From the IMG/VR virus record IMGVR_UViG_3300006217_000050: DNA of 58,653 nt. The stretch is one strand, 5' to 3'. A program made the position numbers and the translations under genes. Each line of letters opens with the position of its first letter. Positions within the stretch are counted from its first letter, which is position 1. Below the pieces are notes generated by a model, which did no database searches, had not been told where the DNA came from, and saw only the letters and a list, made by a program, of their open reading frames with translations. Below are positions 1 to 58,653 of the stretch, in pieces. The stretch is from a virus.

Positions 1-109
1 CTTAATCCTCCTTGTAATAATCCCTGATTGCCTTTTCCACCAAAAGCAAGTCATTGTCGATTGTCAGCGTTTCAAACATTCCAATGGGAGATTTACTCAC
101 CGCCCCGTC
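1..109. repeat. Terminal direct repeat, left copy (identical to 58545..58653); marks circular closure or terminal redundancy
   Basis: Base-by-base comparison of the first 109 nt with the last 109 nt shows identity. Confidence 0.95.
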
Positions 110-631
110 CGATGCCTGAGTCACAAATAAATGCTTGCCGGATTCCTCAATGCACCGCAGGACGATGGTAAACATGCCCTCAAGACACACTTTTTCGTCA
201 ATCAGCTTGCCTATGGTCTTAGGCTTCACGTCCCCGAAGTCGTTCTTGTCCTCATGCATCATTACATAGACAATCTTGTCTGCCGGAACCTTGTCCGTAA
301 TGAATGTAATCAGCTGCCAAAAGTAATCGCCAATCTTATTGTAAAGAGTAAAAACACCATTCCCTGCCCCAGCATTAGAATGCCCATTCATGAACATATT
401 TGTAATGAGGTATCCCGCATCATCAATGACAATGTTATTTGCTTTTGACTGAATGAGTAGCTGCATGATTGTCTTATAATCATCACTTCTCCACCCATTC
501 ACCTTTCCCTTAAAAGGTAACGGTTTATTTATAACCCTTATAAGGTTCCAGTCATGATTGCCTGAACAGTTCCTCAGGCTTGTACTCTTTCCTGAACCTG
601 ATTTACCCATAATAAGTACCGCATGTGCCAT
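2..631 (-). CDS. P-loop NTPase, phage AAA_24/Sak4-like recombination-associated ATPase
   Basis: 209 aa. Walker A GKSGSGKS near the N-terminus and Walker B-like IVIDDAG. Lies next to a DUF669-type SSB across the circular junction. Confidence 0.7.
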   Translation of the reverse strand: MAHAVLIMGKSGSGKSTSLRNCSGNHDWNLIRVINKPLPFKGKVNGWRSDDYKTIMQLLIQSKANNIVIDDAGYLITNMFMNGHSNAGAGNGVFTLYNKIGDYFWQLITFITDKVPADKIVYVMMHEDKNDFGDVKPKTIGKLIDEKVCLEGMFTIVLRCIEESGKHLFVTQASDGAVSKSPIGMFETLTIDNDLLLVEKAIRDYYKED

Positions 632-653
632 ATTTCCCTAATCCTCAAATCTC

Positions 654-1061
654 CTACTTCAGAAGAACAGCTTTGCTCCAAAATCCAAGAGTGCCAGCAT
701 TTTCACTTTTATTCTTTTCCATCAACCTCCGATACCCTGATTCTCCATACTTTGCTTTCTTTGCTTCCCTGTCCTCAATTATCTTTTTAATCATGTTTTT
801 GGACTTATCTGACCGATAATAAAGTCTGTCAAACTTGTCCTTTTCTTTTCGGTATTCCCTTACAAATGTGCCGATATTGTACCGATATTTAAGATACTTT
901 TTGCCCGGATGGTCACTTATCCTAATGGAGTTGCATACACCATAATCCAGCTTAAGATATATGCTGTTTGTGGTGTATGCATTGTACCTCTGGACAGTAA
1001 ACCCATTCGCAATCAGCCGCTTTGCTATGGAATCGGCAAGATTGTCTAGTCCATTTTTCAT
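654..1061 (-). CDS. hypothetical protein
   Basis: ORF 654..1109. Start moved to ATG 1061, which is preceded by GGAGAGG. No recognisable domain. Confidence 0.5.
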   Translation of the reverse strand: MKNGLDNLADSIAKRLIANGFTVQRYNAYTTNSIYLKLDYGVCNSIRISDHPGKKYLKYRYNIGTFVREYRKEKDKFDRLYYRSDKSKNMIKKIIEDREAKKAKYGESGYRRLMEKNKSENAGTLGFWSKAVLLK

Positions 1062-1114
1062 GCTTATAATTCCTCTCCAACCGTCACAAACGGCAGCCCG
1101 CATATCCATTCTAT

Positions 1115-1606
1115 TTACCGGATAACCAAATGATCTCCCCGCTCTTTCAACACAGCAAATGGAAGTTCTGCGCCGTTTTTGAGCGCTTCACGGATTTTCA
1201 TGTTGTCAGGCTCTTTCCGACAGTATTCGTCTGGGATTTCCACATCGTGCAGAATCTCCATAGGCTGCAGCCCGCCGTTTTTCTGGATGCCGAAGCTGAA
1301 CAAATCCGTCTTGAATTTCAGCTTTCCAGTGGCTTTCATGCTCTCATACAAGTGCTGCTTAAGCCGCTTTTCATTGTTCGCAAGCGTTTCCATCCTTTTC
1401 TGCATCCGTCCGACTTCTGCCGCATACTTCTCTGATTCCGCCCGTAGTTCCTTGATGATTCTGGCATAATTATCAGCCTTAATCTCAAATTCCCCCTCAA
1501 TGCCCTCCAAGGTATCTGCAAATGCCTGAGGGTCAATGTTTTCCTCTTCCTCCAACATTTCCAGCAATCGGAGATAAACTCCTGTGATTTCATATAGTGT
1601 ACTCAT
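1115..1606 (-). CDS. Siphovirus Gp157-like protein
   Basis: 163 aa, acidic coiled-coil N-terminus (LEMLEEEENIDPQAFADTLEGIEGEFEIKADNYARIIKEL). This is typical of the Gp157 family found beside Sak4/SSB modules. Confidence 0.6.
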   Translation of the reverse strand: MSTLYEITGVYLRLLEMLEEEENIDPQAFADTLEGIEGEFEIKADNYARIIKELRAESEKYAAEVGRMQKRMETLANNEKRLKQHLYESMKATGKLKFKTDLFSFGIQKNGGLQPMEILHDVEIPDEYCRKEPDNMKIREALKNGAELPFAVLKERGDHLVIR

Positions 1607-1612
1607 GCTCTC

Positions 1613-1876
1613 CTAATCCTCCTTTACAGTCAGCACGCTTTTCCTCGGGCAGTAATAGTGGGTAGTCTTCCCATCCTTGCCGGCCGGAACCGCCACAAGC
1701 ACCCTGTCGATGGAGCTTATGTCCTTGTCAACCTTGGAATGGCTCTTCTTTGTGCCAGATGGGATATGCTGCATTGCCCCCACTCCCGCCGGGATATCTG
1801 CGATTACCGTTCCATGCTTTTCTGTCCAAGAGCCTTGCGCCTGGCTCTTCCATGTCACCTTATCTCCAGCTTTCAA
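1613..1876 (-). CDS. hypothetical protein (start uncertain)
   Basis: ORF 1613..2002 overlaps the upstream gene by about 100 nt. An in-frame TTG at 1876 preceded by GAGGAAGGA removes the overlap. Confidence 0.4.
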   Translation of the reverse strand: MKAGDKVTWKSQAQGSWTEKHGTVIADIPAGVGAMQHIPSGTKKSHSKVDKDISSIDRVLVAVPAGKDGKTTHYYCPRKSVLTVKED

Positions 1877-1898
1877 TTTCCAATCCTTCCTCAATATA

Positions 1899-2132
1899 TT
1901 ATTTAATGGAATCCAACACGCTCTGTATATTGATACGATTTCCGGTTTCCGTAAAGTTCTTCGATAACCTATTACCGTATGTTCCATCGGAAAAAAGAAC
2001 ATCTACCCAACCAACTACTTTTTCCGAGCTACCATATCCATTACTTTTCATATAAACCTTAGTTACAACAGCCGGAAGAATCCGGTTCCCTGCCTTTTCT
2101 TTTGTTTTTACAATATCTCCAACCTTAACCAT
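1899..2132 (-). CDS. hypothetical small protein
   Basis: 77-aa ORF in the early leftward operon, tightly packed with its neighbours. Confidence 0.5.
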   Translation of the reverse strand: MVKVGDIVKTKEKAGNRILPAVVTKVYMKSNGYGSSEKVVGWVDVLFSDGTYGNRLSKNFTETGNRINIQSVLDSIK

Positions 2133-2277
2133 CTTCCCTACCCTTTCTTTCCGCCTCTTCGTAAGCTTGTCTTTCCCTCTTCATCCTTGCCCTGTCCGGT
2201 ATCTGATACTCTGCATCATCCCATGGACAATCCATCACAACACCGTCACTAAACATATCCATTTCCAGAGTATTCAC
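2125..2277 (-). CDS. hypothetical small protein
   Basis: In-frame GTG at 2277 overlaps the upstream stop (GTGA) and follows GGAGGTG. The ORF track extends it to 2316. Confidence 0.4.
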   Translation of the reverse strand: MNTLEMDMFSDGVVMDCPWDDAEYQIPDRARMKRERQAYEEAERKGREDG

Positions 2278-2474
2278 TTGACACCTCCACGCAGCTCCCA
2301 CGTGACGGTGATACATTCCTCGCTTTTTCCCGCTGCCGTAGAATAAGTATTCGCTGGGTTGTCTTCACGACACCTCAGTCCATAGTTCGTTACTTCCAGG
2401 ATCCCCATAGAGATCAGCATGAGAGTTACATATGGACTCGCCTGCGGAATAGGTATGATTTCCGTTTTAAACAC
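2274..2474 (-). CDS. hypothetical small protein
   Basis: 66-aa ORF. GTG start preceded by AAAGGAG. Confidence 0.45.
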   Translation of the reverse strand: MFKTEIIPIPQASPYVTLMLISMGILEVTNYGLRCREDNPANTYSTAAGKSEECITVTWELRGGVK

Positions 2475-2506
2475 TTTTACTCCTTTCTTCAGTGTCTGCC
2501 AAGCTC

Positions 2507-2752
2507 CTAATTCTCCAGGTTCGCTGCGCTTTCCTGAGTCTCGATACTTTCATCTGAAACCTCTAAGTCCAATTCGATAGACACAGTGTTGTTATCATAC
2601 CAGGTAAAATTTCTGACCACAGTATTCATGTGATCCAGGATTTTCTCCTGATACCAACGTCCGAACGCAATAGTAGCGCTTTTATGTCCTCGAAGCCAAA
2701 CATTTGTTTTGTTGTTAATAATCCCCAAAGCAAAAATCTGTTTTAACGTCAT
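2507..2752 (-). CDS. hypothetical protein
   Basis: ATG 2752 preceded by a strong GAAGGAGG. The ORF track extends it to 2824. Confidence 0.55.
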   Translation of the reverse strand: MTLKQIFALGIINNKTNVWLRGHKSATIAFGRWYQEKILDHMNTVVRNFTWYDNNTVSIELDLEVSDESIETQESAANLEN

Positions 2753-2783
2753 GTTATCCTCCTTCTGACAGTCCATCGCCTTT

Positions 2784-2966
2784 TTATCCCTGAAAAATTG
2801 CAGGAACCACTGTCTCATACTCATGCTTGTGAGGGTTGTATTTCTGGATCTCTGCTATCGCAAGGCTGTCATAAAATTCCCGCGCCCGGGACATGGTCTG
2901 AAACCCAACATACTCCTCCTGGCCGTCGTCTCCCCAGAATTTCACTCTTAATTTAGTTAGTGGCAC
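2784..2966 (-). CDS. hypothetical small protein
   Basis: GTG 2966 preceded by AAAGGAGG. The ORF track extends it to 3002. Confidence 0.45.
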   Translation of the reverse strand: MPLTKLRVKFWGDDGQEEYVGFQTMSRAREFYDSLAIAEIQKYNPHKHEYETVVPAIFQG

Positions 2967-3083
2967 TGCTCCTCCTTTCCCCGTGCCCTCCGCGTGGTGC
3001 ACAGCCTATGGCATAGCTGTACACCTTATGAAAGGAGAGGTGGTGTATACACACCACGCGCAGGACACGGAGCTTTTTTGCTC

Positions 3084-3323
3084 TTACATCTTCATCAGTT
3101 TTAAGATTTCCTCATCTGTCGCCTGAAACTCCTTGAAAATCACATACAATTGTACATTTTCAAACTTCCCCTGCTTAAGCCTATTTCCAAACCCCTGCTG
3201 GGTGATATGTAGTAATTCTCCCATATACGCCTGGGTCTTTCCCAGACTCTTCATGCGCCCATTTATCCACTCTCGTAGGTCCGTCTGGAGATAATCTTTT
3301 TTCTTAATTGCTACCCGCGGCAC
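3084..3323 (-). CDS. small helix-turn-helix DNA-binding protein
   Basis: 79 aa. The segment SLGKTQAYMGELLHITQQGFGNRLKQG looks like an HTH. Early-operon position. Confidence 0.5.
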   Translation of the reverse strand: MPRVAIKKKDYLQTDLREWINGRMKSLGKTQAYMGELLHITQQGFGNRLKQGKFENVQLYVIFKEFQATDEEILKLMKM

Positions 3324-3365
3324 TTATATCACCTCCACATTATTCACGTCCCAAGGACGTATTGC

Positions 3366-3506
3366 TTAGACGTATTCGCGCCAGTTCTGGGCAAAGTAGC
3401 TCGTCATTGCAGATCCGTCCTTGACACGGATGTCCTTCCGGCAGGGTTTATGTATGCCCCGATTCGCCATATTTGTTTTTGCAACTGCTCTTGCGAGTTT
3501 CCTCAT
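3366..3506 (-). CDS. hypothetical small basic protein (46 aa, below the ORF-track cutoff)
   Basis: ATG 3506 preceded by AAAGGAGGA. My translation is MRKLARAVAKTNMANRGIHKPCRKDIRVKDGSAMTSYFAQNWREYV. Confidence 0.5.
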   Translation of the reverse strand: MRKLARAVAKTNMANRGIHKPCRKDIRVKDGSAMTSYFAQNWREYV

Positions 3507-3556
3507 GATACTTGTCCTCCTTTTGATTAAAATCTGGAAGCCCACTCTGGAGCATC

Positions 3557-3754
3557 CTATTCCTTCACATGCACCATTTTTGTAAGGGGTTCGTATTCCA
3601 GCTCCAAGGAATTGCCCTCCCGGTCTGTCAAAAACCCCTCATTACCTCTCACAGTAAGGGAAAAATACTCCTCTACCAAACCCTCCTGGACCATCCATTT
3701 CCTGATTGCATATTCCGCGATACTCCTCGCACCTTTAATTGCCATCGCATTCAC
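3557..3754 (-). CDS. hypothetical small protein
   Basis: 65-aa ORF, second gene of the leftward early operon. Confidence 0.5.
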   Translation of the reverse strand: MNAMAIKGARSIAEYAIRKWMVQEGLVEEYFSLTVRGNEGFLTDREGNSLELEYEPLTKMVHVKE

Positions 3755-3763
3755 CTCCCATCC

Positions 3764-4018
3764 TTACTCCAAAAAATATGTTTCGCCTCCTTTATTTTGC
3801 GCTGTGCAACTTCCGTTGTAAAAAAAATAAACAGCAAATTCCTCTGGCTTAATATGCAATAAATCTGAAAGTTGTTCAGCTTCATTTAAATCCATAGGAC
3901 GAATATTGTTTATTTTCTGATTAATAGTTGGCTGTGCAAGTCCTAACGAATTAGCAACATCTTTCTGGGTTATCTGCAATTCTGCCATTCTACCCTTGAT
4001 TTTATTTGTGTTAATCAA
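3764..4018 (-). CDS. Cro-like XRE-family HTH regulator
   Basis: HTH segment ITQKDVANSLGLAQPTINQKINN. Divergent from the CI-like gene. TTG 4018 preceded by AAGGAGGAA. Confidence 0.7.
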   Translation of the reverse strand: MINTNKIKGRMAELQITQKDVANSLGLAQPTINQKINNIRPMDLNEAEQLSDLLHIKPEEFAVYFFYNGSCTAQNKGGETYFLE

Positions 4019-4044
4019 GTTTATTCCTCCTTTCGTCTGAATCA

Positions 4045-4073
4045 ATAGTAGCATTATGCAACAAATATGTCAA
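4045..4073 (-). promoter_or_regulatory. Leftward early promoter (TTGACA-17-TACTAT)
   Basis: On the minus strand, TTGACA (4068..4073), a 17-nt spacer and TACTAT (4045..4050), upstream of the Cro-like gene. Confidence 0.6.
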
Positions 4074-4114
4074 TAGCTGTGCGCAACTTTTTTTAAATTA
4101 TTTTGTTTTTGCTA

Positions 4115-4143
4115 TTGCATTACGCAATAAAATATAATATAAT
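4115..4143 (+). promoter_or_regulatory. Rightward repressor promoter (TTGCAT-17-TATAAT) overlapping a TTGC-N5-GCAA inverted repeat
   Basis: TTGCAT 4115..4120, 17-nt spacer, TATAAT 4138..4143. TTGCATTACGCAA lies at 4115..4127. Confidence 0.6.
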
Positions 4144-4168
4144 GTCTGTCATAGAGAGGTGATTCAAC

Positions 4169-4612
4169 ATGACAAATGCAGAAATAGGAAATAGAATCAA
4201 ACATGCTCGTGATTTAAGAGATGTTACTTTGGATGATATCGCAAAAAAAGTAGGTGTTGCAAAATCTACTATACAACGCTATGAGACTGGAAAGATTACT
4301 ACTATAAAAATTCCTGTTGTTGAGTCAATCGCCATAGCTTTAAATGTGAATCCTGCATGGATTGTTGGAAAATCTGAAGATATGGAGCTTCCATCACAAA
4401 AGGTTCCAAAAATCATGCAGTATTACGAACAGCTCAACGACATAGGCAAGCATGAAGCCACAAAGAGGGTTGAGGAGCTGACAATGGTTCCGCGGTATGT
4501 TAAAGAAGATCCTGGTTATGTCAATGCGGCCCATGCGGATGATTATGCCAATGCTCCAGAGGAGCTGAAGCAATTAGAAGAAGAAATGATTATGAAAAAA
4601 TTTCTAAAGTAA
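4169..4612 (+). CDS. CI-like XRE-family repressor (no S24 peptidase domain)
   Basis: 147 aa. N-terminal HTH LDDIAKKVGVAKSTIQRYETGK. Followed by an ImmA-like gene, as in ImmR/ImmA modules. Confidence 0.8.
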   Translation: MTNAEIGNRIKHARDLRDVTLDDIAKKVGVAKSTIQRYETGKITTIKIPVVESIAIALNVNPAWIVGKSEDMELPSQKVPKIMQYYEQLNDIGKHEATKRVEELTMVPRYVKEDPGYVNAAHADDYANAPEELKQLEEEMIMKKFLK

Positions 4613-4624
4613 GGAGTTGATTTT

Positions 4625-5080
4625 GTGACATACGAAGACTTGTTGATTGAGGCAGACCAAAACAACATCATCACAAAAGAAGCGCCGCTTCCTATCAGTA
4701 AGGGAAGAATAATGGGGAATTGGATAGCAATAAACAGCAAAATGACCGAAACAGAAAAGAAATGCATCATGGCGGAGGAGCTGGGTCACTATTACACCGG
4801 GTGCGGAGACATCCTGGACCAGTCCTCTGTTGCCAATAGGAAGCAGGAACGGTATGGCCGGGTTCATGCATATAACCGCCTGGTCGGCCTGATCGGGCTC
4901 ATAGACGTGTACAAGCATCACTGTGAAAGCCTTTATGATGCAGCTGAGCACCTGCATGTATCGGAGGATTTCTTAGCAGAATCAATATCATATTACCGAA
5001 GCAAGTACGGAGTCTGCACCACCGTTGATAACTATGTAGTTTATTTTGAGCCGCATATCGGAGTGCTTGAGCTGAAGTAA
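4625..5080 (+). CDS. ImmA/IrrE-like (DUF955) metallopeptidase, putative anti-repressor protease
   Basis: 151 aa, GTG start. EELGH motif in the place of HExxH. Sits immediately downstream of the XRE repressor. Confidence 0.6.
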   Translation: MTYEDLLIEADQNNIITKEAPLPISKGRIMGNWIAINSKMTETEKKCIMAEELGHYYTGCGDILDQSSVANRKQERYGRVHAYNRLVGLIGLIDVYKHHCESLYDAAEHLHVSEDFLAESISYYRSKYGVCTTVDNYVVYFEPHIGVLELK

Positions 5081-5106
5081 CCCTAGAACAGGGAAGAAGG
5101 TGGCGA

Positions 5107-5661
5107 ATGAGTTTAATACTTGGATACGCAACTAAGACAAATGCTGTTATAATGAGCGATGGAAAAGCTGGTGGAACAATAAGGCCATCAGAATCTTGCA
5201 ATAAAACCAGGAAAATTAATGACAATATTATCTTGGGATTTGCCGGATATTTAGAAGATATTACTTATGCTTTCGATTATATCACTGATGTAAGCGGTAA
5301 TGACCTCAATAATTATATGATAGATGATTTTTGGAACATAATTATTTCCTTTATGAGAAATAAGCAAACACCAAAATTTTTCCATTCCTCATTTATTATT
5401 ATTGGACGTCATAATAATGGAAACATGTATACTTCTATAATAGGTGACAATACAAATTATATGCTTGAAGAACACAAAGTGGAAAACCCCCGGTATTTAA
5501 CTATAGGTGGAAGCATTGACGGAGAAATCATCAATCAAATTTACTCTAGTAATATAAAACAATTTGGAAGCCCAATAGAAAAACGCATAATTGATACCAT
5601 AAGGAAAGTATCAGCTCTTGACAACTCCATCAACACAAATACTTTTACCGTTACGATTTAA
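5107..5661 (+). CDS. HslV/20S-proteasome-beta-like Ntn-hydrolase-fold protein (paralog 1)
   Basis: 184 aa. MSLILGYATKTNAVIMSDGKAGG...NKTRKINDNIILGFAGYLEDITYAF aligns by eye with HslV TTIVSV...VVIAGDGQ...[23 protein letters not shown]. A later LTIGGSIDG matches GSGG. Visibly AT-rich. Confidence 0.6.
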   Translation: MSLILGYATKTNAVIMSDGKAGGTIRPSESCNKTRKINDNIILGFAGYLEDITYAFDYITDVSGNDLNNYMIDDFWNIIISFMRNKQTPKFFHSSFIIIGRHNNGNMYTSIIGDNTNYMLEEHKVENPRYLTIGGSIDGEIINQIYSSNIKQFGSPIEKRIIDTIRKVSALDNSINTNTFTVTI

Positions 5662-5784
5662 TGTCGCCGTGTACTGGTCAACATCATCAATGGCAATATC
5701 TAATTTGTTATTGTTCATGTCTCCAAGATCAGTAACTCTTTTAGGATATTTTGACCAGTCAATATGTTTATAATTTTGTTCCAT
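5611..5784 (-). CDS. small ORF (57 aa) convergent with and overlapping the Ntn-like gene; N-terminus resembles a tail-fibre N-terminus
   Basis: ATG 5784 preceded by AAAGGAGA and lying downstream of promoter-like element P1. MEQNYKHIDWSKYPKRVTDLGDMNNNKLDIAIDDVDQ compares with fibre ENIGWENKPSDKSPINKRNLNKMDYSIDVIDDR. Confidence 0.4.
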   Translation of the reverse strand: MEQNYKHIDWSKYPKRVTDLGDMNNNKLDIAIDDVDQYTATLNRNGKSICVDGVVKS

Positions 5785-5812
5785 AGCTTATCTCCTTTTC
5801 TGTTCTATAAAT

Positions 5813-5846
5813 AATTATACATCGTAAAAGGAGCTATTTGTACCAA
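5813..5846 (-). promoter_or_regulatory. Phage-specific promoter-like element P1 (TTGGTACAA-N19-ATAATT)
   Basis: Read on the minus strand. Shares the motif and the exact 19-nt spacing with ten other sites. Confidence 0.55.
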
Positions 5847-5880
5847 AATAAAACCGCCCGGTGCTACCAACACCGAACGG
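5845..5880 (-). terminator. Rho-independent terminator-like hairpin (minus strand)
   Basis: Minus strand reads CCGTTCGGTG-ttggtag-CACCGGGCGG followed by TTTTATTTT. Confidence 0.55.
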
Positions 5881-5893
5881 CTTTAGATACACC

Positions 5894-5950
5894 CCAGAAG
5901 GATGATACATTAGGTCTCCCAAACCTACACACAGTGTATCATCCTCCTGG
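5894..5950. repeat. 16-bp near-perfect inverted repeat with a 25-nt loop (structured RNA/DNA element)
   Basis: ccagaaggatgataca (5894..5909) pairs with tgtatcatcctcctgg (5935..5950), with one mismatch. Confidence 0.6.
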
Positions 5951-6020
5951 GCACCTGGTCAATCAGAACATTTGTTTATGATTGGGTGTAATTTTTGTAC
6001 TCATTTTTAAGGAGGCTATC

Positions 6021-7049
6021 ATGAAGATTGAAAAGCGAGGATCCGGATCCTACCGGGTCAGGAAGATGTACAAGGGGCAGATGTACACGGTCAATTTTGA
6101 CCACAAGCCCACACAGAAAGAAGCTATGTTGGCTATGGCGGATGAGCTACAGAAGATTCAGACTAAGCATGAGAGCATGGATTTCAAAGCGGCGGCTGAA
6201 GAATATATTGAGGCTAAGAAAAATGTATTGTCTCCCACAACAATAAAGGGTTATAAAAGTGCCATGAAAACCATATCTAAAAAATTCCAGGGCCTAAACA
6301 TACACGACATTACGGCCTTAGATATACAATCCGAGATCAATATTTTAGCAATAGGACACAGCCCGAAGACTGTACGGAACTACCACGGCTTTATTTCGGC
6401 CGTCCTGGGCACATTTTGTCCGAACCTTAAGATTAGTACCACCCTGCCACAAAAACTCAAAAACGAGCCGTATATACCCTCTGATGAAGAAGTGAAGAAA
6501 ATACTAAAATATTCTAAGGGAACCGAGTATGAGATTCCAATAATTCTTGCCTGCTATGGTCTACGTAGATCGGAAATATGCGCATTGACACTCGACGATA
6601 TAGAAGATGATATAGTAACCATTGATAAAGCCAAAGTATTAGCAGACACAGAAACCTGGGTAAACAAAACAACAAAGACAACTTCAAGTACACGGCAAAT
6701 TATTATACCAATGGAAATCGCAGACATGATAAGAAAGAAAGGCTACATATACAAAGGCCATCCTAATTCAATAAACTCTTTCCTGGTAAAAACCGAAGAT
6801 AAACTTGGAATACCACACTTTCCGTTGCATAAACTTCGCCATTATTTTGCATCTAAAATGAGTGCTCTAAATGTGCCGGAAGCAGATATTATGAAGATGG
6901 GTGGATGGGAAACGGATCATGTTATGAAATCAGTTTACCGGCATTCCATGATAAACCAAGAAAAAGACGCTAAGAGGCAAGCAGCTGAAAAGTTAAAAAA
7001 TGCCCTTTTCACCCAGGACAACTCCGGACAAATTCTGGACAAAAAGTGA
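6021..7049 (+). CDS. int: Tyrosine-type site-specific integrase
   Basis: ATG 6021 preceded by AAGGAGG. C-terminal HKLRHYFAS ... GGWETDHVMKSVYRH matches the HxLRH and catalytic Tyr motifs. Confidence 0.9.
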   Translation: MKIEKRGSGSYRVRKMYKGQMYTVNFDHKPTQKEAMLAMADELQKIQTKHESMDFKAAAEEYIEAKKNVLSPTTIKGYKSAMKTISKKFQGLNIHDITALDIQSEINILAIGHSPKTVRNYHGFISAVLGTFCPNLKISTTLPQKLKNEPYIPSDEEVKKILKYSKGTEYEIPIILACYGLRRSEICALTLDDIEDDIVTIDKAKVLADTETWVNKTTKTTSSTRQIIIPMEIADMIRKKGYIYKGHPNSINSFLVKTEDKLGIPHFPLHKLRHYFASKMSALNVPEADIMKMGGWETDHVMKSVYRHSMINQEKDAKRQAAEKLKNALFTQDNSGQILDKK

Positions 7050-7094
7050 TACAAATTTGCGTTGTAACGTACAAATATAAATTGTAAAACTGAC

Positions 7095-7154
7095 ATGCAA
7101 AAAGCCGCAGATCCTCGATTTTCCTGGGAAAACCTTGGTTCTGCGGCTTTGCAT
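7095..7154. repeat. Long inverted repeat downstream of int (terminator-like)
   Basis: atgcaaaaagccgcaga (7095..7111) pairs with tctgcggctttgcat (7140..7154). Confidence 0.5.
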
Positions 7155-7160
7155 GAAAAA

Positions 7161-7185
7161 AGCGGGTGATGGGAATCGAACCCAC
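7161..7185 (-). other. attP core: 3' fragment (T-arm plus acceptor strand) of a tRNA gene, tRNA-Gly-like
   Basis: Minus strand reads GTGGGTTCGATTCCCATCACCCGCT. No matching 5' half is nearby. Sits just after int. Confidence 0.6.
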
Positions 7186-7228
7186 AAAACAAATTCTCAA
7201 AAACATTGTAAATACAGGGCTTCAAAAA

Positions 7229-7252
7229 TTTCTGGACAAATTTCTGGACAAA
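7229..7252 (+). repeat. Tandem 12-bp repeat tttctggacaaa x2, candidate integrase arm-type sites
   Basis: Two exact copies. Two more GGACAAA copies at 7024..7045 lie on the other side of the attP core. Confidence 0.5.
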
Positions 7253-7336
7253 TTTTTCAACTTTATCTTCTTCTGTTTAGACTACAAGTCTTATCCTCAA
7301 TTTTGCATTTTGTAAATATTCTTAAAACCAGTAAAC

Positions 7337-7370
7337 TTGGTACAATGATTTTCCCTTTCCATATTATAAT
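7337..7370 (+). promoter_or_regulatory. Promoter-like element P2 (TTGGTACAA-N19-TATAAT)
   Basis: Plus strand, about 100 nt upstream of the antirepressor-like gene at 7473. Confidence 0.6.
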
Positions 7371-7472
7371 GAAAATATGGCAGGGATAGGGAGCGCACCC
7401 GACAAAAGCAGCTTTCCACCTTTCATGCTTTCCCTGCCTATGTTGGAAATGGTGGAGAAAGGTGAAGTGTAT

Positions 7473-8273
7473 ATGAATGATTTGACTGTAAAGACTGTGG
7501 ATTTATTTGGCGACAAGGTGGTTGCGGCGCAGGATAAGGACGGTGTTATCTGGGCCGGGGTCAAGTGGTTTTGCAATGGCCTCGGATTTTCGGATGGGCA
7601 GAGGCAAAGACAAACAACTAATATAGGAGAGGATATAGTATTAAGCAAAGGTGTTGCAAATTTGCACCTCCCTACAAGCGGCGGATATCAGGACGTTTTA
7701 TGCCTGAAACTAGATTTCCTTCCCCTATGGCTTGCGAAGATCTCAATCACGCCAAACATGAAAGAGAATAACCCGGAACTGGTGGACAAACTGGTAAAAT
7801 ATCAGTTGCAGGCGAAAGACATTCTGGCGGCAGCATTCATTCCGGCATTCAGGAAAAGGTCAGCCATAGAAGAGCTGCAGGAATTGCAAGGCAGGGCCAT
7901 CCTGGAGGTAAATGAGAAAGTTGACAGCGTAGAAAAGCGCGTAGACTACTTGGAGAATGATATTCCCCTTTATGGCTCAGAAGCCGACGAAATCAGCCGG
8001 AAAGTAAAGAAGAAGGGCGTGGAGATCCTGGGCGGCAGGGAAAGCGATGCCTATACTGATAGTAAACTGCGATCAGAAGTATATTCGGACATATACAACC
8101 AGATTAAGCGCGAGTTCGGCCTGTATGACAGCAACGGGAAATTTGTAACATACAAGGCCCTGAAGAGGCGATACATCAAAGAGGCCCATGTACTCATCGA
8201 AGCTTATACACCGCCGAAATATCTTGAAGAGAAAATAAAAAACTGCAATGCACAGCAACGGTTAATGGAATGA
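7473..8273 (+). CDS. Antirepressor-like protein: P22_AR_N-like N-domain plus ORF6C-like C-domain
   Basis: ATG 7473 (MNDLTVKTVDLFGDKVVAAQDKDGVIWAGVKWFCNGLG...LWLAKISIT). The C-terminus ...KNCNAQQRL parallels the C-terminus of the 14162 gene. Confidence 0.7.
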   Translation: MNDLTVKTVDLFGDKVVAAQDKDGVIWAGVKWFCNGLGFSDGQRQRQTTNIGEDIVLSKGVANLHLPTSGGYQDVLCLKLDFLPLWLAKISITPNMKENNPELVDKLVKYQLQAKDILAAAFIPAFRKRSAIEELQELQGRAILEVNEKVDSVEKRVDYLENDIPLYGSEADEISRKVKKKGVEILGGRESDAYTDSKLRSEVYSDIYNQIKREFGLYDSNGKFVTYKALKRRYIKEAHVLIEAYTPPKYLEEKIKNCNAQQRLME

Positions 8274-8274
8274 A

Positions 8275-8302
8275 AGTGGAAGAGAAAATCTTCCACTTTT
8301 TT
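8275..8302 (+). terminator. Rho-independent terminator
   Basis: AGTGGAAG-agaaaat-CTTCCACT followed by TTTTTT. Confidence 0.7.
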
Positions 8303-8340
8303 GGGTATATTTTCTTCAATATCTGATATATTGAAAATTA

Positions 8341-8370
8341 GGCAGAGAAGAAAAATCCCTCTGCCTTTTT
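8341..8370 (+). terminator. Second terminator-like hairpin
   Basis: GGCAGAG-N-CTCTGCC followed by TTTTT. Confidence 0.55.
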
Positions 8371-8438
8371 ATGTTCTTTTGTGTTATACTCTCCATACAG
8401 GCCCCGCCAGGCCGAGTATAGAGGAAATGAGAAAATAT

Positions 8439-9083
8439 ATGTCATTATGTATAACTTTTTACAATGAGCATGGAATAATTATGTCAGCAGACAATATGGT
8501 TTGCTCTACCATAGAAAAAGATAATTCTCCATATACCTATCAAGGTTCCAAAACAGAACAAAAACTTTTTCTTATTGAAGACAAATATGGAGTTTCATAC
8601 TCTGGAGCATCAAACATTTACGCTGCTTCTACTTCAGCCTTTTTGGAGGAATACATTACTTCACATCCTATCATTGAAGTCCCACCAAGTGAATGGCTTC
8701 TTGAATTGGCTCAAAAGTGCAATAATTTGCTTAATCCAAGCCAAAACATGGTTTTTATAATGGCCGGATACTATCATTCTGAAAAGTTTGTTGTGACTAC
8801 TAACACTAAAGAGCCAAAATTGAATTTCCAAACAAATAATAGCGGGTTGCTTTATTCAGGAGAAAGTGAATTTATATCACATTTAATCAACTCGGATATA
8901 ATTGCGTTTGAATATTCTAAATTTACCCTGCAAGACGGTGCTGACTTTTTGCGTTTTCTCAACAAAACAGTTTCAGGGTTAATGCACTATGGACAATATC
9001 TCCCAACTGTAAGTGATACCTGCGACCTTTTAGCCATACGTCCTAATGAGACTCGCTGGTTAGAACACTTGACGCTGCACTGA
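8439..9083 (+). CDS. HslV/proteasome-beta-like Ntn-hydrolase-fold protein (paralog 2, divergent)
   Basis: Starts MSLCITFYNEHGIIMSADNM (alternative ATG at 8427). Also KTEQKLFLIEDKYGVSYSGAS and LLYSGESEF, the same pattern as paralog 1. AT-rich. The ORF track extends it to 8301. Confidence 0.5.
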   Translation: MSLCITFYNEHGIIMSADNMVCSTIEKDNSPYTYQGSKTEQKLFLIEDKYGVSYSGASNIYAASTSAFLEEYITSHPIIEVPPSEWLLELAQKCNNLLNPSQNMVFIMAGYYHSEKFVVTTNTKEPKLNFQTNNSGLLYSGESEFISHLINSDIIAFEYSKFTLQDGADFLRFLNKTVSGLMHYGQYLPTVSDTCDLLAIRPNETRWLEHLTLH

Positions 9084-9240
9084 CCGCACAATCAATTCTT
9101 TTCCTAGTAACAGTCGTTACGGATGTTGAGTCTCTATTGGTCATGACTGTTATTAAGACATCTGGCGCTGAAACGGAAATTTCCTGCTCGTTTACGGTGA
9201 TTTCCGTTTTTCCGTTACTGATAATGATTTCTTTATCCAT
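9043..9240 (-). CDS. hypothetical small protein, convergent with and overlapping Ntn-like paralog 2
   Basis: 65-aa ORF downstream of P3. Overlaps the 3' end of 8439..9083 by 41 nt. Confidence 0.4.
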   Translation of the reverse strand: MDKEIIISNGKTEITVNEQEISVSAPDVLITVMTNRDSTSVTTVTRKRIDCAVSAASSVLTSESH

Positions 9241-9267
9241 CTATATCCCCTCCAATCATTTTCTTTA

Positions 9268-9301
9268 ATATTATCATATCTATATAAATATTTTGTGCCA
9301 T
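9268..9301 (-). promoter_or_regulatory. Promoter-like element P3 (ATGGCACAA-N19-TAATAT, variant)
   Basis: Minus strand, same 19-nt spacing, one substitution in the upstream box. Confidence 0.45.
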
Positions 9302-9349
9302 TTTAAACACTAAATTTCTACAACATATAAATTTCCCTGTCAATATATG

Positions 9350-9393
9350 AAATCACAGGCCGCCACTTGGTTGGTAGTGACGGCCTGTGATTT
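9350..9393 (-). terminator. 18-bp stem hairpin right after the Rha-like gene
   Basis: aaatcacaggccgccact pairs with agtgacggcctgtgattt. Only a short T-run follows. Confidence 0.45.
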
Positions 9394-9923
9394 CAAAAAT
9401 CGGCTATAGACATTTGCTGATATGCCGGAACCTTTGCGAAATTATCAATCAACTTGATTCCATATTGCTCGCAGATTAACTGTGCGTTCCGTACAATATC
9501 ATATGGCGTGGAATCGTTCTTCCTCATCAGCGGAGAAACGGCATTGATTATCTGTGCTACCCTGTCTGGCCGCTCTGTCAGAGGAGTCTGCTTCAACTGG
9601 TTCTCCATTTCATGAAAGCGCTTTACATACCGGGCAGTGAACAGCACTCCCTTTTCACCAGTGAATTTGTTTGCCAGGAAGTCGCAGCCAAGCCTAGTCA
9701 CTTCATAACACTTATTTTCCTTCCCGCTTGCGTCCCGATACGTTGACAGGATAAAGAAATCACTCACCACTATTTCGTTGTCAGTAAGCACCTCGATATA
9801 TCCCTTGATATGCTTGCCATCCTTTTCCTGGCCTTCCAGTTTCCGAAGGACTTTCCAGTGTTCTGTCTCCATCATCTCCGCGATTTCCAGTGTTGTGATT
9901 GTTGCATTCCTTAAATCATCCAT
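9393..9923 (-). CDS. Rha-family phage regulatory protein (antirepressor-like)
   Basis: ATG 9923 (MDDLRNATITTLEIAEMMETEHWKVLRKLE...). The C-terminal tail ...EQYGIKLIDNFAKVPAYQQMSIADF is shared with the 12513 and 27518 genes. Confidence 0.65.
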   Translation of the reverse strand: MDDLRNATITTLEIAEMMETEHWKVLRKLEGQEKDGKHIKGYIEVLTDNEIVVSDFFILSTYRDASGKENKCYEVTRLGCDFLANKFTGEKGVLFTARYVKRFHEMENQLKQTPLTERPDRVAQIINAVSPLMRKNDSTPYDIVRNAQLICEQYGIKLIDNFAKVPAYQQMSIADF

Positions 9924-10037
9924 AGATTTACCATCCCTCTCTTTAATGACCGTCCTTTTTTCCAAATAGGCAAGGAAACAGCCGGACGGTAACAGAACTG
10001 CTTTTCAAGTGCGCTCCCCTATCCTTGCCTTGAAAAT

Positions 10038-10071
10038 ATCGTATCATGAATTCAAATTAATTTTGTACCAT
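10038..10071 (-). promoter_or_regulatory. Promoter-like element P4 (ATGGTACAA-N19-TACGAT, with TG at the extended -10 position)
   Basis: Minus strand, upstream of the Rha-like gene. Confidence 0.55.
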
Positions 10072-10247
10072 TTTAAATGTCGAATTTCCACAGCACCTCG
10101 CATAGTTCAAATAACATATAACCCCTGTGGTAAAATTATCCTTATGTTGTTCTTCCATTTTTTGACAAAATGTGATATGATGAGTTTTGTCGTGTAGGTT
10201 CAAGTTTCAGGAACTATAGTTTTATCCGTAGGAGGAGGAAAAGGGAA

Positions 10248-10898
10248 ATGAAAAAGAAGCTATTAACAATGTTGTTGTTGTCTGTATTGGCTGTTAGTGC
10301 TGTGGCGTGCGGCGATAAAGATCCGAGTGAAAGCATTAATTCAGAGTCATCAGAAGAAGAAAATAGCACACAGCCAAAAAGCGAAGAATCCGAAAGCAGC
10401 CGTGAAGAGGAAACTCAAAGTGATGTTCCGGAGGAATCAGACCAGATGCAAGAATCGAATAATACTCATACTGTTGACGGAATCACTATTTCAACTGGTA
10501 CTTTTTCGGTTGAGCCATATGAGGATAACCAGGGAGAGTACACAAAACGAATTGTTATGGAGTTTACGATTAAAAATGAATCTGATTCTGCTTTTGGCTA
10601 TGTAACTACATGGGAGGGCCGGTTAAGCGATGGATACAAGCTTAAAACGTGGGCAGATTTGATGAGTATGGATTTGAACCAGGTTGCATCAGGCAGTGAA
10701 AAGACTGATAAGGCATATTTTCTGCTTGATGATAGCATAGACCCTGATGAAATAACTGTATCTTATAACTTTATGGATTATGGCGAAGAATACTGGGAAG
10801 ATTTTGGAAAAATTGTGACTGGAGAAATGGGCGAGGATGAGTATATGAGCAAGTACGGAGACTATGAGGTTCTGGAATTTAACGTAGTAAAAGAGTAA
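10248..10898 (+). CDS. Lipoprotein (possible superinfection-exclusion / surface protein)
   Basis: Signal peptide with lipobox LAVSAVAC-G, then a Ser/Glu-rich linker and a beta-rich domain. Confidence 0.7.
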   Translation: MKKKLLTMLLLSVLAVSAVACGDKDPSESINSESSEEENSTQPKSEESESSREEETQSDVPEESDQMQESNNTHTVDGITISTGTFSVEPYEDNQGEYTKRIVMEFTIKNESDSAFGYVTTWEGRLSDGYKLKTWADLMSMDLNQVASGSEKTDKAYFLLDDSIDPDEITVSYNFMDYGEEYWEDFGKIVTGEMGEDEYMSKYGDYEVLEFNVVKE

Positions 10899-10961
10899 TC
10901 AAGTTGAAAGGGCGGCGGAGCAATCTGCCGCTATTCTGCTATATGATAGAAAGGAATCTGC

Positions 10962-12083
10962 ATGGCCTTAATACAAAAAATTATTGAAAGATTAAAATTA
11001 GAAAGCTCTGCCAACAGCTTTGTTCCAGACGGTCAAACAATATATTTCATAAACGGGAAAATGTATAAAGTTTATCCTACTGATCAGGAAAGTTGGTATG
11101 ATGCAAGATATTTGGTATCTGACAATAGAAAATATGATTTGGAAAATATTGAACATATTAGAATGATACCAATACCTGCCTTTAAACGGTTAGAAAATGA
11201 CCAATACGGTGTAACAGGAGCACTAGATTATGTATTGCGAATGAAAGCAGGGGCATTTTTTACCAGAAAAGAAAAAGAGCTGTGTTCTGCTTGCTTATGG
11301 AAGGCAACTGAAATGATGTTCGCCAATCCTCTTTGTTCATGGAGTAAAAAAGATTATATCAGACTTATACAATGGCATCAAAAACTTGACATGATGGATG
11401 AGGCTGACCGTGCGAAAAGGTATTTAGAAAGCAAAGGAATGATTTTTACAGAGTATGAATTGCAGACTAAAAAATCTGAACCTAAAAAACAATCTAAGCC
11501 ATCACAAAGGAAAAAGAGCGCACCCAAAGAAAAAATAGACTGGAGAGAAAAAGAACTTATTACAGTGCAAAACACAGCTACCGAAGATATGCGGTTGTTA
11601 CAGATGCCATTTGTATGCAATACTGAAGTAAAAAAGTATGTACATGAGGGAAATCACCCATTTGCATATATGGAAATACTGGGGGAAAATATCAATATTG
11701 TTAAAGCCGAAATCAAAAAAATGAATGCCATCATAAAAGAAGGCATAAGAAATTATCCGGGCATTCCGCAAAATTTGAGTATTCCGGCAGGCTCCCTAGT
11801 CTTTCAATCTCCTAATGAAGGATACGGATATACCCGAATAATGTGTACTCCTAAAACTTATGAGGGAAACAAGTCAAAACATCCATATACTTTATATTTC
11901 TGCACAGACCTTTCTAAGAGAGGAAATACAACACATGGAGAATTGACTTACGGACAGGACGGAAAAGTCCAGAAAGCAAAGGTTGTTTTTTGGAGGAATA
12001 ATAATCAGTTTGTCTTAAATTTCAAGATGGTAGACGGAAAGTTGACGTTTACGGATATGGGGCAGAACAGACCGACATGGTAA
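10962..12083 (+). CDS. hypothetical two-domain protein with a Lys-rich linker
   Basis: 373 aa. Linker KKSEPKKQSKPSQRKKSAPKEK. No domain recognised. AT-rich. Confidence 0.6.
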   Translation: MALIQKIIERLKLESSANSFVPDGQTIYFINGKMYKVYPTDQESWYDARYLVSDNRKYDLENIEHIRMIPIPAFKRLENDQYGVTGALDYVLRMKAGAFFTRKEKELCSACLWKATEMMFANPLCSWSKKDYIRLIQWHQKLDMMDEADRAKRYLESKGMIFTEYELQTKKSEPKKQSKPSQRKKSAPKEKIDWREKELITVQNTATEDMRLLQMPFVCNTEVKKYVHEGNHPFAYMEILGENINIVKAEIKKMNAIIKEGIRNYPGIPQNLSIPAGSLVFQSPNEGYGYTRIMCTPKTYEGNKSKHPYTLYFCTDLSKRGNTTHGELTYGQDGKVQKAKVVFWRNNNQFVLNFKMVDGKLTFTDMGQNRPTW

Positions 12084-12094
12084 ATAGCGGAAAG

Positions 12095-12124
12095 GGCAGG
12101 GAATGAAATTTTTCTGCCTTTTTT
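12095..12124 (+). terminator. Terminator-like hairpin
   Basis: GGCAG-N14-CTGCC followed by TTTTTT. Confidence 0.5.
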
Positions 12125-12135
12125 AATTTTAAGGC

Positions 12136-12164
12136 TTGACTTTGTACGGACGTTCTGATATATT
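12136..12164 (+). promoter_or_regulatory. Sigma-A-type promoter (TTGACT-17-TATATT)
   Basis: TTGACT 12136..12141, 17-nt spacer, TATATT 12159..12164. Confidence 0.6.
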
Positions 12165-12197
12165 GAATGTACGGACAAACTGAAAGGAGATGATAAG

Positions 12198-12377
12198 GTG
12201 TCACCCAAAATGGGGCAAAGGCTGACAGACAATCCAAAAGACAAACGAATTGAAATCCGAATGGATAAGGAAACGCTTAGAAAAATGGATTGTTTGGTAT
12301 CTGAACAAAATTCCGACAGGTCAAAAATAATTAGACAAGGGATTGAACTTCAGTATGAGCAAAGGAATAAAAAATAA
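12198..12377 (+). CDS. Ribbon-helix-helix (CopG-like) small protein (59 codons, below the ORF-track cutoff)
   Basis: GTG 12198 preceded by AAAGGAGA. ...KRIEIRMDKETLRKMDCLVSEQNSDRSKIIRQGIELQ fits a beta-alpha-alpha RHH pattern. Confidence 0.55.
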   Translation: MSPKMGQRLTDNPKDKRIEIRMDKETLRKMDCLVSEQNSDRSKIIRQGIELQYEQRNKK

Positions 12378-12512
12378 AAGCAGTCGGTCACTTTGGCGAG
12401 AGACGACTACTTTTATCGCAACCAAATTGACAACAGTCAACTTAGGTACGCAAATATTATACACTGTGTACCTCTGTTTGGCAACCTGAAATTGTTGAAT
12501 GGAGGATTTTTA

Positions 12513-13118
12513 ATGGATGGATTAATTGTAAAGAACGTAGATATGTTTGGCGACAGCGTTATGGCGGCACAGGATAAGGACGGTGTTATCTGGGCAGGAA
12601 TTAATTTCTTTTGTCGTGGACTTGGAATGAGTAAGCGACAGAGGGACTTTCAGGTAGAGAAGGTTAAGACAGATAGGGCGCTTTCCAGGGGGTGCACGTT
12701 ATTACGGGCAGGGGTACTTGACCCGGCAAATGAAGTATACGCATTAAAACTTGATTTTGTTCCGATATGGCTGTCCAAGATTACGATTACCAAGAAAATG
12801 GAAGCAGAGACTCCGGAGCTTGCGGACAAGCTCCTACAGTACCAACTCAAGGCCAAGGACATCCTTGCGGCGGCGTTCCTGCCCAGTGCCCTTCCCCAGT
12901 CCGGGAGCACACAGCACATCACCCAGGACATCCCCGTGGGGGAGGTAGCCCGGCTCTCTACGGTCATGGACAGGATCATGGTACGGCAGAACTCCAAGCC
13001 CCACGACATTGCCAGGGCGTTTGAGATGCTGTGCAGGCAGTTTGGGATTGCGCTCCCGGAGAATTTTGTGAATGTGCCGGAGTGGGAGCAGTTGACGATT
13101 GAGAGCATGGGGAAGTAG
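12513..13118 (+). CDS. Antirepressor-like protein: P22_AR_N-like N-domain plus shared C-terminal tail
   Basis: ATG 12513 preceded by GGAGGA. MDGLIVKNVDMFGDSVMAAQDKDGVIWAGINFFCRGLG...IWLSKITIT. C-terminus ...RQFGIALPENFVNVPEWEQLTIESM. Confidence 0.7.
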   Translation: MDGLIVKNVDMFGDSVMAAQDKDGVIWAGINFFCRGLGMSKRQRDFQVEKVKTDRALSRGCTLLRAGVLDPANEVYALKLDFVPIWLSKITITKKMEAETPELADKLLQYQLKAKDILAAAFLPSALPQSGSTQHITQDIPVGEVARLSTVMDRIMVRQNSKPHDIARAFEMLCRQFGIALPENFVNVPEWEQLTIESMGK

Positions 13119-13138
13119 AAAGAAGGGGAAGGTTATTT

Positions 13139-13360
13139 ATGGAGAAGATCAAAAGGTATGTTGAGCGATTTCTGAGTAATACAACGCAGAATATCAGATA
13201 CTCGGTAACACTTGAGGAATGCAGAGACGTTGTGAATGCTATCCGGAATATGGATGAATTCGACGGAATTTTTGCACTGGGAGAGTTCTTCAGTTTCGGC
13301 TATGCCAAGGGCTACCGGGCCGCAATGGCTGAGATGAAGAAGAAAGGCGGTGCGGCATGA
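13139..13360 (+). CDS. hypothetical small protein
   Basis: 73-aa ORF. Confidence 0.5.
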   Translation: MEKIKRYVERFLSNTTQNIRYSVTLEECRDVVNAIRNMDEFDGIFALGEFFSFGYAKGYRAAMAEMKKKGGAA

Positions 13361-13470
13361 ACAAGGAGCAGCTGCAGATGGTTTTTACATTCGTATATAC
13401 CCTGGTAGCCGAAATTTGTGGCTTTATCCTGGCACTGGTGATTGTTTTGTGCATGGCCGGGGTTCTGTAG
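13357..13470 (+). CDS. small hydrophobic (single-TM) peptide, 37 aa
   Basis: ATGA overlap with the upstream stop. MNKEQLQMVFTFVYTLVAEICGFILALVIVLCMAGVL. Confidence 0.4.
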   Translation: MNKEQLQMVFTFVYTLVAEICGFILALVIVLCMAGVL

Positions 13471-13520
13471 GCAATCCCTTATCCCACCCGGCGGGGTTGC
13501 GCCGGGAGAAAGAAGGGAAG

Positions 13521-13778
13521 ATGAAAAAATATACAGTTTATTACGCAAGCGCTCCGACTGGTTATGGATGGACACGGGAATTTGATAGGATTGACGAATT
13601 TGAAGATATCGTTGATGATGCCCGGAGAGATTGTACACAATCTGTTTCTGTACGGGACAATGAACTTGGAAAAGAAATCTTTTTCAAGCGTGCCATGACA
13701 TACAAAATCGAAATAGATATGCTTTCCGGAATTGAAAGGGATTTAAGAACTACTACAAGAAAAAGAAAGTACGCATGA
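13521..13778 (+). CDS. hypothetical small protein
   Basis: ATG 13521 preceded by GAAGGGAAG. The ORF track extends it to 13350. Confidence 0.5.
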   Translation: MKKYTVYYASAPTGYGWTREFDRIDEFEDIVDDARRDCTQSVSVRDNELGKEIFFKRAMTYKIEIDMLSGIERDLRTTTRKRKYA

Positions 13779-13802
13779 TTTTATCCCGCCCCCTGCCGGG
13801 TA

Positions 13803-14006
13803 ATGCAGGGAGAAAGCAGGAGCATGGGAACAGAACAAATCCTGAGATATCTTTACTTGGTAGACCGTCGGCTCACTCTCCTGACTTCCGGGATAAACTG
13901 GAAACCGGAGTATGAGGCGGAACTTGAGGCAATAGATCGGGAGCTGAAGCAGCTGAGGGAGGTTGTGGAAGCAGAGCATAAGAAAAAGCGCCATGCGGCA
14001 GGATGA
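13803..14006 (+). CDS. hypothetical small protein (start uncertain, alternative ATG 13824)
   Basis: 67-aa ORF with a coiled-coil C-terminus. Confidence 0.4.
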   Translation: MQGESRSMGTEQILRYLYLVDRRLTLLTSGINWKPEYEAELEAIDRELKQLREVVEAEHKKKRHAAG

Positions 14007-14024
14007 TCTGCATTTTTACGGATA

Positions 14025-14058
14025 AATGGTACAAATTATCTTCGGTTCTATGATACGA
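14025..14058 (+). promoter_or_regulatory. Promoter-like element P5 (ATGGTACAA-N19-TACGAT)
   Basis: Plus strand, about 100 nt upstream of the ORF6N-type gene. Confidence 0.55.
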
Positions 14059-14161
14059 TTATTTCAGCGGAGATAGTGATTGCAACACGACAAGCGGTAA
14101 GCCTTAACCGTTTCTCCGCTATTCTGATATAGGCGATTTTACAGAAAGGCAGGTAAAGCGT

Positions 14162-14860
14162 ATGGAAGAATTACAGATTGTGGAATACAATAATATTCGC
14201 GTATTAACCACACAGCAGGTAGCAGAAGCGTATCAGACAAGCACCGATACGGTTAAAAAGAATTTTAGCAGAAACAAAGACAGATACACAGAGGGAAAAC
14301 ATTATATCTGCTTGAATGGCGAGGAATTAAAGGATTTTAAAGCAAAGGGACAAATTGTCACCTCGCCAAATGTGAACACTCTGTACCTCTGGACACAGAA
14401 AGGTTGTCTGCTCCATGCGAAATCCCTTAACACAGATATTGCATGGGAAGTGTATGATAGGCTGGTTGACAATTACTTTGCACCTGTAAAGCAACTTTCG
14501 CAAGTGGATATGATGCGGATTCAGCTTGGCATGATTGACAACCATGAGGACAGAATAACCAATCTCGAAAACAACATGACGATTGATTACGGACAGCAAC
14601 GTGTACTGGAAGATACGGTCAATAAAACCGTTACTGACGTTCTCGGCGGCAAAGGCTCATGTGCTTATGAGGAAATCGGCAGAAAGATATTTGCAGAGTG
14701 CAACAGAGATTTGAAGCATTACTTCAATGTGAACGCAAGGAACAACGTCCCCAAAAAGCGATTTGATGAAGCTGTGGAATATGCAAAGAATTGGAAACCC
14801 TGCACCAATACGGTGATGCGGATTCAATATTGCAATGCACAGCAGACACTGGATGTATAG
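14162..14860 (+). CDS. Antirepressor-like protein: ORF6N (KilA-N-like) N-domain plus ORF6C-like C-domain
   Basis: IVEYNNIRVLTTQQVAEAYQTSTDTVKKNFSRNKDRYTEGKHY. The C-terminus ...YCNAQQTL parallels the 7473 gene. Confidence 0.65.
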   Translation: MEELQIVEYNNIRVLTTQQVAEAYQTSTDTVKKNFSRNKDRYTEGKHYICLNGEELKDFKAKGQIVTSPNVNTLYLWTQKGCLLHAKSLNTDIAWEVYDRLVDNYFAPVKQLSQVDMMRIQLGMIDNHEDRITNLENNMTIDYGQQRVLEDTVNKTVTDVLGGKGSCAYEEIGRKIFAECNRDLKHYFNVNARNNVPKKRFDEAVEYAKNWKPCTNTVMRIQYCNAQQTLDV

Positions 14861-14938
14861 AAGAAAAAGTTCTTAGCCATTCCATTCTCCCGTTCTGTTG
14901 ACTTACTCGTCTGTATTTGCTATACTGTTTTTAAAGTT

Positions 14939-14968
14939 GGGGCGGCGGCAAGCCCGCCCCTTCTTTAC
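14939..14968. terminator. GC-rich hairpin terminator between convergent genes
   Basis: GGGGCGG-cggcaag-CCCGCCCC followed by TTCTTT. Confidence 0.6.
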
Positions 14969-14979
14969 CCCTTAAAGAT

Positions 14980-15192
14980 TTACTCTGTTTCCTTCGCCCT
15001 TGCGATTGTGTCCAGGAGCTTCAAGATTTCATCCTTTGTGTAAGTTTCCTTCTCGTCCGTATCCAACATCAGCCGGATTTCATAGATTGTGGAATTTTTT
15101 ACAATTCTGATTTCATCTCTGTTCATCTCTTCTGTCATTCTTTCTCCTTTCCCCTCAGGTTTTGCTTGCCCTCCACCTTTAGTTATTGCCAT
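14980..15192 (-). CDS. hypothetical small protein
   Basis: ATG 15192 preceded by AGGAGGG. The ORF track extends it to 15225. Confidence 0.45.
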   Translation of the reverse strand: MAITKGGGQAKPEGKGERMTEEMNRDEIRIVKNSTIYEIRLMLDTDEKETYTKDEILKLLDTIARAKETE

Positions 15193-15253
15193 TCGGTTTC
15201 CCTCCTGACAATTATATCTTATCACATTTTTTTGTGATTGTCAATGATTTTTC

Positions 15254-15493
15254 TCATATTTTTGAGATTATTTTCTCTCTGTCCTCATCAGTTTCAACAA
15301 ATTTTATGATATCTCTGGGCTGCATTTCCAACGCACAACATAGCCGATTTAGGACTTCTAAAGTAATATTTGTATCTCCATTCCTAAATTTTCTCATTGT
15401 ATCCTGACCAAAAATGCCATTTTTCTTTGCCGTAGTTGTGTTTATGCCTACCTTAGCCAACTCAGCAATTATATCTATTTTATACTTAATCAT
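15254..15493 (-). CDS. XRE-family HTH protein
   Basis: 79 aa. The N-terminal segment IIAELAKVGINTTTAKKNGIFGQDTMRKFRNG followed by ITLEVLNRLCCAL fits an XRE-type HTH. A TTGACA-containing promoter-like sequence lies upstream. Confidence 0.6.
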   Translation of the reverse strand: MIKYKIDIIAELAKVGINTTTAKKNGIFGQDTMRKFRNGDTNITLEVLNRLCCALEMQPRDIIKFVETDEDREKIISKI

Positions 15494-15601
15494 AGTATCT
15501 CCTCCTCTTTTTAGAGTACACTACAACTTAAATTTTGTCAATAAAATTCTCCGATTCTTGTGACATTTTTCTTTTTGGGACTCCATAGTTGTGGGGATAA
15601 T

Positions 15602-15638
15602 CAAAAAGCCCCTCTACAGCACACCATGCGCTGCAGAG
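15602..15638 (-). terminator. Terminator after the lysis cassette
   Basis: Minus strand reads CTCTGCAGC-N9-GCTGTAGAG followed by GGGCTTTTTG. Confidence 0.55.
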
Positions 15639-15666
15639 AAGCTTTTCAAAAGATATGTGAATGATT

Positions 15667-16503
15667 TCAAGTATTTACCCTTTTCAGTAGCCCTGCCTTG
15701 AGCAAATTATACATCTGTGTATTCTGGGCCGCCGTGCCCACATATCCCCTGATATCGTTGGCTACCGCGATCTGCTTTCGGAAGGCATAAGTACTGTTAA
15801 TGCCCAGGCTTGTGAGGGCTGCGGAGAGCGTTGTTGGCTTGCCGGTGTATGCTTGGTAGTATGTCCCCAGGTGGACCACCTTGTCTGTGACGTCCTCCAC
15901 GGCGCCACCAGAAGTTTTCTTCTCAAGCTTCAGCTCCGCCACCAAAAAGTCCAGAATTCCCCGGGCAGTTTTTTCTGCATGGGCTTGAGTCAAAATAATT
16001 GGGGTATCCTTCAGGCTGTCCATAAAGCCATTTTCCAAGAGCAGCGCGGGCATATTGGTATTCTTCAGCACATACAGGCCAGAGGAGGGTACTATCTTCT
16101 GGGAGCGGTTGCCCGTCAGGCCATTCTGTTTAACCACCGCATTATACAGCCTCCGTGCCTTCTCCGCGCGGTCCGACTTACCGGAAGCGTAATAATGTAC
16201 AGTCACCCCGCCGCCCGCTCCCCCATTGATTCCTGCATTGTGATGGATGCTCATATAAAAGTCCGCTTTGCCACTATTGGCTGTTTTTGTCCTGGTAGAA
16301 AGCGGCACATCCTTGGCCCCAGTGGTATCTCCCACTCGGAGAACCCTGCAGCCATATTCTGCCAATCCTTTCTCAACCATGTCTGCGATCCGGTCATTGA
16401 GATACCATTCCCGGGTCTGGTTCGGGTCAATACTCTTCAGGCAGCGCTTGCCGGCTGTTCCCATGCCGTGCCCTGCATCCAAGGCGATAGTTTTTATACT
16501 CAT
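15667..16503 (-). CDS. Endolysin, N-acetylmuramoyl-L-alanine amidase (Amidase_3-like) with a C-terminal binding domain
   Basis: IALDAGHGMGTAGKR ... DFYMSIHHNAG motifs. Last gene of the late operon. Confidence 0.8.
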   Translation of the reverse strand: MSIKTIALDAGHGMGTAGKRCLKSIDPNQTREWYLNDRIADMVEKGLAEYGCRVLRVGDTTGAKDVPLSTRTKTANSGKADFYMSIHHNAGINGGAGGGVTVHYYASGKSDRAEKARRLYNAVVKQNGLTGNRSQKIVPSSGLYVLKNTNMPALLLENGFMDSLKDTPIILTQAHAEKTARGILDFLVAELKLEKKTSGGAVEDVTDKVVHLGTYYQAYTGKPTTLSAALTSLGINSTYAFRKQIAVANDIRGYVGTAAQNTQMYNLLKAGLLKRVNT

Positions 16504-16712
16504 TCAGCTCCCCCTTTCAGTTCCGGCAGTCCCGCCACAGATGTCAGTAGGGACAACACCCCTGCAAGAGCAGAGACAGAAAGAACATACTTCCAGTCCA
16601 CCTGCCCCATAGCCGCAGCCGTCCCGATTCCAGCAATCGCTGCTTGAGCCACGGTCTTCACAGCTCTTACACCTGCCCTCTTTGCCCACTCAATCCAGTT
16701 TCTGTTTTTCAT
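16500..16712 (-). CDS. Holin-like membrane protein (Dp-1-holin-like pattern)
   Basis: 70 aa with two hydrophobic segments. Overlaps the endolysin start by 4 nt. Confidence 0.6.
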   Translation of the reverse strand: MKNRNWIEWAKRAGVRAVKTVAQAAIAGIGTAAAMGQVDWKYVLSVSALAGVLSLLTSVAGLPELKGGAE

Positions 16713-16726
16713 AAATTTCTCCTTCC

Positions 16727-17095
16727 TTATAAAAGCGCCATTGCCGCTATAATTGCACCAACAGCAGTAGTAACAACTGTACTTATTATTGCGGTTATAA
16801 TCGTAGTCTTGATCTGCTTGTAATCTTTCCCTGGCTCCTTTTCCATCTCATCAAGCCTGTCATTCTGCTTCTCAATTAAATTTCCCTGCCGTTCAATGGC
16901 ATTCAACATATTTTCCATATTTACAGCCATTTTCTCGACGGAAACTGTCAAGGCATTAATTTGCCCTGTAACCTTCTCTAACGCATCAAGACGGCGGTTC
17001 TGCCTCTTGTTTTCGTCTTCCAGCCGTTGGTTCTCCGCCTCCATCCTACGGGCAAACTCTTCATGCACTTCCTTGGTTATGTAATTTCCATCCAT
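16727..17095 (-). CDS. XhlA-like coiled-coil protein with a C-terminal TM anchor
   Basis: ATG 17095 preceded by GGAGA. Long coiled coil followed by TIITAIISTVVTTAVGAIIAAMALL. Confidence 0.5.
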   Translation of the reverse strand: MDGNYITKEVHEEFARRMEAENQRLEDENKRQNRRLDALEKVTGQINALTVSVEKMAVNMENMLNAIERQGNLIEKQNDRLDEMEKEPGKDYKQIKTTIITAIISTVVTTAVGAIIAAMALL

Positions 17096-17265
17096 AAGCA
17101 ATCTCCTATGTTCCGCTGATATACATATCATACATCTAATTTTTTAAAGATTGAAACATTTATACCCAGTCTGGCCAGCCATCTGTCTCTGGAGAAATGC
17201 GGGCGGTGTAGGAATGTTTTTCCGAATGGAAGCTTTAGTTGTGACAGAGGTATGGCTATCTTGGC

Positions 17266-17310
17266 GTAAAAAAACAGGGCAGAAGGATACTTTTATATTC
17301 CCTCTGCCCT
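17266..17310. terminator. Bidirectional terminator-like hairpin after the tail-fibre gene
   Basis: AGGGCAGA pairs with TCTGCCCT, flanked by A-run/T-run on both sides. Confidence 0.55.
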
Positions 17311-17315
17311 ATTTT

Positions 17316-20300
17316 TTACGCCAATTTACTCAATAAAATGTCCATTTTATTCTCTAGTTCTCTTATTCTCGTTTCCTGATCTTGAATAATTTTCTCTTGT
17401 TTGTCAATCTGCCTCTGTTGTCTTTGTATAACTGCAGTATTCAATGCAATGAATTCTGTGTATCTCAACGAATAATTATATTCAAGATTTCCGTCTTCGT
17501 CATATACACATTCAGATACCATTTCACCATTTTCATCGGCCGATATTTTCACATTCACATCTTTGCAGAAACCCGCAAAATCAAGTGCGGTCAATCCTAC
17601 TTTTTGCAGTGCCTCTTCTACTTCTTGTGAAACATATCCCACATGGGTTCTGCCGGAATTGCCATCAATCATTTTGTAGGATACTGGGTTTAACTGCATA
17701 AAAAAATCTAAATATTTATCAGATAGCGGATGAATATCTTCTTTTTTATTGCGATCCGATGTTTGAATAGTTCCGCTTTTTGCATATATAACATTCCATT
17801 TAAAGTTTCCGGCGCCCGTCCCTAAATCAATTGTGGAGCTAAAACTCGGACATAGCGTTATGTTGTTAGTGCTACTAATCCTCCCAAACTTTAAATACTC
17901 ACTATTACTTCTATTGTAAATATTTGTAGCGTAATTATCATGATCAAGTATCGTTTTCTGATAATTATTATTGTCATCATATTTTACTACAACTCCCGCC
18001 ATAGTTGCGCTGAGGGCATAGTTTACACTCTGTGAGCCGATATTCCCGCTTGTGATAGCTTCAACCATATGCGACCAGGCCGCGCTGTTTCCTTTTGCGC
18101 CATTGGCAATAAACATCCTGGGATTTCCATTATTTTTAGTCACGCCGATGCCCGTTACGTAAGGGACATCTCCTCCGGTATAGTTATCCATCAGGATTGT
18201 GTCCATATAATATCCACAGGATTCAAAACCGAGAAACCTGTCCATCATATTAAATCTAACTCTTCCACTTGGTACATATGAAGGAGGCTGCGAACCTCCA
18301 TTTCCCGTATAGGTTCCGTTTACTTGATTGGCAGTCTCTGCTATGCTTCCATACCCTACATGTGTATTATTAACAATCCGTGTGATGGTGGGTCTGGTGG
18401 TGGCACTGATGTATATGCCCCAGCCGCTGTGCCACTTTGAATATTCTTTATTATGCGTACCCAAAATTACATCATGTATTTTTACATGAGGATATTCCCA
18501 TACAGAATCGGGTTCTCCAATAAGTATCACACATCTGATTCCATCGTGGCCGAATCTGACAGTAAGGTTTGAAGTTTTTGCTCCTGCTCTACCAATGCAT
18601 GTAGCCGAACAGTTAAACCATGATTCCCCATCTATGTAAGTATATCCAGAGATATGATACTCCACAGAAGTATCCGTCACATAATTAAAGATTGTAACCG
18701 CAAATTTAATCATGGTGTCCGTCCATGACTGAGGCAGGTTAATGACCAGGTATCCTGTTACACTTGCCGCATCAGTTTGGTAGTCCCCATCACTTGGATA
18801 CGCAATCCATCCATCCTTCCCCGCATACTCAAGGCCTCCGCTTGGTGTGACAGCTCCGATCAAGTTTGCGTCCACGGTTGCCCTGCTTACGCTGTCCTGA
18901 TTTCTGAAATAAAACTTTGCATCGGAGTGATACAGTAGCATTGCCGCAGTTCTATGCCCCCAATGGAATCCAATGGTGGGAGCATAAGCCATATCTGATT
19001 GGTCGCTTGCAACCCGGTCATTTTCCCGGATCTCCAGTGCTCCGCAGTGGTACCTTTGTGTGGGTTCACTGACATATGTTCCACTAAAAATACCTTTGCC
19101 GCCCTCAAACGTATCACTCTTGATTCTGCCGGTCACGGTTCCACCAGTAAGGGGCAGTGTCCCAACCAACTTTACGGGGTTTTCTGAGTTTCCAGCCCAA
19201 TGGTATGTTCTGTTGCCAAATGTGGTTACGGTCACGGCTATGAGCCATGCACTTCTTTTGAAAATCCGTAGATCAGAATAGTTGTCAGTGATTCCTGCCG
19301 CTGCCACCACAGGATCTTCTTTTTTGGCATAGCCCTGATATAAGCTGTTGTTCGGCAGGGCGGCTATAATGTCCTCAATATATGACCTTTCTATTCCAAG
19401 CTCTTCGCGAGAATAATAATTTAGGGCCCCGATATCATCAGGGGAAGGTTTGTCAATTTCGCTATATACCTTGTACCAAGTGACGCTGACTTCTGGGGTT
19501 GTTGTGCTACCCCCATCCACTAAGCCATAGTATACGTGTTGACCGCCTTGTGCCAATCCAGTGGACATCAGCAGAATGCGCCCGGTAACAGACCACTGGC
19601 TTCCAATACCATTCTGAAATCCCACAATAGCACACCACCACCCAAGAGATGGCGTCCATCCGCCGGTATCCTTAAAACGCATGGCGCACATATATGAGCT
19701 TGTTTTTATGCCATGCTTGTTCGCATCGCTCCAAAAGTCTTCAAATGTGTTGTATGAAGGGGAAGAAGTCAGAACAGGCAGGGCACCGATATCCTCCGGT
19801 GACAGATTTACGAATCCGCTCCTGTACTCTTCCTCCTCACTGCCCTTTACCCCGAACACTGCTCCTGCACCCTCCAAGTCCTGGAAGATTTCTTTTGCGC
19901 CCTCATAATACTTTTTGGCATTGTCCTCATCCTCCCCTGGCCTTGTCCCGGTGCCGCCATGGGCATAGCTTTCCGCCTCTGCCGCGCTGTCTGCCGCGTC
20001 ATCCGCCTTTTGAGAGGCAGTTGCTGCGGAGGCCGCTGCTGCCTTCTGGCTTGTGTCCGCGGCCGTCGCACTCCCCGCCGCCGCTGTGGCACTCGCCCCG
20101 GCTGCTGCCGCAGACTCCGCCGCTGCCTCCTGGCTTGCTGCTGCCGCTTCCGCACTTGCCTGGGCCGCTGCCGCCTTCTGTGTAGCCGCTGCCTCGCTTG
20201 CAGCTGCCGCAGACGCGCTCCCGGCTGCTGCCCTCTGGCTTTCCGCTGCCGCTGCCGCGCTGTCAGCTGCATTTTGTTCTGACTCCGCCGCCGCTGCCTC

Positions 20301-20834
20301 GCTCGCTGCCGCTGCCGCTGCGCTTGCCTGGGCTTTCCCGGCCTCCACTTTGATATCTGCCAGATAGTTGGGGCGCAAGTGCTTTTCCTCAATACTACCC
20401 TCCTTGACAATCGCCGTTACCTTCCCGTCCGCGCGGACGGAAAAGGCTATGGTTTCGCTGTCCAGGAATTCAAACTCTGTGATGAGCCGCGACAGGTCAA
20501 CCTCCATGTATGTACCGTCCACCAGGGGCAGGGTCAACATCTCCGTCACCGGGTCATAGTAGATGTTCAGGGCGATCTTCTCCATGGGCGTGTCAATGGT
20601 AAAGGTTGCGCCGTTTTTCCTCGTGAATGTTATGATTCCGGTTTTTTCATCATAGGCTACTTCCTTTATAAGCGGGGAGACCTCCACCTTTGTGGCCTTG
20701 GTGCTGTCCAGGACAATTACACGGTCGTCAATTACATCAATAGAGTAATCCATCTTGTTCAGATTTCGCTTATTAATAGGGCTTTTGTCGCTGGGCTTGT
20801 TTTCCCAGCCTATATTCTCATGTGCCTTTGTCAT
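17316..20834 (-). CDS. Tail fibre with an Ala-rich repeat segment and a C-terminal S74-type intramolecular chaperone domain
   Basis: 1172 aa. N-terminus NKRNLNKMDYSID. About 130 aa of A/S/E/Q-rich repeats. C-terminal TSDRNKKEDIHPL...GYVSQEVEE matches the endosialidase-chaperone cleavage motif. Confidence 0.8.
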   Translation of the reverse strand: MTKAHENIGWENKPSDKSPINKRNLNKMDYSIDVIDDRVIVLDSTKATKVEVSPLIKEVAYDEKTGIITFTRKNGATFTIDTPMEKIALNIYYDPVTEMLTLPLVDGTYMEVDLSRLITEFEFLDSETIAFSVRADGKVTAIVKEGSIEEKHLRPNYLADIKVEAGKAQASAAAAAASEAAAAESEQNAADSAAAAAESQRAAAGSASAAAASEAAATQKAAAAQASAEAAAASQEAAAESAAAAGASATAAAGSATAADTSQKAAAASAATASQKADDAADSAAEAESYAHGGTGTRPGEDEDNAKKYYEGAKEIFQDLEGAGAVFGVKGSEEEEYRSGFVNLSPEDIGALPVLTSSPSYNTFEDFWSDANKHGIKTSSYMCAMRFKDTGGWTPSLGWWCAIVGFQNGIGSQWSVTGRILLMSTGLAQGGQHVYYGLVDGGSTTTPEVSVTWYKVYSEIDKPSPDDIGALNYYSREELGIERSYIEDIIAALPNNSLYQGYAKKEDPVVAAAGITDNYSDLRIFKRSAWLIAVTVTTFGNRTYHWAGNSENPVKLVGTLPLTGGTVTGRIKSDTFEGGKGIFSGTYVSEPTQRYHCGALEIRENDRVASDQSDMAYAPTIGFHWGHRTAAMLLYHSDAKFYFRNQDSVSRATVDANLIGAVTPSGGLEYAGKDGWIAYPSDGDYQTDAASVTGYLVINLPQSWTDTMIKFAVTIFNYVTDTSVEYHISGYTYIDGESWFNCSATCIGRAGAKTSNLTVRFGHDGIRCVILIGEPDSVWEYPHVKIHDVILGTHNKEYSKWHSGWGIYISATTRPTITRIVNNTHVGYGSIAETANQVNGTYTGNGGSQPPSYVPSGRVRFNMMDRFLGFESCGYYMDTILMDNYTGGDVPYVTGIGVTKNNGNPRMFIANGAKGNSAAWSHMVEAITSGNIGSQSVNYALSATMAGVVVKYDDNNNYQKTILDHDNYATNIYNRSNSEYLKFGRISSTNNITLCPSFSSTIDLGTGAGNFKWNVIYAKSGTIQTSDRNKKEDIHPLSDKYLDFFMQLNPVSYKMIDGNSGRTHVGYVSQEVEEALQKVGLTALDFAGFCKDVNVKISADENGEMVSECVYDEDGNLEYNYSLRYTEFIALNTAVIQRQQRQIDKQEKIIQDQETRIRELENKMDILLSKLA

Positions 20835-21031
20835 ACCCTCTGCTCCTCTCTTCCGGCGGTTTCCTGGGCCGTCTCCTCTACCATCAGCTGCTCTTCTATG
20901 CAGGCGGCCGCCCGCTTCTCCATCTCCTCATATACCTCTTTTAGCACCATCCTCATAACCTCCGGCGGCAGGCCCGTGCTGTTCAGATAGTTGATGAGTC
21001 CCAGCTTCAGTTTTCTGATTTCCAAATCCAT
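20831..21031 (-). CDS. hypothetical small protein
   Basis: 66-aa ORF overlapping the fibre start by 4 nt. Confidence 0.5.
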   Translation of the reverse strand: MDLEIRKLKLGLINYLNSTGLPPEVMRMVLKEVYEEMEKRAAACIEEQLMVEETAQETAGREEQRV

Positions 21032-21049
21032 GCCTTCCTCCTTGCAATT

Positions 21050-23437
21050 CTAAAAAGTTTTTATATTAAGTATTTTCACATAATATTTCTGACCTTCAAA
21101 TTGTCCTTGTAATGCTCCGTTTGTATAGCTGTTATATCCCCTTATGCGAGCACCTATGTAATACTCGCCTTTCAGTTGCGATACATCAATATCTTTGGAC
21201 GTCGTTCCTTTTTGTGTAATATCAGTAGAAAGATTACCAAAAGTTATTGATTTGTATGAATTAAGCGCATACTTGTTTGTAGAAACGCCAACTGCAGCTT
21301 CAAAAGTATTATAATAATATTTTGTATTGTCTGCGCTTGCATCAGAGTCGTCATCAAAATAATAATACTCAAATGTAATGGTTAGTCCTATCAAATTCGT
21401 CATATCGTAGCTGCCTCCGTAGAAACCATATACGAAGTTGGGTGATACCGAACCGGTCCCTTCTACTGTTAAAGGTTCTGCGAATTGTATATTGAGAACT
21501 CTTTGTTCCAAGACAGCAATTAAATGATTAATATCCGCAATAGTCTTTGAGTCCAGCACAGCAGTGTTAAACTGGTTTATTGCCTCCCCTGTAATCTTAA
21601 ATGCATTGATGCTGTTACACCACATATGCCCCTGTGAGTCCACGCCCCAATTGTTCGAGGTGATATTGATACCTGCGGATGAAAGATTCAGGGTGCCTCC
21701 CGCCATAAGGTTTATCACATCATTGGCAGAAAGGTTTATATTGTCCGCATCCACCTTAAATTCTGATCCGGTTGCGGGATTTGCGTTGAGCGCCACCTGC
21801 ACCATCCTACCGTTTGCGTCTGCTTTCAGCACAATTTGCCCTGCCAGGAGTTGTAGCTGCGACGATAAATTTCCCTCTGCTGCCGTGGCGCGGCTTACCT
21901 CCGCGCTGATTGCCTGGGATGTCTGGGAGATGCTGCTGCTTAAGCTGTTGTACTGGGCCTGGGCCCCTACTTTGGTTTCGTAGGTTTGGCTTACTTCCGT
22001 GCGTATCTGCCCAGCTGTGGCAGTTATGCTTGCCTCCAGACCTTCCTTGGTATTCTGCAGTTCAGCCCGTATCTGCCCGGCTGTCTGGCTGATGGAGCTT
22101 TCCAGGCCTTCCTTAGTATTCTGCAGCTCTGCCCTGATCTGTGCCGCTGTGACGCTGATTTCAGACTTAATCTCCTTTTCCATGTCCGTCATTTCCAGGC
22201 GGGTTTCTTCAAGCGTCCGGGTCAGGACATTGGTCTTCCCCTTGAGCTGCTTAATCGACCGATGGATGCCGTTCACCTTTTCCGCATATTTTTCCACGCC
22301 CTGAGAGCGATATTTATCCCGCAGGGCCTGGATGCCGGTCAGTGTCCGCTCCAGGATATATGTTTCCACCAGCTCATACTTTGTGGGGAGACGCACCGGA
22401 TCTCCGACCTCAAAACAGGGATTTCCCAGGGCTTCGCAGTCAAAGGGCTGATATGTGATCCCCCTGATTTTCTCCAGGATGTTTTCCGCGATGGGAGCAA
22501 GCTCTTCCGATGACTTTCCGTAGACCAGGAAGTTATCCTCAATGATATAGCAATTGTCCTGGGGGGTCTGGGCCCGCTCAGGCCAGATTTTCCCGATATC
22601 ATTTTCTTCCTTTCGGATTTGCAGCATGGTGATGCCCTGCGTGATGAAGTTCTCGCAATCGCACTGTATGTATGTGCCATCCCCAATCCTGGATGTTCCA
22701 GGCTCAATGGGAAAAAGATCATCTGCTGGATAGAGATCATCTGCCGGCCATAACCCCTGGATTTCCTGGGGCAGATAGATGTAGTGGAACTTACCGTCCC
22801 GTCCAATATGTCCAAAGCACCCGTTAATTTCGCATATGGCGGTTATGATATCTTTTCCACTGATTTGCTCCGGGTTTATGGTCCGCTCCACGGTCACGCT
22901 ATCGTTTACCAAACCACGCACCGGATTCCCTTCCCCATCCTCCCCAATCTTAGGAAGTACCTCTTCCAGACCGAAATATCGCAGGAAACTTTCCCGGAAC
23001 TCCCGCAAAGACATGGTGCTGGTTTCCGCCGGCAGTATAGAATTGTACCAAGCGGCCATGTCAGTGTTGAGGATGTCATACATAGCATCATAGGCCACGA
23101 TCCTCTTATACTGCCTGTCTGGATCAAGTTCCTCCGAAGCGATCTTATACTTTCCTATCATCAGCGGCTCATCAGCATAGTGCCCCGGAACCACGCTCAG
23201 GGTGAACCACTTATTTACCAAAGTTTTGACCACATTCCCAATCCGAAATTTCAGGATACTTGCCTCACAGCTTCCAAACCGCAGCTCCTTTTCAGAGCAA
23301 AGGCATTCTGTCAATTCTATGCTCTGGTCAAACATCTCCCAATCAGAAAACACCGCACCATCACACTCAATTTTCCAGTCCTTATTTACACTGCCTTTTT
23401 CGTGCTGAAACAGGCCAAAATGCTTATACTCGATCAT
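21050..23437 (-). CDS. Tail-associated (Tal-like) minor structural protein
   Basis: 795 aa, positioned after the Dit-like gene. Internal 22-aa tandem repeat TA(A/G)QIRAELQNTKEGLE. Confidence 0.7.
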   Translation of the reverse strand: MIEYKHFGLFQHEKGSVNKDWKIECDGAVFSDWEMFDQSIELTECLCSEKELRFGSCEASILKFRIGNVVKTLVNKWFTLSVVPGHYADEPLMIGKYKIASEELDPDRQYKRIVAYDAMYDILNTDMAAWYNSILPAETSTMSLREFRESFLRYFGLEEVLPKIGEDGEGNPVRGLVNDSVTVERTINPEQISGKDIITAICEINGCFGHIGRDGKFHYIYLPQEIQGLWPADDLYPADDLFPIEPGTSRIGDGTYIQCDCENFITQGITMLQIRKEENDIGKIWPERAQTPQDNCYIIEDNFLVYGKSSEELAPIAENILEKIRGITYQPFDCEALGNPCFEVGDPVRLPTKYELVETYILERTLTGIQALRDKYRSQGVEKYAEKVNGIHRSIKQLKGKTNVLTRTLEETRLEMTDMEKEIKSEISVTAAQIRAELQNTKEGLESSISQTAGQIRAELQNTKEGLEASITATAGQIRTEVSQTYETKVGAQAQYNSLSSSISQTSQAISAEVSRATAAEGNLSSQLQLLAGQIVLKADANGRMVQVALNANPATGSEFKVDADNINLSANDVINLMAGGTLNLSSAGINITSNNWGVDSQGHMWCNSINAFKITGEAINQFNTAVLDSKTIADINHLIAVLEQRVLNIQFAEPLTVEGTGSVSPNFVYGFYGGSYDMTNLIGLTITFEYYYFDDDSDASADNTKYYYNTFEAAVGVSTNKYALNSYKSITFGNLSTDITQKGTTSKDIDVSQLKGEYYIGARIRGYNSYTNGALQGQFEGQKYYVKILNIKTF
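21990..22150 (-). repeat. 66-bp in-frame tandem repeat (2 copies plus a partial third) inside the Tal-like gene
   Basis: Copy boundaries at 22150/22084/22018, read from DNA and protein. Confidence 0.7.
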
Positions 23438-23446
23438 ATATTCACC

Positions 23447-23866
23447 TTAATATTCAATAAAAATCCACTGGGTTTCCCCATAATTTATTTTTCTTCCCTC
23501 ATCATCAGCTTTTTTTATCCTAAACTTCACACTTGGGTCAAGATAAAAGTGCCCAGTGGAATACGTCCTTTTCCGGGGATTAAAGTATATACACTCCGCG
23601 TCAGTCTCGTTCTGGTTCATATAATTTCTCTCCAGGGCCGCCAAAATCATATCCATAGCCGCCTCCGGCATCGCAATGGTGGTAAAGGTGATATTGGTCT
23701 TGGTATGCTCCAGGGCGTTCCGGATTGTAACTCCTTTGCCATTAGCGAAGCTGTCCTTGTCCTGCCGCTGATCCGGGGCTATGTCATAGCTGTCAAACTT
23801 TATGTACTTATTTGGAAAAATGAATGTCCCAAACTGAAATAAATATCCACCGTATGCCATAGCCAC
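23447..23866 (-). CDS. Distal-tail-protein-like component
   Basis: 139 aa, immediately downstream of the TMP. Called by position only. Confidence 0.45.
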   Translation of the reverse strand: MAMAYGGYLFQFGTFIFPNKYIKFDSYDIAPDQRQDKDSFANGKGVTIRNALEHTKTNITFTTIAMPEAAMDMILAALERNYMNQNETDAECIYFNPRKRTYSTGHFYLDPSVKFRIKKADDEGRKINYGETQWIFIEY

Positions 23867-23870
23867 CTCC

Positions 23871-26800
23871 TTACATCTGGAACGTCGGCACGCCGGTACG
23901 TTTAAACTGCTCCAGGTCTAGCTTTTTTATGATATCAAAAAGTACTCTTTCATTAATCTGTACTGGAACATGGACAGTCAATTCCTTTACTCCGCCCGCG
24001 CCGCCATTACGCCGCAGCACATTTTCCACGGCTTCTTCTATAGTAGAGACTGGCGAAACCACCTCATGTTCCCGCGTGTTGTCGCCCAGAACCGCCAGAA
24101 ACTCATTATTTGGAGGAACCACCGTACCAGTAGCAAGCCGGGGAATCGAAATTTGGCTGAGCTCCCCAATGTTAAACCCAAAACTTTTCCCACCTAACAA
24201 AGGCACCCATTCAGGGATTTCAAAGTGCAGACCATTCAAGGCACCAATAATCGTATTGATTCCATTGATTACTCCATTAGCCATCCATTCAATTCCACCA
24301 AGGATACCATTAATTATTCCTTTTATTACTCCAGCAACACCCTCAAGTATTTTTGCAACTCCATTCCAGGCTTTATCCCAGTCTCTAGTAAAAAACCCAA
24401 CGATAAAATCTATAAGACCTTCAAAGTATTTTTTAAGGTTTCTAATGATTTCTCCAATAGTGTCAAATACATTACTAAATACGGGCATCAGCGTACTGCG
24501 CAAAAAGTTTACAATCGGACTAAAAACATTATCCCATAAAAACTGAAATACTTTAATCATGTTGTTAATAGCAGGTATTACAATATTTATAAAAATATCT
24601 ACTACATTTTCAAATACTGTTGACAAAACTCCACCTATAAATTCAGCCAGAGGAACAATTACGTTCTGCCATAAAAATGTGAGTATTGTTGACAGATTTT
24701 CAATAATAGGCTGTAAAATACTCATTACAAATTCACCTAGTGGCACAAGCACATTATTCCAAAGGCTTTCAAAGGCTGAGATAACCATAGGCAGAACTGT
24801 TTCTGCAAGGTAGTTAAAGGCCGGTGCTAAAACATCCTCAATCACACTTGTAAGCACGGTATCAATAAAATTTCTGAATGCTTCGCTGTTTTCATACAAG
24901 TACACAAATCCTGCGGCTAAAGCAGCTATGGCCGCAATTATCAAAGTAACCGGAGATGTTAAAAGAGCAAACGCTGTACTCAATGCGCTTACTGCAGCAG
25001 ATAAAATTGTTCCTGCATTGGCAATTGCTAATACAACACCCGCAATCGGTGCTACAATCGTAATAAATTTCTGTATGGCTTCAGAATGCTCAGAAATCCA
25101 GTTCCCAAGCTGTGTCAAAATACCAACAATGCTTTCAATTACGGAAACAATTACACCACCAGACCATTCTCCCAATGGCTGTAAAAAATTCTCCCACAGC
25201 CATTCACCAAAAGGCTTCAAAACTTCTATAACACTATTCAGCGCTCCTATGGCCGCAGACAGCATGTCAAGAAATGCAGGAACAACATCCTCTATAGTCC
25301 ACCCTGCGATTGGAAGCAATACATTATCCCAGAACCACTTTAACCCCCCGCCAATGTTTTCTGCCAATGGCTGTATGGCTTTTAGTAAACCATCAATAGA
25401 CTGTAATAATGGTGTAAAATCTAATTTTTCGGCCCACTCTGCTGTGGAGTCAGCTATGCTGTGTATTGTCTCAAGTACGGTATTTGCAATGCCTAATATA
25501 CCTTCCCAGATACTATCTCCAATTCCTGCCGTATTCCATGCCTCTGTCAAACTGGCGGCAAGATTCCCAATGATGTTGTAGACTCCTGTCACAATCCCAA
25601 GTATATTTGTCCAAATTGATACGCCTATACCGTTGCTAAATACCCTGTTAAAAGAATCTCCAATTGACGTTTGAAGGATATTTAAATTCGTCAACATATT
25701 AAACAAAGCTGTAACATTTTCATATCCTGCTCCGCTATTCCATGCTGTTGAAAATGCATCCGCAATTACATGAACTGTATCCAGTATGGAGCGAAGCTGG
25801 CCAAGCAGGCTGTTCACCCAGGCCAATCCTGCACCTCCAGTAAACACTTCATAAAATGTCTTTCCGACGCTCTTCGCCGCCTTTAACAGGCTTTCCAGTG
25901 CAGATTTTGCAGAGTTTACCACACTCTGTCCATTTTTTTCCCATGCCTGCCGGAACACATTCCATATTTCTGCCAATGCCCCTGACAGTCTGTCAATAAT
26001 GGTTTCGCCCTCCTCAAGTGTTCCATAATCTATTTCTGGAATTTCCGGAAAACCAGCTCCATCTACTCCTTCCGAATCTGCTTTATTGGCGGCACCAGAG
26101 GAAAGATTATTCAGTTTGTCCAATGTAGAAAGCTGACCTTTTGCGGCCTTCCCGGCTTCTTTTGCTGCCTGAGCCGCATCCTCGTTGGCGCTGGCAAGAT
26201 TTTCTGCCCCTGCAGCAGCTGTGTCATAACCGGCTCCTATGGACTCCCCTTCCTTCTGAGACATCCCAGGTGAGCCTCCACCCTGCGACTTTTTTCCAGT
26301 TATTAATTCACTGAATGAGCGTAATGCCCCTGTTACTGCAAACAGTCTGGCTAATAATGCATTAATGGCATTAATTACACTTGTTATTGCTTTTACTGCC
26401 TGAACTGCCGCGGGAAGGATAAATCTTCCCAGATTTGCCTTGAGAGTTGTCCATGCTTGGTTTAAATTCCCGATCTGGTTTACCCATGTATCCGATTCTC
26501 TTGACGCCTGCCCAAGGGCCCCGGACAGCCTGTTTGCATCCTCAACCATCTGAAGCAGAGTAAGCTGTTTCTGGGCTTCTGACAGCTCAATGAAAGACTT
26601 GCCGTACAGCTTATTTGCAGCGGCATTTCTGGTGAATTCCGTAGCAGATAGCCCAAGGGCCGCATCGTTTTCATAATTTCCCTTTAGGAACGATTGAAGG
26701 GATTCTGTGGTTTCTTCCAGTGAGCGGTCATAAAATGCTGCGCTGTCCGCCACAGCAACCATTGCTCTATCTGCCAGCTCAAGAGCCCCCTCTGTATCCA

Positions 26801-27155
26801 TTCCTGTTGTTTTTGCAAAAGCGGCTATCTTTGTAAAACTGGCTTTCATTCGCTGTTCTGTAATTCCAGTTTGTTTAGCTATCCTTGATAAACTTTCACT
26901 TGCTTGCTGTTCCAAATTTCCGAATACTTGAGAAAACTGTGATTCAACAGCTTCCAAATCTGACGCAGCCTCAAGCGCTTCTTTTCCAAACTGAATAAGT
27001 TGCCCGACAGCAAACGCAGATGCAACAATCGCCGCACATTTTTTTGCTAGTCCCGCGATCCTCTCCAAAGACTTCCTTATATCCGATTCACCGCGCTGCA
27101 TACCCTTTGTATTAATTCTGGTTAGTATCCTGATTGCGCCGTCATACCGTGCCAC
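23871..27155 (-). CDS. Tape measure protein
   Basis: About 1094 aa, Ala/Gly/Ile-rich helical and TM-like repeats. GTG 27155 preceded by GGAGGTGAG. The ORF track extends it to 27218. Confidence 0.85.
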   Translation of the reverse strand: MARYDGAIRILTRINTKGMQRGESDIRKSLERIAGLAKKCAAIVASAFAVGQLIQFGKEALEAASDLEAVESQFSQVFGNLEQQASESLSRIAKQTGITEQRMKASFTKIAAFAKTTGMDTEGALELADRAMVAVADSAAFYDRSLEETTESLQSFLKGNYENDAALGLSATEFTRNAAANKLYGKSFIELSEAQKQLTLLQMVEDANRLSGALGQASRESDTWVNQIGNLNQAWTTLKANLGRFILPAAVQAVKAITSVINAINALLARLFAVTGALRSFSELITGKKSQGGGSPGMSQKEGESIGAGYDTAAAGAENLASANEDAAQAAKEAGKAAKGQLSTLDKLNNLSSGAANKADSEGVDGAGFPEIPEIDYGTLEEGETIIDRLSGALAEIWNVFRQAWEKNGQSVVNSAKSALESLLKAAKSVGKTFYEVFTGGAGLAWVNSLLGQLRSILDTVHVIADAFSTAWNSGAGYENVTALFNMLTNLNILQTSIGDSFNRVFSNGIGVSIWTNILGIVTGVYNIIGNLAASLTEAWNTAGIGDSIWEGILGIANTVLETIHSIADSTAEWAEKLDFTPLLQSIDGLLKAIQPLAENIGGGLKWFWDNVLLPIAGWTIEDVVPAFLDMLSAAIGALNSVIEVLKPFGEWLWENFLQPLGEWSGGVIVSVIESIVGILTQLGNWISEHSEAIQKFITIVAPIAGVVLAIANAGTILSAAVSALSTAFALLTSPVTLIIAAIAALAAGFVYLYENSEAFRNFIDTVLTSVIEDVLAPAFNYLAETVLPMVISAFESLWNNVLVPLGEFVMSILQPIIENLSTILTFLWQNVIVPLAEFIGGVLSTVFENVVDIFINIVIPAINNMIKVFQFLWDNVFSPIVNFLRSTLMPVFSNVFDTIGEIIRNLKKYFEGLIDFIVGFFTRDWDKAWNGVAKILEGVAGVIKGIINGILGGIEWMANGVINGINTIIGALNGLHFEIPEWVPLLGGKSFGFNIGELSQISIPRLATGTVVPPNNEFLAVLGDNTREHEVVSPVSTIEEAVENVLRRNGGAGGVKELTVHVPVQINERVLFDIIKKLDLEQFKRTGVPTFQM

Positions 27156-27272
27156 TGTCTCACCTCCAGAAAATAAAAAAGGTGCCAGCAAACACGCATT
27201 ACACGCATTTACTGGCACCTCTTAGCCCTTACACTGCCCCACTCAGCAGTGTGCCGATGATTCAATTCCCAT

Positions 27273-27425
27273 TCAGTCTCTTGCTACCAATTCCCTTTCG
27301 ATTTCCATGACGATGATTCTTCCATCTTTTCTGGCCTGAATCTCTACATCTTTCCCGGCGGAAAGTTTTTCCTCAATCGCCGCGATGTCTTCCAGCGATA
27401 ACTTGTATTTCTTTTCCATCTCCAT
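27273..27425 (-). CDS. 50-aa protein, paralog of 29452..29604
   Basis: ATG 27425 preceded by GGAGGA. MEMEKKYKLSLEDIAAIEEKLSAGKDVEIQARKDGRIIVMEIERELVARD. Confidence 0.55.
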   Translation of the reverse strand: MEMEKKYKLSLEDIAAIEEKLSAGKDVEIQARKDGRIIVMEIERELVARD

Positions 27426-27445
27426 ATCCTCCAACCTTTTCTTTT

Positions 27446-27479
27446 ATTGTAACATTGTTTACGAAGGTATTTGTACCAA
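27446..27479 (-). promoter_or_regulatory. Promoter-like element P6 (TTGGTACAA-N19-TACAAT)
   Basis: Minus strand, upstream of the 50-aa gene and the TMP. Confidence 0.55.
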
Positions 27480-27517
27480 GTTAAAAGGGACAGCACTATA
27501 CCGCCCCTTTACCATAT

Positions 27518-28129
27518 TCATGCACTCTCTTTGATCATATCCGCTATGCTCAGCTGCTCAAACTCTGGCTTATTCACAAAATCATCTGTCAGCTCCACTC
27601 CAAATTGCTCTGACACCTTTTTGAAGTTTTCCGCGATCCTGTACGGCGCAAGATTCTCTCTGTGGGCAACCCTGTCCATGGCCTTAAGATAGCTTGCCAA
27701 CTCTCCTAAGGGGATTTCTGCCGAATTGCATATCTGATTGGGCATATTACCCTTTTTCGGGAGAAAAGCTGCCGCCAAAACATCTTTCGCTTTAAGCTGA
27801 TACTGTAAGAGCTTGTCGGCAAGTTCAGGGTGGTCTTTCTCCATTTCATCTGTTATGGATATTTTGGCAAGCCATAACGGAATGAAATCAATTTTCAACG
27901 CAACTGATTCATTGCTTTGGTCAAATACACCTGCGCCGAATTTGGCGCACCCCTTTTTTAATGCCCTGTCTTTCTGTACATTTCTTACTTGCCTGTCCCT
28001 CTGTCCCTTGCTCATACCCAGGGCATTGCAGAAATAGTTTACCCCCGCCCAGATGTTACCGTCCTTGTCCTTTGCTGCCATTACGCTGTCGCCAAACAAA
28101 TCAACGCTCTTTACAACTAAATCGTCCAT
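27518..28129 (-). CDS. Antirepressor-like protein: P22_AR_N-like N-domain plus shared C-terminal tail, inserted in the tail module
   Basis: MDDLVVKSVDLFGDSVMAAKDKDGNIWAGVNYFCNALG...LWLAKISIT. C-terminus ...EQFGVELTDDFVNKPEFEQLSIADM. Confidence 0.7.
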   Translation of the reverse strand: MDDLVVKSVDLFGDSVMAAKDKDGNIWAGVNYFCNALGMSKGQRDRQVRNVQKDRALKKGCAKFGAGVFDQSNESVALKIDFIPLWLAKISITDEMEKDHPELADKLLQYQLKAKDVLAAAFLPKKGNMPNQICNSAEIPLGELASYLKAMDRVAHRENLAPYRIAENFKKVSEQFGVELTDDFVNKPEFEQLSIADMIKESA

Positions 28130-28227
28130 AAAGTTTACCTCTACTTTCTATCAATAGTAGAGGGTGGCAGGAGCATACCCTACCATGCGTTACCCTCTAT
28201 GAACTGGCATTTCGCCCTTACACTTCA

Positions 28228-28261
28228 ATGGTATCATGGTTTCGGACAACATTTGTACCAA
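28228..28261 (-). promoter_or_regulatory. Promoter-like element P7 (TTGGTACAA-N19-TACCAT, TG at the extended -10 position)
   Basis: Minus strand, about 100 nt upstream of the 28129 start. Confidence 0.55.
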
Positions 28262-28294
28262 ATTAAAAGAGCAGTATTTCTACTGCCCGAACTC

Positions 28295-28321
28295 AAAAAA
28301 GGCACAGCCTTAAGCCATGCC
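28295..28321 (-). terminator. Rho-independent terminator inside the tail gene block
   Basis: Minus strand reads GGCATGGC-ttaag-GCTGTGCC followed by TTTTTT. Confidence 0.6.
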
Positions 28322-28331
28322 CCCGCAGTCA

Positions 28332-28468
28332 ACCGGAATTGAACCGATGTCTCGTCTATTGACGTGTTCTGCCCGCCTAAACTATTTTCTGCTGACAAAA
28401 AGTGCCCGGATTTGAACCGGGGTTCCTGCGCTGATAACGCTGCTTCTTCCTCGTGAGCTACTTCTTTT
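28332..28468 (-). pseudogene. Two tRNA-like relics (good T-arms, poor acceptor/anticodon pairing)
   Basis: Minus-strand T-arms are ATCGGTTCAATTCCGGT (28332..28348) and CCCGGTTCAAATCCGGG (28405..28421). I could not fold canonical cloverleaves. Confidence 0.35.
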
Positions 28469-28856
28469 TGTTTAAGTGATTATACCACAATTTCTCAATC
28501 CTCTCAACCATTTTCTTTTCTTCGGTAGTAAGATTTGATGCTCCTTTAGGACCGTCATTTTCAAAGTGTATATAACCATGATGAGTATGCGGCTTCATCT
28601 TTTTGTGTGGGTGATCTAAATCAACAGACTTTACTCGTTTATTGTTAGAATCAAAATACATTACTGATAACAAGTCTTTTCCACCAACTGTAACATATAC
28701 CCTTCCGGGAGTCATTGTTTCCATGAGTGTTTCTGATGTGCGATCAGTTTTGGTAACAAATTTTATATTTCCGTTTTGCAGAATTGTATTATATTCACTT
28801 CCGTACTTCTTCCCCTTGTTGGATATACCCGAACTGGCCCCTCTTCCTCCCATCAC
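28458..28856 (-). CDS. hypothetical protein, possibly a MuF-C-terminal-like domain
   Basis: 132 aa. Begins MMGGRGASSG, with a His-rich HPHKKMKPHTHHGY. AT-rich. Confidence 0.5.
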   Translation of the reverse strand: MMGGRGASSGISNKGKKYGSEYNTILQNGNIKFVTKTDRTSETLMETMTPGRVYVTVGGKDLLSVMYFDSNNKRVKSVDLDHPHKKMKPHTHHGYIHFENDGPKGASNLTTEEKKMVERIEKLWYNHLNKKK

Positions 28857-29477
28857 TCACACTTCTTTCTTAAATCGCCTATGAAACGGCGGTATCTGCA
28901 CTATGTTCCCCTGACATTCCTCTGGAACCTTCCCATAAAAGAGAATCATTTCTGGATGTAGCCTGGACAGCATTTTATCGTATCCTGCCAGAAACAGCTC
29001 TTTCTTCGCCCTGCTGTTCGCCGCTCCAACAGAAGATACCGCCACAACCCCACCCTCAGGCTCCCCGTCAAAACACCATTCAAAACTGTCCGGTGTGCTC
29101 CATGAGATAGTTGGTATCACATTCACACCGTTTTCCTGCAGATATGCGCCTACCCAGTGCTTGCGGTAGTGGTTGTATATCTGAATGGCTTTGGGGAAGT
29201 CAGTGTATGTAGAGAAGTCCGGGGACATGACATGGCTGAACTGCCGAAACATGTCAAGGTACTTATCTGGAGTCTGCCAGACGGAATTGAACTGGTAATC
29301 ATCAAGGAAGAAATGCACACCCTTACCAGCTCTGTCCTTTTCACTTCTGGCATAGTTGAAACCTATCCATTCGCAATCCCTATACTGCGTCGGCCGTATC
29401 TGCGGTATGTCATATTCCCCGACACCTTCAAATATACGCTTCTGGAGGTTTTCATACCCCCTTGTCTGCCGGTACAT
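28857..29477 (-). CDS. DUF4417-like protein
   Basis: 206 aa. GVHFFLDDYQFNSVW ... VMSPDFSTYTDFP ... YRKHWVGAYLQENGVNVIPT fits my recollection of DUF4417. Confidence 0.55.
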   Translation of the reverse strand: MYRQTRGYENLQKRIFEGVGEYDIPQIRPTQYRDCEWIGFNYARSEKDRAGKGVHFFLDDYQFNSVWQTPDKYLDMFRQFSHVMSPDFSTYTDFPKAIQIYNHYRKHWVGAYLQENGVNVIPTISWSTPDSFEWCFDGEPEGGVVAVSSVGAANSRAKKELFLAGYDKMLSRLHPEMILFYGKVPEECQGNIVQIPPFHRRFKKEV

Positions 29478-29604
29478 TTTCTTTCCTCACAATCTTCTTT
29501 CCAACTTCCAGAATTACAATCCCATCCTTGTTTCGCTTGACCTCCGCCGTATTGCCCCGCTCTGCAATTTCCCGGGCTGTTTTACCAATCTCTTTGTCTG
29601 TCAT
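29452..29604 (-). CDS. 50-aa protein, paralog of 27273..27425
   Basis: ATGA overlap with the upstream stop. MTDKEIGKTAREIAERGNTAEVKRNKDGIVILEVGKKIVRKENVPADKGV. Confidence 0.55.
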   Translation of the reverse strand: MTDKEIGKTAREIAERGNTAEVKRNKDGIVILEVGKKIVRKENVPADKGV

Positions 29605-30194
29605 CCCAACACCTCATCTAACAGCGCTTTATATTCTGCTTCCTGTTCCTGCTCTTCCCTGGTTCTGGGCTTCTCCAGCCGGATAAGCTCCTTGTTTTGT
29701 GATAAGAACTCTTTCTCATGCTTTTCCAGCTTCTTCCCTTTGTTAAGCTTATGCCGGATACCTACAACAAAGGAAAAAGTGCCTTCTCCCACTTCGTTGA
29801 AATATCCCAGGAACGTCCACCAGTGCAGGTACTCAAGCTCCCTGATCTCTCTCCCGGCTACTTTGTTTACGGCAGAAAAAATCATCTGCTCATCTTTTAT
29901 CCAACTATATGTGGGTTTTCCCTGCTCCTCTTTTTCTGGACTGCCGGCAGAGATAAACCAGGATATCTGCCGGACAGCTTCACCCACATTAAAGCCGGTG
30001 GCCACTGCCTCCAGTACATCATCATCACCGGAGAAATCTTCAAACAGCAGATATATAGCCACGATCCACTTTTCCTCCTGGGTCAGTTCCGGGTCCTGGA
30101 ACGCCTCAAACACCTGAAGAACATTGCGGTAATCCGTGCGGACAAGATATTCTTTCCCATTTACCAGGAGCACTTCTGGCAGGGTACCTATCAT
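29601..30194 (-). CDS. Gp15-family tail-assembly-associated protein
   Basis: 197 aa. LVNGKEYLVRTDYRNVLQVFEAFQDPELTQEEKWIVAIYLLFEDF resembles the phage Gp15 family. Position is before the TMP. Confidence 0.6.
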   Translation of the reverse strand: MIGTLPEVLLVNGKEYLVRTDYRNVLQVFEAFQDPELTQEEKWIVAIYLLFEDFSGDDDVLEAVATGFNVGEAVRQISWFISAGSPEKEEQGKPTYSWIKDEQMIFSAVNKVAGREIRELEYLHWWTFLGYFNEVGEGTFSFVVGIRHKLNKGKKLEKHEKEFLSQNKELIRLEKPRTREEQEQEAEYKALLDEVLG

Positions 30195-30706
30195 ACCCTG
30201 CCACCTTTTTTCTTGTGATCCTGCGGCTTATACTTACTCATACGGGCCTTACTGGCCTGCCGCTGCCGCTCAACCTTGCGTTTGAACAGCTCCTCCATGA
30301 CCGGGATGATCTGCTCAAAGAAGTCCAGAATTCCATCTGCATCCGGCAGGAAATCTGGGATTTCTGCATACTCGTCTCGGAAATACTTTCTGACCGTGTC
30401 AGGGCCAAAAAGACTGTCAATCGTCTGCACGGCCTCAGTAGAAAACTTTACATTTTCACATGACATTTCCTGTGTCTTTTCCATGACCGCGGCAAAATCA
30501 TCTCGTTCCTCATATTTCTTTTCGATTTGGTCCAGGGCTGCATGGATTTTTTCTGCCAAGTCTGTTATGTACTTAAATCCGGATACAAACTTGTCGAACA
30601 GTGATGTATTATCGGCAGAAACCACTATATACTCGCCCTGCTCATTGAGCTCGATCTTCAGCAACCCGGATGCACGTCCTTCAATCTTTACGTTTTCCAT
30701 ATCCAT
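30191..30706 (-). CDS. Tail assembly chaperone-like protein
   Basis: 171 aa, acidic, between the major tail and Gp15-like genes. Confidence 0.5.
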   Translation of the reverse strand: MDMENVKIEGRASGLLKIELNEQGEYIVVSADNTSLFDKFVSGFKYITDLAEKIHAALDQIEKKYEERDDFAAVMEKTQEMSCENVKFSTEAVQTIDSLFGPDTVRKYFRDEYAEIPDFLPDADGILDFFEQIIPVMEELFKRKVERQRQASKARMSKYKPQDHKKKGGRV

Positions 30707-30747
30707 ATCCTTTCATGGCCAGAGATTTCTCCCTGGCCGTTTTTGTG

Positions 30748-31320
30748 TCAATCGCTCAAACTTTTTCCCGTGTCTTCAGGCGCCTGCAGCTTAGATGCCT
30801 GGGAACGCATAAATGTAGTGGATTCTTCCGCAGCCTTAGGTGTAAACGTGGGCTTGCGGTCCGCCACAGATACAGTGCCCTGGATCCGGTTTCCAGATTC
30901 ATATGCAGTGAAGGAAATTCCATATCCGGAGGTGTCTCGTCCATCGGTATCTACTACAATCCTGGCGGGAACCTTAAACCCTTTTCCGGTTAGAGTCTTA
31001 GTATCAGAATCCTTAACCTCCTCTGTCAGAGTTGCGACAAGCAAAGTTGCCGTGATCAGCTCATCATCCACAAGCAGACCGTTGGCAATGTCCTGCAGTG
31101 GCTCATAGATGGAATCCTCGGTCCTGGCTACATAATCCATGGCAATCGACGGTGTATATCCGTTATGGCTGAATGTGGTCTCCCCCAGGACGTTCTTGGT
31201 CTGTTCCGTGTCGGGATTGGTCTCGATGGACAGATCATCAGAATCTTTTCCCAACAGGGTGAAGTTCTCATCATCAAAGGATAGCCACATTGCCCTGCAG
31301 CCCCTCAAAATCTTTCCCAT
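30748..31320 (-). CDS. Major tail protein
   Basis: 190 aa, beta-rich, in the canonical position. Confidence 0.65.
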   Translation of the reverse strand: MGKILRGCRAMWLSFDDENFTLLGKDSDDLSIETNPDTEQTKNVLGETTFSHNGYTPSIAMDYVARTEDSIYEPLQDIANGLLVDDELITATLLVATLTEEVKDSDTKTLTGKGFKVPARIVVDTDGRDTSGYGISFTAYESGNRIQGTVSVADRKPTFTPKAAEESTTFMRSQASKLQAPEDTGKSLSD

Positions 31321-31386
31321 AATAATCCTTTCTACCCCACAATTTTTTGGGGTCAGCGACCCTCTCAGTTGCAGGCCGGTTAATGC

Positions 31387-31848
31387 TTAATCTGATTCAT
31401 ATTCCAGCACTGCATCCGCAGCATACACAGTGCTTTTGTCTGCCCCAGTCTCATCCTTGTATGGGAGCACACTGGAGGATGTGATCCTGGTGATGGTTCT
31501 GCCACCGGTAAGCTTCGGCCAGTTTTTAATCTCCTCCAGCCACGTCATAATCCTGCCCACGTAAGCCTGCGCATCAATACGCTGCGGGGAGGTCTTGGGA
31601 TTGCTCTTATAGGCCACGCGAAACCCGATCTCTGCGGTAAATCCCCCCAGGACATTATGGCTCTTATATCTGCCGCTCGGCAGCGTAAATACCGCCAGGG
31701 AGCTGTCCGCGCCCAGAGCGTCATACTGGGCTGTCACGTCCGGGTCGCCCGGCTCGCTCGGATACTGCTTCACCAGCTCCCACAAGGCTTTTTCGATAAT
31801 GTCATATTCTGTTGCGCTTAATGGTTCGATTTTTGTTTGTTCGGGCAT
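31387..31848 (-). CDS. Tail terminator / head-tail joining protein
   Basis: 153 aa, immediately upstream of the major tail gene. Confidence 0.5.
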   Translation of the reverse strand: MPEQTKIEPLSATEYDIIEKALWELVKQYPSEPGDPDVTAQYDALGADSSLAVFTLPSGRYKSHNVLGGFTAEIGFRVAYKSNPKTSPQRIDAQAYVGRIMTWLEEIKNWPKLTGGRTITRITSSSVLPYKDETGADKSTVYAADAVLEYESD

Positions 31849-31851
31849 AGG

Positions 31852-32169
31852 CTACCTCACAATCAAATAAAGGATAAACGCTGTCACATAATGCAGAATT
31901 TGGTCTTGTGTATATGTGATTTTGTTCCATCTCGCCTTTAACGGGTCAATAATGATATGGCTGGCAAAAAGAACAGCCAACTGCCAATTAAACCCAAAGC
32001 ACAGATAAAAAGGCAGAATGTACAATGCGCAATGCACAAACAAGTGATACCAATTCTTCCCTTTTGTCTGTGCGATAAAATCACACTGCAAAACATAATC
32101 CCCCACTAAATGACATAGGATTATTTTAATTAAAATCTCAATCACTCTCTTTTTTCCCTCCAATCTCAA
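31852..32169 (-). CDS. DUF3307-like integral membrane protein (accessory gene inside the head-tail module)
   Basis: HLVGDYVLQ motif, 3-4 hydrophobic helices, AT-rich relative to its neighbours. Confidence 0.55.
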   Translation of the reverse strand: MRLEGKKRVIEILIKIILCHLVGDYVLQCDFIAQTKGKNWYHLFVHCALYILPFYLCFGFNWQLAVLFASHIIIDPLKARWNKITYTQDQILHYVTAFILYLIVR

Positions 32170-32194
32170 CCCTCGGTATCAGCGCGAAAGCGGA

Positions 32195-32446
32195 TTACTC
32201 ACCCAAATCCACGCCTTCCATGACTGCTCTTGCCTCCAGCACAGCGATATAGTCGGTCATTGCACGCACCTGCATATTGTATGTACTTCTCGGGCAGGTC
32301 GGTGTGAAATTCAGTTCGCCGTTGTCCCACTTCTGCAACATTGCCGCCAGCTTCTGATAGCGGATAACCACCTGCTGATACTCTGCCTTGAATCGCTCTT
32401 TGTAATCTGCGCTGTTCATCATTTCAACTGTTTCTTTTAATTCCAT
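32195..32446 (-). CDS. hypothetical small helical protein
   Basis: 83 aa. YKERFKAEYQQVVIRYQKLAAML pattern, seen in small phage proteins of unknown function. Confidence 0.5.
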   Translation of the reverse strand: MELKETVEMMNSADYKERFKAEYQQVVIRYQKLAAMLQKWDNGELNFTPTCPRSTYNMQVRAMTDYIAVLEARAVMEGVDLGE

Positions 32447-32450
32447 AGTC

Positions 32451-32915
32451 TTATTTTCCTCCTATTTCAAATCGTGGTATTAAGGTGTACACGTCCACCG
32501 TATCAACGCTGTACGCATACCCGTATTTGTTTTTCACATGCTCAAAGAATCCGCCGGGATAAACGTCACTGTCAATCATGCCCTCCGGCAAATCCACATC
32601 AATCCCCAAATCAGCCTTACCCACAATCACAAAGAAATCCTCGCCCTTATTCAGTGTGAAGTTTTCAACCATTTCCTCCGTGGTCAGCTTCACCCACACC
32701 GGCGGCGATTTGTAAGGCTTTGGCAGATTGGCATTCGGGATTTTCACCACGCACACACTGGCGTTTTCCATGCCGCTCGCTTTGATGTTTGCTCCCTGGG
32801 TAAGCTCCACCCGGACACCGTCAAAGCGGGTGCCGAAATAGAGCTCCTTTTCCCCGGCGATCATATTTAGGTAGCGGTTATAAACCACCACTGAATCCAC
32901 ATAGTTAATACCCAT
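32451..32915 (-). CDS. Head-tail joining / minor structural protein
   Basis: 154 aa, called by position. Confidence 0.5.
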   Translation of the reverse strand: MGINYVDSVVVYNRYLNMIAGEKELYFGTRFDGVRVELTQGANIKASGMENASVCVVKIPNANLPKPYKSPPVWVKLTTEEMVENFTLNKGEDFFVIVGKADLGIDVDLPEGMIDSDVYPGGFFEHVKNKYGYAYSVDTVDVYTLIPRFEIGGK

Positions 32916-32922
32916 GGCACTA

Positions 32923-33150
32923 TCACGTCTCTTCGATCTGACTCATGAGCTCCATGGCAACACGGTCAAACTCCACAAAGTCTCTTTCGCACTGCTCCTG
33001 GTTTTCCTGGTACACAGCCTTGTTGACGATGTTCTTATTTGACGAGTAATTTCCACTTATTCCAGAGGATGAGGAAGCACTCAAGAACGCCACATCCACT
33101 CCGTCAATCCTGCATACACCACTTACAGTCATAGAATTCAAACTTAACAT
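32923..33150 (-). CDS. hypothetical small structural-module protein
   Basis: 75-aa ORF. Confidence 0.45.
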   Translation of the reverse strand: MLSLNSMTVSGVCRIDGVDVAFLSASSSSGISGNYSSNKNIVNKAVYQENQEQCERDFVEFDRVAMELMSQIEET

Positions 33151-33162
33151 ATTTTTCTCCTT

Positions 33163-33666
33163 TTATTTCCATATCTCACGCCGTCTCGGGTACACCCCTG
33201 CATACAACAGATTAATGCCGTTTGCGTCCGGCACAAGTGAAAGATAATCTCTCACTGTGTCCCGGTACAGCTTATCCTGCGCCGCTTTATCTGCCAGAAC
33301 TGCATCTACCAAGGTACTGCCGCTTTCTGATTTTGAAGTGTATGATATAGACTCACTGCCGGAGGAAACAGAAGATATCACTTTCCCCCGGAGGTCTCCA
33401 GTGCCCGTATCCTTTTCATATCCCTGTGCTTCGGTGATCCGCCGGCTTGCCGCTTCAATCTGCCCGGCAATCTCAATCAGCTTGCAGACACACCGTTTGA
33501 CAGCTTCTACTGCGTCCGGGTCAGTTGGGTATGCGAATTTCAGCTTGTTCAGCGTGAGGGCATCTACCCTGCGGCAAGCCTCCCATGACAGCCGGTTAAA
33601 GTCGGTTTCCGGCATGGAATCCTCGCCGTATATGCTTTTGTAGTAGTCATAGGTTACGTATCCCAT
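33163..33666 (-). CDS. Head-tail connector (gp6-like) protein
   Basis: MGYVTYDYYKSIYGEDSMPETDFNRLSWEACRRVD is a typical connector N-terminus. Confidence 0.6.
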   Translation of the reverse strand: MGYVTYDYYKSIYGEDSMPETDFNRLSWEACRRVDALTLNKLKFAYPTDPDAVEAVKRCVCKLIEIAGQIEAASRRITEAQGYEKDTGTGDLRGKVISSVSSGSESISYTSKSESGSTLVDAVLADKAAQDKLYRDTVRDYLSLVPDANGINLLYAGVYPRRREIWK

Positions 33667-33680
33667 GCCGGTGTCCTCCT

Positions 33681-34004
33681 TTATGCCAGGCCTGATTTTC
33701 TCCCACGCTTCTTTTCTTCCTGGAAAATTTCCTGCTCCTCTCCGCTTTCCTGTTCTTCCCCGGGTTCCTCGATTCCGGAAGGAGAAGCCGCTTCCTGATA
33801 CTGGCGCAACTCTGCTTCCAGTTCAGTGATACGTTTGTTGGCGGCTTCCAGTTCGCTTTTCAGCGTGTGGTTGGACTTCACCCCCTGCTCCAGGACAGTG
33901 CCGTCATCTCCAATCACGCTGTATCCCTCTGCCAGATACTTTTCTTTTTCGATGGAGGGAATCAGACGTTCCCGATTCCCCCTTAAAACCCTGATCGTGT
34001 CCAT
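33681..34004 (-). CDS. hypothetical protein (possible head decoration/accessory)
   Basis: 107 aa with an acidic C-terminus, downstream of the MCP. Confidence 0.45.
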   Translation of the reverse strand: MDTIRVLRGNRERLIPSIEKEKYLAEGYSVIGDDGTVLEQGVKSNHTLKSELEAANKRITELEAELRQYQEAASPSGIEEPGEEQESGEEQEIFQEEKKRGRKSGLA

Positions 34005-34014
34005 ATGTACCTCC

Positions 34015-34914
34015 TTATGCCGCCGCTTCAGTTACATACTGCAGTCCATGGATACGCTTATTCAAAATGAATGCGTCACCATAGGATTCCTCAAAATACA
34101 CCCACTTGCCTTCCGTGGTCGCTCCAGGCGGGTCAAGCTTCACAAATTCGTACTTTTCCGGTGTAATTATGCAGGACGGGTGAGCAAGGAACATCTGTAT
34201 CTGCTTTGCGCTTGCCCCGACAGTGTATCCAGTGGAGAAATCATACACTGTTTTCATCAGTTCGCTCGGCACCTTCTCAATGGATACAGAATCAATGTTG
34301 GCAATCATCCTCGCAATCATGCCGTCATTGTTCGTGATCATCATCTGCCTGGCGATTCCCTCTGCAGATTTCAGAATCTTGTCAACCGCCGGCGTAACGT
34401 ACAGAAGCCGTCCGGTCGTCGGAACCCTGTTTTCATCCATATCCATCATCAGCGTGTCAAACACTTCTAGGATATTCTCCGTGGTCAGCGCCTGCTCCGT
34501 GACTGTGCCGCCTGCTTCAGTCCAGTCCGCATACAGTTTGGATACCAGATACGCATCCATCTCCGGGAACTTCTTTTCCTGGTTGAATGTCTCTGTGATA
34601 TTCGCGATGGACGCCACCTGGTTCGTTTCGTCGATGTCCAGGGGATGCACCAGGGTCTTCCACTTTCTGTGGAATTTCAGTTCTTTTGTCTCCCAGTCAT
34701 TGGAAAAATTCCTCTGAGTATCACCGATAGTGTCCCTATCAGCATCCGTCCGGCCAGTGGTGGACAGAATGGGAATCTTGATGGTCTTTGCGTCAACCCA
34801 TTTGTACCTACGGTCGTTCTCCGCACTTCTGAGGGCTGCAAAGTGCAGCACATAGGGATATGCGTTCGCAAGTTCCCGGCTGTACTCCACTGCATAGTTT
34901 AATGCTTCAGGCAT
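34015..34914 (-). CDS. Major capsid protein
   Basis: 299 aa, directly after the scaffold gene. Highly expressed-looking RBS. Confidence 0.75.
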   Translation of the reverse strand: MPEALNYAVEYSRELANAYPYVLHFAALRSAENDRRYKWVDAKTIKIPILSTTGRTDADRDTIGDTQRNFSNDWETKELKFHRKWKTLVHPLDIDETNQVASIANITETFNQEKKFPEMDAYLVSKLYADWTEAGGTVTEQALTTENILEVFDTLMMDMDENRVPTTGRLLYVTPAVDKILKSAEGIARQMMITNNDGMIARMIANIDSVSIEKVPSELMKTVYDFSTGYTVGASAKQIQMFLAHPSCIITPEKYEFVKLDPPGATTEGKWVYFEESYGDAFILNKRIHGLQYVTEAAA

Positions 34915-34919
34915 TTGTG

Positions 34920-35585
34920 TTAATCTCCTTTCTTAACTTCCCTTATCGGGGTGAATCCGAAATTGAAAGCGGGCTTGTCATCGCCCCTGGCAGGTTTTCC
35001 GGTAGTGGGAGCTGTAAACTGTCCTTTTGGCGCGCTCTCGGCAGCTTTCTGTTTGGCTTCTTCCTCAGCAGCCTTATCTGCAGCGGCTTTCTTCTCGTCC
35101 TCTGTCTGATAGAAGTGGTCTTTTTCGTTCTCCTTTTCCAGATAGTCTGACAGCCCCATAAACGCACCGTCCTTCCACTTCAGGCCGTCCTCGCCCATGA
35201 TATCAGCCATGAGAGATTTCCTGGTGCGGTCGGAAGAGATTCCCAGTTTCTCGAACTCTGCATTAAGATAATCACGCTGGTCACGCTGGAGAATCTGCTT
35301 GCTGGCGGTCTCCTGCGCTTCTTTCGCCGCCTGCTTATACTTCTCGATCTCCGCCGCCTGCTTCTCCGGATCAATATCCTTGAACTTCTCCAGGGTCTCA
35401 TTCGCCGTGTCCAGCTGCCCTTTGTAAGTATCCCGGTCAGATTCCGCCGCTTCCAGCTTCTTGGCCTGCTTGTCATAGTCAGCAACCGTGCGGTAGTTTT
35501 CCGTCACAGCCTTATTGACCGCCGCTTTCTGCTCGTCAGTAACTTCAACTCCTGCTTCTTTCAAAATCTGTTCAATGTTCTTCAT
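34920..35585 (-). CDS. Scaffolding protein
   Basis: 221 aa, charged coiled coil (KQAAEIEKYKQAAKEAQE...). Confidence 0.7.
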   Translation of the reverse strand: MKNIEQILKEAGVEVTDEQKAAVNKAVTENYRTVADYDKQAKKLEAAESDRDTYKGQLDTANETLEKFKDIDPEKQAAEIEKYKQAAKEAQETASKQILQRDQRDYLNAEFEKLGISSDRTRKSLMADIMGEDGLKWKDGAFMGLSDYLEKENEKDHFYQTEDEKKAAADKAAEEEAKQKAAESAPKGQFTAPTTGKPARGDDKPAFNFGFTPIREVKKGD

Positions 35586-35664
35586 GTGTCGTTATCCTCC
35601 TAACATGGTTTTTAACAGCGTGTCCGCTGTATGGATTTAGGCAGATGAACCACTGCCGGGGTAA

Positions 35665-35754
35665 TCGGGAAAGTTGGAATCGAACCAACAATGTTTACCG
35701 CGTGGGAACGGATTTACAGTCCGCCGCAACACCACCAATCGTTGCCGTTTCCCG
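35665..35754 (-). tRNA. tRNA-Tyr (anticodon GTA), long variable arm, no encoded CCA
   Basis: Hand fold. Acceptor CGGGAAA/TTTCCCG (7 bp). D-stem GCAAC/GTTGC. Anticodon stem CGGA/TCCG with loop CTGTAAA. T-arm GTTGG-TTCGATT-CCAAC. Confidence 0.75.
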
Positions 35755-35929
35755 GGAGTGCGCCCACCCACAAGGGCAGGCGCTTAGGAAAAAAAGGATT
35801 AGGGGTTTATCGAAAATTAGATGTAAGCATAGTAAAAGGCACCTCCACATAGCAGAGATGCCTTGCAAATCTGCCTGTAGTTTTTTCAGGTTAGCGACTG
35901 AATCCATTTATCAGCCGGTTATTTATTCT

Positions 35930-35963
35930 ATTGTACCGCAGTTTGGTGGGGAAGTTGTACCAA
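35930..35963 (-). promoter_or_regulatory. Promoter-like element P8 (TTGGTACAA-N19-TACAAT)
   Basis: Minus strand, upstream of tRNA-Tyr and the scaffold/capsid genes. Confidence 0.55.
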
Positions 35964-35974
35964 ATTAAAGGCTA

Positions 35975-36050
35975 ATCTGCATACCGGAATCGAACCGATA
36001 AAAGTACGGAATCACTTTGGATATTGCTGACCGTTTTCTCCCAGTGCAGA
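35975..36050 (-). ncRNA. tRNA-like element (T-arm plus 6-bp acceptor helix; body does not fold as a cloverleaf)
   Basis: T-arm ATCGG-TTCGATT-CCGGT. Acceptor TCTGCA/TGCAGA. Confidence 0.35.
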
Positions 36051-36184
36051 ACCCATTTCCTATTGAAATGATTAGTCAATTCTGATTTTCAAGCCAAACA
36101 GTTTCCAAAACTCCGGTTTCTCTTTCTCTGATATGCTCTCCATATCTGCCTGAACAAGAAAACCTTAAAAAAGAAATAGGCTCA

Positions 36185-36280
36185 TGGATAGACAGGGAAT
36201 CGAACCCTGCACTGTCAGACGGTGCCAGTTTATCTGACTTTTTTTTGCACAACCGCCGCGTATACATTTCGCCACTATCC
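36185..36280 (-). ncRNA. 96-nt tRNA-like element (T-arm plus acceptor helix; non-canonical body with an A8 run)
   Basis: T-arm CAGGG-TTCGATT-CCCTG. Acceptor GGATAG/CTATCC. Internal 6-bp helix GTCAGA/TCTGAC. Confidence 0.35.
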
Positions 36281-36385
36281 ACTTTTGAAGCAATAACCAC
36301 TCGCTCCAATGATGCCTCCCACCGGTGCCTTCCGTTCTCGACGGACTGCGGCGCCCAGTTCTCCTCTATAGCATCTTCCCAGGCA

Positions 36386-36461
36386 TGGAAAGTATAGGAA
36401 TCGAACCTATCTCGCCGGTGCTAGCCTCCCAGCAGTTTCACGCCAGATAACACAACTTTCC
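36386..36461 (-). ncRNA. 76-nt tRNA-like element (perfect 7-bp acceptor and T-arm; anticodon region non-canonical)
   Basis: Acceptor GGAAAGT/ACTTTCC. T-arm ATAGG-TTCGATT-CCTAT. GG at the D-loop position. The best anticodon helix leaves a 6-, 8- or 10-nt loop containing CTA. Confidence 0.4.
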
Positions 36462-36650
36462 ACTGTCCATTTTCTGTCTGCAAGGACCGTGCAGTGCGGA
36501 CTTACATAGTTTAACGTGTTCTTAAAGCCGATATTCGTTGCGAGAAACGCCACGTTTGGCACTTTTGTCCTGGCCGCAGATCGTTAATTAAATGTTTGCT
36601 TTGTGATTCCGAGTCTTCATGTCGGCATCCTCCTTTTGCTTGATAGATAC

Positions 36651-36684
36651 ATGATACCATGATTCCAGAATTAATTTGTACCAA
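36651..36684 (-). promoter_or_regulatory. Promoter-like element P9 (TTGGTACAA-N19-TATCAT)
   Basis: Minus strand, at the head of the ORF-poor RNA locus. Confidence 0.55.
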
Positions 36685-36723
36685 GTTATACGCAAAAGAG
36701 CGGCATCACTGCCGCCCCTTTCC

Positions 36724-37164
36724 TTATGAAATCTGCTCCATGCTCTTTTTATATTTTTGCACAACGTCCCTCTCTGCTTTAAAATCAGCATCTCTGTTGA
36801 TATCAAACAACAAATCGCAGATTTCCGACATCAGCCGTTCAAGGGCCTCCGTCACTTTCTGTCGGTGAACCTCAGAACCGTCCCTGGCATACTCTTTCTT
36901 ACACCAGAGATATTTGTCATACAGTTCATTGATGTTCCGGTCAAACCGTGCGTCTGCTCTGCGTTCCATGGTTCTCGCCTTGCCCGGCATCATCTCTTCT
37001 TTCACTTCATGGTATGCGCCCTCTGTGAATCCCATGTACTCTACATATTTTAGGTCTTTGTACATGTCCACAAACTTCATGGCATTGTCTATGTTTGTGG
37101 GAGAGAACCCCTTTTCTGCTATCTCATGGAGTTCTTTCTCGATCCGTTCCATCAGCTTATGCAT
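36724..37164 (-). CDS. hypothetical helical protein
   Basis: 146-aa ORF. Confidence 0.5.
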   Translation of the reverse strand: MHKLMERIEKELHEIAEKGFSPTNIDNAMKFVDMYKDLKYVEYMGFTEGAYHEVKEEMMPGKARTMERRADARFDRNINELYDKYLWCKKEYARDGSEVHRQKVTEALERLMSEICDLLFDINRDADFKAERDVVQKYKKSMEQIS

Positions 37165-37396
37165 TGTCCAATCTCCTTTCCAGTTGCTCCAACTTTTTCA
37201 ATATCGCTTCAAGCGTCCTATCTTGCCTGTCAAGGCGTTTTCCTATTTCAGACAGTAAATAAGACGCTTGCTTATCGTTCGCCGCTCCTACGTCATTCTG
37301 TGCGCTCTGGCTCCTATTCTCATAAAGATTTTCCAAACCCAAAAGGAACGAAGCCACGCCCAGAGCGTCCAGAGCGTCAAATTGTCTGCCATCCAT
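37157..37396 (-). CDS. hypothetical small protein
   Basis: 79-aa ORF with a coiled-coil C-terminus. Confidence 0.5.
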   Translation of the reverse strand: MDGRQFDALDALGVASFLLGLENLYENRSQSAQNDVGAANDKQASYLLSEIGKRLDRQDRTLEAILKKLEQLERRLDNA

Positions 37397-37800
37397 TACA
37401 GCTTAATGACTTTCAGCGCCACATTGTTGATAGTCGCCGCTGTGCCGCCAAGAACGAGTGTAAGGGTGGAGCCGCCGGAGCAACCGCAAGCCTGCCTTAC
37501 AAGCGCGGTGATGGGGAGCGCAACTGTCCCTGCCGCTGCCGCCGTTGCAGACGCTACCGCCCCCGGAACCGCCATACCGTCACGGAGCAGTGTTACCGTT
37601 ACAGTGCCGGCCGCCGCTGCTGTGGCTGTAATGGACGCGTCCACGTCATAATATCCCTCTCTGTCAATCACAATGCCGTTTCCGTTCAGATTTACGCCGC
37701 ACCCGAAACGCCGGATAATGGAGCCAAGGGAAAGCACGCTCCCGATCTGCAATGCCTGTGCGCCCGTGTTGGCTGTATATATAGCCGCTTTACAACTCAT
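37396..37800 (-). CDS. C1q/TNF-like (BclA-C-terminal-like) beta-sandwich protein
   Basis: ATG 37800 preceded by GGAGG. The pattern AIYTANTGAQAL...GIVIDREGYYDVDASITA...VTLLRDGMAVPGA...LTLVLGG...ALKVIKL resembles BclA C-domains. Confidence 0.45.
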   Translation of the reverse strand: MSCKAAIYTANTGAQALQIGSVLSLGSIIRRFGCGVNLNGNGIVIDREGYYDVDASITATAAAAGTVTVTLLRDGMAVPGAVASATAAAAGTVALPITALVRQACGCSGGSTLTLVLGGTAATINNVALKVIKL

Positions 37801-37819
37801 AATATTTTCCTCCATTTCT

Positions 37820-37859
37820 GCAAAATAAAAACTACCGACCTCCTATTGGCTGGTAGTTT
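37820..37859 (-). terminator. Rho-independent terminator overlapping the HTH gene's 3' end
   Basis: Minus strand reads AAACTACC-N15-GGTAGTTT followed by TTATTTT. Confidence 0.6.
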
Positions 37860-38016
37860 CTAAATTCCATATTCGCTCTAAAAGTTTTGGTATGTAGTCG
37901 GGCGGCTTCCGTCTGCCCTGTTCCCATTCTTGGACTGTGCGGAATGGGATTCCAAAGTATTTAGAAAATTCTTTCTGAGACATTTTGCACATTTGACGAA
38001 TTTCTTTAATTACCAT
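37843..38016 (-). CDS. Small XRE/Aca-like HTH regulator
   Basis: ATG 38016 preceded by AAAGGAG. MSQKEFSKYFGIPFRTVQEWEQGRRKPP. Confidence 0.65.
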   Translation of the reverse strand: MVIKEIRQMCKMSQKEFSKYFGIPFRTVQEWEQGRRKPPDYIPKLLERIWNLETTSQ

Positions 38017-38017
38017 G

Positions 38018-38173
38018 CTATTCTCCTTTTTCTTCAAGTGATAGCATATGCAAAAAGGAGCTTGCTTCGGATTCTCCTTTTTCAAAAGCTAATTCTGAAA
38101 GAGAAGAAAGAATTTCAGACAAATCTGCGCTACTTAAGTTGTAATCATTTTTGATAATTTCAAGAATACTCAT
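38018..38173 (-). CDS. 51-aa acidic protein (candidate anti-defence/Acr-like)
   Basis: ATG 38173 preceded by GGAGGT. MSILEIIKNDYNLSSADLSEILSSLSELAFEKGESEASSFLHMLSLEEKGE. Confidence 0.45.
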   Translation of the reverse strand: MSILEIIKNDYNLSSADLSEILSSLSELAFEKGESEASSFLHMLSLEEKGE

Positions 38174-38207
38174 TTTAATACCTCCATACATGTGTTTTGT
38201 TGTATTC

Positions 38208-38236
38208 ATTATACGTCATTGACGTATTTGTGTCAA
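38208..38236 (-). promoter_or_regulatory. Consensus promoter TTGACA-17-TATAAT with a 17-bp perfect palindrome operator
   Basis: Minus strand has TTGACA (38231..38236) and TATAAT (38208..38213). ATACGTCA-T-TGACGTAT lies at 38211..38227. Confidence 0.7.
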
Positions 38237-38363
38237 GAGGTTTTTGCAGAAAATTTATGAAACATACAAATTACCAGCCAATATTCGGTTTTCAATGTAC
38301 AATAAAAACGGGGCAACCGATTGATTCAGCCACCCCGCCTTTCTTCCCGGTCAGAGTGACCAA

Positions 38364-39005
38364 TTAGATGTTGCCGTTTCCGCAGCACCTTCCGCAACCA
38401 TCACCGTATCCATAACCAAAGAACGGATTTACAGGAATACTCCCATATACCGTACCAGGCTGGAATCTCGGAACGCCACAGAACTGAGACTGAATATAAT
38501 TCCTCATATTCTCGTCACGCAGGTTGCGGTTCTCCTGGTTGCATAGCCAGTCAAGAACTTTCTGTGTTCCCCTCTCCTGTGCCTGGATAATCTCGCTGGT
38601 GTTCTGTGCTGCCAGATAGCGGTTCTCAAGGATTGCCTTTTCGATACCGCAGCAACAAGCCGCTAACTGCTGTTCCAGGCTGTTGAAGTTCCGCAGGGTC
38701 TCATAGCCCAGGTTGCAAATCGCATTGTCTGTCTGGCGTGCAATTGCGTTCTGCTGGTCATTCAGACGGCCAACGGCATTTTCAAGCTGCGTGAAATTCT
38801 GGCTCTGGCAAAGGTCTGCTTCTGTGACCGCATTCCCTCTGTTATTTCCCCAGAATCCGCCGCCGTTCAGCATAGGCAAGAGTAACAGTGCAAAAATCCA
38901 GAAGAATCCTCCGTCACCGCCGAACATACCATTTCCATAGCAATTTCTGTTTGCGGCATTGTCACCGACTGCATAGCCTACTGCAAAATCGTTAGAACTA
39001 TCCAT
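38364..39005 (-). CDS. Gly/Cys/Asn-rich protein with one TM-like segment
   Basis: 213 aa. GGFFWIFALLLLPML, CCCG, and C-terminal GCGRCCGNGNI. Confidence 0.5.
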   Translation of the reverse strand: MDSSNDFAVGYAVGDNAANRNCYGNGMFGGDGGFFWIFALLLLPMLNGGGFWGNNRGNAVTEADLCQSQNFTQLENAVGRLNDQQNAIARQTDNAICNLGYETLRNFNSLEQQLAACCCGIEKAILENRYLAAQNTSEIIQAQERGTQKVLDWLCNQENRNLRDENMRNYIQSQFCGVPRFQPGTVYGSIPVNPFFGYGYGDGCGRCCGNGNI

Positions 39006-39096
39006 ATTTTCTCCTTTCTACCCCATAACTTTTAGGGGTTAGTGGCGCACTTTCGATTTGTGCGTCAGTTTATTCTTAACACCGTTTTTGGTGGTG

Positions 39097-39381
39097 TTAG
39101 CGTAATTGTCTCAAAATATCTTCCGGGTTTACGCCACTTTTCTTGCACTCCTCATAAAACACCTGCTGCGGGTCCCGGCCTCCTACCATTTGCATGACAG
39201 CACTAAGTTGCGGATTCTTCTGTGCTGCCGCCATAAGAGCCTGCTTCGGATTTTTAACTCCCTGCAGCATACCCATCATTCTTTTTGCGGATTGTGCCGC
39301 CTGCATCAGATTGTTTTGTGTGCCCATTGCCGGATTTGCCGCCGGAACACCGCCCATCATTCCCATCAAAGGATTAGCCAT
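39097..39381 (-). CDS. Met/Gln/Ala-rich small protein
   Basis: 94 aa. MANPLMGMMGGVPAANPAMG... Confidence 0.5.
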   Translation of the reverse strand: MANPLMGMMGGVPAANPAMGTQNNLMQAAQSAKRMMGMLQGVKNPKQALMAAAQKNPQLSAVMQMVGGRDPQQVFYEECKKSGVNPEDILRQLR

Positions 39382-39859
39382 TGTCCTCTACCCCCTTATT
39401 TGCCTTTTGCTGTCGTTTTGATTGCGTACTGGTATATTCTTCCAACTGCGCCTTTAAGGCGTCAAATTCGCCACGCTGGACATACTGCGACAGGTCAATT
39501 TGTGACTGTGCAGCCTGTTCTGGTGCAACTTCCTGCACTTCTGCAAACTGGAATATACGGAAAGTGGAGCTGCCTACTCCATCAACCGACTTGACATAGA
39601 AGTAAGGATCGTTGTTATCCATCATCCATGCAGTCTGCCCAGGCTGAACAATCTGATTTTTTGCCCCATCAACGCCAGACACATAAATCCAATTTACATT
39701 TTGGCTGGGCGACTGTGATTGCTGTGTGCCCTGTGCGCTCTGTCGCCCCCAGCTACCGCCCTGCTGCTGGTCATAGAAGCTCTGCATGATATTGGCTTTT
39801 CTCTGCGCATACTCCTGATCGAGTTGTGCCATCTGCTGATTTAACATGGGATTGTACAT
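39374..39859 (-). CDS. Gln-rich protein with a central beta domain
   Basis: 161 aa. Q-rich N-terminus and WIYVSGVDGAKNQIVQPGQTAWMMDNNDPYFYVKSVDG. Confidence 0.5.
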   Translation of the reverse strand: MYNPMLNQQMAQLDQEYAQRKANIMQSFYDQQQGGSWGRQSAQGTQQSQSPSQNVNWIYVSGVDGAKNQIVQPGQTAWMMDNNDPYFYVKSVDGVGSSTFRIFQFAEVQEVAPEQAAQSQIDLSQYVQRGEFDALKAQLEEYTSTQSKRQQKANKGVEDNG

Positions 39860-39895
39860 TCATAATTCCTCCCTTGACTTGATAGCTTTATTTTA

Positions 39896-39935
39896 CAAAA
39901 TAAAAAGAGACTCTGAAATATCATCAAAGTCTCTT
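39896..39935 (-). terminator. Rho-independent terminator
   Basis: Minus strand reads AAGAGACT-N15-AGTCTCTT followed by TTTATTTT. Confidence 0.65.
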
Positions 39936-39964
39936 AAAAGTAGTTCATAAGTGTCAGAAAGGTA

Positions 39965-40165
39965 TCAACACACCTTAATTATTTTGTTTTTCATTTTTCT
40001 ACTCAACCGCTTTACTGTTGAAACACTTACATTCAGTTTCTCCGCGCACTGCTCTAAGGGTATATCCTTACAGCGCATAGTAAATACCTGCAATTCAGCT
40101 TCCGTAAAGTTACATTCCCTTATGCAATATTCTATTTCCGGTTTTGTAAAGCTGCATACTTTCAA
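39965..40165 (-). CDS. Sigma-70 region-4-like / LuxR-type HTH mini-protein (66 aa)
   Basis: TEAELQVFTMRCKDIPLEQCAEKLNVSVSTVKRLSRKMKNKI. Confidence 0.55.
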   Translation of the reverse strand: MKVCSFTKPEIEYCIRECNFTEAELQVFTMRCKDIPLEQCAEKLNVSVSTVKRLSRKMKNKIIKVC

Positions 40166-40231
40166 GGCATCACCTACTTTTTCCTTCTTCTCGCAATACC
40201 CCTGCTCTTCCCACTCTTTCTAGTCCTGCTT

Positions 40232-40597
40232 CTAGTCATTCTGGTCTTTGCCATTGTTTATAATCTCCATTATCTCTTTGGCCTGTTCCGGCGTTACATC
40301 AGCACTTATCACATTTCCGGAGCTATCCATCAGAGTGTATACCCCAGTCTGCTCTATAGTGCTTGTGAAATCATACTGATACAGGTACCAGATAAACCCA
40401 GCTATTGTGAGAACTTCCACAACTACCATAACAAGAAATGTATGATACCATCTCTTGGATTGTGCTTTCAGTTCTCCTAACATCTCCATTGCCAGGCCCT
40501 TTTCTTCTTTTTCAGCTACATTTTCTTCATTTCCCATCCTCATCATCCTCCGGTATATATTTTTCAATATTATACCAACTATCAGCAATATATGCAA
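40232..40597 (-). CDS. Single-pass membrane protein (start uncertain)
   Basis: TM segment WYHTFLVMVVVEVLTIAGFIWYLY. Confidence 0.5.
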   Translation of the reverse strand: MHILLIVGIILKNIYRRMMRMGNEENVAEKEEKGLAMEMLGELKAQSKRWYHTFLVMVVVEVLTIAGFIWYLYQYDFTSTIEQTGVYTLMDSSGNVISADVTPEQAKEIMEIINNGKDQND

Positions 40598-40951
40598 TTA
40601 TCGGCTTGCCACCGTCTCCATTATTTCCTTCATGACTTTGGCATCCATATACATCTGATTCTTAACAGCATTTTCCGCTTGTTCGCGTCTATCAGTAAAC
40701 ATAATACACTCTGGCGGTACTTTATGCATGGTGCCATCCTCATATTCTACCAAGCCATACATTTCAGAATTTTGCTTATGCCAATTAAGCCTACCTTCTG
40801 TGTGAACATCGCTGCCCCATGTATGAAAATAGCCTTTGTGCATTTCGGCCTCTTTAATTACGGTCCTACATGTACGAGCGTCTATATAATCAGTCTCAAA
40901 TGTGCGCTCCCCGATTTTTACCACGCATGGTCTCAACTCCATTTTTTGCAT
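40598..40951 (-). CDS. hypothetical protein, GYFHxWG-motif family (paralog of 48682..48909)
   Basis: ATG 40951 preceded by AAGGAGA. GYFHTWG...YGLVEYEDGTMHKVPPECIMFTD. Confidence 0.5.
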   Translation of the reverse strand: MQKMELRPCVVKIGERTFETDYIDARTCRTVIKEAEMHKGYFHTWGSDVHTEGRLNWHKQNSEMYGLVEYEDGTMHKVPPECIMFTDRREQAENAVKNQMYMDAKVMKEIMETVASR

Positions 40952-40978
40952 AAAAATCTCCTTTTTTAACACCTGTTG

Positions 40979-41194
40979 TTAAGGTGCAAAATACTTTCCG
41001 TTTGTGGCATTATCAATACATCCACCTAACTCAGAAAAGAAAAAAGATACTTGATCCTCTTTATCAGTTCCGTTCCCCATCTGCCATATTTCGTGCCCTA
41101 CCCTTTTACAGATTTCACTTGCCTTTTGGAAGATTTCCTTTTCCTCTTCTGTGAATGTGACACTACAGTCAGTGTTTGTTGATATATTTGCCAT
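40979..41194 (-). CDS. hypothetical small protein
   Basis: ATG 41194 preceded by AGGAGG, downstream of P10. Confidence 0.5.
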   Translation of the reverse strand: MANISTNTDCSVTFTEEEKEIFQKASEICKRVGHEIWQMGNGTDKEDQVSFFFSELGGCIDNATNGKYFAP

Positions 41195-41223
41195 CTTCCC
41201 CACCTCCTACCTTAATTTTACAA

Positions 41224-41257
41224 CAGATTCAGGCGGGGGTTGTACCAATTATTCAGC
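41224..41257 (-). promoter_or_regulatory. Promoter-like element P10 (TTGGTACAA-N19-TAAAAT)
   Basis: Minus strand. Confidence 0.55.
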
Positions 41258-41413
41258 TTTTGCTTCAACGTTATTCAACTTTGTTTCGTCTATTTCTATA
41301 CCATACTTTTTTAATGAATCTGTAATTCCTATACCTCCGACTATTATGTCGTATTGCTCTTTAGAAATCCCATAAAATTTACAAACATCTTTTTCTACAC
41401 TATTTTTCTGCAT
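41249..41413 (-). CDS. hypothetical small protein (54 aa)
   Basis: ATG 41413 preceded by AAGGAGA. The ORF track extends it to 41524. Confidence 0.45.
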   Translation of the reverse strand: MQKNSVEKDVCKFYGISKEQYDIIVGGIGITDSLKKYGIEIDETKLNNVEAKAE

Positions 41414-42704
41414 TTTTATATCTCCTTGCGCCCTGATTCGATTGCTTTGTCTGCTCTCTGCCAAAATCAGCCAGTTTCGTCCGGCCATACTGGGGTTGCA
41501 GATTATGTTCCCTGGCAAAATCATTATATTTCTTGTTCTGTTGTGTCAGGTCATACGCAAGCTTATCATATTCCGGCTGTAGACGCTGCCTTTCCTCTTC
41601 CGTGGCTCCCTGCATCAGCTGTTCCTTTGCCACCAGCTGCCGCTTTGTCGCCCGGATGTTCCGCTCAATCGCCCTTAACCGCTGTGAGTCAAGGTACTTC
41701 TGCTTTGATTCCTCGCTATCTATCCGGTTTCCGGCGCCGTCGACCAGGTTCCCGTTCTTATCCCGCCAAGGATTACCGATGCGTTCATCATAAGGGCCGA
41801 AGCTATGACGACAGTTATATCCGGCCAAACCCTCTCCCGTCCCATATCCTGTTGTCTTCCGAAAATCCGGATATTTCCCTGTATTAGGAGAACCGCCCGC
41901 TTTTTGCCCATCACTTTCAATTTTACCCTTAACAGCTGTAAGATCTGCCAGGTCAGCATTCGTTATGTAAAATACTTTGCCCTGCCAACTCTGATGGTTT
42001 GCAGGCTCATCCTTTTTGGTAAACCTAGCCCCTGTGTGAGCTGACGTAATGATGAGATTAGTCCCTGCCTCCTTAATAAATTCCAGCGTCAACTGTCCCG
42101 CCATCTGTGCCATACTTGTCCTGATGCAGCACATCACTGCCGCTTCAAGGGTACGTCTGGTCCCGGTAGGGTAAAATACATATATCCCGCGCCCGGCATA
42201 CCTGGTAAGTATATCATTAATAGCAGCAGAATAACTCTGCACCCCAGCAGCTACCCGCATATCTGCTTCATCAAGCATATTGATCAGGTCTAAATGGCTC
42301 TGCTTCATGGTAGTCCTAGTCAGGTTTTGCAGCTCCCCCTGGCTCCGCTTGTACTGTGCGTCCATAATTCGGATTACAGCAGGATTTTTGAGCGGGTCTG
42401 AGAGATCTATGCCTATCTCACGGAACGGCGCTGCATCGGCCTCCCACGATGTGAGGACAGCATCCTGAAGCAGGGTGCGAAGCTCTTTCCGGGAAAGTCT
42501 GGTCAACTGCTCTAATTTCTTTTCGATCTCCGCTTGGGCCTCACCCATTAGTTGCAGCCGCTGCAGGAGCCGATCAGCCGTTGGAGTGATTTCCCCGGCT
42601 TGGACCAGGAACCGGGCGGCTTCCTTTAGGACGTACTCGGACAACTGCTGATACAGCTCCATCATGCGCTGTTCTTTTCCGTCAAAATACTCTGGCTTAA
42701 GCAT
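41400..42704 (-). CDS. MuF-like minor head / head morphogenesis protein
   Basis: About 434 aa. ...LAGYNCRHSFGPY motif. Position follows the portal. Confidence 0.7.
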   Translation of the reverse strand: MLKPEYFDGKEQRMMELYQQLSEYVLKEAARFLVQAGEITPTADRLLQRLQLMGEAQAEIEKKLEQLTRLSRKELRTLLQDAVLTSWEADAAPFREIGIDLSDPLKNPAVIRIMDAQYKRSQGELQNLTRTTMKQSHLDLINMLDEADMRVAAGVQSYSAAINDILTRYAGRGIYVFYPTGTRRTLEAAVMCCIRTSMAQMAGQLTLEFIKEAGTNLIITSAHTGARFTKKDEPANHQSWQGKVFYITNADLADLTAVKGKIESDGQKAGGSPNTGKYPDFRKTTGYGTGEGLAGYNCRHSFGPYDERIGNPWRDKNGNLVDGAGNRIDSEESKQKYLDSQRLRAIERNIRATKRQLVAKEQLMQGATEEERQRLQPEYDKLAYDLTQQNKKYNDFAREHNLQPQYGRTKLADFGREQTKQSNQGARRYKNAEK

Positions 42705-42708
42705 AACC

Positions 42709-43146
42709 TTACCCTTTCCCTGCTTCTTCCCGCACAAGCCTCAGCCATTTATCCTTGTTTTGCTCTTTCGCTTTTTCGAACCAGTGGTCAGAAGTTCCAG
42801 GTTCGTGATATTGTATTTTTTTCCCGGTCGGATGCTTTGCCCTTCCAGGAGGAGAAAACCATCCAGTTATATTTCCCTCTGCATCTTTTATGGGAATGTT
42901 GGGACCGTAGACCTTGCCTTCATAAAGATAATGTGCATAGGGAGTATTATATTCTAATTCTCCGCCATATACACCTTCTGGGAAAATTGCACTTCTTCGT
43001 AGTTGCCCATTTAGATGTGGCACCAGTGGCTCGCAATCTGTGCGGACGGCCAAATTCAATACTTTCTGACATTCTTTCATATTGCGGTCAATGCGATTTG
43101 TATCAAATTTTATATCAACATTCCCCACATGCTGTCTGATTCGCAT
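42709..43146 (-). CDS. Minor capsid protein-like
   Basis: About 145 aa. YAHYLYEGKVYGP pattern. Start could instead be GTG 43161. Confidence 0.5.
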   Translation of the reverse strand: MRIRQHVGNVDIKFDTNRIDRNMKECQKVLNLAVRTDCEPLVPHLNGQLRRSAIFPEGVYGGELEYNTPYAHYLYEGKVYGPNIPIKDAEGNITGWFSPPGRAKHPTGKKIQYHEPGTSDHWFEKAKEQNKDKWLRLVREEAGKG

Positions 43147-43157
43147 AAATCTATACC

Positions 43158-43451
43158 TCACTCTTTATTTTTCATGAATTCCAGAATAAATGCCAAATTA
43201 CACGCGGCATGGTACAGATGTGGAAATCCGCTTTCTTCATCTTTCTTGCCAATATCCTCAAAGCAGGGAAGAATATGCCTGAGCATAGCATCAAAATATC
43301 TCTCAATTTCCACATTCTTCCAATTCTCTCTCCCCCCGTATTTCTTTACTCCATATTCTCTGATCTTTGCAATATCATATATAATAGCAGTAGGGACAAG
43401 TGAAATTTGGAGCTTTCCGTCATCGGATTTTACACTCTGATCGTAATCCAT
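43158..43451 (-). CDS. dATP/dGTP diphosphohydrolase-like (DUF5664, all-alpha MazG-type) protein
   Basis: ATG 43451. DDGKLQISLVPTAIIYDIAKIREYGVKKYGGRENW...AMLRHI...DEESGFPHLYHAACNLAFILEF fits the family signature as I recall it. Confidence 0.6.
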   Translation of the reverse strand: MDYDQSVKSDDGKLQISLVPTAIIYDIAKIREYGVKKYGGRENWKNVEIERYFDAMLRHILPCFEDIGKKDEESGFPHLYHAACNLAFILEFMKNKE

Positions 43452-43452
43452 G

Positions 43453-44925
43453 CTATTCCTCCCCAAATAATCCCTCTTTCGGCTCATTCTCGCTCTTGGC
43501 TTCTGCCACAATAGCCCGCGCTTCTTCTTCCGTGAACCCTTCGTTATGCACCAAATAATACCACTTGGGATAAAATCCCTTATCCGTCAACAGCAACGCC
43601 CTTGACCGATCTTCCTCAGCGTTTCTCGTAAGGTCTGCAAAGTCCGCATATATTTCATAGTTCCCAAACTCGCTAGGAGCTGATTCTCCGTTGATAACGG
43701 ACATAGCGTCCATTATATAGGCTATGTCATGGATAGCCCCTATACGGCCGTCTCCGTTGCTGTCAGGGCATGATAGAATGTCCCGGTAATCTCCAACCGT
43801 ATTGATTGTGCGCCGCTCCGTTGCTTCTACCTGGGTAGCAGTAGCAACGGAAATAGTCTGTCCGTTAAAGACAAAATATCCTGGGTCGAACCCGGTCTTG
43901 TAAGAAATGATAGAAAGCAGGAAATTTATGCCGTCTGTCCGGCTCGCCACCTGGAGCTGCGGCTGCCACTGCTCAAATGGCTTTCCGCCATCCAAGTCAT
44001 CTGCACCAACGTCTTTGAGCACAAGCCTTGGCAGCTTAATCCCATGTGTTTCCGCATACTGTATGGCAGACTGCCCAACAATCATTTTGGGTGCCGAATC
44101 CTCAGTTTCGATTCCCATAGTACTCATGGCAATATCCAGCCAGCGCAATTCCTCAATACATTCGGAAAAGCAGGATACTCCCAGGGGGCTGTCGGGGTCT
44201 ATGGTGTTGCTGTATGGGTTCTTTATGTACACGAACAAAGGCTTTTCAAGGTTCTCCGCTGTAAACTCTGGCGCAATGTCCGCCCACTTAGTATTCTTAA
44301 GAGAAATTTCCCGTCCGATCTGGTCTTGCTGGTCCGACACAAAGGCTTTGTTGGACACCCAGTAAATGCGGACCGATACCATTTCTCCGGCTTCGTTCTT
44401 CTGTGTGCCATCCTCGAACCTGTGCCATTCTGCCCTGGTGTAGAACTTTTTTTCTTTCTGATAGTACGAGAAAAATATCGCCCCGGTCACTTCCCCATTA
44501 CTGTCAAATTCAGTCACAAGAAAGCGATCCGGCGGTATGTAGTCCATGCCATCACCGTTCCATTTCGCCATCACGCCGCCAAGCCGAATCACCTTTTCCA
44601 TGTTTTCCTGGGCATTCTTTAGGAAATGGTCATCAATGGCTTTCTGGATTTTTGTTGCAGTTTCCCCGGTTCCATACTTAGCCTGCACCTTAATGTCAAT
44701 GTTCTGCGTGACCAGCTTAGACAGTTCCCTGGCCACAGTGTTTGAAAAGCGGATTGTTCGGGTATCGCCTTCAACCCACGGCGGCTTTCCACTCTCCAAC
44801 TGCCCCCACAGCTTGATAGCAGCGTCCATTTCCGGCGAAAGGTACGTTTCCACACCGAAAGCCTTTTCAGCGTCCGTTTTAAACAGCATTTTGAATTTCT
44901 CCTTTATCCATGTTATCAGTCCCAT
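43453..44925 (-). CDS. Portal protein
   Basis: 490 aa, by size and position in the packaging module. Confidence 0.75.
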   Translation of the reverse strand: MGLITWIKEKFKMLFKTDAEKAFGVETYLSPEMDAAIKLWGQLESGKPPWVEGDTRTIRFSNTVARELSKLVTQNIDIKVQAKYGTGETATKIQKAIDDHFLKNAQENMEKVIRLGGVMAKWNGDGMDYIPPDRFLVTEFDSNGEVTGAIFFSYYQKEKKFYTRAEWHRFEDGTQKNEAGEMVSVRIYWVSNKAFVSDQQDQIGREISLKNTKWADIAPEFTAENLEKPLFVYIKNPYSNTIDPDSPLGVSCFSECIEELRWLDIAMSTMGIETEDSAPKMIVGQSAIQYAETHGIKLPRLVLKDVGADDLDGGKPFEQWQPQLQVASRTDGINFLLSIISYKTGFDPGYFVFNGQTISVATATQVEATERRTINTVGDYRDILSCPDSNGDGRIGAIHDIAYIMDAMSVINGESAPSEFGNYEIYADFADLTRNAEEDRSRALLLTDKGFYPKWYYLVHNEGFTEEEARAIVAEAKSENEPKEGLFGEE

Positions 44926-44946
44926 TTAATCAAACCTCAATCTGCT

Positions 44947-45246
44947 TTACTTAATCGTTCCATTCATCTTTGCTGCAAGCACATCTTTCAAGTGCTGTTC
45001 TGGATTGTTTTTGTAATATTCCGCTTTCTGCTCTGCCATCTCAAAATATTCGTATAAAGGCTTGTAGTTCGTACTGTTTTTCACTTTTTCCCTCATACTG
45101 GACACTTCTTCCCTCGTGACAATACCTTTTGAAACCAAAAGCTGTAAAATTAGCTGCGTTTCCACTTTCACATCTAACAGCAGTTTCTTTTCATTGATTT
45201 CATTCAATGCTGTGTCCATATCATAATTCGCATTTCTGCTTAACAT
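44947..45246 (-). CDS. hypothetical protein
   Basis: 99-aa ORF. Confidence 0.5.
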   Translation of the reverse strand: MLSRNANYDMDTALNEINEKKLLLDVKVETQLILQLLVSKGIVTREEVSSMREKVKNSTNYKPLYEYFEMAEQKAEYYKNNPEQHLKDVLAAKMNGTIK

Positions 45247-45437
45247 TTTCCCATTCCTCCGTTATATTCTTCCAACTTCTGCACCTGCCGCAGTTCCCTT
45301 TTATCGTTCTTATGTGTCCGATTCCTCTTGCACCACTCACAGCCGCCATGATTCCGACACGACTTCGCTATAGCTTTCGCTCCCCGGTATGGCTTGCGGT
45401 GTTCTTTGCCGTGGGTGATGGATTTGTTAAGGCTCAT
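45240..45437 (-). CDS. small basic Cys/His-rich protein
   Basis: ATG 45437. HGKEHRKPYRGAKAIAKSCRNHGGCEWCKRNRTHK. Confidence 0.45.
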   Translation of the reverse strand: MSLNKSITHGKEHRKPYRGAKAIAKSCRNHGGCEWCKRNRTHKNDKRELRQVQKLEEYNGGMGKC

Positions 45438-45798
45438 GGTATGGCTCCGGCTGTGGCATCCATGCCAATACATTCTCACACAGAATATATCCTTCTTCCT
45501 CGGTATAAAAATATCCTTCTGTATCGGCTCTATATCCCTTATAAACATCAAGACCTCTTGTTGATAGTAGAACGTCACACTCTATTTCCGGCAGATTCTT
45601 CCCATCACCGCAGTATATCCACCCGCCGCCGCGATCCTCCGCTGACCGCTCCATATCTGCCAGCTTTGCGGAGAGGGACTCTATGGTGTCGGCGGCTTCC
45701 CTAAAACGCTCTACTGCCAAAGAAATAGGCATATTATGCCCAATAGACAAATTGTTTGCTATTGCTCTCAATTCCTTTACCTGTTCGCTAATGCTCAT
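45427..45798 (-). CDS. DUF551-like protein
   Basis: ATG 45798. C-terminal GGGWIYCGDGKNLPEIECDVLLS...LAWMPQPEPY. Confidence 0.5.
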   Translation of the reverse strand: MSISEQVKELRAIANNLSIGHNMPISLAVERFREAADTIESLSAKLADMERSAEDRGGGWIYCGDGKNLPEIECDVLLSTRGLDVYKGYRADTEGYFYTEEEGYILCENVLAWMPQPEPYHEP

Positions 45799-45802
45799 TC
45801 TG

Positions 45803-46144
45803 TCAATCCTCCACTGTACCGATTCTTTTTGAAAGTTCCTTATAATCAGACACTTTACAACGCTTCGATTGCTTGACATATTCAATATCTTCTGTCTTAA
45901 AATGACCGATTTCCCCACTGTCAATAAGCATTTCCATAACACCAATAAGCTGATAATATTCATTCAGAATATCTATCGCATTATCTTTCTCTGGTGTCTC
46001 TGGGTTGTAATTATGAAACCCAAAACGCAACGCCTTGCTTAATGCCTGTTGCAGTTCTGCGCATTCCTCCATAACTACCACGCACAAATTTTCTGTCTCT
46101 TTCATTTCCCTATCCTCTCCTTGCCACATTGGCAGATGTTTCAA
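45803..46144 (-). CDS. MazG-like nucleotide pyrophosphohydrolase
   Basis: VVMEECAELQQALSKALRFG helix pair typical of small phage MazG proteins. Confidence 0.55.
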   Translation of the reverse strand: MKHLPMWQGEDREMKETENLCVVVMEECAELQQALSKALRFGFHNYNPETPEKDNAIDILNEYYQLIGVMEMLIDSGEIGHFKTEDIEYVKQSKRCKVSDYKELSKRIGTVED

Positions 46145-46455
46145 TCTATGCCGCCAGATTTTACAGTTTTAGCCGCATCTCTATACGCCGCTGCTTTTCC
46201 TTGTAATTCTGTTGCAGTCCCCCAATTTCCCACCTGTGCAAGTTCGTCTGCTTCGCTCTGAAAATATTTTGCGTCTTCTTCCAACCGCCCCACAACCTTA
46301 TCCACATCATAGGCAGTAGATTGGCCGTCAATAAGTTCCGATATTTTCTCTATGGGAAGCGCCCTATATCCGGCCTTGCCATAGGTAAGTATAATCTCCT
46401 TAAATTCATCTGCATCGATTAAACGTGGCATCTCATATCTTTCCCTTTCTACCAC
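46141..46455 (-). CDS. hypothetical protein
   Basis: 104-aa ORF. Confidence 0.5.
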   Translation of the reverse strand: MVERERYEMPRLIDADEFKEIILTYGKAGYRALPIEKISELIDGQSTAYDVDKVVGRLEEDAKYFQSEADELAQVGNWGTATELQGKAAAYRDAAKTVKSGGID

Positions 46456-46464
46456 ATAGCAATT

Positions 46465-47805
46465 TTAATACTTCCACCTCAACCGCCGCCGCAGGAATGT
46501 ATAGCATAAATAGCGTATCTGGTCACACTGGTGGTCATTCTCCTTTATAACAGCGTCTTCTGGGCTTTCCATGTCCCAGGAATACAATCCCATTTCACTC
46601 ATTACCGATTCGCAATCTTCATAAAAGCTGATAATTCCTTTGTTCAGCATGGTTGTGACAACCCGTATTCCGTCCAGTACATCATTTTCCGCACCCTTGG
46701 CAATGTATTTCCCATGCTTCTTGATTGTTTCGATAAATGAAGCGGCGGACGGGTCAACGATTATAAAAGACACTTTCCTATCCCCGATCAGTTTGCATAG
46801 TTCCTGATAATGCGTTTCATCATCGCGCCTTACCCCGGTTTCGCGGCTGTCATAGTAATATTCGTACTCCATTTGTGCGTGCCGGCCATCAAACGCCCAT
46901 AAGCCTGCTGCAAATGGGTTGACCGTTCCATAGTCGATAGATGCCACCCATTCTTTCGCCCCGGTCATATGCTTATCAGAAACGTGCTTGTCCTCGTCAA
47001 ACATGGAGTAGACAAGACCCTCTGCCACACACCACTCACCAAGAATATAGCGCTTATAGAACACTCCCTTATACATTGAGCGATAACGGTTCTTTATTTT
47101 CTCACTCAAAGACAAATTATCATCCATTGTGAAGTGAAGATATATCAGATTCTTTTCGCCGCTCTGATCTATCCAATCAGTTTTAAAGAAGTGTTTCGGG
47201 TCGCCCGGATTGCAGTTAAAGAAATACTTTGAACCCTCAACGGAACACCGTCCAGTTGCCTGATTCACAAAGGACTGCGGCATTAAGGCAACCTCATCAA
47301 AGAAGAATCCTGCCGCAGTAATTCCCTGTACTAAATCCTGCGAACGCTCGTTGTTTCCGCCGAAAATGTAAAAGTAATTTGTCTTATTTCTCTTGCTGAT
47401 AATGAGATAATGGTCGTCGCCCCTATGGTCTATGACTGTATATCCTCTGCTTTTCAACATCAGCTTCAGCCAAAATATGACGTTTCTACGGAAAGAAGCT
47501 ATTGTTTTCCCTGCCATTCCAAATATCTGCAGGTTATATGTATCCATTGCCCAGAACACATAGGACAGTGACATGGAGAGCGTTTTCCCGCTCCTGATTG
47601 CCCCGTCTGCTATAATCCCGTCCATGTCCTTGACTGGGCTTGCAGGACACCACCATGTGAGGACTTTCTTCTGTTTGGTGGAAAACGGCTTGAACTGGAA
47701 GCCCTGCTTCTGCACCTTTGCCTTCATGGCGGCGGCACGTTTTGCTATGCCTTTGCGGATATTTTCTATCCTGGTGTTGATGTCGTTCAAACTGTTTCGC
47801 TCCAA
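46465..47805 (-). CDS. terL: Terminase large subunit
   Basis: 446 aa. Walker A-like DGAIRSGKT, Walker B-like FFFDE, C-terminal nuclease-size domain. Confidence 0.85.
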   Translation of the reverse strand: MERNSLNDINTRIENIRKGIAKRAAAMKAKVQKQGFQFKPFSTKQKKVLTWWCPASPVKDMDGIIADGAIRSGKTLSMSLSYVFWAMDTYNLQIFGMAGKTIASFRRNVIFWLKLMLKSRGYTVIDHRGDDHYLIISKRNKTNYFYIFGGNNERSQDLVQGITAAGFFFDEVALMPQSFVNQATGRCSVEGSKYFFNCNPGDPKHFFKTDWIDQSGEKNLIYLHFTMDDNLSLSEKIKNRYRSMYKGVFYKRYILGEWCVAEGLVYSMFDEDKHVSDKHMTGAKEWVASIDYGTVNPFAAGLWAFDGRHAQMEYEYYYDSRETGVRRDDETHYQELCKLIGDRKVSFIIVDPSAASFIETIKKHGKYIAKGAENDVLDGIRVVTTMLNKGIISFYEDCESVMSEMGLYSWDMESPEDAVIKENDHQCDQIRYLCYTFLRRRLRWKY

Positions 47806-48146
47806 TCAATAGCCTGCCCGCATTCATGACAATATTTTCGTTTTCCTTTTCTCCAAAATCCTTCATAAGTCCAATCTACATTGCTATCACAAGTAGGGCA
47901 ACATGCAAGTTTATCTGTATCATTTTGTCCTGTGGTTATATTTGGTTTCTTTGGTATTTGCTTTTCCCTTGCCTCCCGACATTCCTCGACTGTGCCGATT
48001 GCAATATATTCCTCTAATGCAGATACCACTAATGCATCTGCGCAATAGCATTTTCCATCTTTGTAACTTCCGCATTCGCCCTCACAGTTATCAAGACATA
48101 ATTCGTTATTATTTTTTAATGATTCAATCGCTTCCAGAATCTCCAT
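47787..48146 (-). CDS. Cys-rich zinc-ribbon-like protein
   Basis: 119 aa. CCPTCD ... CHECG pairs. Confidence 0.5.
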   Translation of the reverse strand: MEILEAIESLKNNNELCLDNCEGECGSYKDGKCYCADALVVSALEEYIAIGTVEECREAREKQIPKKPNITTGQNDTDKLACCPTCDSNVDWTYEGFWRKGKRKYCHECGQAIDWSETV

Positions 48147-48645
48147 CTTCCTCTACCTCGCTTTCCTCCCACACTTCCGCCGCCGTTCCGTTTAGCGCGT
48201 CCATGAAATTATCTTCTGCTTCCTCCTCCGGCTGGCTATCCTTGACTTGGCTCTCCAGCTTCAGGAGTTCGATTTCAAGCTTCTGTTTATCCAACTGGTG
48301 TTTCATTGGATTGTTAATGAATTTATCTATCACAATCCCCATAGCAGTAGCAATCTCTGACAGCTTCGCCGCTTCTATTTTCTCTGGCTTTTTCAGCGCT
48401 TCTATATAAGCATCCAATACATCTTTCGCTTTCTCTTTTCTGGAATCCAGATAATCCAAAATTTCGGCGGTGTTCTGTTCTCTTTTTTGTGTACACTTCT
48501 GTACAGTTTCCGGATTTCCTGTACACACTGACCTTACAGTCATTGCGGATACGCCAAATTTCTTTGCTGTAGCCCTGTAGCTGCCAGATTCAGCATAATC
48601 TGCAATCATTTCTTTTTTCTGTTTATCCGTCAGCCTGGCAGCCAC
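48124..48645 (-). CDS. terS: Terminase small subunit
   Basis: 173 aa. N-terminal HTH (SYRATAKKFGVSAMTVRS), acidic C-terminus, upstream of terL. Confidence 0.7.
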   Translation of the reverse strand: MAARLTDKQKKEMIADYAESGSYRATAKKFGVSAMTVRSVCTGNPETVQKCTQKREQNTAEILDYLDSRKEKAKDVLDAYIEALKKPEKIEAAKLSEIATAMGIVIDKFINNPMKHQLDKQKLEIELLKLESQVKDSQPEEEAEDNFMDALNGTAAEVWEESEVEEDGDSGSD

Positions 48646-48681
48646 TTCTCATCACCTCAATCTGCAAATACTTTCTGCCTG

Positions 48682-48909
48682 TCATTCCGTAATCAAATCA
48701 AGGAAAACAATATCATTTGCGACAGGCATAACGATTCTTCCGTCTGGTAACTCTACAATTGCAACAGAATAATTTCCGGGTCCGCTATCACAAAATTCCT
48801 CATAGTTCATTCCCCATTCATGGAAATAACCCAATTCAAAATCCATGCTATGCCATTTCCCATTTTCATATATGTTACATTTCCCTTTACATCTTCTCAA
48901 TTTATTCAT
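48682..48909 (-). CDS. hypothetical protein, GYFHxWG-motif family
   Basis: GYFHEWG...VAIVELPDGRIVMPVANDIVFLD. Confidence 0.5.
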   Translation of the reverse strand: MNKLRRCKGKCNIYENGKWHSMDFELGYFHEWGMNYEEFCDSGPGNYSVAIVELPDGRIVMPVANDIVFLDLITE

Positions 48910-48927
48910 TTCCCTATCCTTTCCCTG

Positions 48928-49515
48928 TCATTCTCCTACTTCTTTCAATGCTGCTTCAGCTTCTTTTCTGGTGAGGAAAAACCGTTTTCCAAGGTCTGAA
49001 ATCTGAAACTGCGTCATATGCCCGGCACCGATTTCAACATTTATGAAACCTCCTGTGCTGTTGATTCCAATAAACACGACTTCTGCAGCGTATGGCCTAC
49101 CTTTTTCCCTGAAATACCACCCCTTCATTGAATGGTTTGTATATACCGTATCCCCCACTGCGCAGGGCAGTTTCAGCAGTTTTCCTTGTTCCTCTAAGTC
49201 CTCGTAATATTTCAGACGCTCCCTCAGCCCCGCCATTGCCCACAAATTACGGTAAAACAACGCAATCAGCCCCTCTATGCTGTCCGTGCCATCCTCAAGA
49301 CAAGCCGTAATATATTCCTCAAAGTCTTCGTCGCAAGTGAAAGCGTCATCTCCATCCGCAAAGTCTTTCAAAAGCTTCCTTGCCAGTATCCTGGCATCCA
49401 CCTCCACGCCATAATCCCTATACCATGCCGATCTATCCTTGACAAAGCAGGAATTATATGCCAGTTCTACCATTCCCATTTCTGATACTGACTTATTGCT
49501 TGTCAATCTCTCCAT
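48928..49515 (-). CDS. hypothetical protein
   Basis: ATG 49515 preceded by GGAGGGGAAGG, downstream of P11. Confidence 0.55.
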   Translation of the reverse strand: MERLTSNKSVSEMGMVELAYNSCFVKDRSAWYRDYGVEVDARILARKLLKDFADGDDAFTCDEDFEEYITACLEDGTDSIEGLIALFYRNLWAMAGLRERLKYYEDLEEQGKLLKLPCAVGDTVYTNHSMKGWYFREKGRPYAAEVVFIGINSTGGFINVEIGAGHMTQFQISDLGKRFFLTRKEAEAALKEVGE

Positions 49516-49557
49516 ATTTCCCTTCCCCTCCACAATCCCCCTAAATCCCCTAATGAT

Positions 49558-49591
49558 ATTATACAGGAGATTTTAGAGAGAGTTGTACCAA
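49558..49591 (-). promoter_or_regulatory. Promoter-like element P11 (TTGGTACAA-N19-TATAAT)
   Basis: Minus strand, at the head of the block leading to terS/terL. Confidence 0.6.
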
Positions 49592-49592
49592 A

Positions 49593-50126
49593 TTATACCC
49601 TTCTGTTCCACAATTCTATGGCATCGGTTGAGTTTGAGGAATATGTACCATTAATCGAAGCTGTATTCATGTAGCAGTCTTCACATTGAATTACAAATCC
49701 TTCATCTCCACCAAGTCTTAATTCTTGCACTACCATAATCTTCGCTTTTCCACCGCAGAACGGACACGGTTTCAGCTCTATATCTTGTTTGTCAAGTCTG
49801 TCCCCAAGTGATGTGCGAAGATATTCTAAATCCCAGTCATTGTTATCAATAACAATTTTCGGAATCCAAAACTGATGCCTCAATCCATAGTCTATAATGA
49901 TTCCGCTTTCATCTTCAAATGCTCTGACCGAAAGCTTCTCTGCGCTCAATCCGCATTTCCCTACTTCCACAAAAAATTGCTGCATAGAAATGCTTTGGCT
50001 TATCCCTTGCCACTCATACCAATAAGACACATGGGCATCATCAGCAACATCCCTAAAACATATAACTTCAGGATTATCGTATGCGTGATGACATATTCCA
50101 TTGATCCCCTCTACCCTAAAACTCAC
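49593..50126 (-). CDS. Lar-like restriction-alleviation zinc-ribbon domain fused to an N-terminal unknown domain
   Basis: C-terminus LKPCPFCGGKAKIMV...IQCEDCYMNT...AIELWNRRV. Confidence 0.55.
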   Translation of the reverse strand: MSFRVEGINGICHHAYDNPEVICFRDVADDAHVSYWYEWQGISQSISMQQFFVEVGKCGLSAEKLSVRAFEDESGIIIDYGLRHQFWIPKIVIDNNDWDLEYLRTSLGDRLDKQDIELKPCPFCGGKAKIMVVQELRLGGDEGFVIQCEDCYMNTASINGTYSSNSTDAIELWNRRV

Positions 50127-50578
50127 TTCCCTATCCTCCTAACCTCCAAATCAAACAGATGATAAAACAGCCGCCTGTACCCATAAAAGTCTGTCTGGCA
50201 GACGCATATCCTGCCTAATTTCCTATCAAACTCTATCTTGCCATAGCTTTTCTTTTGTGTTACTGATTTGATGATATACTCCGCGATCTCTTCACTGGCC
50301 TGGTATGCGGCCTGCCTGACTAAGCCTCGGTACTTACCTGACTGGCAAAGGAGATAAAGCTTTTTCCGGTAAGCCTTATCCCCAAGGCCATATGATTCCC
50401 ATGAGGCCCGGGGAGCAGGATTGCTCTGCTTCCCCGTATCTTGGACAAAAATGCTCTCCTGCCGGAAGCCCTGATATTGCTCGCAGACTGATACTTTACC
50501 TTTACAATTTTTACGCTTGCAACACGTCCCCAAGCAAGTATCGCACAGACAGGTACCACATTTTGTCCGCATAATCAC
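50123..50578 (-). CDS. Cys-rich protein with a C-terminal HTH-like segment (possible RinA/ArpU-type late regulator)
   Basis: N-terminus CGTCLCDTCLGTCCKRKNC. C-terminus ...ICVCQTDFYGYRRLFYHLF. Confidence 0.35.
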   Translation of the reverse strand: MIMRTKCGTCLCDTCLGTCCKRKNCKGKVSVCEQYQGFRQESIFVQDTGKQSNPAPRASWESYGLGDKAYRKKLYLLCQSGKYRGLVRQAAYQASEEIAEYIIKSVTQKKSYGKIEFDRKLGRICVCQTDFYGYRRLFYHLFDLEVRRIGK

Positions 50579-50614
50579 ACCCCCAAATCAAATAAAGACA
50601 TTTGCGTATAATGC

Positions 50615-52018
50615 TCATAGTTCATCCAGATTACTTCCTGCCTCTGTTTTCCTCCCTCTGCACAACTCAGGCAGGTTCGCTTTGACCAATGCCGCTGGTA
50701 TGGGAGGACACACCGCATTTCCGCACCGCTTTACCTGTTCACTCTTTGGATAGTTCTTCCAAGTATAATCCCTAGCAATAACGTAATCATCCGGAAAGCC
50801 TTGGCACCCATACAATTCTTTCGGACTCAGCATCCGTAGCCCAATATCTGATATCTTATAGTCCTCCCCTTGGATAGTCACCAAGCCGAACCTGTCCTGT
50901 GCCGTCACCGTGCCCAGCGGCTCCTTTATGTCCTGTCCAGTACCCTGCCCATAATATTTAATCAGATAAGCCCTAACCTCTCCAAAGTGCCCTGGAGAAC
51001 ATGTGACCGTATGCAACGGCTCCCTCAAGTCTTGTCCTATACCACTTTTATAAAATTTACTCAGGAACGATGTTACCAGTCCATACCGATTGGATGTGTC
51101 TACTGTCATGATGGGATCTTCTATCCCCTGTCCACGAACTTCATCCTTCGATGTCTCAAAGTGATATTGTATTAATACCGGAGATAACATCTTTTCGCCC
51201 TCTTGTACAACATATGGGTCAGGATTATCCAACACAAACTTCTTTATTCCTCTGGCGATCCTGTCCATGGTCTTTTCTGCCAGCGGCCTGACCGCCCGGA
51301 TACCGTGTTTCTCCTTGATTTCCTCCGCTGTATCGAAAATGCTAGGGCACGGCAGGGAAAAGTCTATCTGAGTATATGCACCTATGTAAGGCTTCCGCAA
51401 GCCTGCTACAACCTCCAGACTGCCTGCCGGGGCGTGTGTCGGATCCGGCCAGACAATCGGCCTGCAGTCACATCTGGCAATCAGGAAGAACCGCTTGCGC
51501 ATTGTCGGCGCTCCATAGTCTGCCGCCGTCAACTCCCGGTGCTCTACTTGGTACCCCAGCTCCTGCAACTGGCTTATAAACTTCTGGAATGTTGTACCCT
51601 GTTTTGTCTTGATAGGTCTATGTCCCCGGTTCAGCGGCCCCCATGTCCTGAATTCCTCTACGTTTTCCAACATTATGACCCGCGGCCTGACCATTCCCGC
51701 CCACCGCAACACTACCCATGCAAGCCCCCGAATATTTTTGTTTTTGGGCTTGCCCCCTTTTGCCTTGGAGAAGTGCTTGCAATCCGGACTAAACCATGCC
51801 AGTGCTACAGGATGCCCTTCGCAGGCTCTTACCGGATCAACATCCCATACAGATTCACAGTAATGAGTTGCGCCCGGATGGTTGGTTTTATGCATCCGTA
51901 TGGCTTCTGGGTCATGGTTGATAGCAATATCCACGCTTACCCCTGTTGCCATCTCTATGCCTGTGCTGGCACCGCCGCCACCTGCGAAATTATCAACTAT
52001 CAGTTCGCCATTTATCAT
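50615..52018 (-). CDS. DNA (cytosine-5)-methyltransferase
   Basis: Motif I DNFAGGGGAS, motif IV-like SPDCKHFS, motif VI MLENVEEF. Confidence 0.8.
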   Translation of the reverse strand: MINGELIVDNFAGGGGASTGIEMATGVSVDIAINHDPEAIRMHKTNHPGATHYCESVWDVDPVRACEGHPVALAWFSPDCKHFSKAKGGKPKNKNIRGLAWVVLRWAGMVRPRVIMLENVEEFRTWGPLNRGHRPIKTKQGTTFQKFISQLQELGYQVEHRELTAADYGAPTMRKRFFLIARCDCRPIVWPDPTHAPAGSLEVVAGLRKPYIGAYTQIDFSLPCPSIFDTAEEIKEKHGIRAVRPLAEKTMDRIARGIKKFVLDNPDPYVVQEGEKMLSPVLIQYHFETSKDEVRGQGIEDPIMTVDTSNRYGLVTSFLSKFYKSGIGQDLREPLHTVTCSPGHFGEVRAYLIKYYGQGTGQDIKEPLGTVTAQDRFGLVTIQGEDYKISDIGLRMLSPKELYGCQGFPDDYVIARDYTWKNYPKSEQVKRCGNAVCPPIPAALVKANLPELCRGRKTEAGSNLDEL

Positions 52019-52072
52019 TTTCTTTATAGAGCCTGCTATAGCGTTGCCCCGGCCGGAGGCGGCTCCTTTCCT

Positions 52073-53194
52073 TCACTCTTCTATGTAGTCAAATATTTCC
52101 ATCTGTCCACTCGCATTTGCCTTATTTTCTTTTTCCTTTTTTAATCTAGAGTTCTTGTAGTCGTTATACTTCTTACGATACTCATAGCTTTTTCCGAATA
52201 TATTCCATGCGGCCTTCACAACATTGGGCTCGTATGGGCGTATCTTCTCCAGGTCGTCTACCGCCTTATATGAGATTGGACAACCACAGCATCCTGTCCT
52301 TGTGAGACCATAAACCTCATATGCATCCGAATATCTAATCCCAAACTGTGCTTTGTACCAGTCCTTGTCTTTGTCTGTGACATAGTAAAGCGGCCTGAAC
52401 CTGTACTGCCCGCTACTTGTCTCCGTAAAGCAGAGCGCCGTATTATCTTTTCTGGGCACCGACCGCATTCCACCCTCGTCCCTGCGCTCTCCGGTAATTA
52501 TCATCTCATAATCTTTCTGGACACTGTGCGCCACCTGTTTTTTGCAATAATCACAGCATTTTGCGCTGATCTGAAAATCCGGTGGGTACTCACCAATAAA
52601 ATCTCGCATATATTTTGACGAGTTAATCACAAGCTGTATATTCGGTCTTGGCTCACCCGCTGAATTGCAGCAACATAAAAAATTGATTATGCTCTCACAT
52701 TTGGGAAACCTCTCACTCAGCTCCCGTCTTTTTGCCGCCTTATTCTCTGCCTGTTCATATTCATCAGCTATTTGCAGGGGGATCCCCTTTTTCTGCCACC
52801 CCTCAAGTCCAGCAGACATTATTTTTGACACGAATGGAACACCATGTTCCCTCACCGCCTGCACAATGCCAACCTTCGGCCTAACTTCTTCAATTTCCAC
52901 TCCATACTTTTCCCCAGTTGCCTTTACATGGTCTTTTATGGCATTCATCTCCAGGCCTGTATTGAAGAATACATACTTGACCGGCGGAAGGGACGGAGAA
53001 ATTTTCCTCGCTGACTCAATCAGGTCAATCATAATGTCGCTGTCCGCTCCCCCTGAATAAGAGCATATGGCCCTCGGGTGCTGTCTGAGATGCGTCATTA
53101 TAATCCCTGTTATCGCTTGGAATTTTTCCGGAGCATCAAGGTCAGCATAATCTGGCCTATCTGTATATACTTTGCTTCTGTATGGTTCGCTCAT
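52073..53194 (-). CDS. PAPS-reductase/PP-loop family protein (DndC/IbrA-like)
   Basis: PP-loop SYSGGADS and a C-terminal Cys cluster RTGCCGCP. Confidence 0.7.
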   Translation of the reverse strand: MSEPYRSKVYTDRPDYADLDAPEKFQAITGIIMTHLRQHPRAICSYSGGADSDIMIDLIESARKISPSLPPVKYVFFNTGLEMNAIKDHVKATGEKYGVEIEEVRPKVGIVQAVREHGVPFVSKIMSAGLEGWQKKGIPLQIADEYEQAENKAAKRRELSERFPKCESIINFLCCCNSAGEPRPNIQLVINSSKYMRDFIGEYPPDFQISAKCCDYCKKQVAHSVQKDYEMIITGERRDEGGMRSVPRKDNTALCFTETSSGQYRFRPLYYVTDKDKDWYKAQFGIRYSDAYEVYGLTRTGCCGCPISYKAVDDLEKIRPYEPNVVKAAWNIFGKSYEYRKKYNDYKNSRLKKEKENKANASGQMEIFDYIEE

Positions 53195-53255
53195 ATTTTC
53201 ATCAAGGAACCCGGCGCGCCTTATTCCCGGGAAGGTTCCGGCTCCTTTCTGAAAG

Positions 53256-53459
53256 TTAAATTGTCTTTAAAAACTTCTTCATAACCTTAGATCTGTAATC
53301 TTGTGTCTTTTGATAGGCTTCGTTCTTTTTCAGGCGCAACACGTTCTTTCTTCTGCTAATCTGTACATCATATATTTTATGTCTGCACATGTAATTGCAC
53401 ATTGCCCTCTGTGCCTTAGCAGCACTTTGGGTATCCACATAATTCTTGTTATAGTTCAT
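53256..53459 (-). CDS. small basic protein
   Basis: 67-aa ORF, Lys/Arg-rich. Confidence 0.45.
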   Translation of the reverse strand: MNYNKNYVDTQSAAKAQRAMCNYMCRHKIYDVQISRRKNVLRLKKNEAYQKTQDYRSKVMKKFLKTI

Positions 53460-53521
53460 GGAGCTTGAACTATAAAATGCCTTAAAAATTACAGCGGGCC
53501 TATCCTGTAATGGCTTTTATT

Positions 53522-54358
53522 CTATTCTTGGCATCTTTCCTCCATAGCCTTGCGCCGCTTTGCCAATATCTTCCCATATACTCCACATTCTTCCAAAGGA
53601 ACCTCTCTCAACACCATCACTTCAGCACATCTTACCTTCCCTGGGCATCCGCAAGGGAGAACAATTCCATCAAGCTCAGCTCCGACCTCCAAGATTGCCA
53701 GATCATCCCACTCACAGCCAAAATCAAGCGCCCAAGCCAGATATGCAATATGTATCCCATGACTGCAGTCGTCAGTTGGATCTGGATCAAGGTAATCCGC
53801 AGCTACTGTTTTCCCAATCACATAAACAAAATCCGAATCCTGATCAGAAAAATATACACCATCTTTCTTATGCACAGCCTTAAAGAATCTTCCAGTTTTT
53901 TTATCATGCTTTATACCATAGAACGAACAATATTCCTCAATTGTCTTTGGCATATACACAACCCTGGCATTACCAGTGATTTCGACCCGTCCCCCTCTCG
54001 TCAGATCAACCACTTGAACATTTCCATTAGCCACGACACTGCTGTTCTCCCGGGCCTCGACACTGCTGTTCTCCCAGGCCACGACACTGCTGTTCCCCCG
54101 GGCCACGACACTGCTGTTCTCCCGGGCCTCGACACTGCTGTTCTCCCGGGCCTCGACACTGCTGTTCTCCCGGGCCTCGACACTGCTGTTCTCCCAGGCC
54201 ACGACACGCTTACAATAATTCTTTCTAACGACAGCCTTGTCCCACACCGTCCCGAACTCAATATAGATCCGCCCTGCGAAGTTATCCGGAATGGCGTCAA
54301 GCTCGCTCTGCTTCTTTACCGTAATTTCCTCCAATTTGCTGTAATCAATGTTTTCCAT
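53522..54358 (-). CDS. Repeat-containing protein (8-aa beta-solenoid-like repeats) with a Cys/His C-terminal domain
   Basis: ENSSVEAR/GNSSVVAW repeated about 8 times. C-terminus DDCSHGIHIA...LPCGCPGKVRC. Confidence 0.6.
   Translation of the reverse strand: MENIDYSKLEEITVKKQSELDAIPDNFAGRIYIEFGTVWDKAVVRKNYCKRVVAWENSSVEARENSSVEARENSSVEARENSSVVARGNSSVVAWENSSVEARENSSVVANGNVQVVDLTRGGRVEITGNARVVYMPKTIEEYCSFYGIKHDKKTGRFFKAVHKKDGVYFSDQDSDFVYVIGKTVAADYLDPDPTDDCSHGIHIAYLAWALDFGCEWDDLAILEVGAELDGIVLPCGCPGKVRCAEVMVLREVPLEECGVYGKILAKRRKAMEERCQE
54031..54208 (-). repeat. 24-bp in-frame tandem repeat, about 7.5 near-identical copies
   Basis: The cga phase marker recurs at 54034, 54058, 54082, 54106, 54130, 54154, 54178 and 54202. 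Confidence 0.9.
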
Positions 54359-54396
54359 GTGCTTCCTCCACTAATCACATTTCCTGACTTATGAAA

Positions 54397-54624
54397 TTAA
54401 TTCCTGTTATTCTTAAAGTCTTCAGCAAGCCCGTTAATAATGGGTACCCATGAAAGGACCAAAGTCTGAGCGAACAACATCATATTCTTTTTCCCATTAT
54501 ATTCATGTACCAATGCCGCGGCTTTATCTGTATAATCCTTTACTTTATGGTCTTCCAGAAACTCTTTGTATATCCTCCACAGCGTGTTCTGGATATTTTT
54601 GATGTCCTCTAATTTTTCCTGCAT
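54397..54624 (-). CDS. hypothetical small protein
   Basis: 75-aa ORF. Confidence 0.5.
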   Translation of the reverse strand: MQEKLEDIKNIQNTLWRIYKEFLEDHKVKDYTDKAAALVHEYNGKKNMMLFAQTLVLSWVPIINGLAEDFKNNRN

Positions 54625-54636
54625 GATAATTTCCTA

Positions 54637-54833
54637 ATTACACATTTTTGTTAAAAGTGACACGTAGTTACACCAGCACATTACACTGAAAAGTCCAATA
54701 TTTATGCGGTGTTTACACTAGTTACACCATTTTGCCACTGTTTTAAAAAATCATGATTCATATATTGAATATGCATATTTACATACATCAGTATAGGCAC
54801 ACTTTTTGTGGTGTAATTAGTGTAAAAGTGTAA
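54637..54833. promoter_or_regulatory. Candidate replication origin: TTACAC/GTGTAA iterons flanking an AT-rich core
   Basis: TAGTTACACC at 54665 and 54719. TTACAC also at 54637, 54681 and 54713. Inverted GTGTAA at 54811, 54820 and 54828. AT-rich 54740..54800. Confidence 0.55.
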
Positions 54834-54842
54834 CCAAATATG

Positions 54843-56711
54843 TCAATCAAAAGGCAGCTTCATCTGTTCATCAACCTTGATAAAGCCATGTTCATCTGTC
54901 TCAAGTTCCGAATCATCTAAAACATTCTCAACCTTTACCCAAACACACCGCACCAGCGTACCGTTAATCTTTGTAGGCTTCGTGTTCTTGTCACCATACT
55001 TGTCAATCAGCTTTTTCTTAGCCGCCCATGACAAGAAAGATTTCTTTGAAAATCCCCCGGATTTACATAATTCATCAAAAGCGTGGTTGAAAAACACGGC
55101 AAAATCACCTCTCATGATTCCCCATTTTTCGCAGTTCGTTTCAGCATCAAAGCGAATTTCATTCATTGCCACTTTGTCTATTATGTACCGGTAGCACCGC
55201 TCATTGTCAGACAACTCATTTCGGTCAATAAGCACCTTTTTCGCTTCATCAATAGAAATATACTGCCCGTCATTAAAAAGCATGTCTGTGGCAATTTTAT
55301 CCGCTGTCAGGATGATGGAAAGCGATATACTTTGCTTCTGCATCTTATCATCATCAAAAAGCTGCAGCTGAAAGCCTTTCTGTATCTCCCTGATCGCATC
55401 CGCTCCCATAGCCTTTATGACTTCAACAAAATCTTTCCCAGCAAAACCGTAGTTTTGTTTCAGCGTGTCGGCGGTCTGCTGCGGGTCTGTATAAACCTTT
55501 TCTCCGCACTCAATTTCCAAAATACGGTTGATTGCACCGCCCTGGCTGACATAAGATGTCAGAGGTCGCTCACCATTCGTCAGTATACAGTTGTTCCAGT
55601 GGCTTTCCGTATTGATTCCTATATCCCGGTTGGAACGTGTCTTCCCCTTGCCGGAGCAGAGGTCATATACCACGCCCTCAAAATTTTCCTCTATACGCCT
55701 GTTCTTCTTGCTCGTGTCGTCCAGAATCATCGGCAGGTGATTTAGCATGTTCGCCTTCGCTTCCAAGGCCACATCCGTTGTTTTAAAATCCCCAATGTAT
55801 GCACTCTCTGCCGGATTCGCCCATACAGAAGCTGCCAGCATCAGCGTGACGGTCTTCCCACCTTCTGTCTCACCCCATAGGTCAACAAAAAATGGTAATG
55901 CTCCTATTGGGTGGATTAGTACGCTTGCAAAGGATGCCGCCAACATCAGTTTTATTTCCATTCTGCCGGACTGGCGCAAACTCCTGACATGCTTATACCA
56001 TTTGTCCCGGCTCCCACGCTCCCCAATGTTCTCAAACAGTTGCCGGAACCGGCTGTCTCCGTCAAAAGTGATTTCTGTATCATAGGGCAGAAATTCCTTC
56101 TTAATCCACCCTAACTTTGAACTGGAATATTGCACTGCTATTTGCCCCGTATTGCGGTTTTCCACGTCGGACAGGTATCTTACCAGAAGCTTCGCGTTTT
56201 CGCTCGTTACAGCCACTCCACGGCCTGATAAAGCCACTATTTTACTGGCAGAGGTAATCATAACCTTTGGCACAATTATTTCTTCCCAACGCCCATTACG
56301 CTTAAAGGCAAGCCTAATCTGTTCCTCTCCCGTTTCAAGATTTTTTAGGCGCTCAATAGGCAAAATGGGATGATAACAGGCTATCTGTTCCACCTGGGAC
56401 ATATTTTGAGCATATATGCCATTTTCCTCGGCAAGCCACGAGCCGCAATACATATTTTCATATGGACCGTCAAAGTTGGTATAATTATTTATTCCAGATG
56501 ATTCCTGCCGCTTTTTCTGCTTTGTTTCTCGATCAACTCGTTTGTAAGCTTTCACCATCTGGTCAAATTTACCCTTTACATGAAACCGCTCCGCCACTTC
56601 CTGCGCTGATAACAGCAGCCTTGCTTTGTATATCTCATTCTCCTGTGAAAAAATTTCCTCAAAAACTTCATCCGAAAGGATTGTCTTTTCATTCATTTTT
56701 GCTAAATTCAT
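54843..56711 (-). CDS. DUF927/SF3-type replicative helicase (primase-helicase-like)
   Basis: 622 aa. Walker A GETEGGKT, Walker B LPMILDD. Confidence 0.7.
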   Translation of the reverse strand: MNLAKMNEKTILSDEVFEEIFSQENEIYKARLLLSAQEVAERFHVKGKFDQMVKAYKRVDRETKQKKRQESSGINNYTNFDGPYENMYCGSWLAEENGIYAQNMSQVEQIACYHPILPIERLKNLETGEEQIRLAFKRNGRWEEIIVPKVMITSASKIVALSGRGVAVTSENAKLLVRYLSDVENRNTGQIAVQYSSSKLGWIKKEFLPYDTEITFDGDSRFRQLFENIGERGSRDKWYKHVRSLRQSGRMEIKLMLAASFASVLIHPIGALPFFVDLWGETEGGKTVTLMLAASVWANPAESAYIGDFKTTDVALEAKANMLNHLPMILDDTSKKNRRIEENFEGVVYDLCSGKGKTRSNRDIGINTESHWNNCILTNGERPLTSYVSQGGAINRILEIECGEKVYTDPQQTADTLKQNYGFAGKDFVEVIKAMGADAIREIQKGFQLQLFDDDKMQKQSISLSIILTADKIATDMLFNDGQYISIDEAKKVLIDRNELSDNERCYRYIIDKVAMNEIRFDAETNCEKWGIMRGDFAVFFNHAFDELCKSGGFSKKSFLSWAAKKKLIDKYGDKNTKPTKINGTLVRCVWVKVENVLDDSELETDEHGFIKVDEQMKLPFD

Positions 56712-56732
56712 AGATTTATCTCTCCCGGATTA

Positions 56733-57242
56733 TTATTTTAAATGTCCTATAACTTCATAGCATTGTTCTGGGTCATTCAATACTTCCCATAGATATTCCT
56801 GGTACTGCAATGCATTATACGTATTTGCCCAAGCGTCAGAAAGCGGCTCTAGGCGGTCAAGCCATTTGCGATAGACCCTCATCAGAAGATAGTTAAGTTT
56901 TCTTTTATTCTTCAACTTTTCCTCAATCTTCTGCTGCATTTCACGCTTTTTCTGTACCTGGTAAATCTTTAACCTGGTGGAGAAACTGTTGTCAGAATCC
57001 CCACCAAGCTCTTTAAATGCCTCTTTAAAGGTCAATCCATCCATCAGCATAGCAAAAGTAAATATGTCCCCGTTTGCGCCGCATCCAAAGCAATTAAAAT
57101 CTTTATTGTATATCTTCATGCTGGCCGTTTTTTCTTTATGGAACGGGCAGCATATAAAACCTGCCCTGTTCGGTTGCGGTAGCCCATACCGCTCTAGTAT
57201 ATCTTTCATGGAATATAGGTCTTTTATTTCTTCCTTAGTCAT
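56733..57242 (-). CDS. CHC2 zinc-finger (DnaG-type) primase-associated protein
   Basis: ATG 57242. CCPFHKEKTASMKIYNKDFNCFGCGANGD. Confidence 0.65.
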   Translation of the reverse strand: MTKEEIKDLYSMKDILERYGLPQPNRAGFICCPFHKEKTASMKIYNKDFNCFGCGANGDIFTFAMLMDGLTFKEAFKELGGDSDNSFSTRLKIYQVQKKREMQQKIEEKLKNKRKLNYLLMRVYRKWLDRLEPLSDAWANTYNALQYQEYLWEVLNDPEQCYEVIGHLK

Positions 57243-57747
57243 GCAAACCACCAAGAAGATCAATGATTTTCTGCCCCGTTTCCTCTTTCTGACAGAAGAC
57301 AAATTCAACCGAATAGCGGTCTCTTATCGTACACAGCGACTTGTAAAGCTGATTTCCGTCCACTGCTTTTGCTGATATTACATCCTTCACACGCTTGCCG
57401 TTGACTGTCTTCCAACGTATTTGATATTTGCGTGGATTCTGCCAGAAATACACGTCCTCAAGACTCTTTATATCCGGCCCATGCTCGCAGAGTATAACCA
57501 ATTTTATCCCCTGCTCCTTTGCACGAAGCAATTCCGATCTGAAGCGTTCATGTTGTTTGCTACTTACATTACTGCAAATTTCCTGCAAGTCCTTTTTCCG
57601 GTCAATTACCAATCTCGGATTGTCTAAGGACTGATAATCTCCTACATAAAGTTTTGAGCGAAAATACTGTACTCCCAGCGCGTCAAACTGACCTTTTATC
57701 CGCTCCCATTCCTTGTTGTGCTCACGGGTATCTACTTGTATCTGCAT
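57235..57747 (-). CDS. ERCC4/XPF-type nuclease (candidate junction resolvase)
   Basis: VDTRE ... YVGDY ... IDRKKDLQE. Confidence 0.6.
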   Translation of the reverse strand: MQIQVDTREHNKEWERIKGQFDALGVQYFRSKLYVGDYQSLDNPRLVIDRKKDLQEICSNVSSKQHERFRSELLRAKEQGIKLVILCEHGPDIKSLEDVYFWQNPRKYQIRWKTVNGKRVKDVISAKAVDGNQLYKSLCTIRDRYSVEFVFCQKEETGQKIIDLLGGLHD

Positions 57748-57759
57748 ATCATCACCACC

Positions 57760-58371
57760 TTAGTTAAAGGGCAGCTCGTCCTCAAAACCATCAGGAATAT
57801 TCATAAACCCGTCACTTCCTGGTGTTCCATAGTTCGGAAATCCGCCATTCTGTTTCCATTCCTTATACGCCTTTGTTTCGCTCATATCCGGCACAGCAGA
57901 ATCCGCAACCTTGTCAAGCGATACAAACCACCGCAGGACACGCTTTTTCTTTTCCTCGCCGTTGTAGTAGTCCATCTGCTCCCCGAATACGCCACCGATT
58001 TTCTTGTCCTTGAAACACTGGCAGAACTTATCCCCCCACTGGACAGAGAACCCGGCGTTGGAATGCTCTACGCACGTTGTGAATGTCTTGAAATTGCGCG
58101 TGCATTTCCCCTCTGCATCCTCTGTCAATATGTACTGCGTTGCCTGGTTCGGCCATTTCTTATCCGGCCGGATATCGTTCTGGAACTGCTCCATGAAATA
58201 TCCCGGCTGCTTATCGTCGTCTGCAAAGTCAAACAGCACAACAATCATATCCTTGCCGGTTTTCGACTTCGTTTCGTTGACCTGCTTGATTACCAGCTTA
58301 TGCCCTCCAAGTTCCACGGGGGTAAATTCTCCCCCAGCCTGCGTCTCGTCATAATTATTAGGCTTCTGCAT
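57760..58371 (-). CDS. DUF669-type single-stranded DNA-binding protein
   Basis: 203 aa. Acidic C-terminal tail DGFEDELPFN, as in SSB tips. Neighbour of the Sak4-like ATPase. Confidence 0.6.
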   Translation of the reverse strand: MQKPNNYDETQAGGEFTPVELGGHKLVIKQVNETKSKTGKDMIVVLFDFADDDKQPGYFMEQFQNDIRPDKKWPNQATQYILTEDAEGKCTRNFKTFTTCVEHSNAGFSVQWGDKFCQCFKDKKIGGVFGEQMDYYNGEEKKKRVLRWFVSLDKVADSAVPDMSETKAYKEWKQNGGFPNYGTPGSDGFMNIPDGFEDELPFN

Positions 58372-58374
58372 ATC

Positions 58375-58539
58375 CTACCTCCATGTGGTTTCTTTTTTCT
58401 TTTCTACACTCTTTTCTCCATACTTCAATTCTACAGCCTTTACTTCTCCATCATCATTTGCATGCACTTTCATATCCACAAGATTCAATTCCTGTAATAT
58501 TTCCCACAAAGGTTTACTATAAAGTTCACCTAACTTCAT
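58375..58539 (-). CDS. hypothetical small protein (54 aa, below the ORF-track cutoff)
   Basis: ATG 58539. MKLGELYSKPLWEILQELNLVDMKVHANDDGEVKAVELKYGEKSVEKKKETTWR. Confidence 0.4.
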   Translation of the reverse strand: MKLGELYSKPLWEILQELNLVDMKVHANDDGEVKAVELKYGEKSVEKKKETTWR

Positions 58540-58544
58540 TCTTT

Positions 58545-58653
58545 CTTAATCCTCCTTGTAATAATCCCTGATTGCCTTTTCCACCAAAAGCAAGTCATTG
58601 TCGATTGTCAGCGTTTCAAACATTCCAATGGGAGATTTACTCACCGCCCCGTC
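58545..58653. repeat. Terminal direct repeat, right copy (identical to 1..109)
   Basis: Identity with the first 109 nt. Confidence 0.95.

Follow-up and report, generated by a model that had tools for sequence, protein, structure and literature searches.

Phage tRNA islands, for example the tRNA-rich region of T5, are clusters of exchangeable tRNA genes that share the gene strand and have a promoter of their own, and phage tRNA-Tyr is known as counter-defence cargo. Among the tRNA genes of phage T4 lie those for RNAs C and D (species 1 and 2), which are small and stable, have no known function, are co-transcribed with the tRNAs, matured by the tRNA-processing machinery and encoded by single conserved genes. 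tRNA-like processing elements include the tRNA punctuation of mitochondria and the tRNA-like portions of the MHV68 TMERs, and in eukaryotic RNAs of the mascRNA type (MALAT1/MEN-beta 3' end) the acceptor and T arm are kept alongside a reduced or aberrant anticodon domain. In engineered tRNA scaffolds and polycistronic tRNA-gRNA arrays any chosen insert can replace the anticodon loop, flanked by an acceptor stem and T arm that stay intact, the D arm being present or not, and it gains processing and stability. The structured RNAs RAGATH-21 and GP20-b lie upstream of a GP20-type scaffold gene, beside a tRNA slot. The classic context of the large RNAs GOLLD and ROOL is an ORF-poor, tRNA-adjacent stretch of a prophage (PMC5737381).

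The locus analyzed in this study comprises positions 35,586-36,723 of IMGVR_UViG_3300006217_000050, whose whole stretch of 58,653 nucleotides is called the window. The locus sits in the accessory island of a phage of the Lachnospiraceae prophage type, and all its parts are read on the minus strand: three tRNA-like modules (E1, E2 and E3), a 10-codon ORF, a recurrent promoter motif in two copies, and a tRNA-Tyr(GTA) behind a structured leader. An earlier note made from the sequence alone had located these elements, and the positions it gave for every one of them were correct to the nucleotide. Its statement that the 1.1 kb holds no credible ORF is also upheld, as the small ORF between E2 and E3 shows no coding behaviour. 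E1, E2 and E3 all combine an acceptor stem of 6-7 bp with a consensus T-arm; in each of them U stands at position -1, CCA is not encoded, and a stem with a loop of 10-30 nt takes the place of the anticodon arm.

Comparison with the described systems revealed both likenesses and differences. The locus resembles phage tRNA islands in its strand arrangement, its promoter, its exchangeable tRNAs and its tRNA-Tyr, but three of its four members are non-decoding, have 10-30-nt loops and fall under the tRNA covariance-model thresholds. Like mascRNA, E1-E3 keep the acceptor and T arm, have a reduced or aberrant anticodon domain and are presumed substrates of RNase P and RNase Z (and the CCA-adding enzyme) that define RNA ends and have no role in translation; unlike mascRNA they are bacterial, or phage, rather than eukaryotic, they are not members of the Rfam family, their processing is predicted, and no flanking mRNA or miRNA needing release is evident. 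RNAs C and D of T4 are likewise small RNAs among phage tRNA genes, and processing is predicted here, but there is no sequence relationship, and the single conserved genes of T4 contrast with the many cassette families that shuffle here in temperate phages of Firmicutes. RAGATH-21 and GP20-b share the neighbourhood, and RAGATH-21 is in addition a multi-stem RNA with a long terminal helix and a 7-nt-loop hairpin (GGa-UGCAAUU-uCC) abutting the 3' strand; neither family matches in the window, and E1-E3 differ from them in their true T-loop consensus and tRNA-length architecture. E2 and its 112-140-nt alleles resemble natural versions of the engineered scaffolds, which are man-made, whereas neither a conserved or shared insert motif nor an antisense target was found here.

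Exact copies of the T-arm GGTTCGATTCC occur four times on the minus strand (at 35676, 35986, 36196 and 36397). With at most one mismatch, seven sites were found in the whole window against 0.87 expected, and none of 100 shuffles reached seven. All tRNA-like matches in the window and in 41 related loci are oriented along the gene strand. In all four elements, tRNA-Tyr included, a 5-bp T stem is stacked under the acceptor, the T loop reads UUCRANY and the pair G53-C61 is present. Re-reading of the sequence agrees with the first description of E1-E3 as each bearing a T-arm and a 6-7 bp acceptor helix, and Rfam and the loop geometry agree with its failure to fold a canonical D/anticodon body in any of them. 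Pair 7:66 is mismatched in E2 and E3, and in these two modules 11 of the 12 positions of the coaxial acceptor/T helix are paired. We estimate that chance would supply a 6/7 acceptor match within a search span of 110 nt; hence, E2 and E3 rest on their contiguous Watson-Crick helix, their tRNA-like length and their recurrence in relatives. Folding energies of the single elements (z-scores of -0.6 to -1.7 for E1-E3) are unremarkable and uninformative. Judged by their sequences, E1-E3 clearly derive from tRNAs. About 60 related Lachnospiraceae prophage loci were used for the comparisons below; among GenBank phages, relatives were found for tRNA-Tyr only of all parts of the locus.

E1 (36386..36461, minus strand, 76 nt), delimited from sequence and relatives, has an acceptor of seven Watson-Crick pairs (GGAAAGU/ACUUUCC) and the discriminator A73. 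Its D arm is weak, with a 3-bp stem and GG in the loop. The central 5-bp stem GCUGG/CCGGC closes a 10-nt loop, GAGGCUAGCA, and the variable region is 3 nt long; this is the CTA-containing loop described earlier, and it holds both CUA and GCU. The first 9 nt and the last 24 nt of E1 are those of a canonical phage tRNA-Ser(GCU). In relatives, E1 is identical at 74-76 of 76 positions across at least five flank combinations, drawn from three upstream and three downstream flanks, and similarity stops 2-3 nt from the acceptor ends. Comparison of the same locus pairs revealed 75/76 identical positions in E1 versus 83/105 in the adjoining spacer (22 non-identical alignment columns), and E1 is conserved in excess of its flank. 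Just two substitutions were seen in E1, both Y-G wobble-compatible changes in the 5-bp stem that retain pairing. The identity of E1 could reflect recent horizontal spread in a narrow, mainly mouse-gut phage group and not long purifying selection. The E1-E2 spacer (36281..36385, minus strand) is 79% identical (81-83/105) to that of three relatives (L005, L007 and L106) and contains no ORF. The best permissive Rfam score of E1 was 23.7 bits, with the tRNA-Sec model. Default ARAGORN reports a 90-nt 'tRNA-Ala(GGC)' at E1, which we reject as a forced call with a shifted acceptor stem.

E2 (36185..36280, minus strand, 96 nt), likewise delimited from sequence and relatives, has the acceptor GGAUAG(U)/(U)CUAUCC, consisting of six Watson-Crick pairs and a U.U, and A73. 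Its D-like hairpin has 3 bp and a loop lacking GG. The interior of about 30 nt, which contains the A8 run noted earlier, is enclosed by GGCGG/CCGUC or, alternatively, GUCAGA/UCUGAC. This interior includes a 12-nt direct repeat, not a complement, shared with a nearby gene end. Elsewhere E2 occurs only as near-identical metagenome copies with A7 in place of A8; a flank-based scan recovered copies of the same phage only, and a scan of IMG/VR with the E2 interior found no independent homologue. A gapped pattern gave no match in metagenomes, a result that is unreliable since near-identical copies do exist there. The E2 slot of relatives is occupied by a 112-115-nt element with the same acceptor strands and flanks and an unrelated interior; E2 is one allele of a slot with alternative fillings between identical acceptor strands. 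The 3' half of E2 scored 19.3 bits against the mascRNA model RF01684, whose gathering score of 42.5 was not reached.

E3 (35975..36050, minus strand, 76 nt; sequence and relatives) has the acceptor UCUGCA(C)/(A)UGCAGA, with six Watson-Crick pairs and a C.A, and U73. The D stem is missing and a 9-nt linker, UGGGAGAAA, is found in its place; the central 4-bp stem ACGG/CCGU closes a 21-nt variable loop. Six variants of E3 include one A-U to G-C compensatory change, and seven of the 13 variable columns fall in the large loop. Shuffling reached this covariation in 76 of 500 trials and it is not significant. Covariation among homologues, which the earlier note had proposed to look for, is slight: the one compensatory pair in E3, which is not significant, and the two wobble changes in E1. 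E3 is found in several different contexts in relatives and is not better kept than its flank (72/77 versus 128/135). The permissive Rfam scan gave no match for E3. The E2-E3 spacer, or flank B (36051..36184, minus strand), is 95-97% identical to that of L002, L092 and L106 and holds a 23-codon ORF (MESISEKEKPEFWKLFGLKIRID), the sole recurrent small ORF of the locus. This ORF was rejected as coding: all its substitutions are non-synonymous, and in relatives the frame continues through E3.

In the relatives, the DNA upstream of the scaffold gene forms a hotspot of swappable tRNA and tRNA-like cassettes. Cultured relatives include Eubacterium sp. 14-2 (NZ_KE159567), whose locus L101 carries the E2 allele together with E3, and Lachnospiraceae bacterium JLR.KK009 (CP143549), the source of L106. 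The 1.1 kb is in relatives a mosaic of independently shuffled blocks, with module boundaries at the acceptor-stem ends and with spacers that are either 79-97% identical or wholly replaced. More than 15 further non-canonical families with acceptor and T-arm were found, and in one of them, of 51-69 nt, the acceptor-stem pairs vary between standard pair types. Bare T-arm stubs adjoin E3 in L002, L092 and L106 and occur elsewhere in relatives, indicating that recombination debris is accumulating at the locus. Lar genes and a 51-nt element are cargo of relatives that the window has lost. One relative (L001) carries RAGATH-21 (RF03097; 78.2 bits) 119 nt upstream of its tRNA-Tyr, and another (L032) carries GP20-b (RF03003) in the syntenic place. 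The loops of 17 non-canonical families share no enriched motif: the top 5-mer, GTGCA, occurs in six families versus a shuffle mean of 5.6. As regards an antisense role, the big loops find at most 9-11 nt of complementarity elsewhere in the window, which we judge to be at chance level. Full-text literature searches returned no description of such cassettes.

The tRNA slot next to the scaffold gene contains tRNA-Tyr(GUA) (35665..35754, minus strand), called by ARAGORN as a 90-nt, class II-like tRNA with a weak variable arm. It has C1-G72, A73, no encoded CCA, and a 5-bp anticodon stem with a 7-nt loop, U33 and a purine at 37. Annotated tRNA-Tyr genes from T4-like phages of Aeromonas match it at 87% identity, and across five homologues pairs of the D, anticodon, T and acceptor stems are replaced on both sides; judging from these comparisons it is a real tRNA lineage shared with those phages. 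Its Rfam score is 28.9 bits (tRNA-Sec model), under the tRNA threshold of 29 bits. The term 'canonical' used for it previously is thus borne out by the ARAGORN call and the lineage but not by the Rfam score. In different relatives the slot is filled by Tyr, Ile(UAU), Ser, Thr, Ala, Arg, Pro or Gln tRNAs, and the canonical tRNAs found there likewise have U at -1 and no encoded CCA. The 3' flank of the slot (35586..35664, minus strand), recognised by conservation, extends into the scaffold gene's ribosome-binding site and is 76-100% identical over about 45 loci regardless of the preceding tRNA. On the other side, a GC-rich hairpin, GCGCCUGCCC-UUGU-GGGUGGGCGC (35760..35783, minus strand; conservation and leader fold), lies 5 nt upstream of the slot and stands ahead of whatever tRNA occupies it in about 20 loci. 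The structured leader of 170 nt proposed earlier was confirmed: the 176 nt before tRNA-Tyr fold at -53.9 kcal/mol, with z = -3.87 against shuffles. Within this leader the fold shows a terminator-like hairpin, GGCAUCUC...GGAGGUGCC, followed by UUUU (35832..35864, minus strand); relatives have at this position a hairpin with a T-run and then a TTGACA-type promoter.

At the upstream end of the locus, the sequence contains a terminator hairpin, GGCGGCAGUGAUGCCGC, with a U-run (36692..36717, minus strand), belonging to the upstream accessory gene 36724-37164 and invariant across five aligned loci. It is followed by the promoter-like element P9 (36651..36684, minus strand; TTGGTACAA-N19-TATCAT, with TG upstream of the -10). 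P8 (TTGGTACAA-N19-TACAAT; 35930..35963, minus strand) begins 11 nt past E3. Both were identified by motif recurrence, as TTGGTACAA-N19-TAnnAT has eight intergenic copies with identical spacing, and P9 and P8, the two promoters that had been suggested, are two of these copies. P9 is conserved in relatives; a sigma-70 consensus scan gave no call for P9. In relatives P8 precedes cargo ORFs, including Lar restriction-alleviation genes, which are missing in this window. Downstream of P9, the ORF MKTRNHKANI (36620-36588) is present just as reported before, behind AGGAGG (36634-36629) with an 8-nt spacer (36588..36634 in all, minus strand). L010 and L011 retain it (final Ile to Phe), L012 has no such ORF at the aligned position, and in L002 another ORF, of 58 aa, takes its place; it does not belong to the conserved parts of the locus. 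A role as conserved attenuator peptide was rejected, the ORF being lost or replaced in several relatives. The 5' leader called flank A (36462..36587, minus strand), defined by conservation, ends in ...CCUUGCAGACAGAAAAUGGACAGU and supplies U(-1) to the first cassette. Flank A is common to the window, L010, L012 and L002, and four different tRNA-like cassettes follow it in these loci.

The earlier note favoured tRNA-like punctuation of a large structured RNA of the GOLLD/ROOL kind. A long ORF-poor stretch beside a tRNA in a prophage is indeed the context of those RNAs (PMC5737381), and the leader folds significantly better than shuffles. However, no Rfam family matched anywhere in the window at gathering thresholds, and a cmscan suggested in that note found no ROOL, GOLLD, HEARO, tmRNA or T-box match even at E <= 10 (35400-36900). 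The segments recombine independently in relatives, giving the mosaic described above, and the region is split by the internal promoter P8. Thus a large RNA with E1-E3 as embedded tRNA-like domains appears extremely improbable; the part of the punctuation idea that survives, and that we prefer, is that of tRNA-like RNase P/Z substrates within a non-coding transcript. A tmRNA was rejected separately, as neither ARAGORN nor Rfam reports one and at position 3:70 E1 and E2 have A-U and E3 has U-A, not G3.U70. That E1-E3 are unusual decoding tRNAs, namely an amber suppressor (CUA, E1), an expanded-loop or frameshift tRNA or a tRNA with a short intron (E2), we regard as very unlikely. The E1 loop does contain CUA and GCU, and relaxed ARAGORN, another proposed check, gives 'tRNA-Ser(GCU)' for E1, 'tRNA-Leu(CAA)' for E3 and 'tRNA-Pro(UGG) with a 23-nt intron' for E2, but these calls have 2/5 anticodon-stem mismatches, no U33 or C at 37, and their anticodons are mutually inconsistent and yield no canonical tRNA. 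The substitution-supported stem of E1 leaves a 10-nt loop, and E3 lacks a D stem and has a 21-nt variable loop. A 5-bp anticodon stem with a 7-nt loop, U33 and purine 37 occurs in none of E1-E3; the canonical tRNA model (RF00005, threshold 29 bits) was not reached by any element, and E2 and E3 had no tRNA-clan score. The unusual or suppressor tRNAs of the earlier note are accordingly not supported, and the standard code suffices. The CUA of a suppressor lies solely inside the 10-nt loop of E1 and is not preceded by U33. An intron-bearing tRNA was rejected because two near-identical alleles of the E2 slot are called Cys-GCA and Tyr-AUA and the Pro(UGG) of E2 has C37. Recoding of stops was rejected as well: standard-code ORFs of at least 100 aa cover 83% of the window, and reading TAG as sense leaves the longest ORF unchanged.

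The reading that we prefer, and to which we give an even chance, is that E1-E3 are non-decoding mimics of the tRNA top half that would be matured by RNase P and RNase Z. The locus would then be a small non-coding RNA operon whose cargo consists of exchangeable tRNA-derived cassettes. We infer the processing, the stability and the role of the products as follows. Transcription would begin at P9, RNase P would cleave at G1/U1 with U(-1) before each module, RNase Z would cleave after the discriminator, and CCA would be added; the products would be stable, with lengths of about 76, 96 and 76 nt, and the spacers would be freed. Kept in E1-E3 are the coaxial acceptor/T-arm helix and the consensus T loop, with GG in E1 and E3 perhaps replacing the D loop; it is these parts that RNase P, RNase Z and the CCA-adding enzyme read, and a short stem with an oversized, loosely constrained loop has displaced the anticodon arm. 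The P9 unit is without a credible protein gene, and therefore the RNAs themselves are a plausible product. In the neighbouring slot tRNA-Tyr(GUA) may be co-transcribed with the scaffold and capsid genes, from P8 or an internal promoter, the slot being served also by the conserved GC hairpin. The more far-reaching proposal that temperate Lachnospiraceae phages maintain a promoter-driven array of exchangeable, CCA-tailed 'top-half' mimics as natural scaffolds, whose loops are free to vary or to display sequences, seems unlikely at present.

The main rival of this reading is that E1-E3 are relics, that is, pseudo-tRNAs or chimeras left by slot turnover through recombination at conserved tRNA ends, non-functional and not yet deleted; we hold this possible, if somewhat unlikely. 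The mosaic region, the bare T-arm stubs beside E3 and elsewhere, the loss of the Lar genes and the 51-nt element from the window, and the E2 interior, unrelated to that of its allele and sharing the 12-nt repeat with a nearby gene end, all fit such turnover, as do the scores of E1-E3 under the Rfam thresholds and the E3 record of conservation no better than flank and covariation that is not significant. Decay should however strike acceptor and T arms no less than the other parts, whereas in E1-E3 the T-loop consensus is perfect and the acceptor helices are contiguous, and a conserved promoter and leader belong to the array. E1 differs at 1 position in 76 nt versus the 22 columns in 105 of the spacer and is intact in at least five flank combinations. 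The decayed tRNAs considered in the earlier note are half right: the tRNA origin is clear, but E1 is conserved well beyond its flank and moves as an intact module, a pattern that simple decay does not predict. By analogy, E1-E3 might instead act as anti-defence decoys, a suggestion that we consider quite improbable. What they retain is the part that Cas12a3 engages (the tail plus the acceptor stem and the T arm), and Cas12a3 still cuts the tail of tRNA substrates whose loops are stripped (PMC12851939). Phage tRNAs, tRNA-Tyr among them, have an established role as counter-defence cargo (PMC11555353; PMC10264068), tRNA-Tyr defeating retron-Eco7 (PMC11555353); relatives carry Lar restriction-alleviation genes in the same island, and cassette-like turnover is typical for arms-race loci. 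This support is nevertheless purely contextual, no cognate defence system was identified here, and very high expression would be required if the decoys were stoichiometric. The searched literature contained no paper on tRNA-like anti-defence decoys of this type.

Phage tRNAs have lately been recast as counter-defence cargo, a debate that concerns decoding tRNAs. The window and dozens of related Lachnospiraceae prophages contain tRNA-shaped non-decoding modules that are kept intact, shuffled whole and provided with their own promoter. If the modules are debris, the locus is a clean example of tRNA-cassette turnover at a fixed docking site, formed by the conserved GC hairpin and the 3' flank before the capsid-assembly genes. 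If, as in the preferred reading of non-decoding mimics, they are processed and stable, they would be the counterpart, in bacterial viruses, of the tRNA-like processing elements of eukaryotes, and might also form a new class of RNA decoys. Such elements escape annotation by the standard tRNA and Rfam routes, and hence similar ones have probably been missed in gut viromes.

The locus carrying the three tRNA-like elements E1, E2 and E3 is real and unusual, and the earlier note had described it accurately: elements, T arms, acceptor helices, structured leader and promoters were all recovered. It lies on the minus strand between an accessory gene (36724-37164) and the scaffold gene (34920-35585; PF06810). 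Reading the sequence from the accessory gene, a terminator hairpin is followed by P9 (TTGGTACAA-N19-TATCAT; 36684-36651), a copy of a recurrent promoter-like motif, and then by AGGAGG, 8 nt and the ORF MKTRNHKANI (36620-36588). A 126-nt leader precedes E1 (36461-36386; 76 nt), E2 (36280-36185; 96 nt) and E3 (36050-35975; 76 nt), which are separated by spacers of 105 nt and 134 nt and have acceptor helices of 7, 6 and 6 contiguous Watson-Crick pairs, respectively. The second promoter copy, P8 (TTGGTACAA-N19-TACAAT; 35963-35930), a 176-nt leader, tRNA-Tyr(GUA) (35754-35665) and a 79-nt stretch up to the start codon of the scaffold gene complete the layout. The 176-nt leader is significantly structured (z = -3.87) and forms three hairpins; one is terminator-like, and a GC-rich one lies immediately 5' of tRNA-Tyr. 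Four exact copies of the T-arm motif GGTTCGATTCC are present at the locus, and with at most one mismatch the motif occurs at 7 sites in the window against 0.87 expected; none of the shuffles reached 7.

The motif TTGGTACAA-N19-TAnnAT was found with fixed spacing at eight intergenic sites in the prophage, at operon starts (minus strand, 49591, 41248, 36684, 35963, 28261, 27479 and 5846; plus strand, 7337). The spacing does not match that of a standard -35/-10 pair, so the motif may be read by a dedicated sigma factor or an activator. A second group of odd tRNA-like elements occurs at 28315-28469 (minus strand), where a 'tRNA-Asp(AUC)' called by ARAGORN has mismatched stems and overlaps the stop codon of the ORF 28458-28856; it is followed by the T arm GGTTCAATTCC (28335-28345), two terminator hairpins and the promoter at 28261. 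Beside the integrase (5982-7049, plus strand), the minus strand at 7155-7190 carries an exact GGTTCGATTCC followed by CCCATCACCCGC and lacks a tRNA 5' half; it looks like an att-type 3' fragment of a host tRNA gene marking the prophage end.

Relatives retrieved by the scaffold protein comprised 41 IMG/VR loci and 21 genome loci, and their named hosts are all Lachnospiraceae (Eubacterium sp. 14-2, Lachnospiraceae bacterium JLR.KK009 and Acetatifactor/Blautia/Hungatella MAGs). In these loci, the position immediately 5' of the scaffold gene serves as a docking site. The tRNA called there by ARAGORN may be Tyr, Ile(UAU), Ser(UGA), Ser(GCU), Thr(CGU), Thr(UGU), Ala, Arg, Pro or Gln, and whichever fills the slot is bracketed by a conserved 3' flank and a conserved GC hairpin. 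This hairpin, GCG(C/U)CUGCCC(C)-UUGU-GGG(U/C)GGGCGC, is nearly invariant, lies 3-8 nt 5' of the slot tRNA and is conserved in about 20 related loci (35760-35783, minus strand, in the window; 3680-3705 in the related locus L002). It is not a classical terminator because it lacks a U-tract, and may be a docking or processing element. Lar restriction-alleviation genes (PF14354; L002 2854-3087, L010 2934-3230) and a Cys-rich KTR zinc-ribbon gene (L002 3069-3242) lie between P8 and the tRNA slot in relatives; the window has lost this cargo.

Further upstream, after the conserved P9 promoter and leader, tRNA-shaped cassettes differ from locus to locus. The upstream regions of related loci contain 168 T-arm motifs, all on the gene strand, of which 43 fall inside ARAGORN-called tRNAs; the others belong to more than 15 non-canonical acceptor-plus-T-arm families or are bare T-arm stubs. 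Solitary T-arm hairpins without an acceptor partner (L002 2303-2320 and 3813-3830, L106 about 2920; one of them is GGACGGTTCGATTCCGTC, 8 nt 3' of E3) are probably recombination scars. One 51-69-nt tRNA-like family, built from an acceptor stem, the T arm GGCGGUUCGAUUCCGCA and a single small hairpin, occurs at L003 (about 3505-3555), L002 (about 3563-3613), L134 and about 25 other loci; its acceptor-stem pairs change from one standard pair type to another among loci (A-U, G-C, C-G, U.G), and Rfam contains no match to it. In the window, a deletion coincides exactly with the site that holds this element in close relatives. Two orphan Rfam RNAs are syntenic with the E1-E3 locus, namely RAGATH-21 (L001 2798-2882; 78.2 bits), 119 nt 5' of tRNA-Tyr, and GP20-b (L032 3788-3848; 53.8 bits), 5' of the scaffold gene, and thus the neighbourhood is already known for orphan structured RNAs; neither family is present in the window. 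At its 3' end RAGATH-21 has a T-arm-like hairpin with a 7-nt loop (UGCAAUU) abutting the closing helix.

E1 was found in the window and in L003/L024/L049/L058, L005/L046/L057, L054 and L107, and its upstream and downstream flanks each come in three different kinds. Similarity begins within 2-3 nt of G1 and stops 2 nt past A73; 74-76 of the 76 positions are identical, whereas the following spacer is 79% identical (82-83/105) in the same loci. Just two substitutions occur, both of them U/C facing a G, in two different pairs of the stem GCYGG/CYGGC, which therefore stays paired and leaves an invariant 10-nt loop, GAGGCUAGCA. A canonical tRNA-Ser(GCU) in other IMG/VR contigs matches E1 exactly over 9 nt at the 5' end and 24 nt at the 3' end, so E1 is judged to be tRNA-derived. 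A tRNA-length sequence with CAU at the anticodon-loop position, as read from sequence alone, also has this 24-nt 3' end, together with 8 of the 9 first nucleotides.

Apart from the window, E2 turned up in just four ENA metagenome contigs, identical to the window except for A7 in place of A8. In L002, L092 and L106 its slot holds a 112-115-nt element that shares the flanks and both acceptor strands (GGAUAG/CUAUCC-A) with E2 but has a canonical D arm and an unrelated interior; further E2-type elements in L007 (140 nt) and L012 (97 nt) have interiors different again. A 12-nt direct repeat, GTTGTGCAAAAA, is present on the minus strand in the E2 interior (36241-36252) and at the 3' end of the upstream gene (36754-36765), and may be a trace of the event behind this interior; the poly-A run that follows it is A8 in the window and A7 in the four metagenome copies. 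For E3, six sequence variants occur in several contexts. The 4-bp stem shows a single A-U to G-C double change and the T stem a single U-A to U.G change; of 13 variable columns, 7 fall within the 21-22-nt loop. Among these few sequences covariation is not significant (reached by 76 of 500 shuffles), and conservation does not exceed that of the flank.

The earlier note had thought tRNA-like punctuation of a large structured RNA of the GOLLD/ROOL type the most interesting of its three explanations. Rfam 15 at gathering thresholds gave zero matches in the 58.6-kb window, and a permissive scan of 35400-36900 found no GOLLD, ROOL, HEARO, tmRNA or T-box, so that E1-E3 as parts of such an RNA is extremely improbable. 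All that the permissive scan returned was a sub-threshold tRNA-clan match each for tRNA-Tyr (28.9 bits) and E1 (23.7 bits) and, for E2, a mascRNA-like match (19 bits). Despite its low score, tRNA-Tyr is by comparison a genuine tRNA, aligning with annotated tRNA-Tyr genes of Aeromonas T4-like phages with both-sided pair replacements in all four stems. Decoding by E1-E3, including the unusual or suppressor tRNAs that had also been proposed, is very unlikely. ARAGORN in default mode called tRNA-Tyr and forced E1 into a shifted 90-nt 'tRNA-Ala'; relaxed and intron modes turned E1 into a Ser(GCU) tRNA that lacks U33 and is mismatched at 2 of 5 stem pairs, made E2 a Pro(UGG) tRNA carrying C37 and a 23-nt intron, and called two near-identical E2-slot alleles Cys(GCA) and Tyr(AUA). 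These calls are poor and the gene set of the window needs no recoding; suppressor, expanded-loop and intron-containing readings were therefore rejected.

The main rival, that E1-E3 are relics left as debris of cassette turnover, is given a limited but appreciable probability. Bare stubs at related loci, the unique interior of E2, deletions in the window relative to its closest relatives and weak statistics are consistent with this view; the excess conservation of E1 and its movement as an intact unit, a T-loop consensus that is perfect in E1, E2 and E3 alike, and a promoter and leader dedicated to the array argue against it.

E1-E3 keep the acceptor/T-arm half, U(-1) and the discriminator and have no encoded CCA, while the anticodon half is replaced, expanded or variable. 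By established tRNA-maturation biochemistry, the kept features are all that RNase P, RNase Z and the CCA-adding enzyme require. The P9 unit in the window contains no credible protein gene, so the RNAs themselves are likely its products. Taking this together with the selective keeping of one half, we read E1-E3 as putative non-decoding tRNA top-half mimics that would be excised from the P9 transcript, probably CCA-tailed and presumably stable; that they are processed, functional tRNA-like RNAs is held at about even probability.

In cis, such elements could define RNA ends or uncouple the upstream transcript from the late operon. In trans, they could act as decoys, an additional step of low probability which is attractive from context only, because phage tRNAs are known counter-defence cargo (PMC11555353) and because relatives have Lar anti-restriction genes in the same island. 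The literature searched yielded no arrays of shuffling, promoter-equipped, non-decoding tRNA mimics from temperate gut phages, and Rfam does not have them either; tRNA-like processing elements and phage tRNA islands are already known. The same acceptor stem (GGATAGT...CTATCC) is shared by tRNA-like elements in unrelated gut-phage contigs, as a 116-nt family with a canonical D arm (L064, L067, L068 and 8 more loci) and a 100-nt family on contigs of 96-100 kb (L061, L069, L072, L079, L083, L094). Both have a long interior where the normal anticodon arm would be, so the phenomenon extends beyond the phage group of E1-E3.
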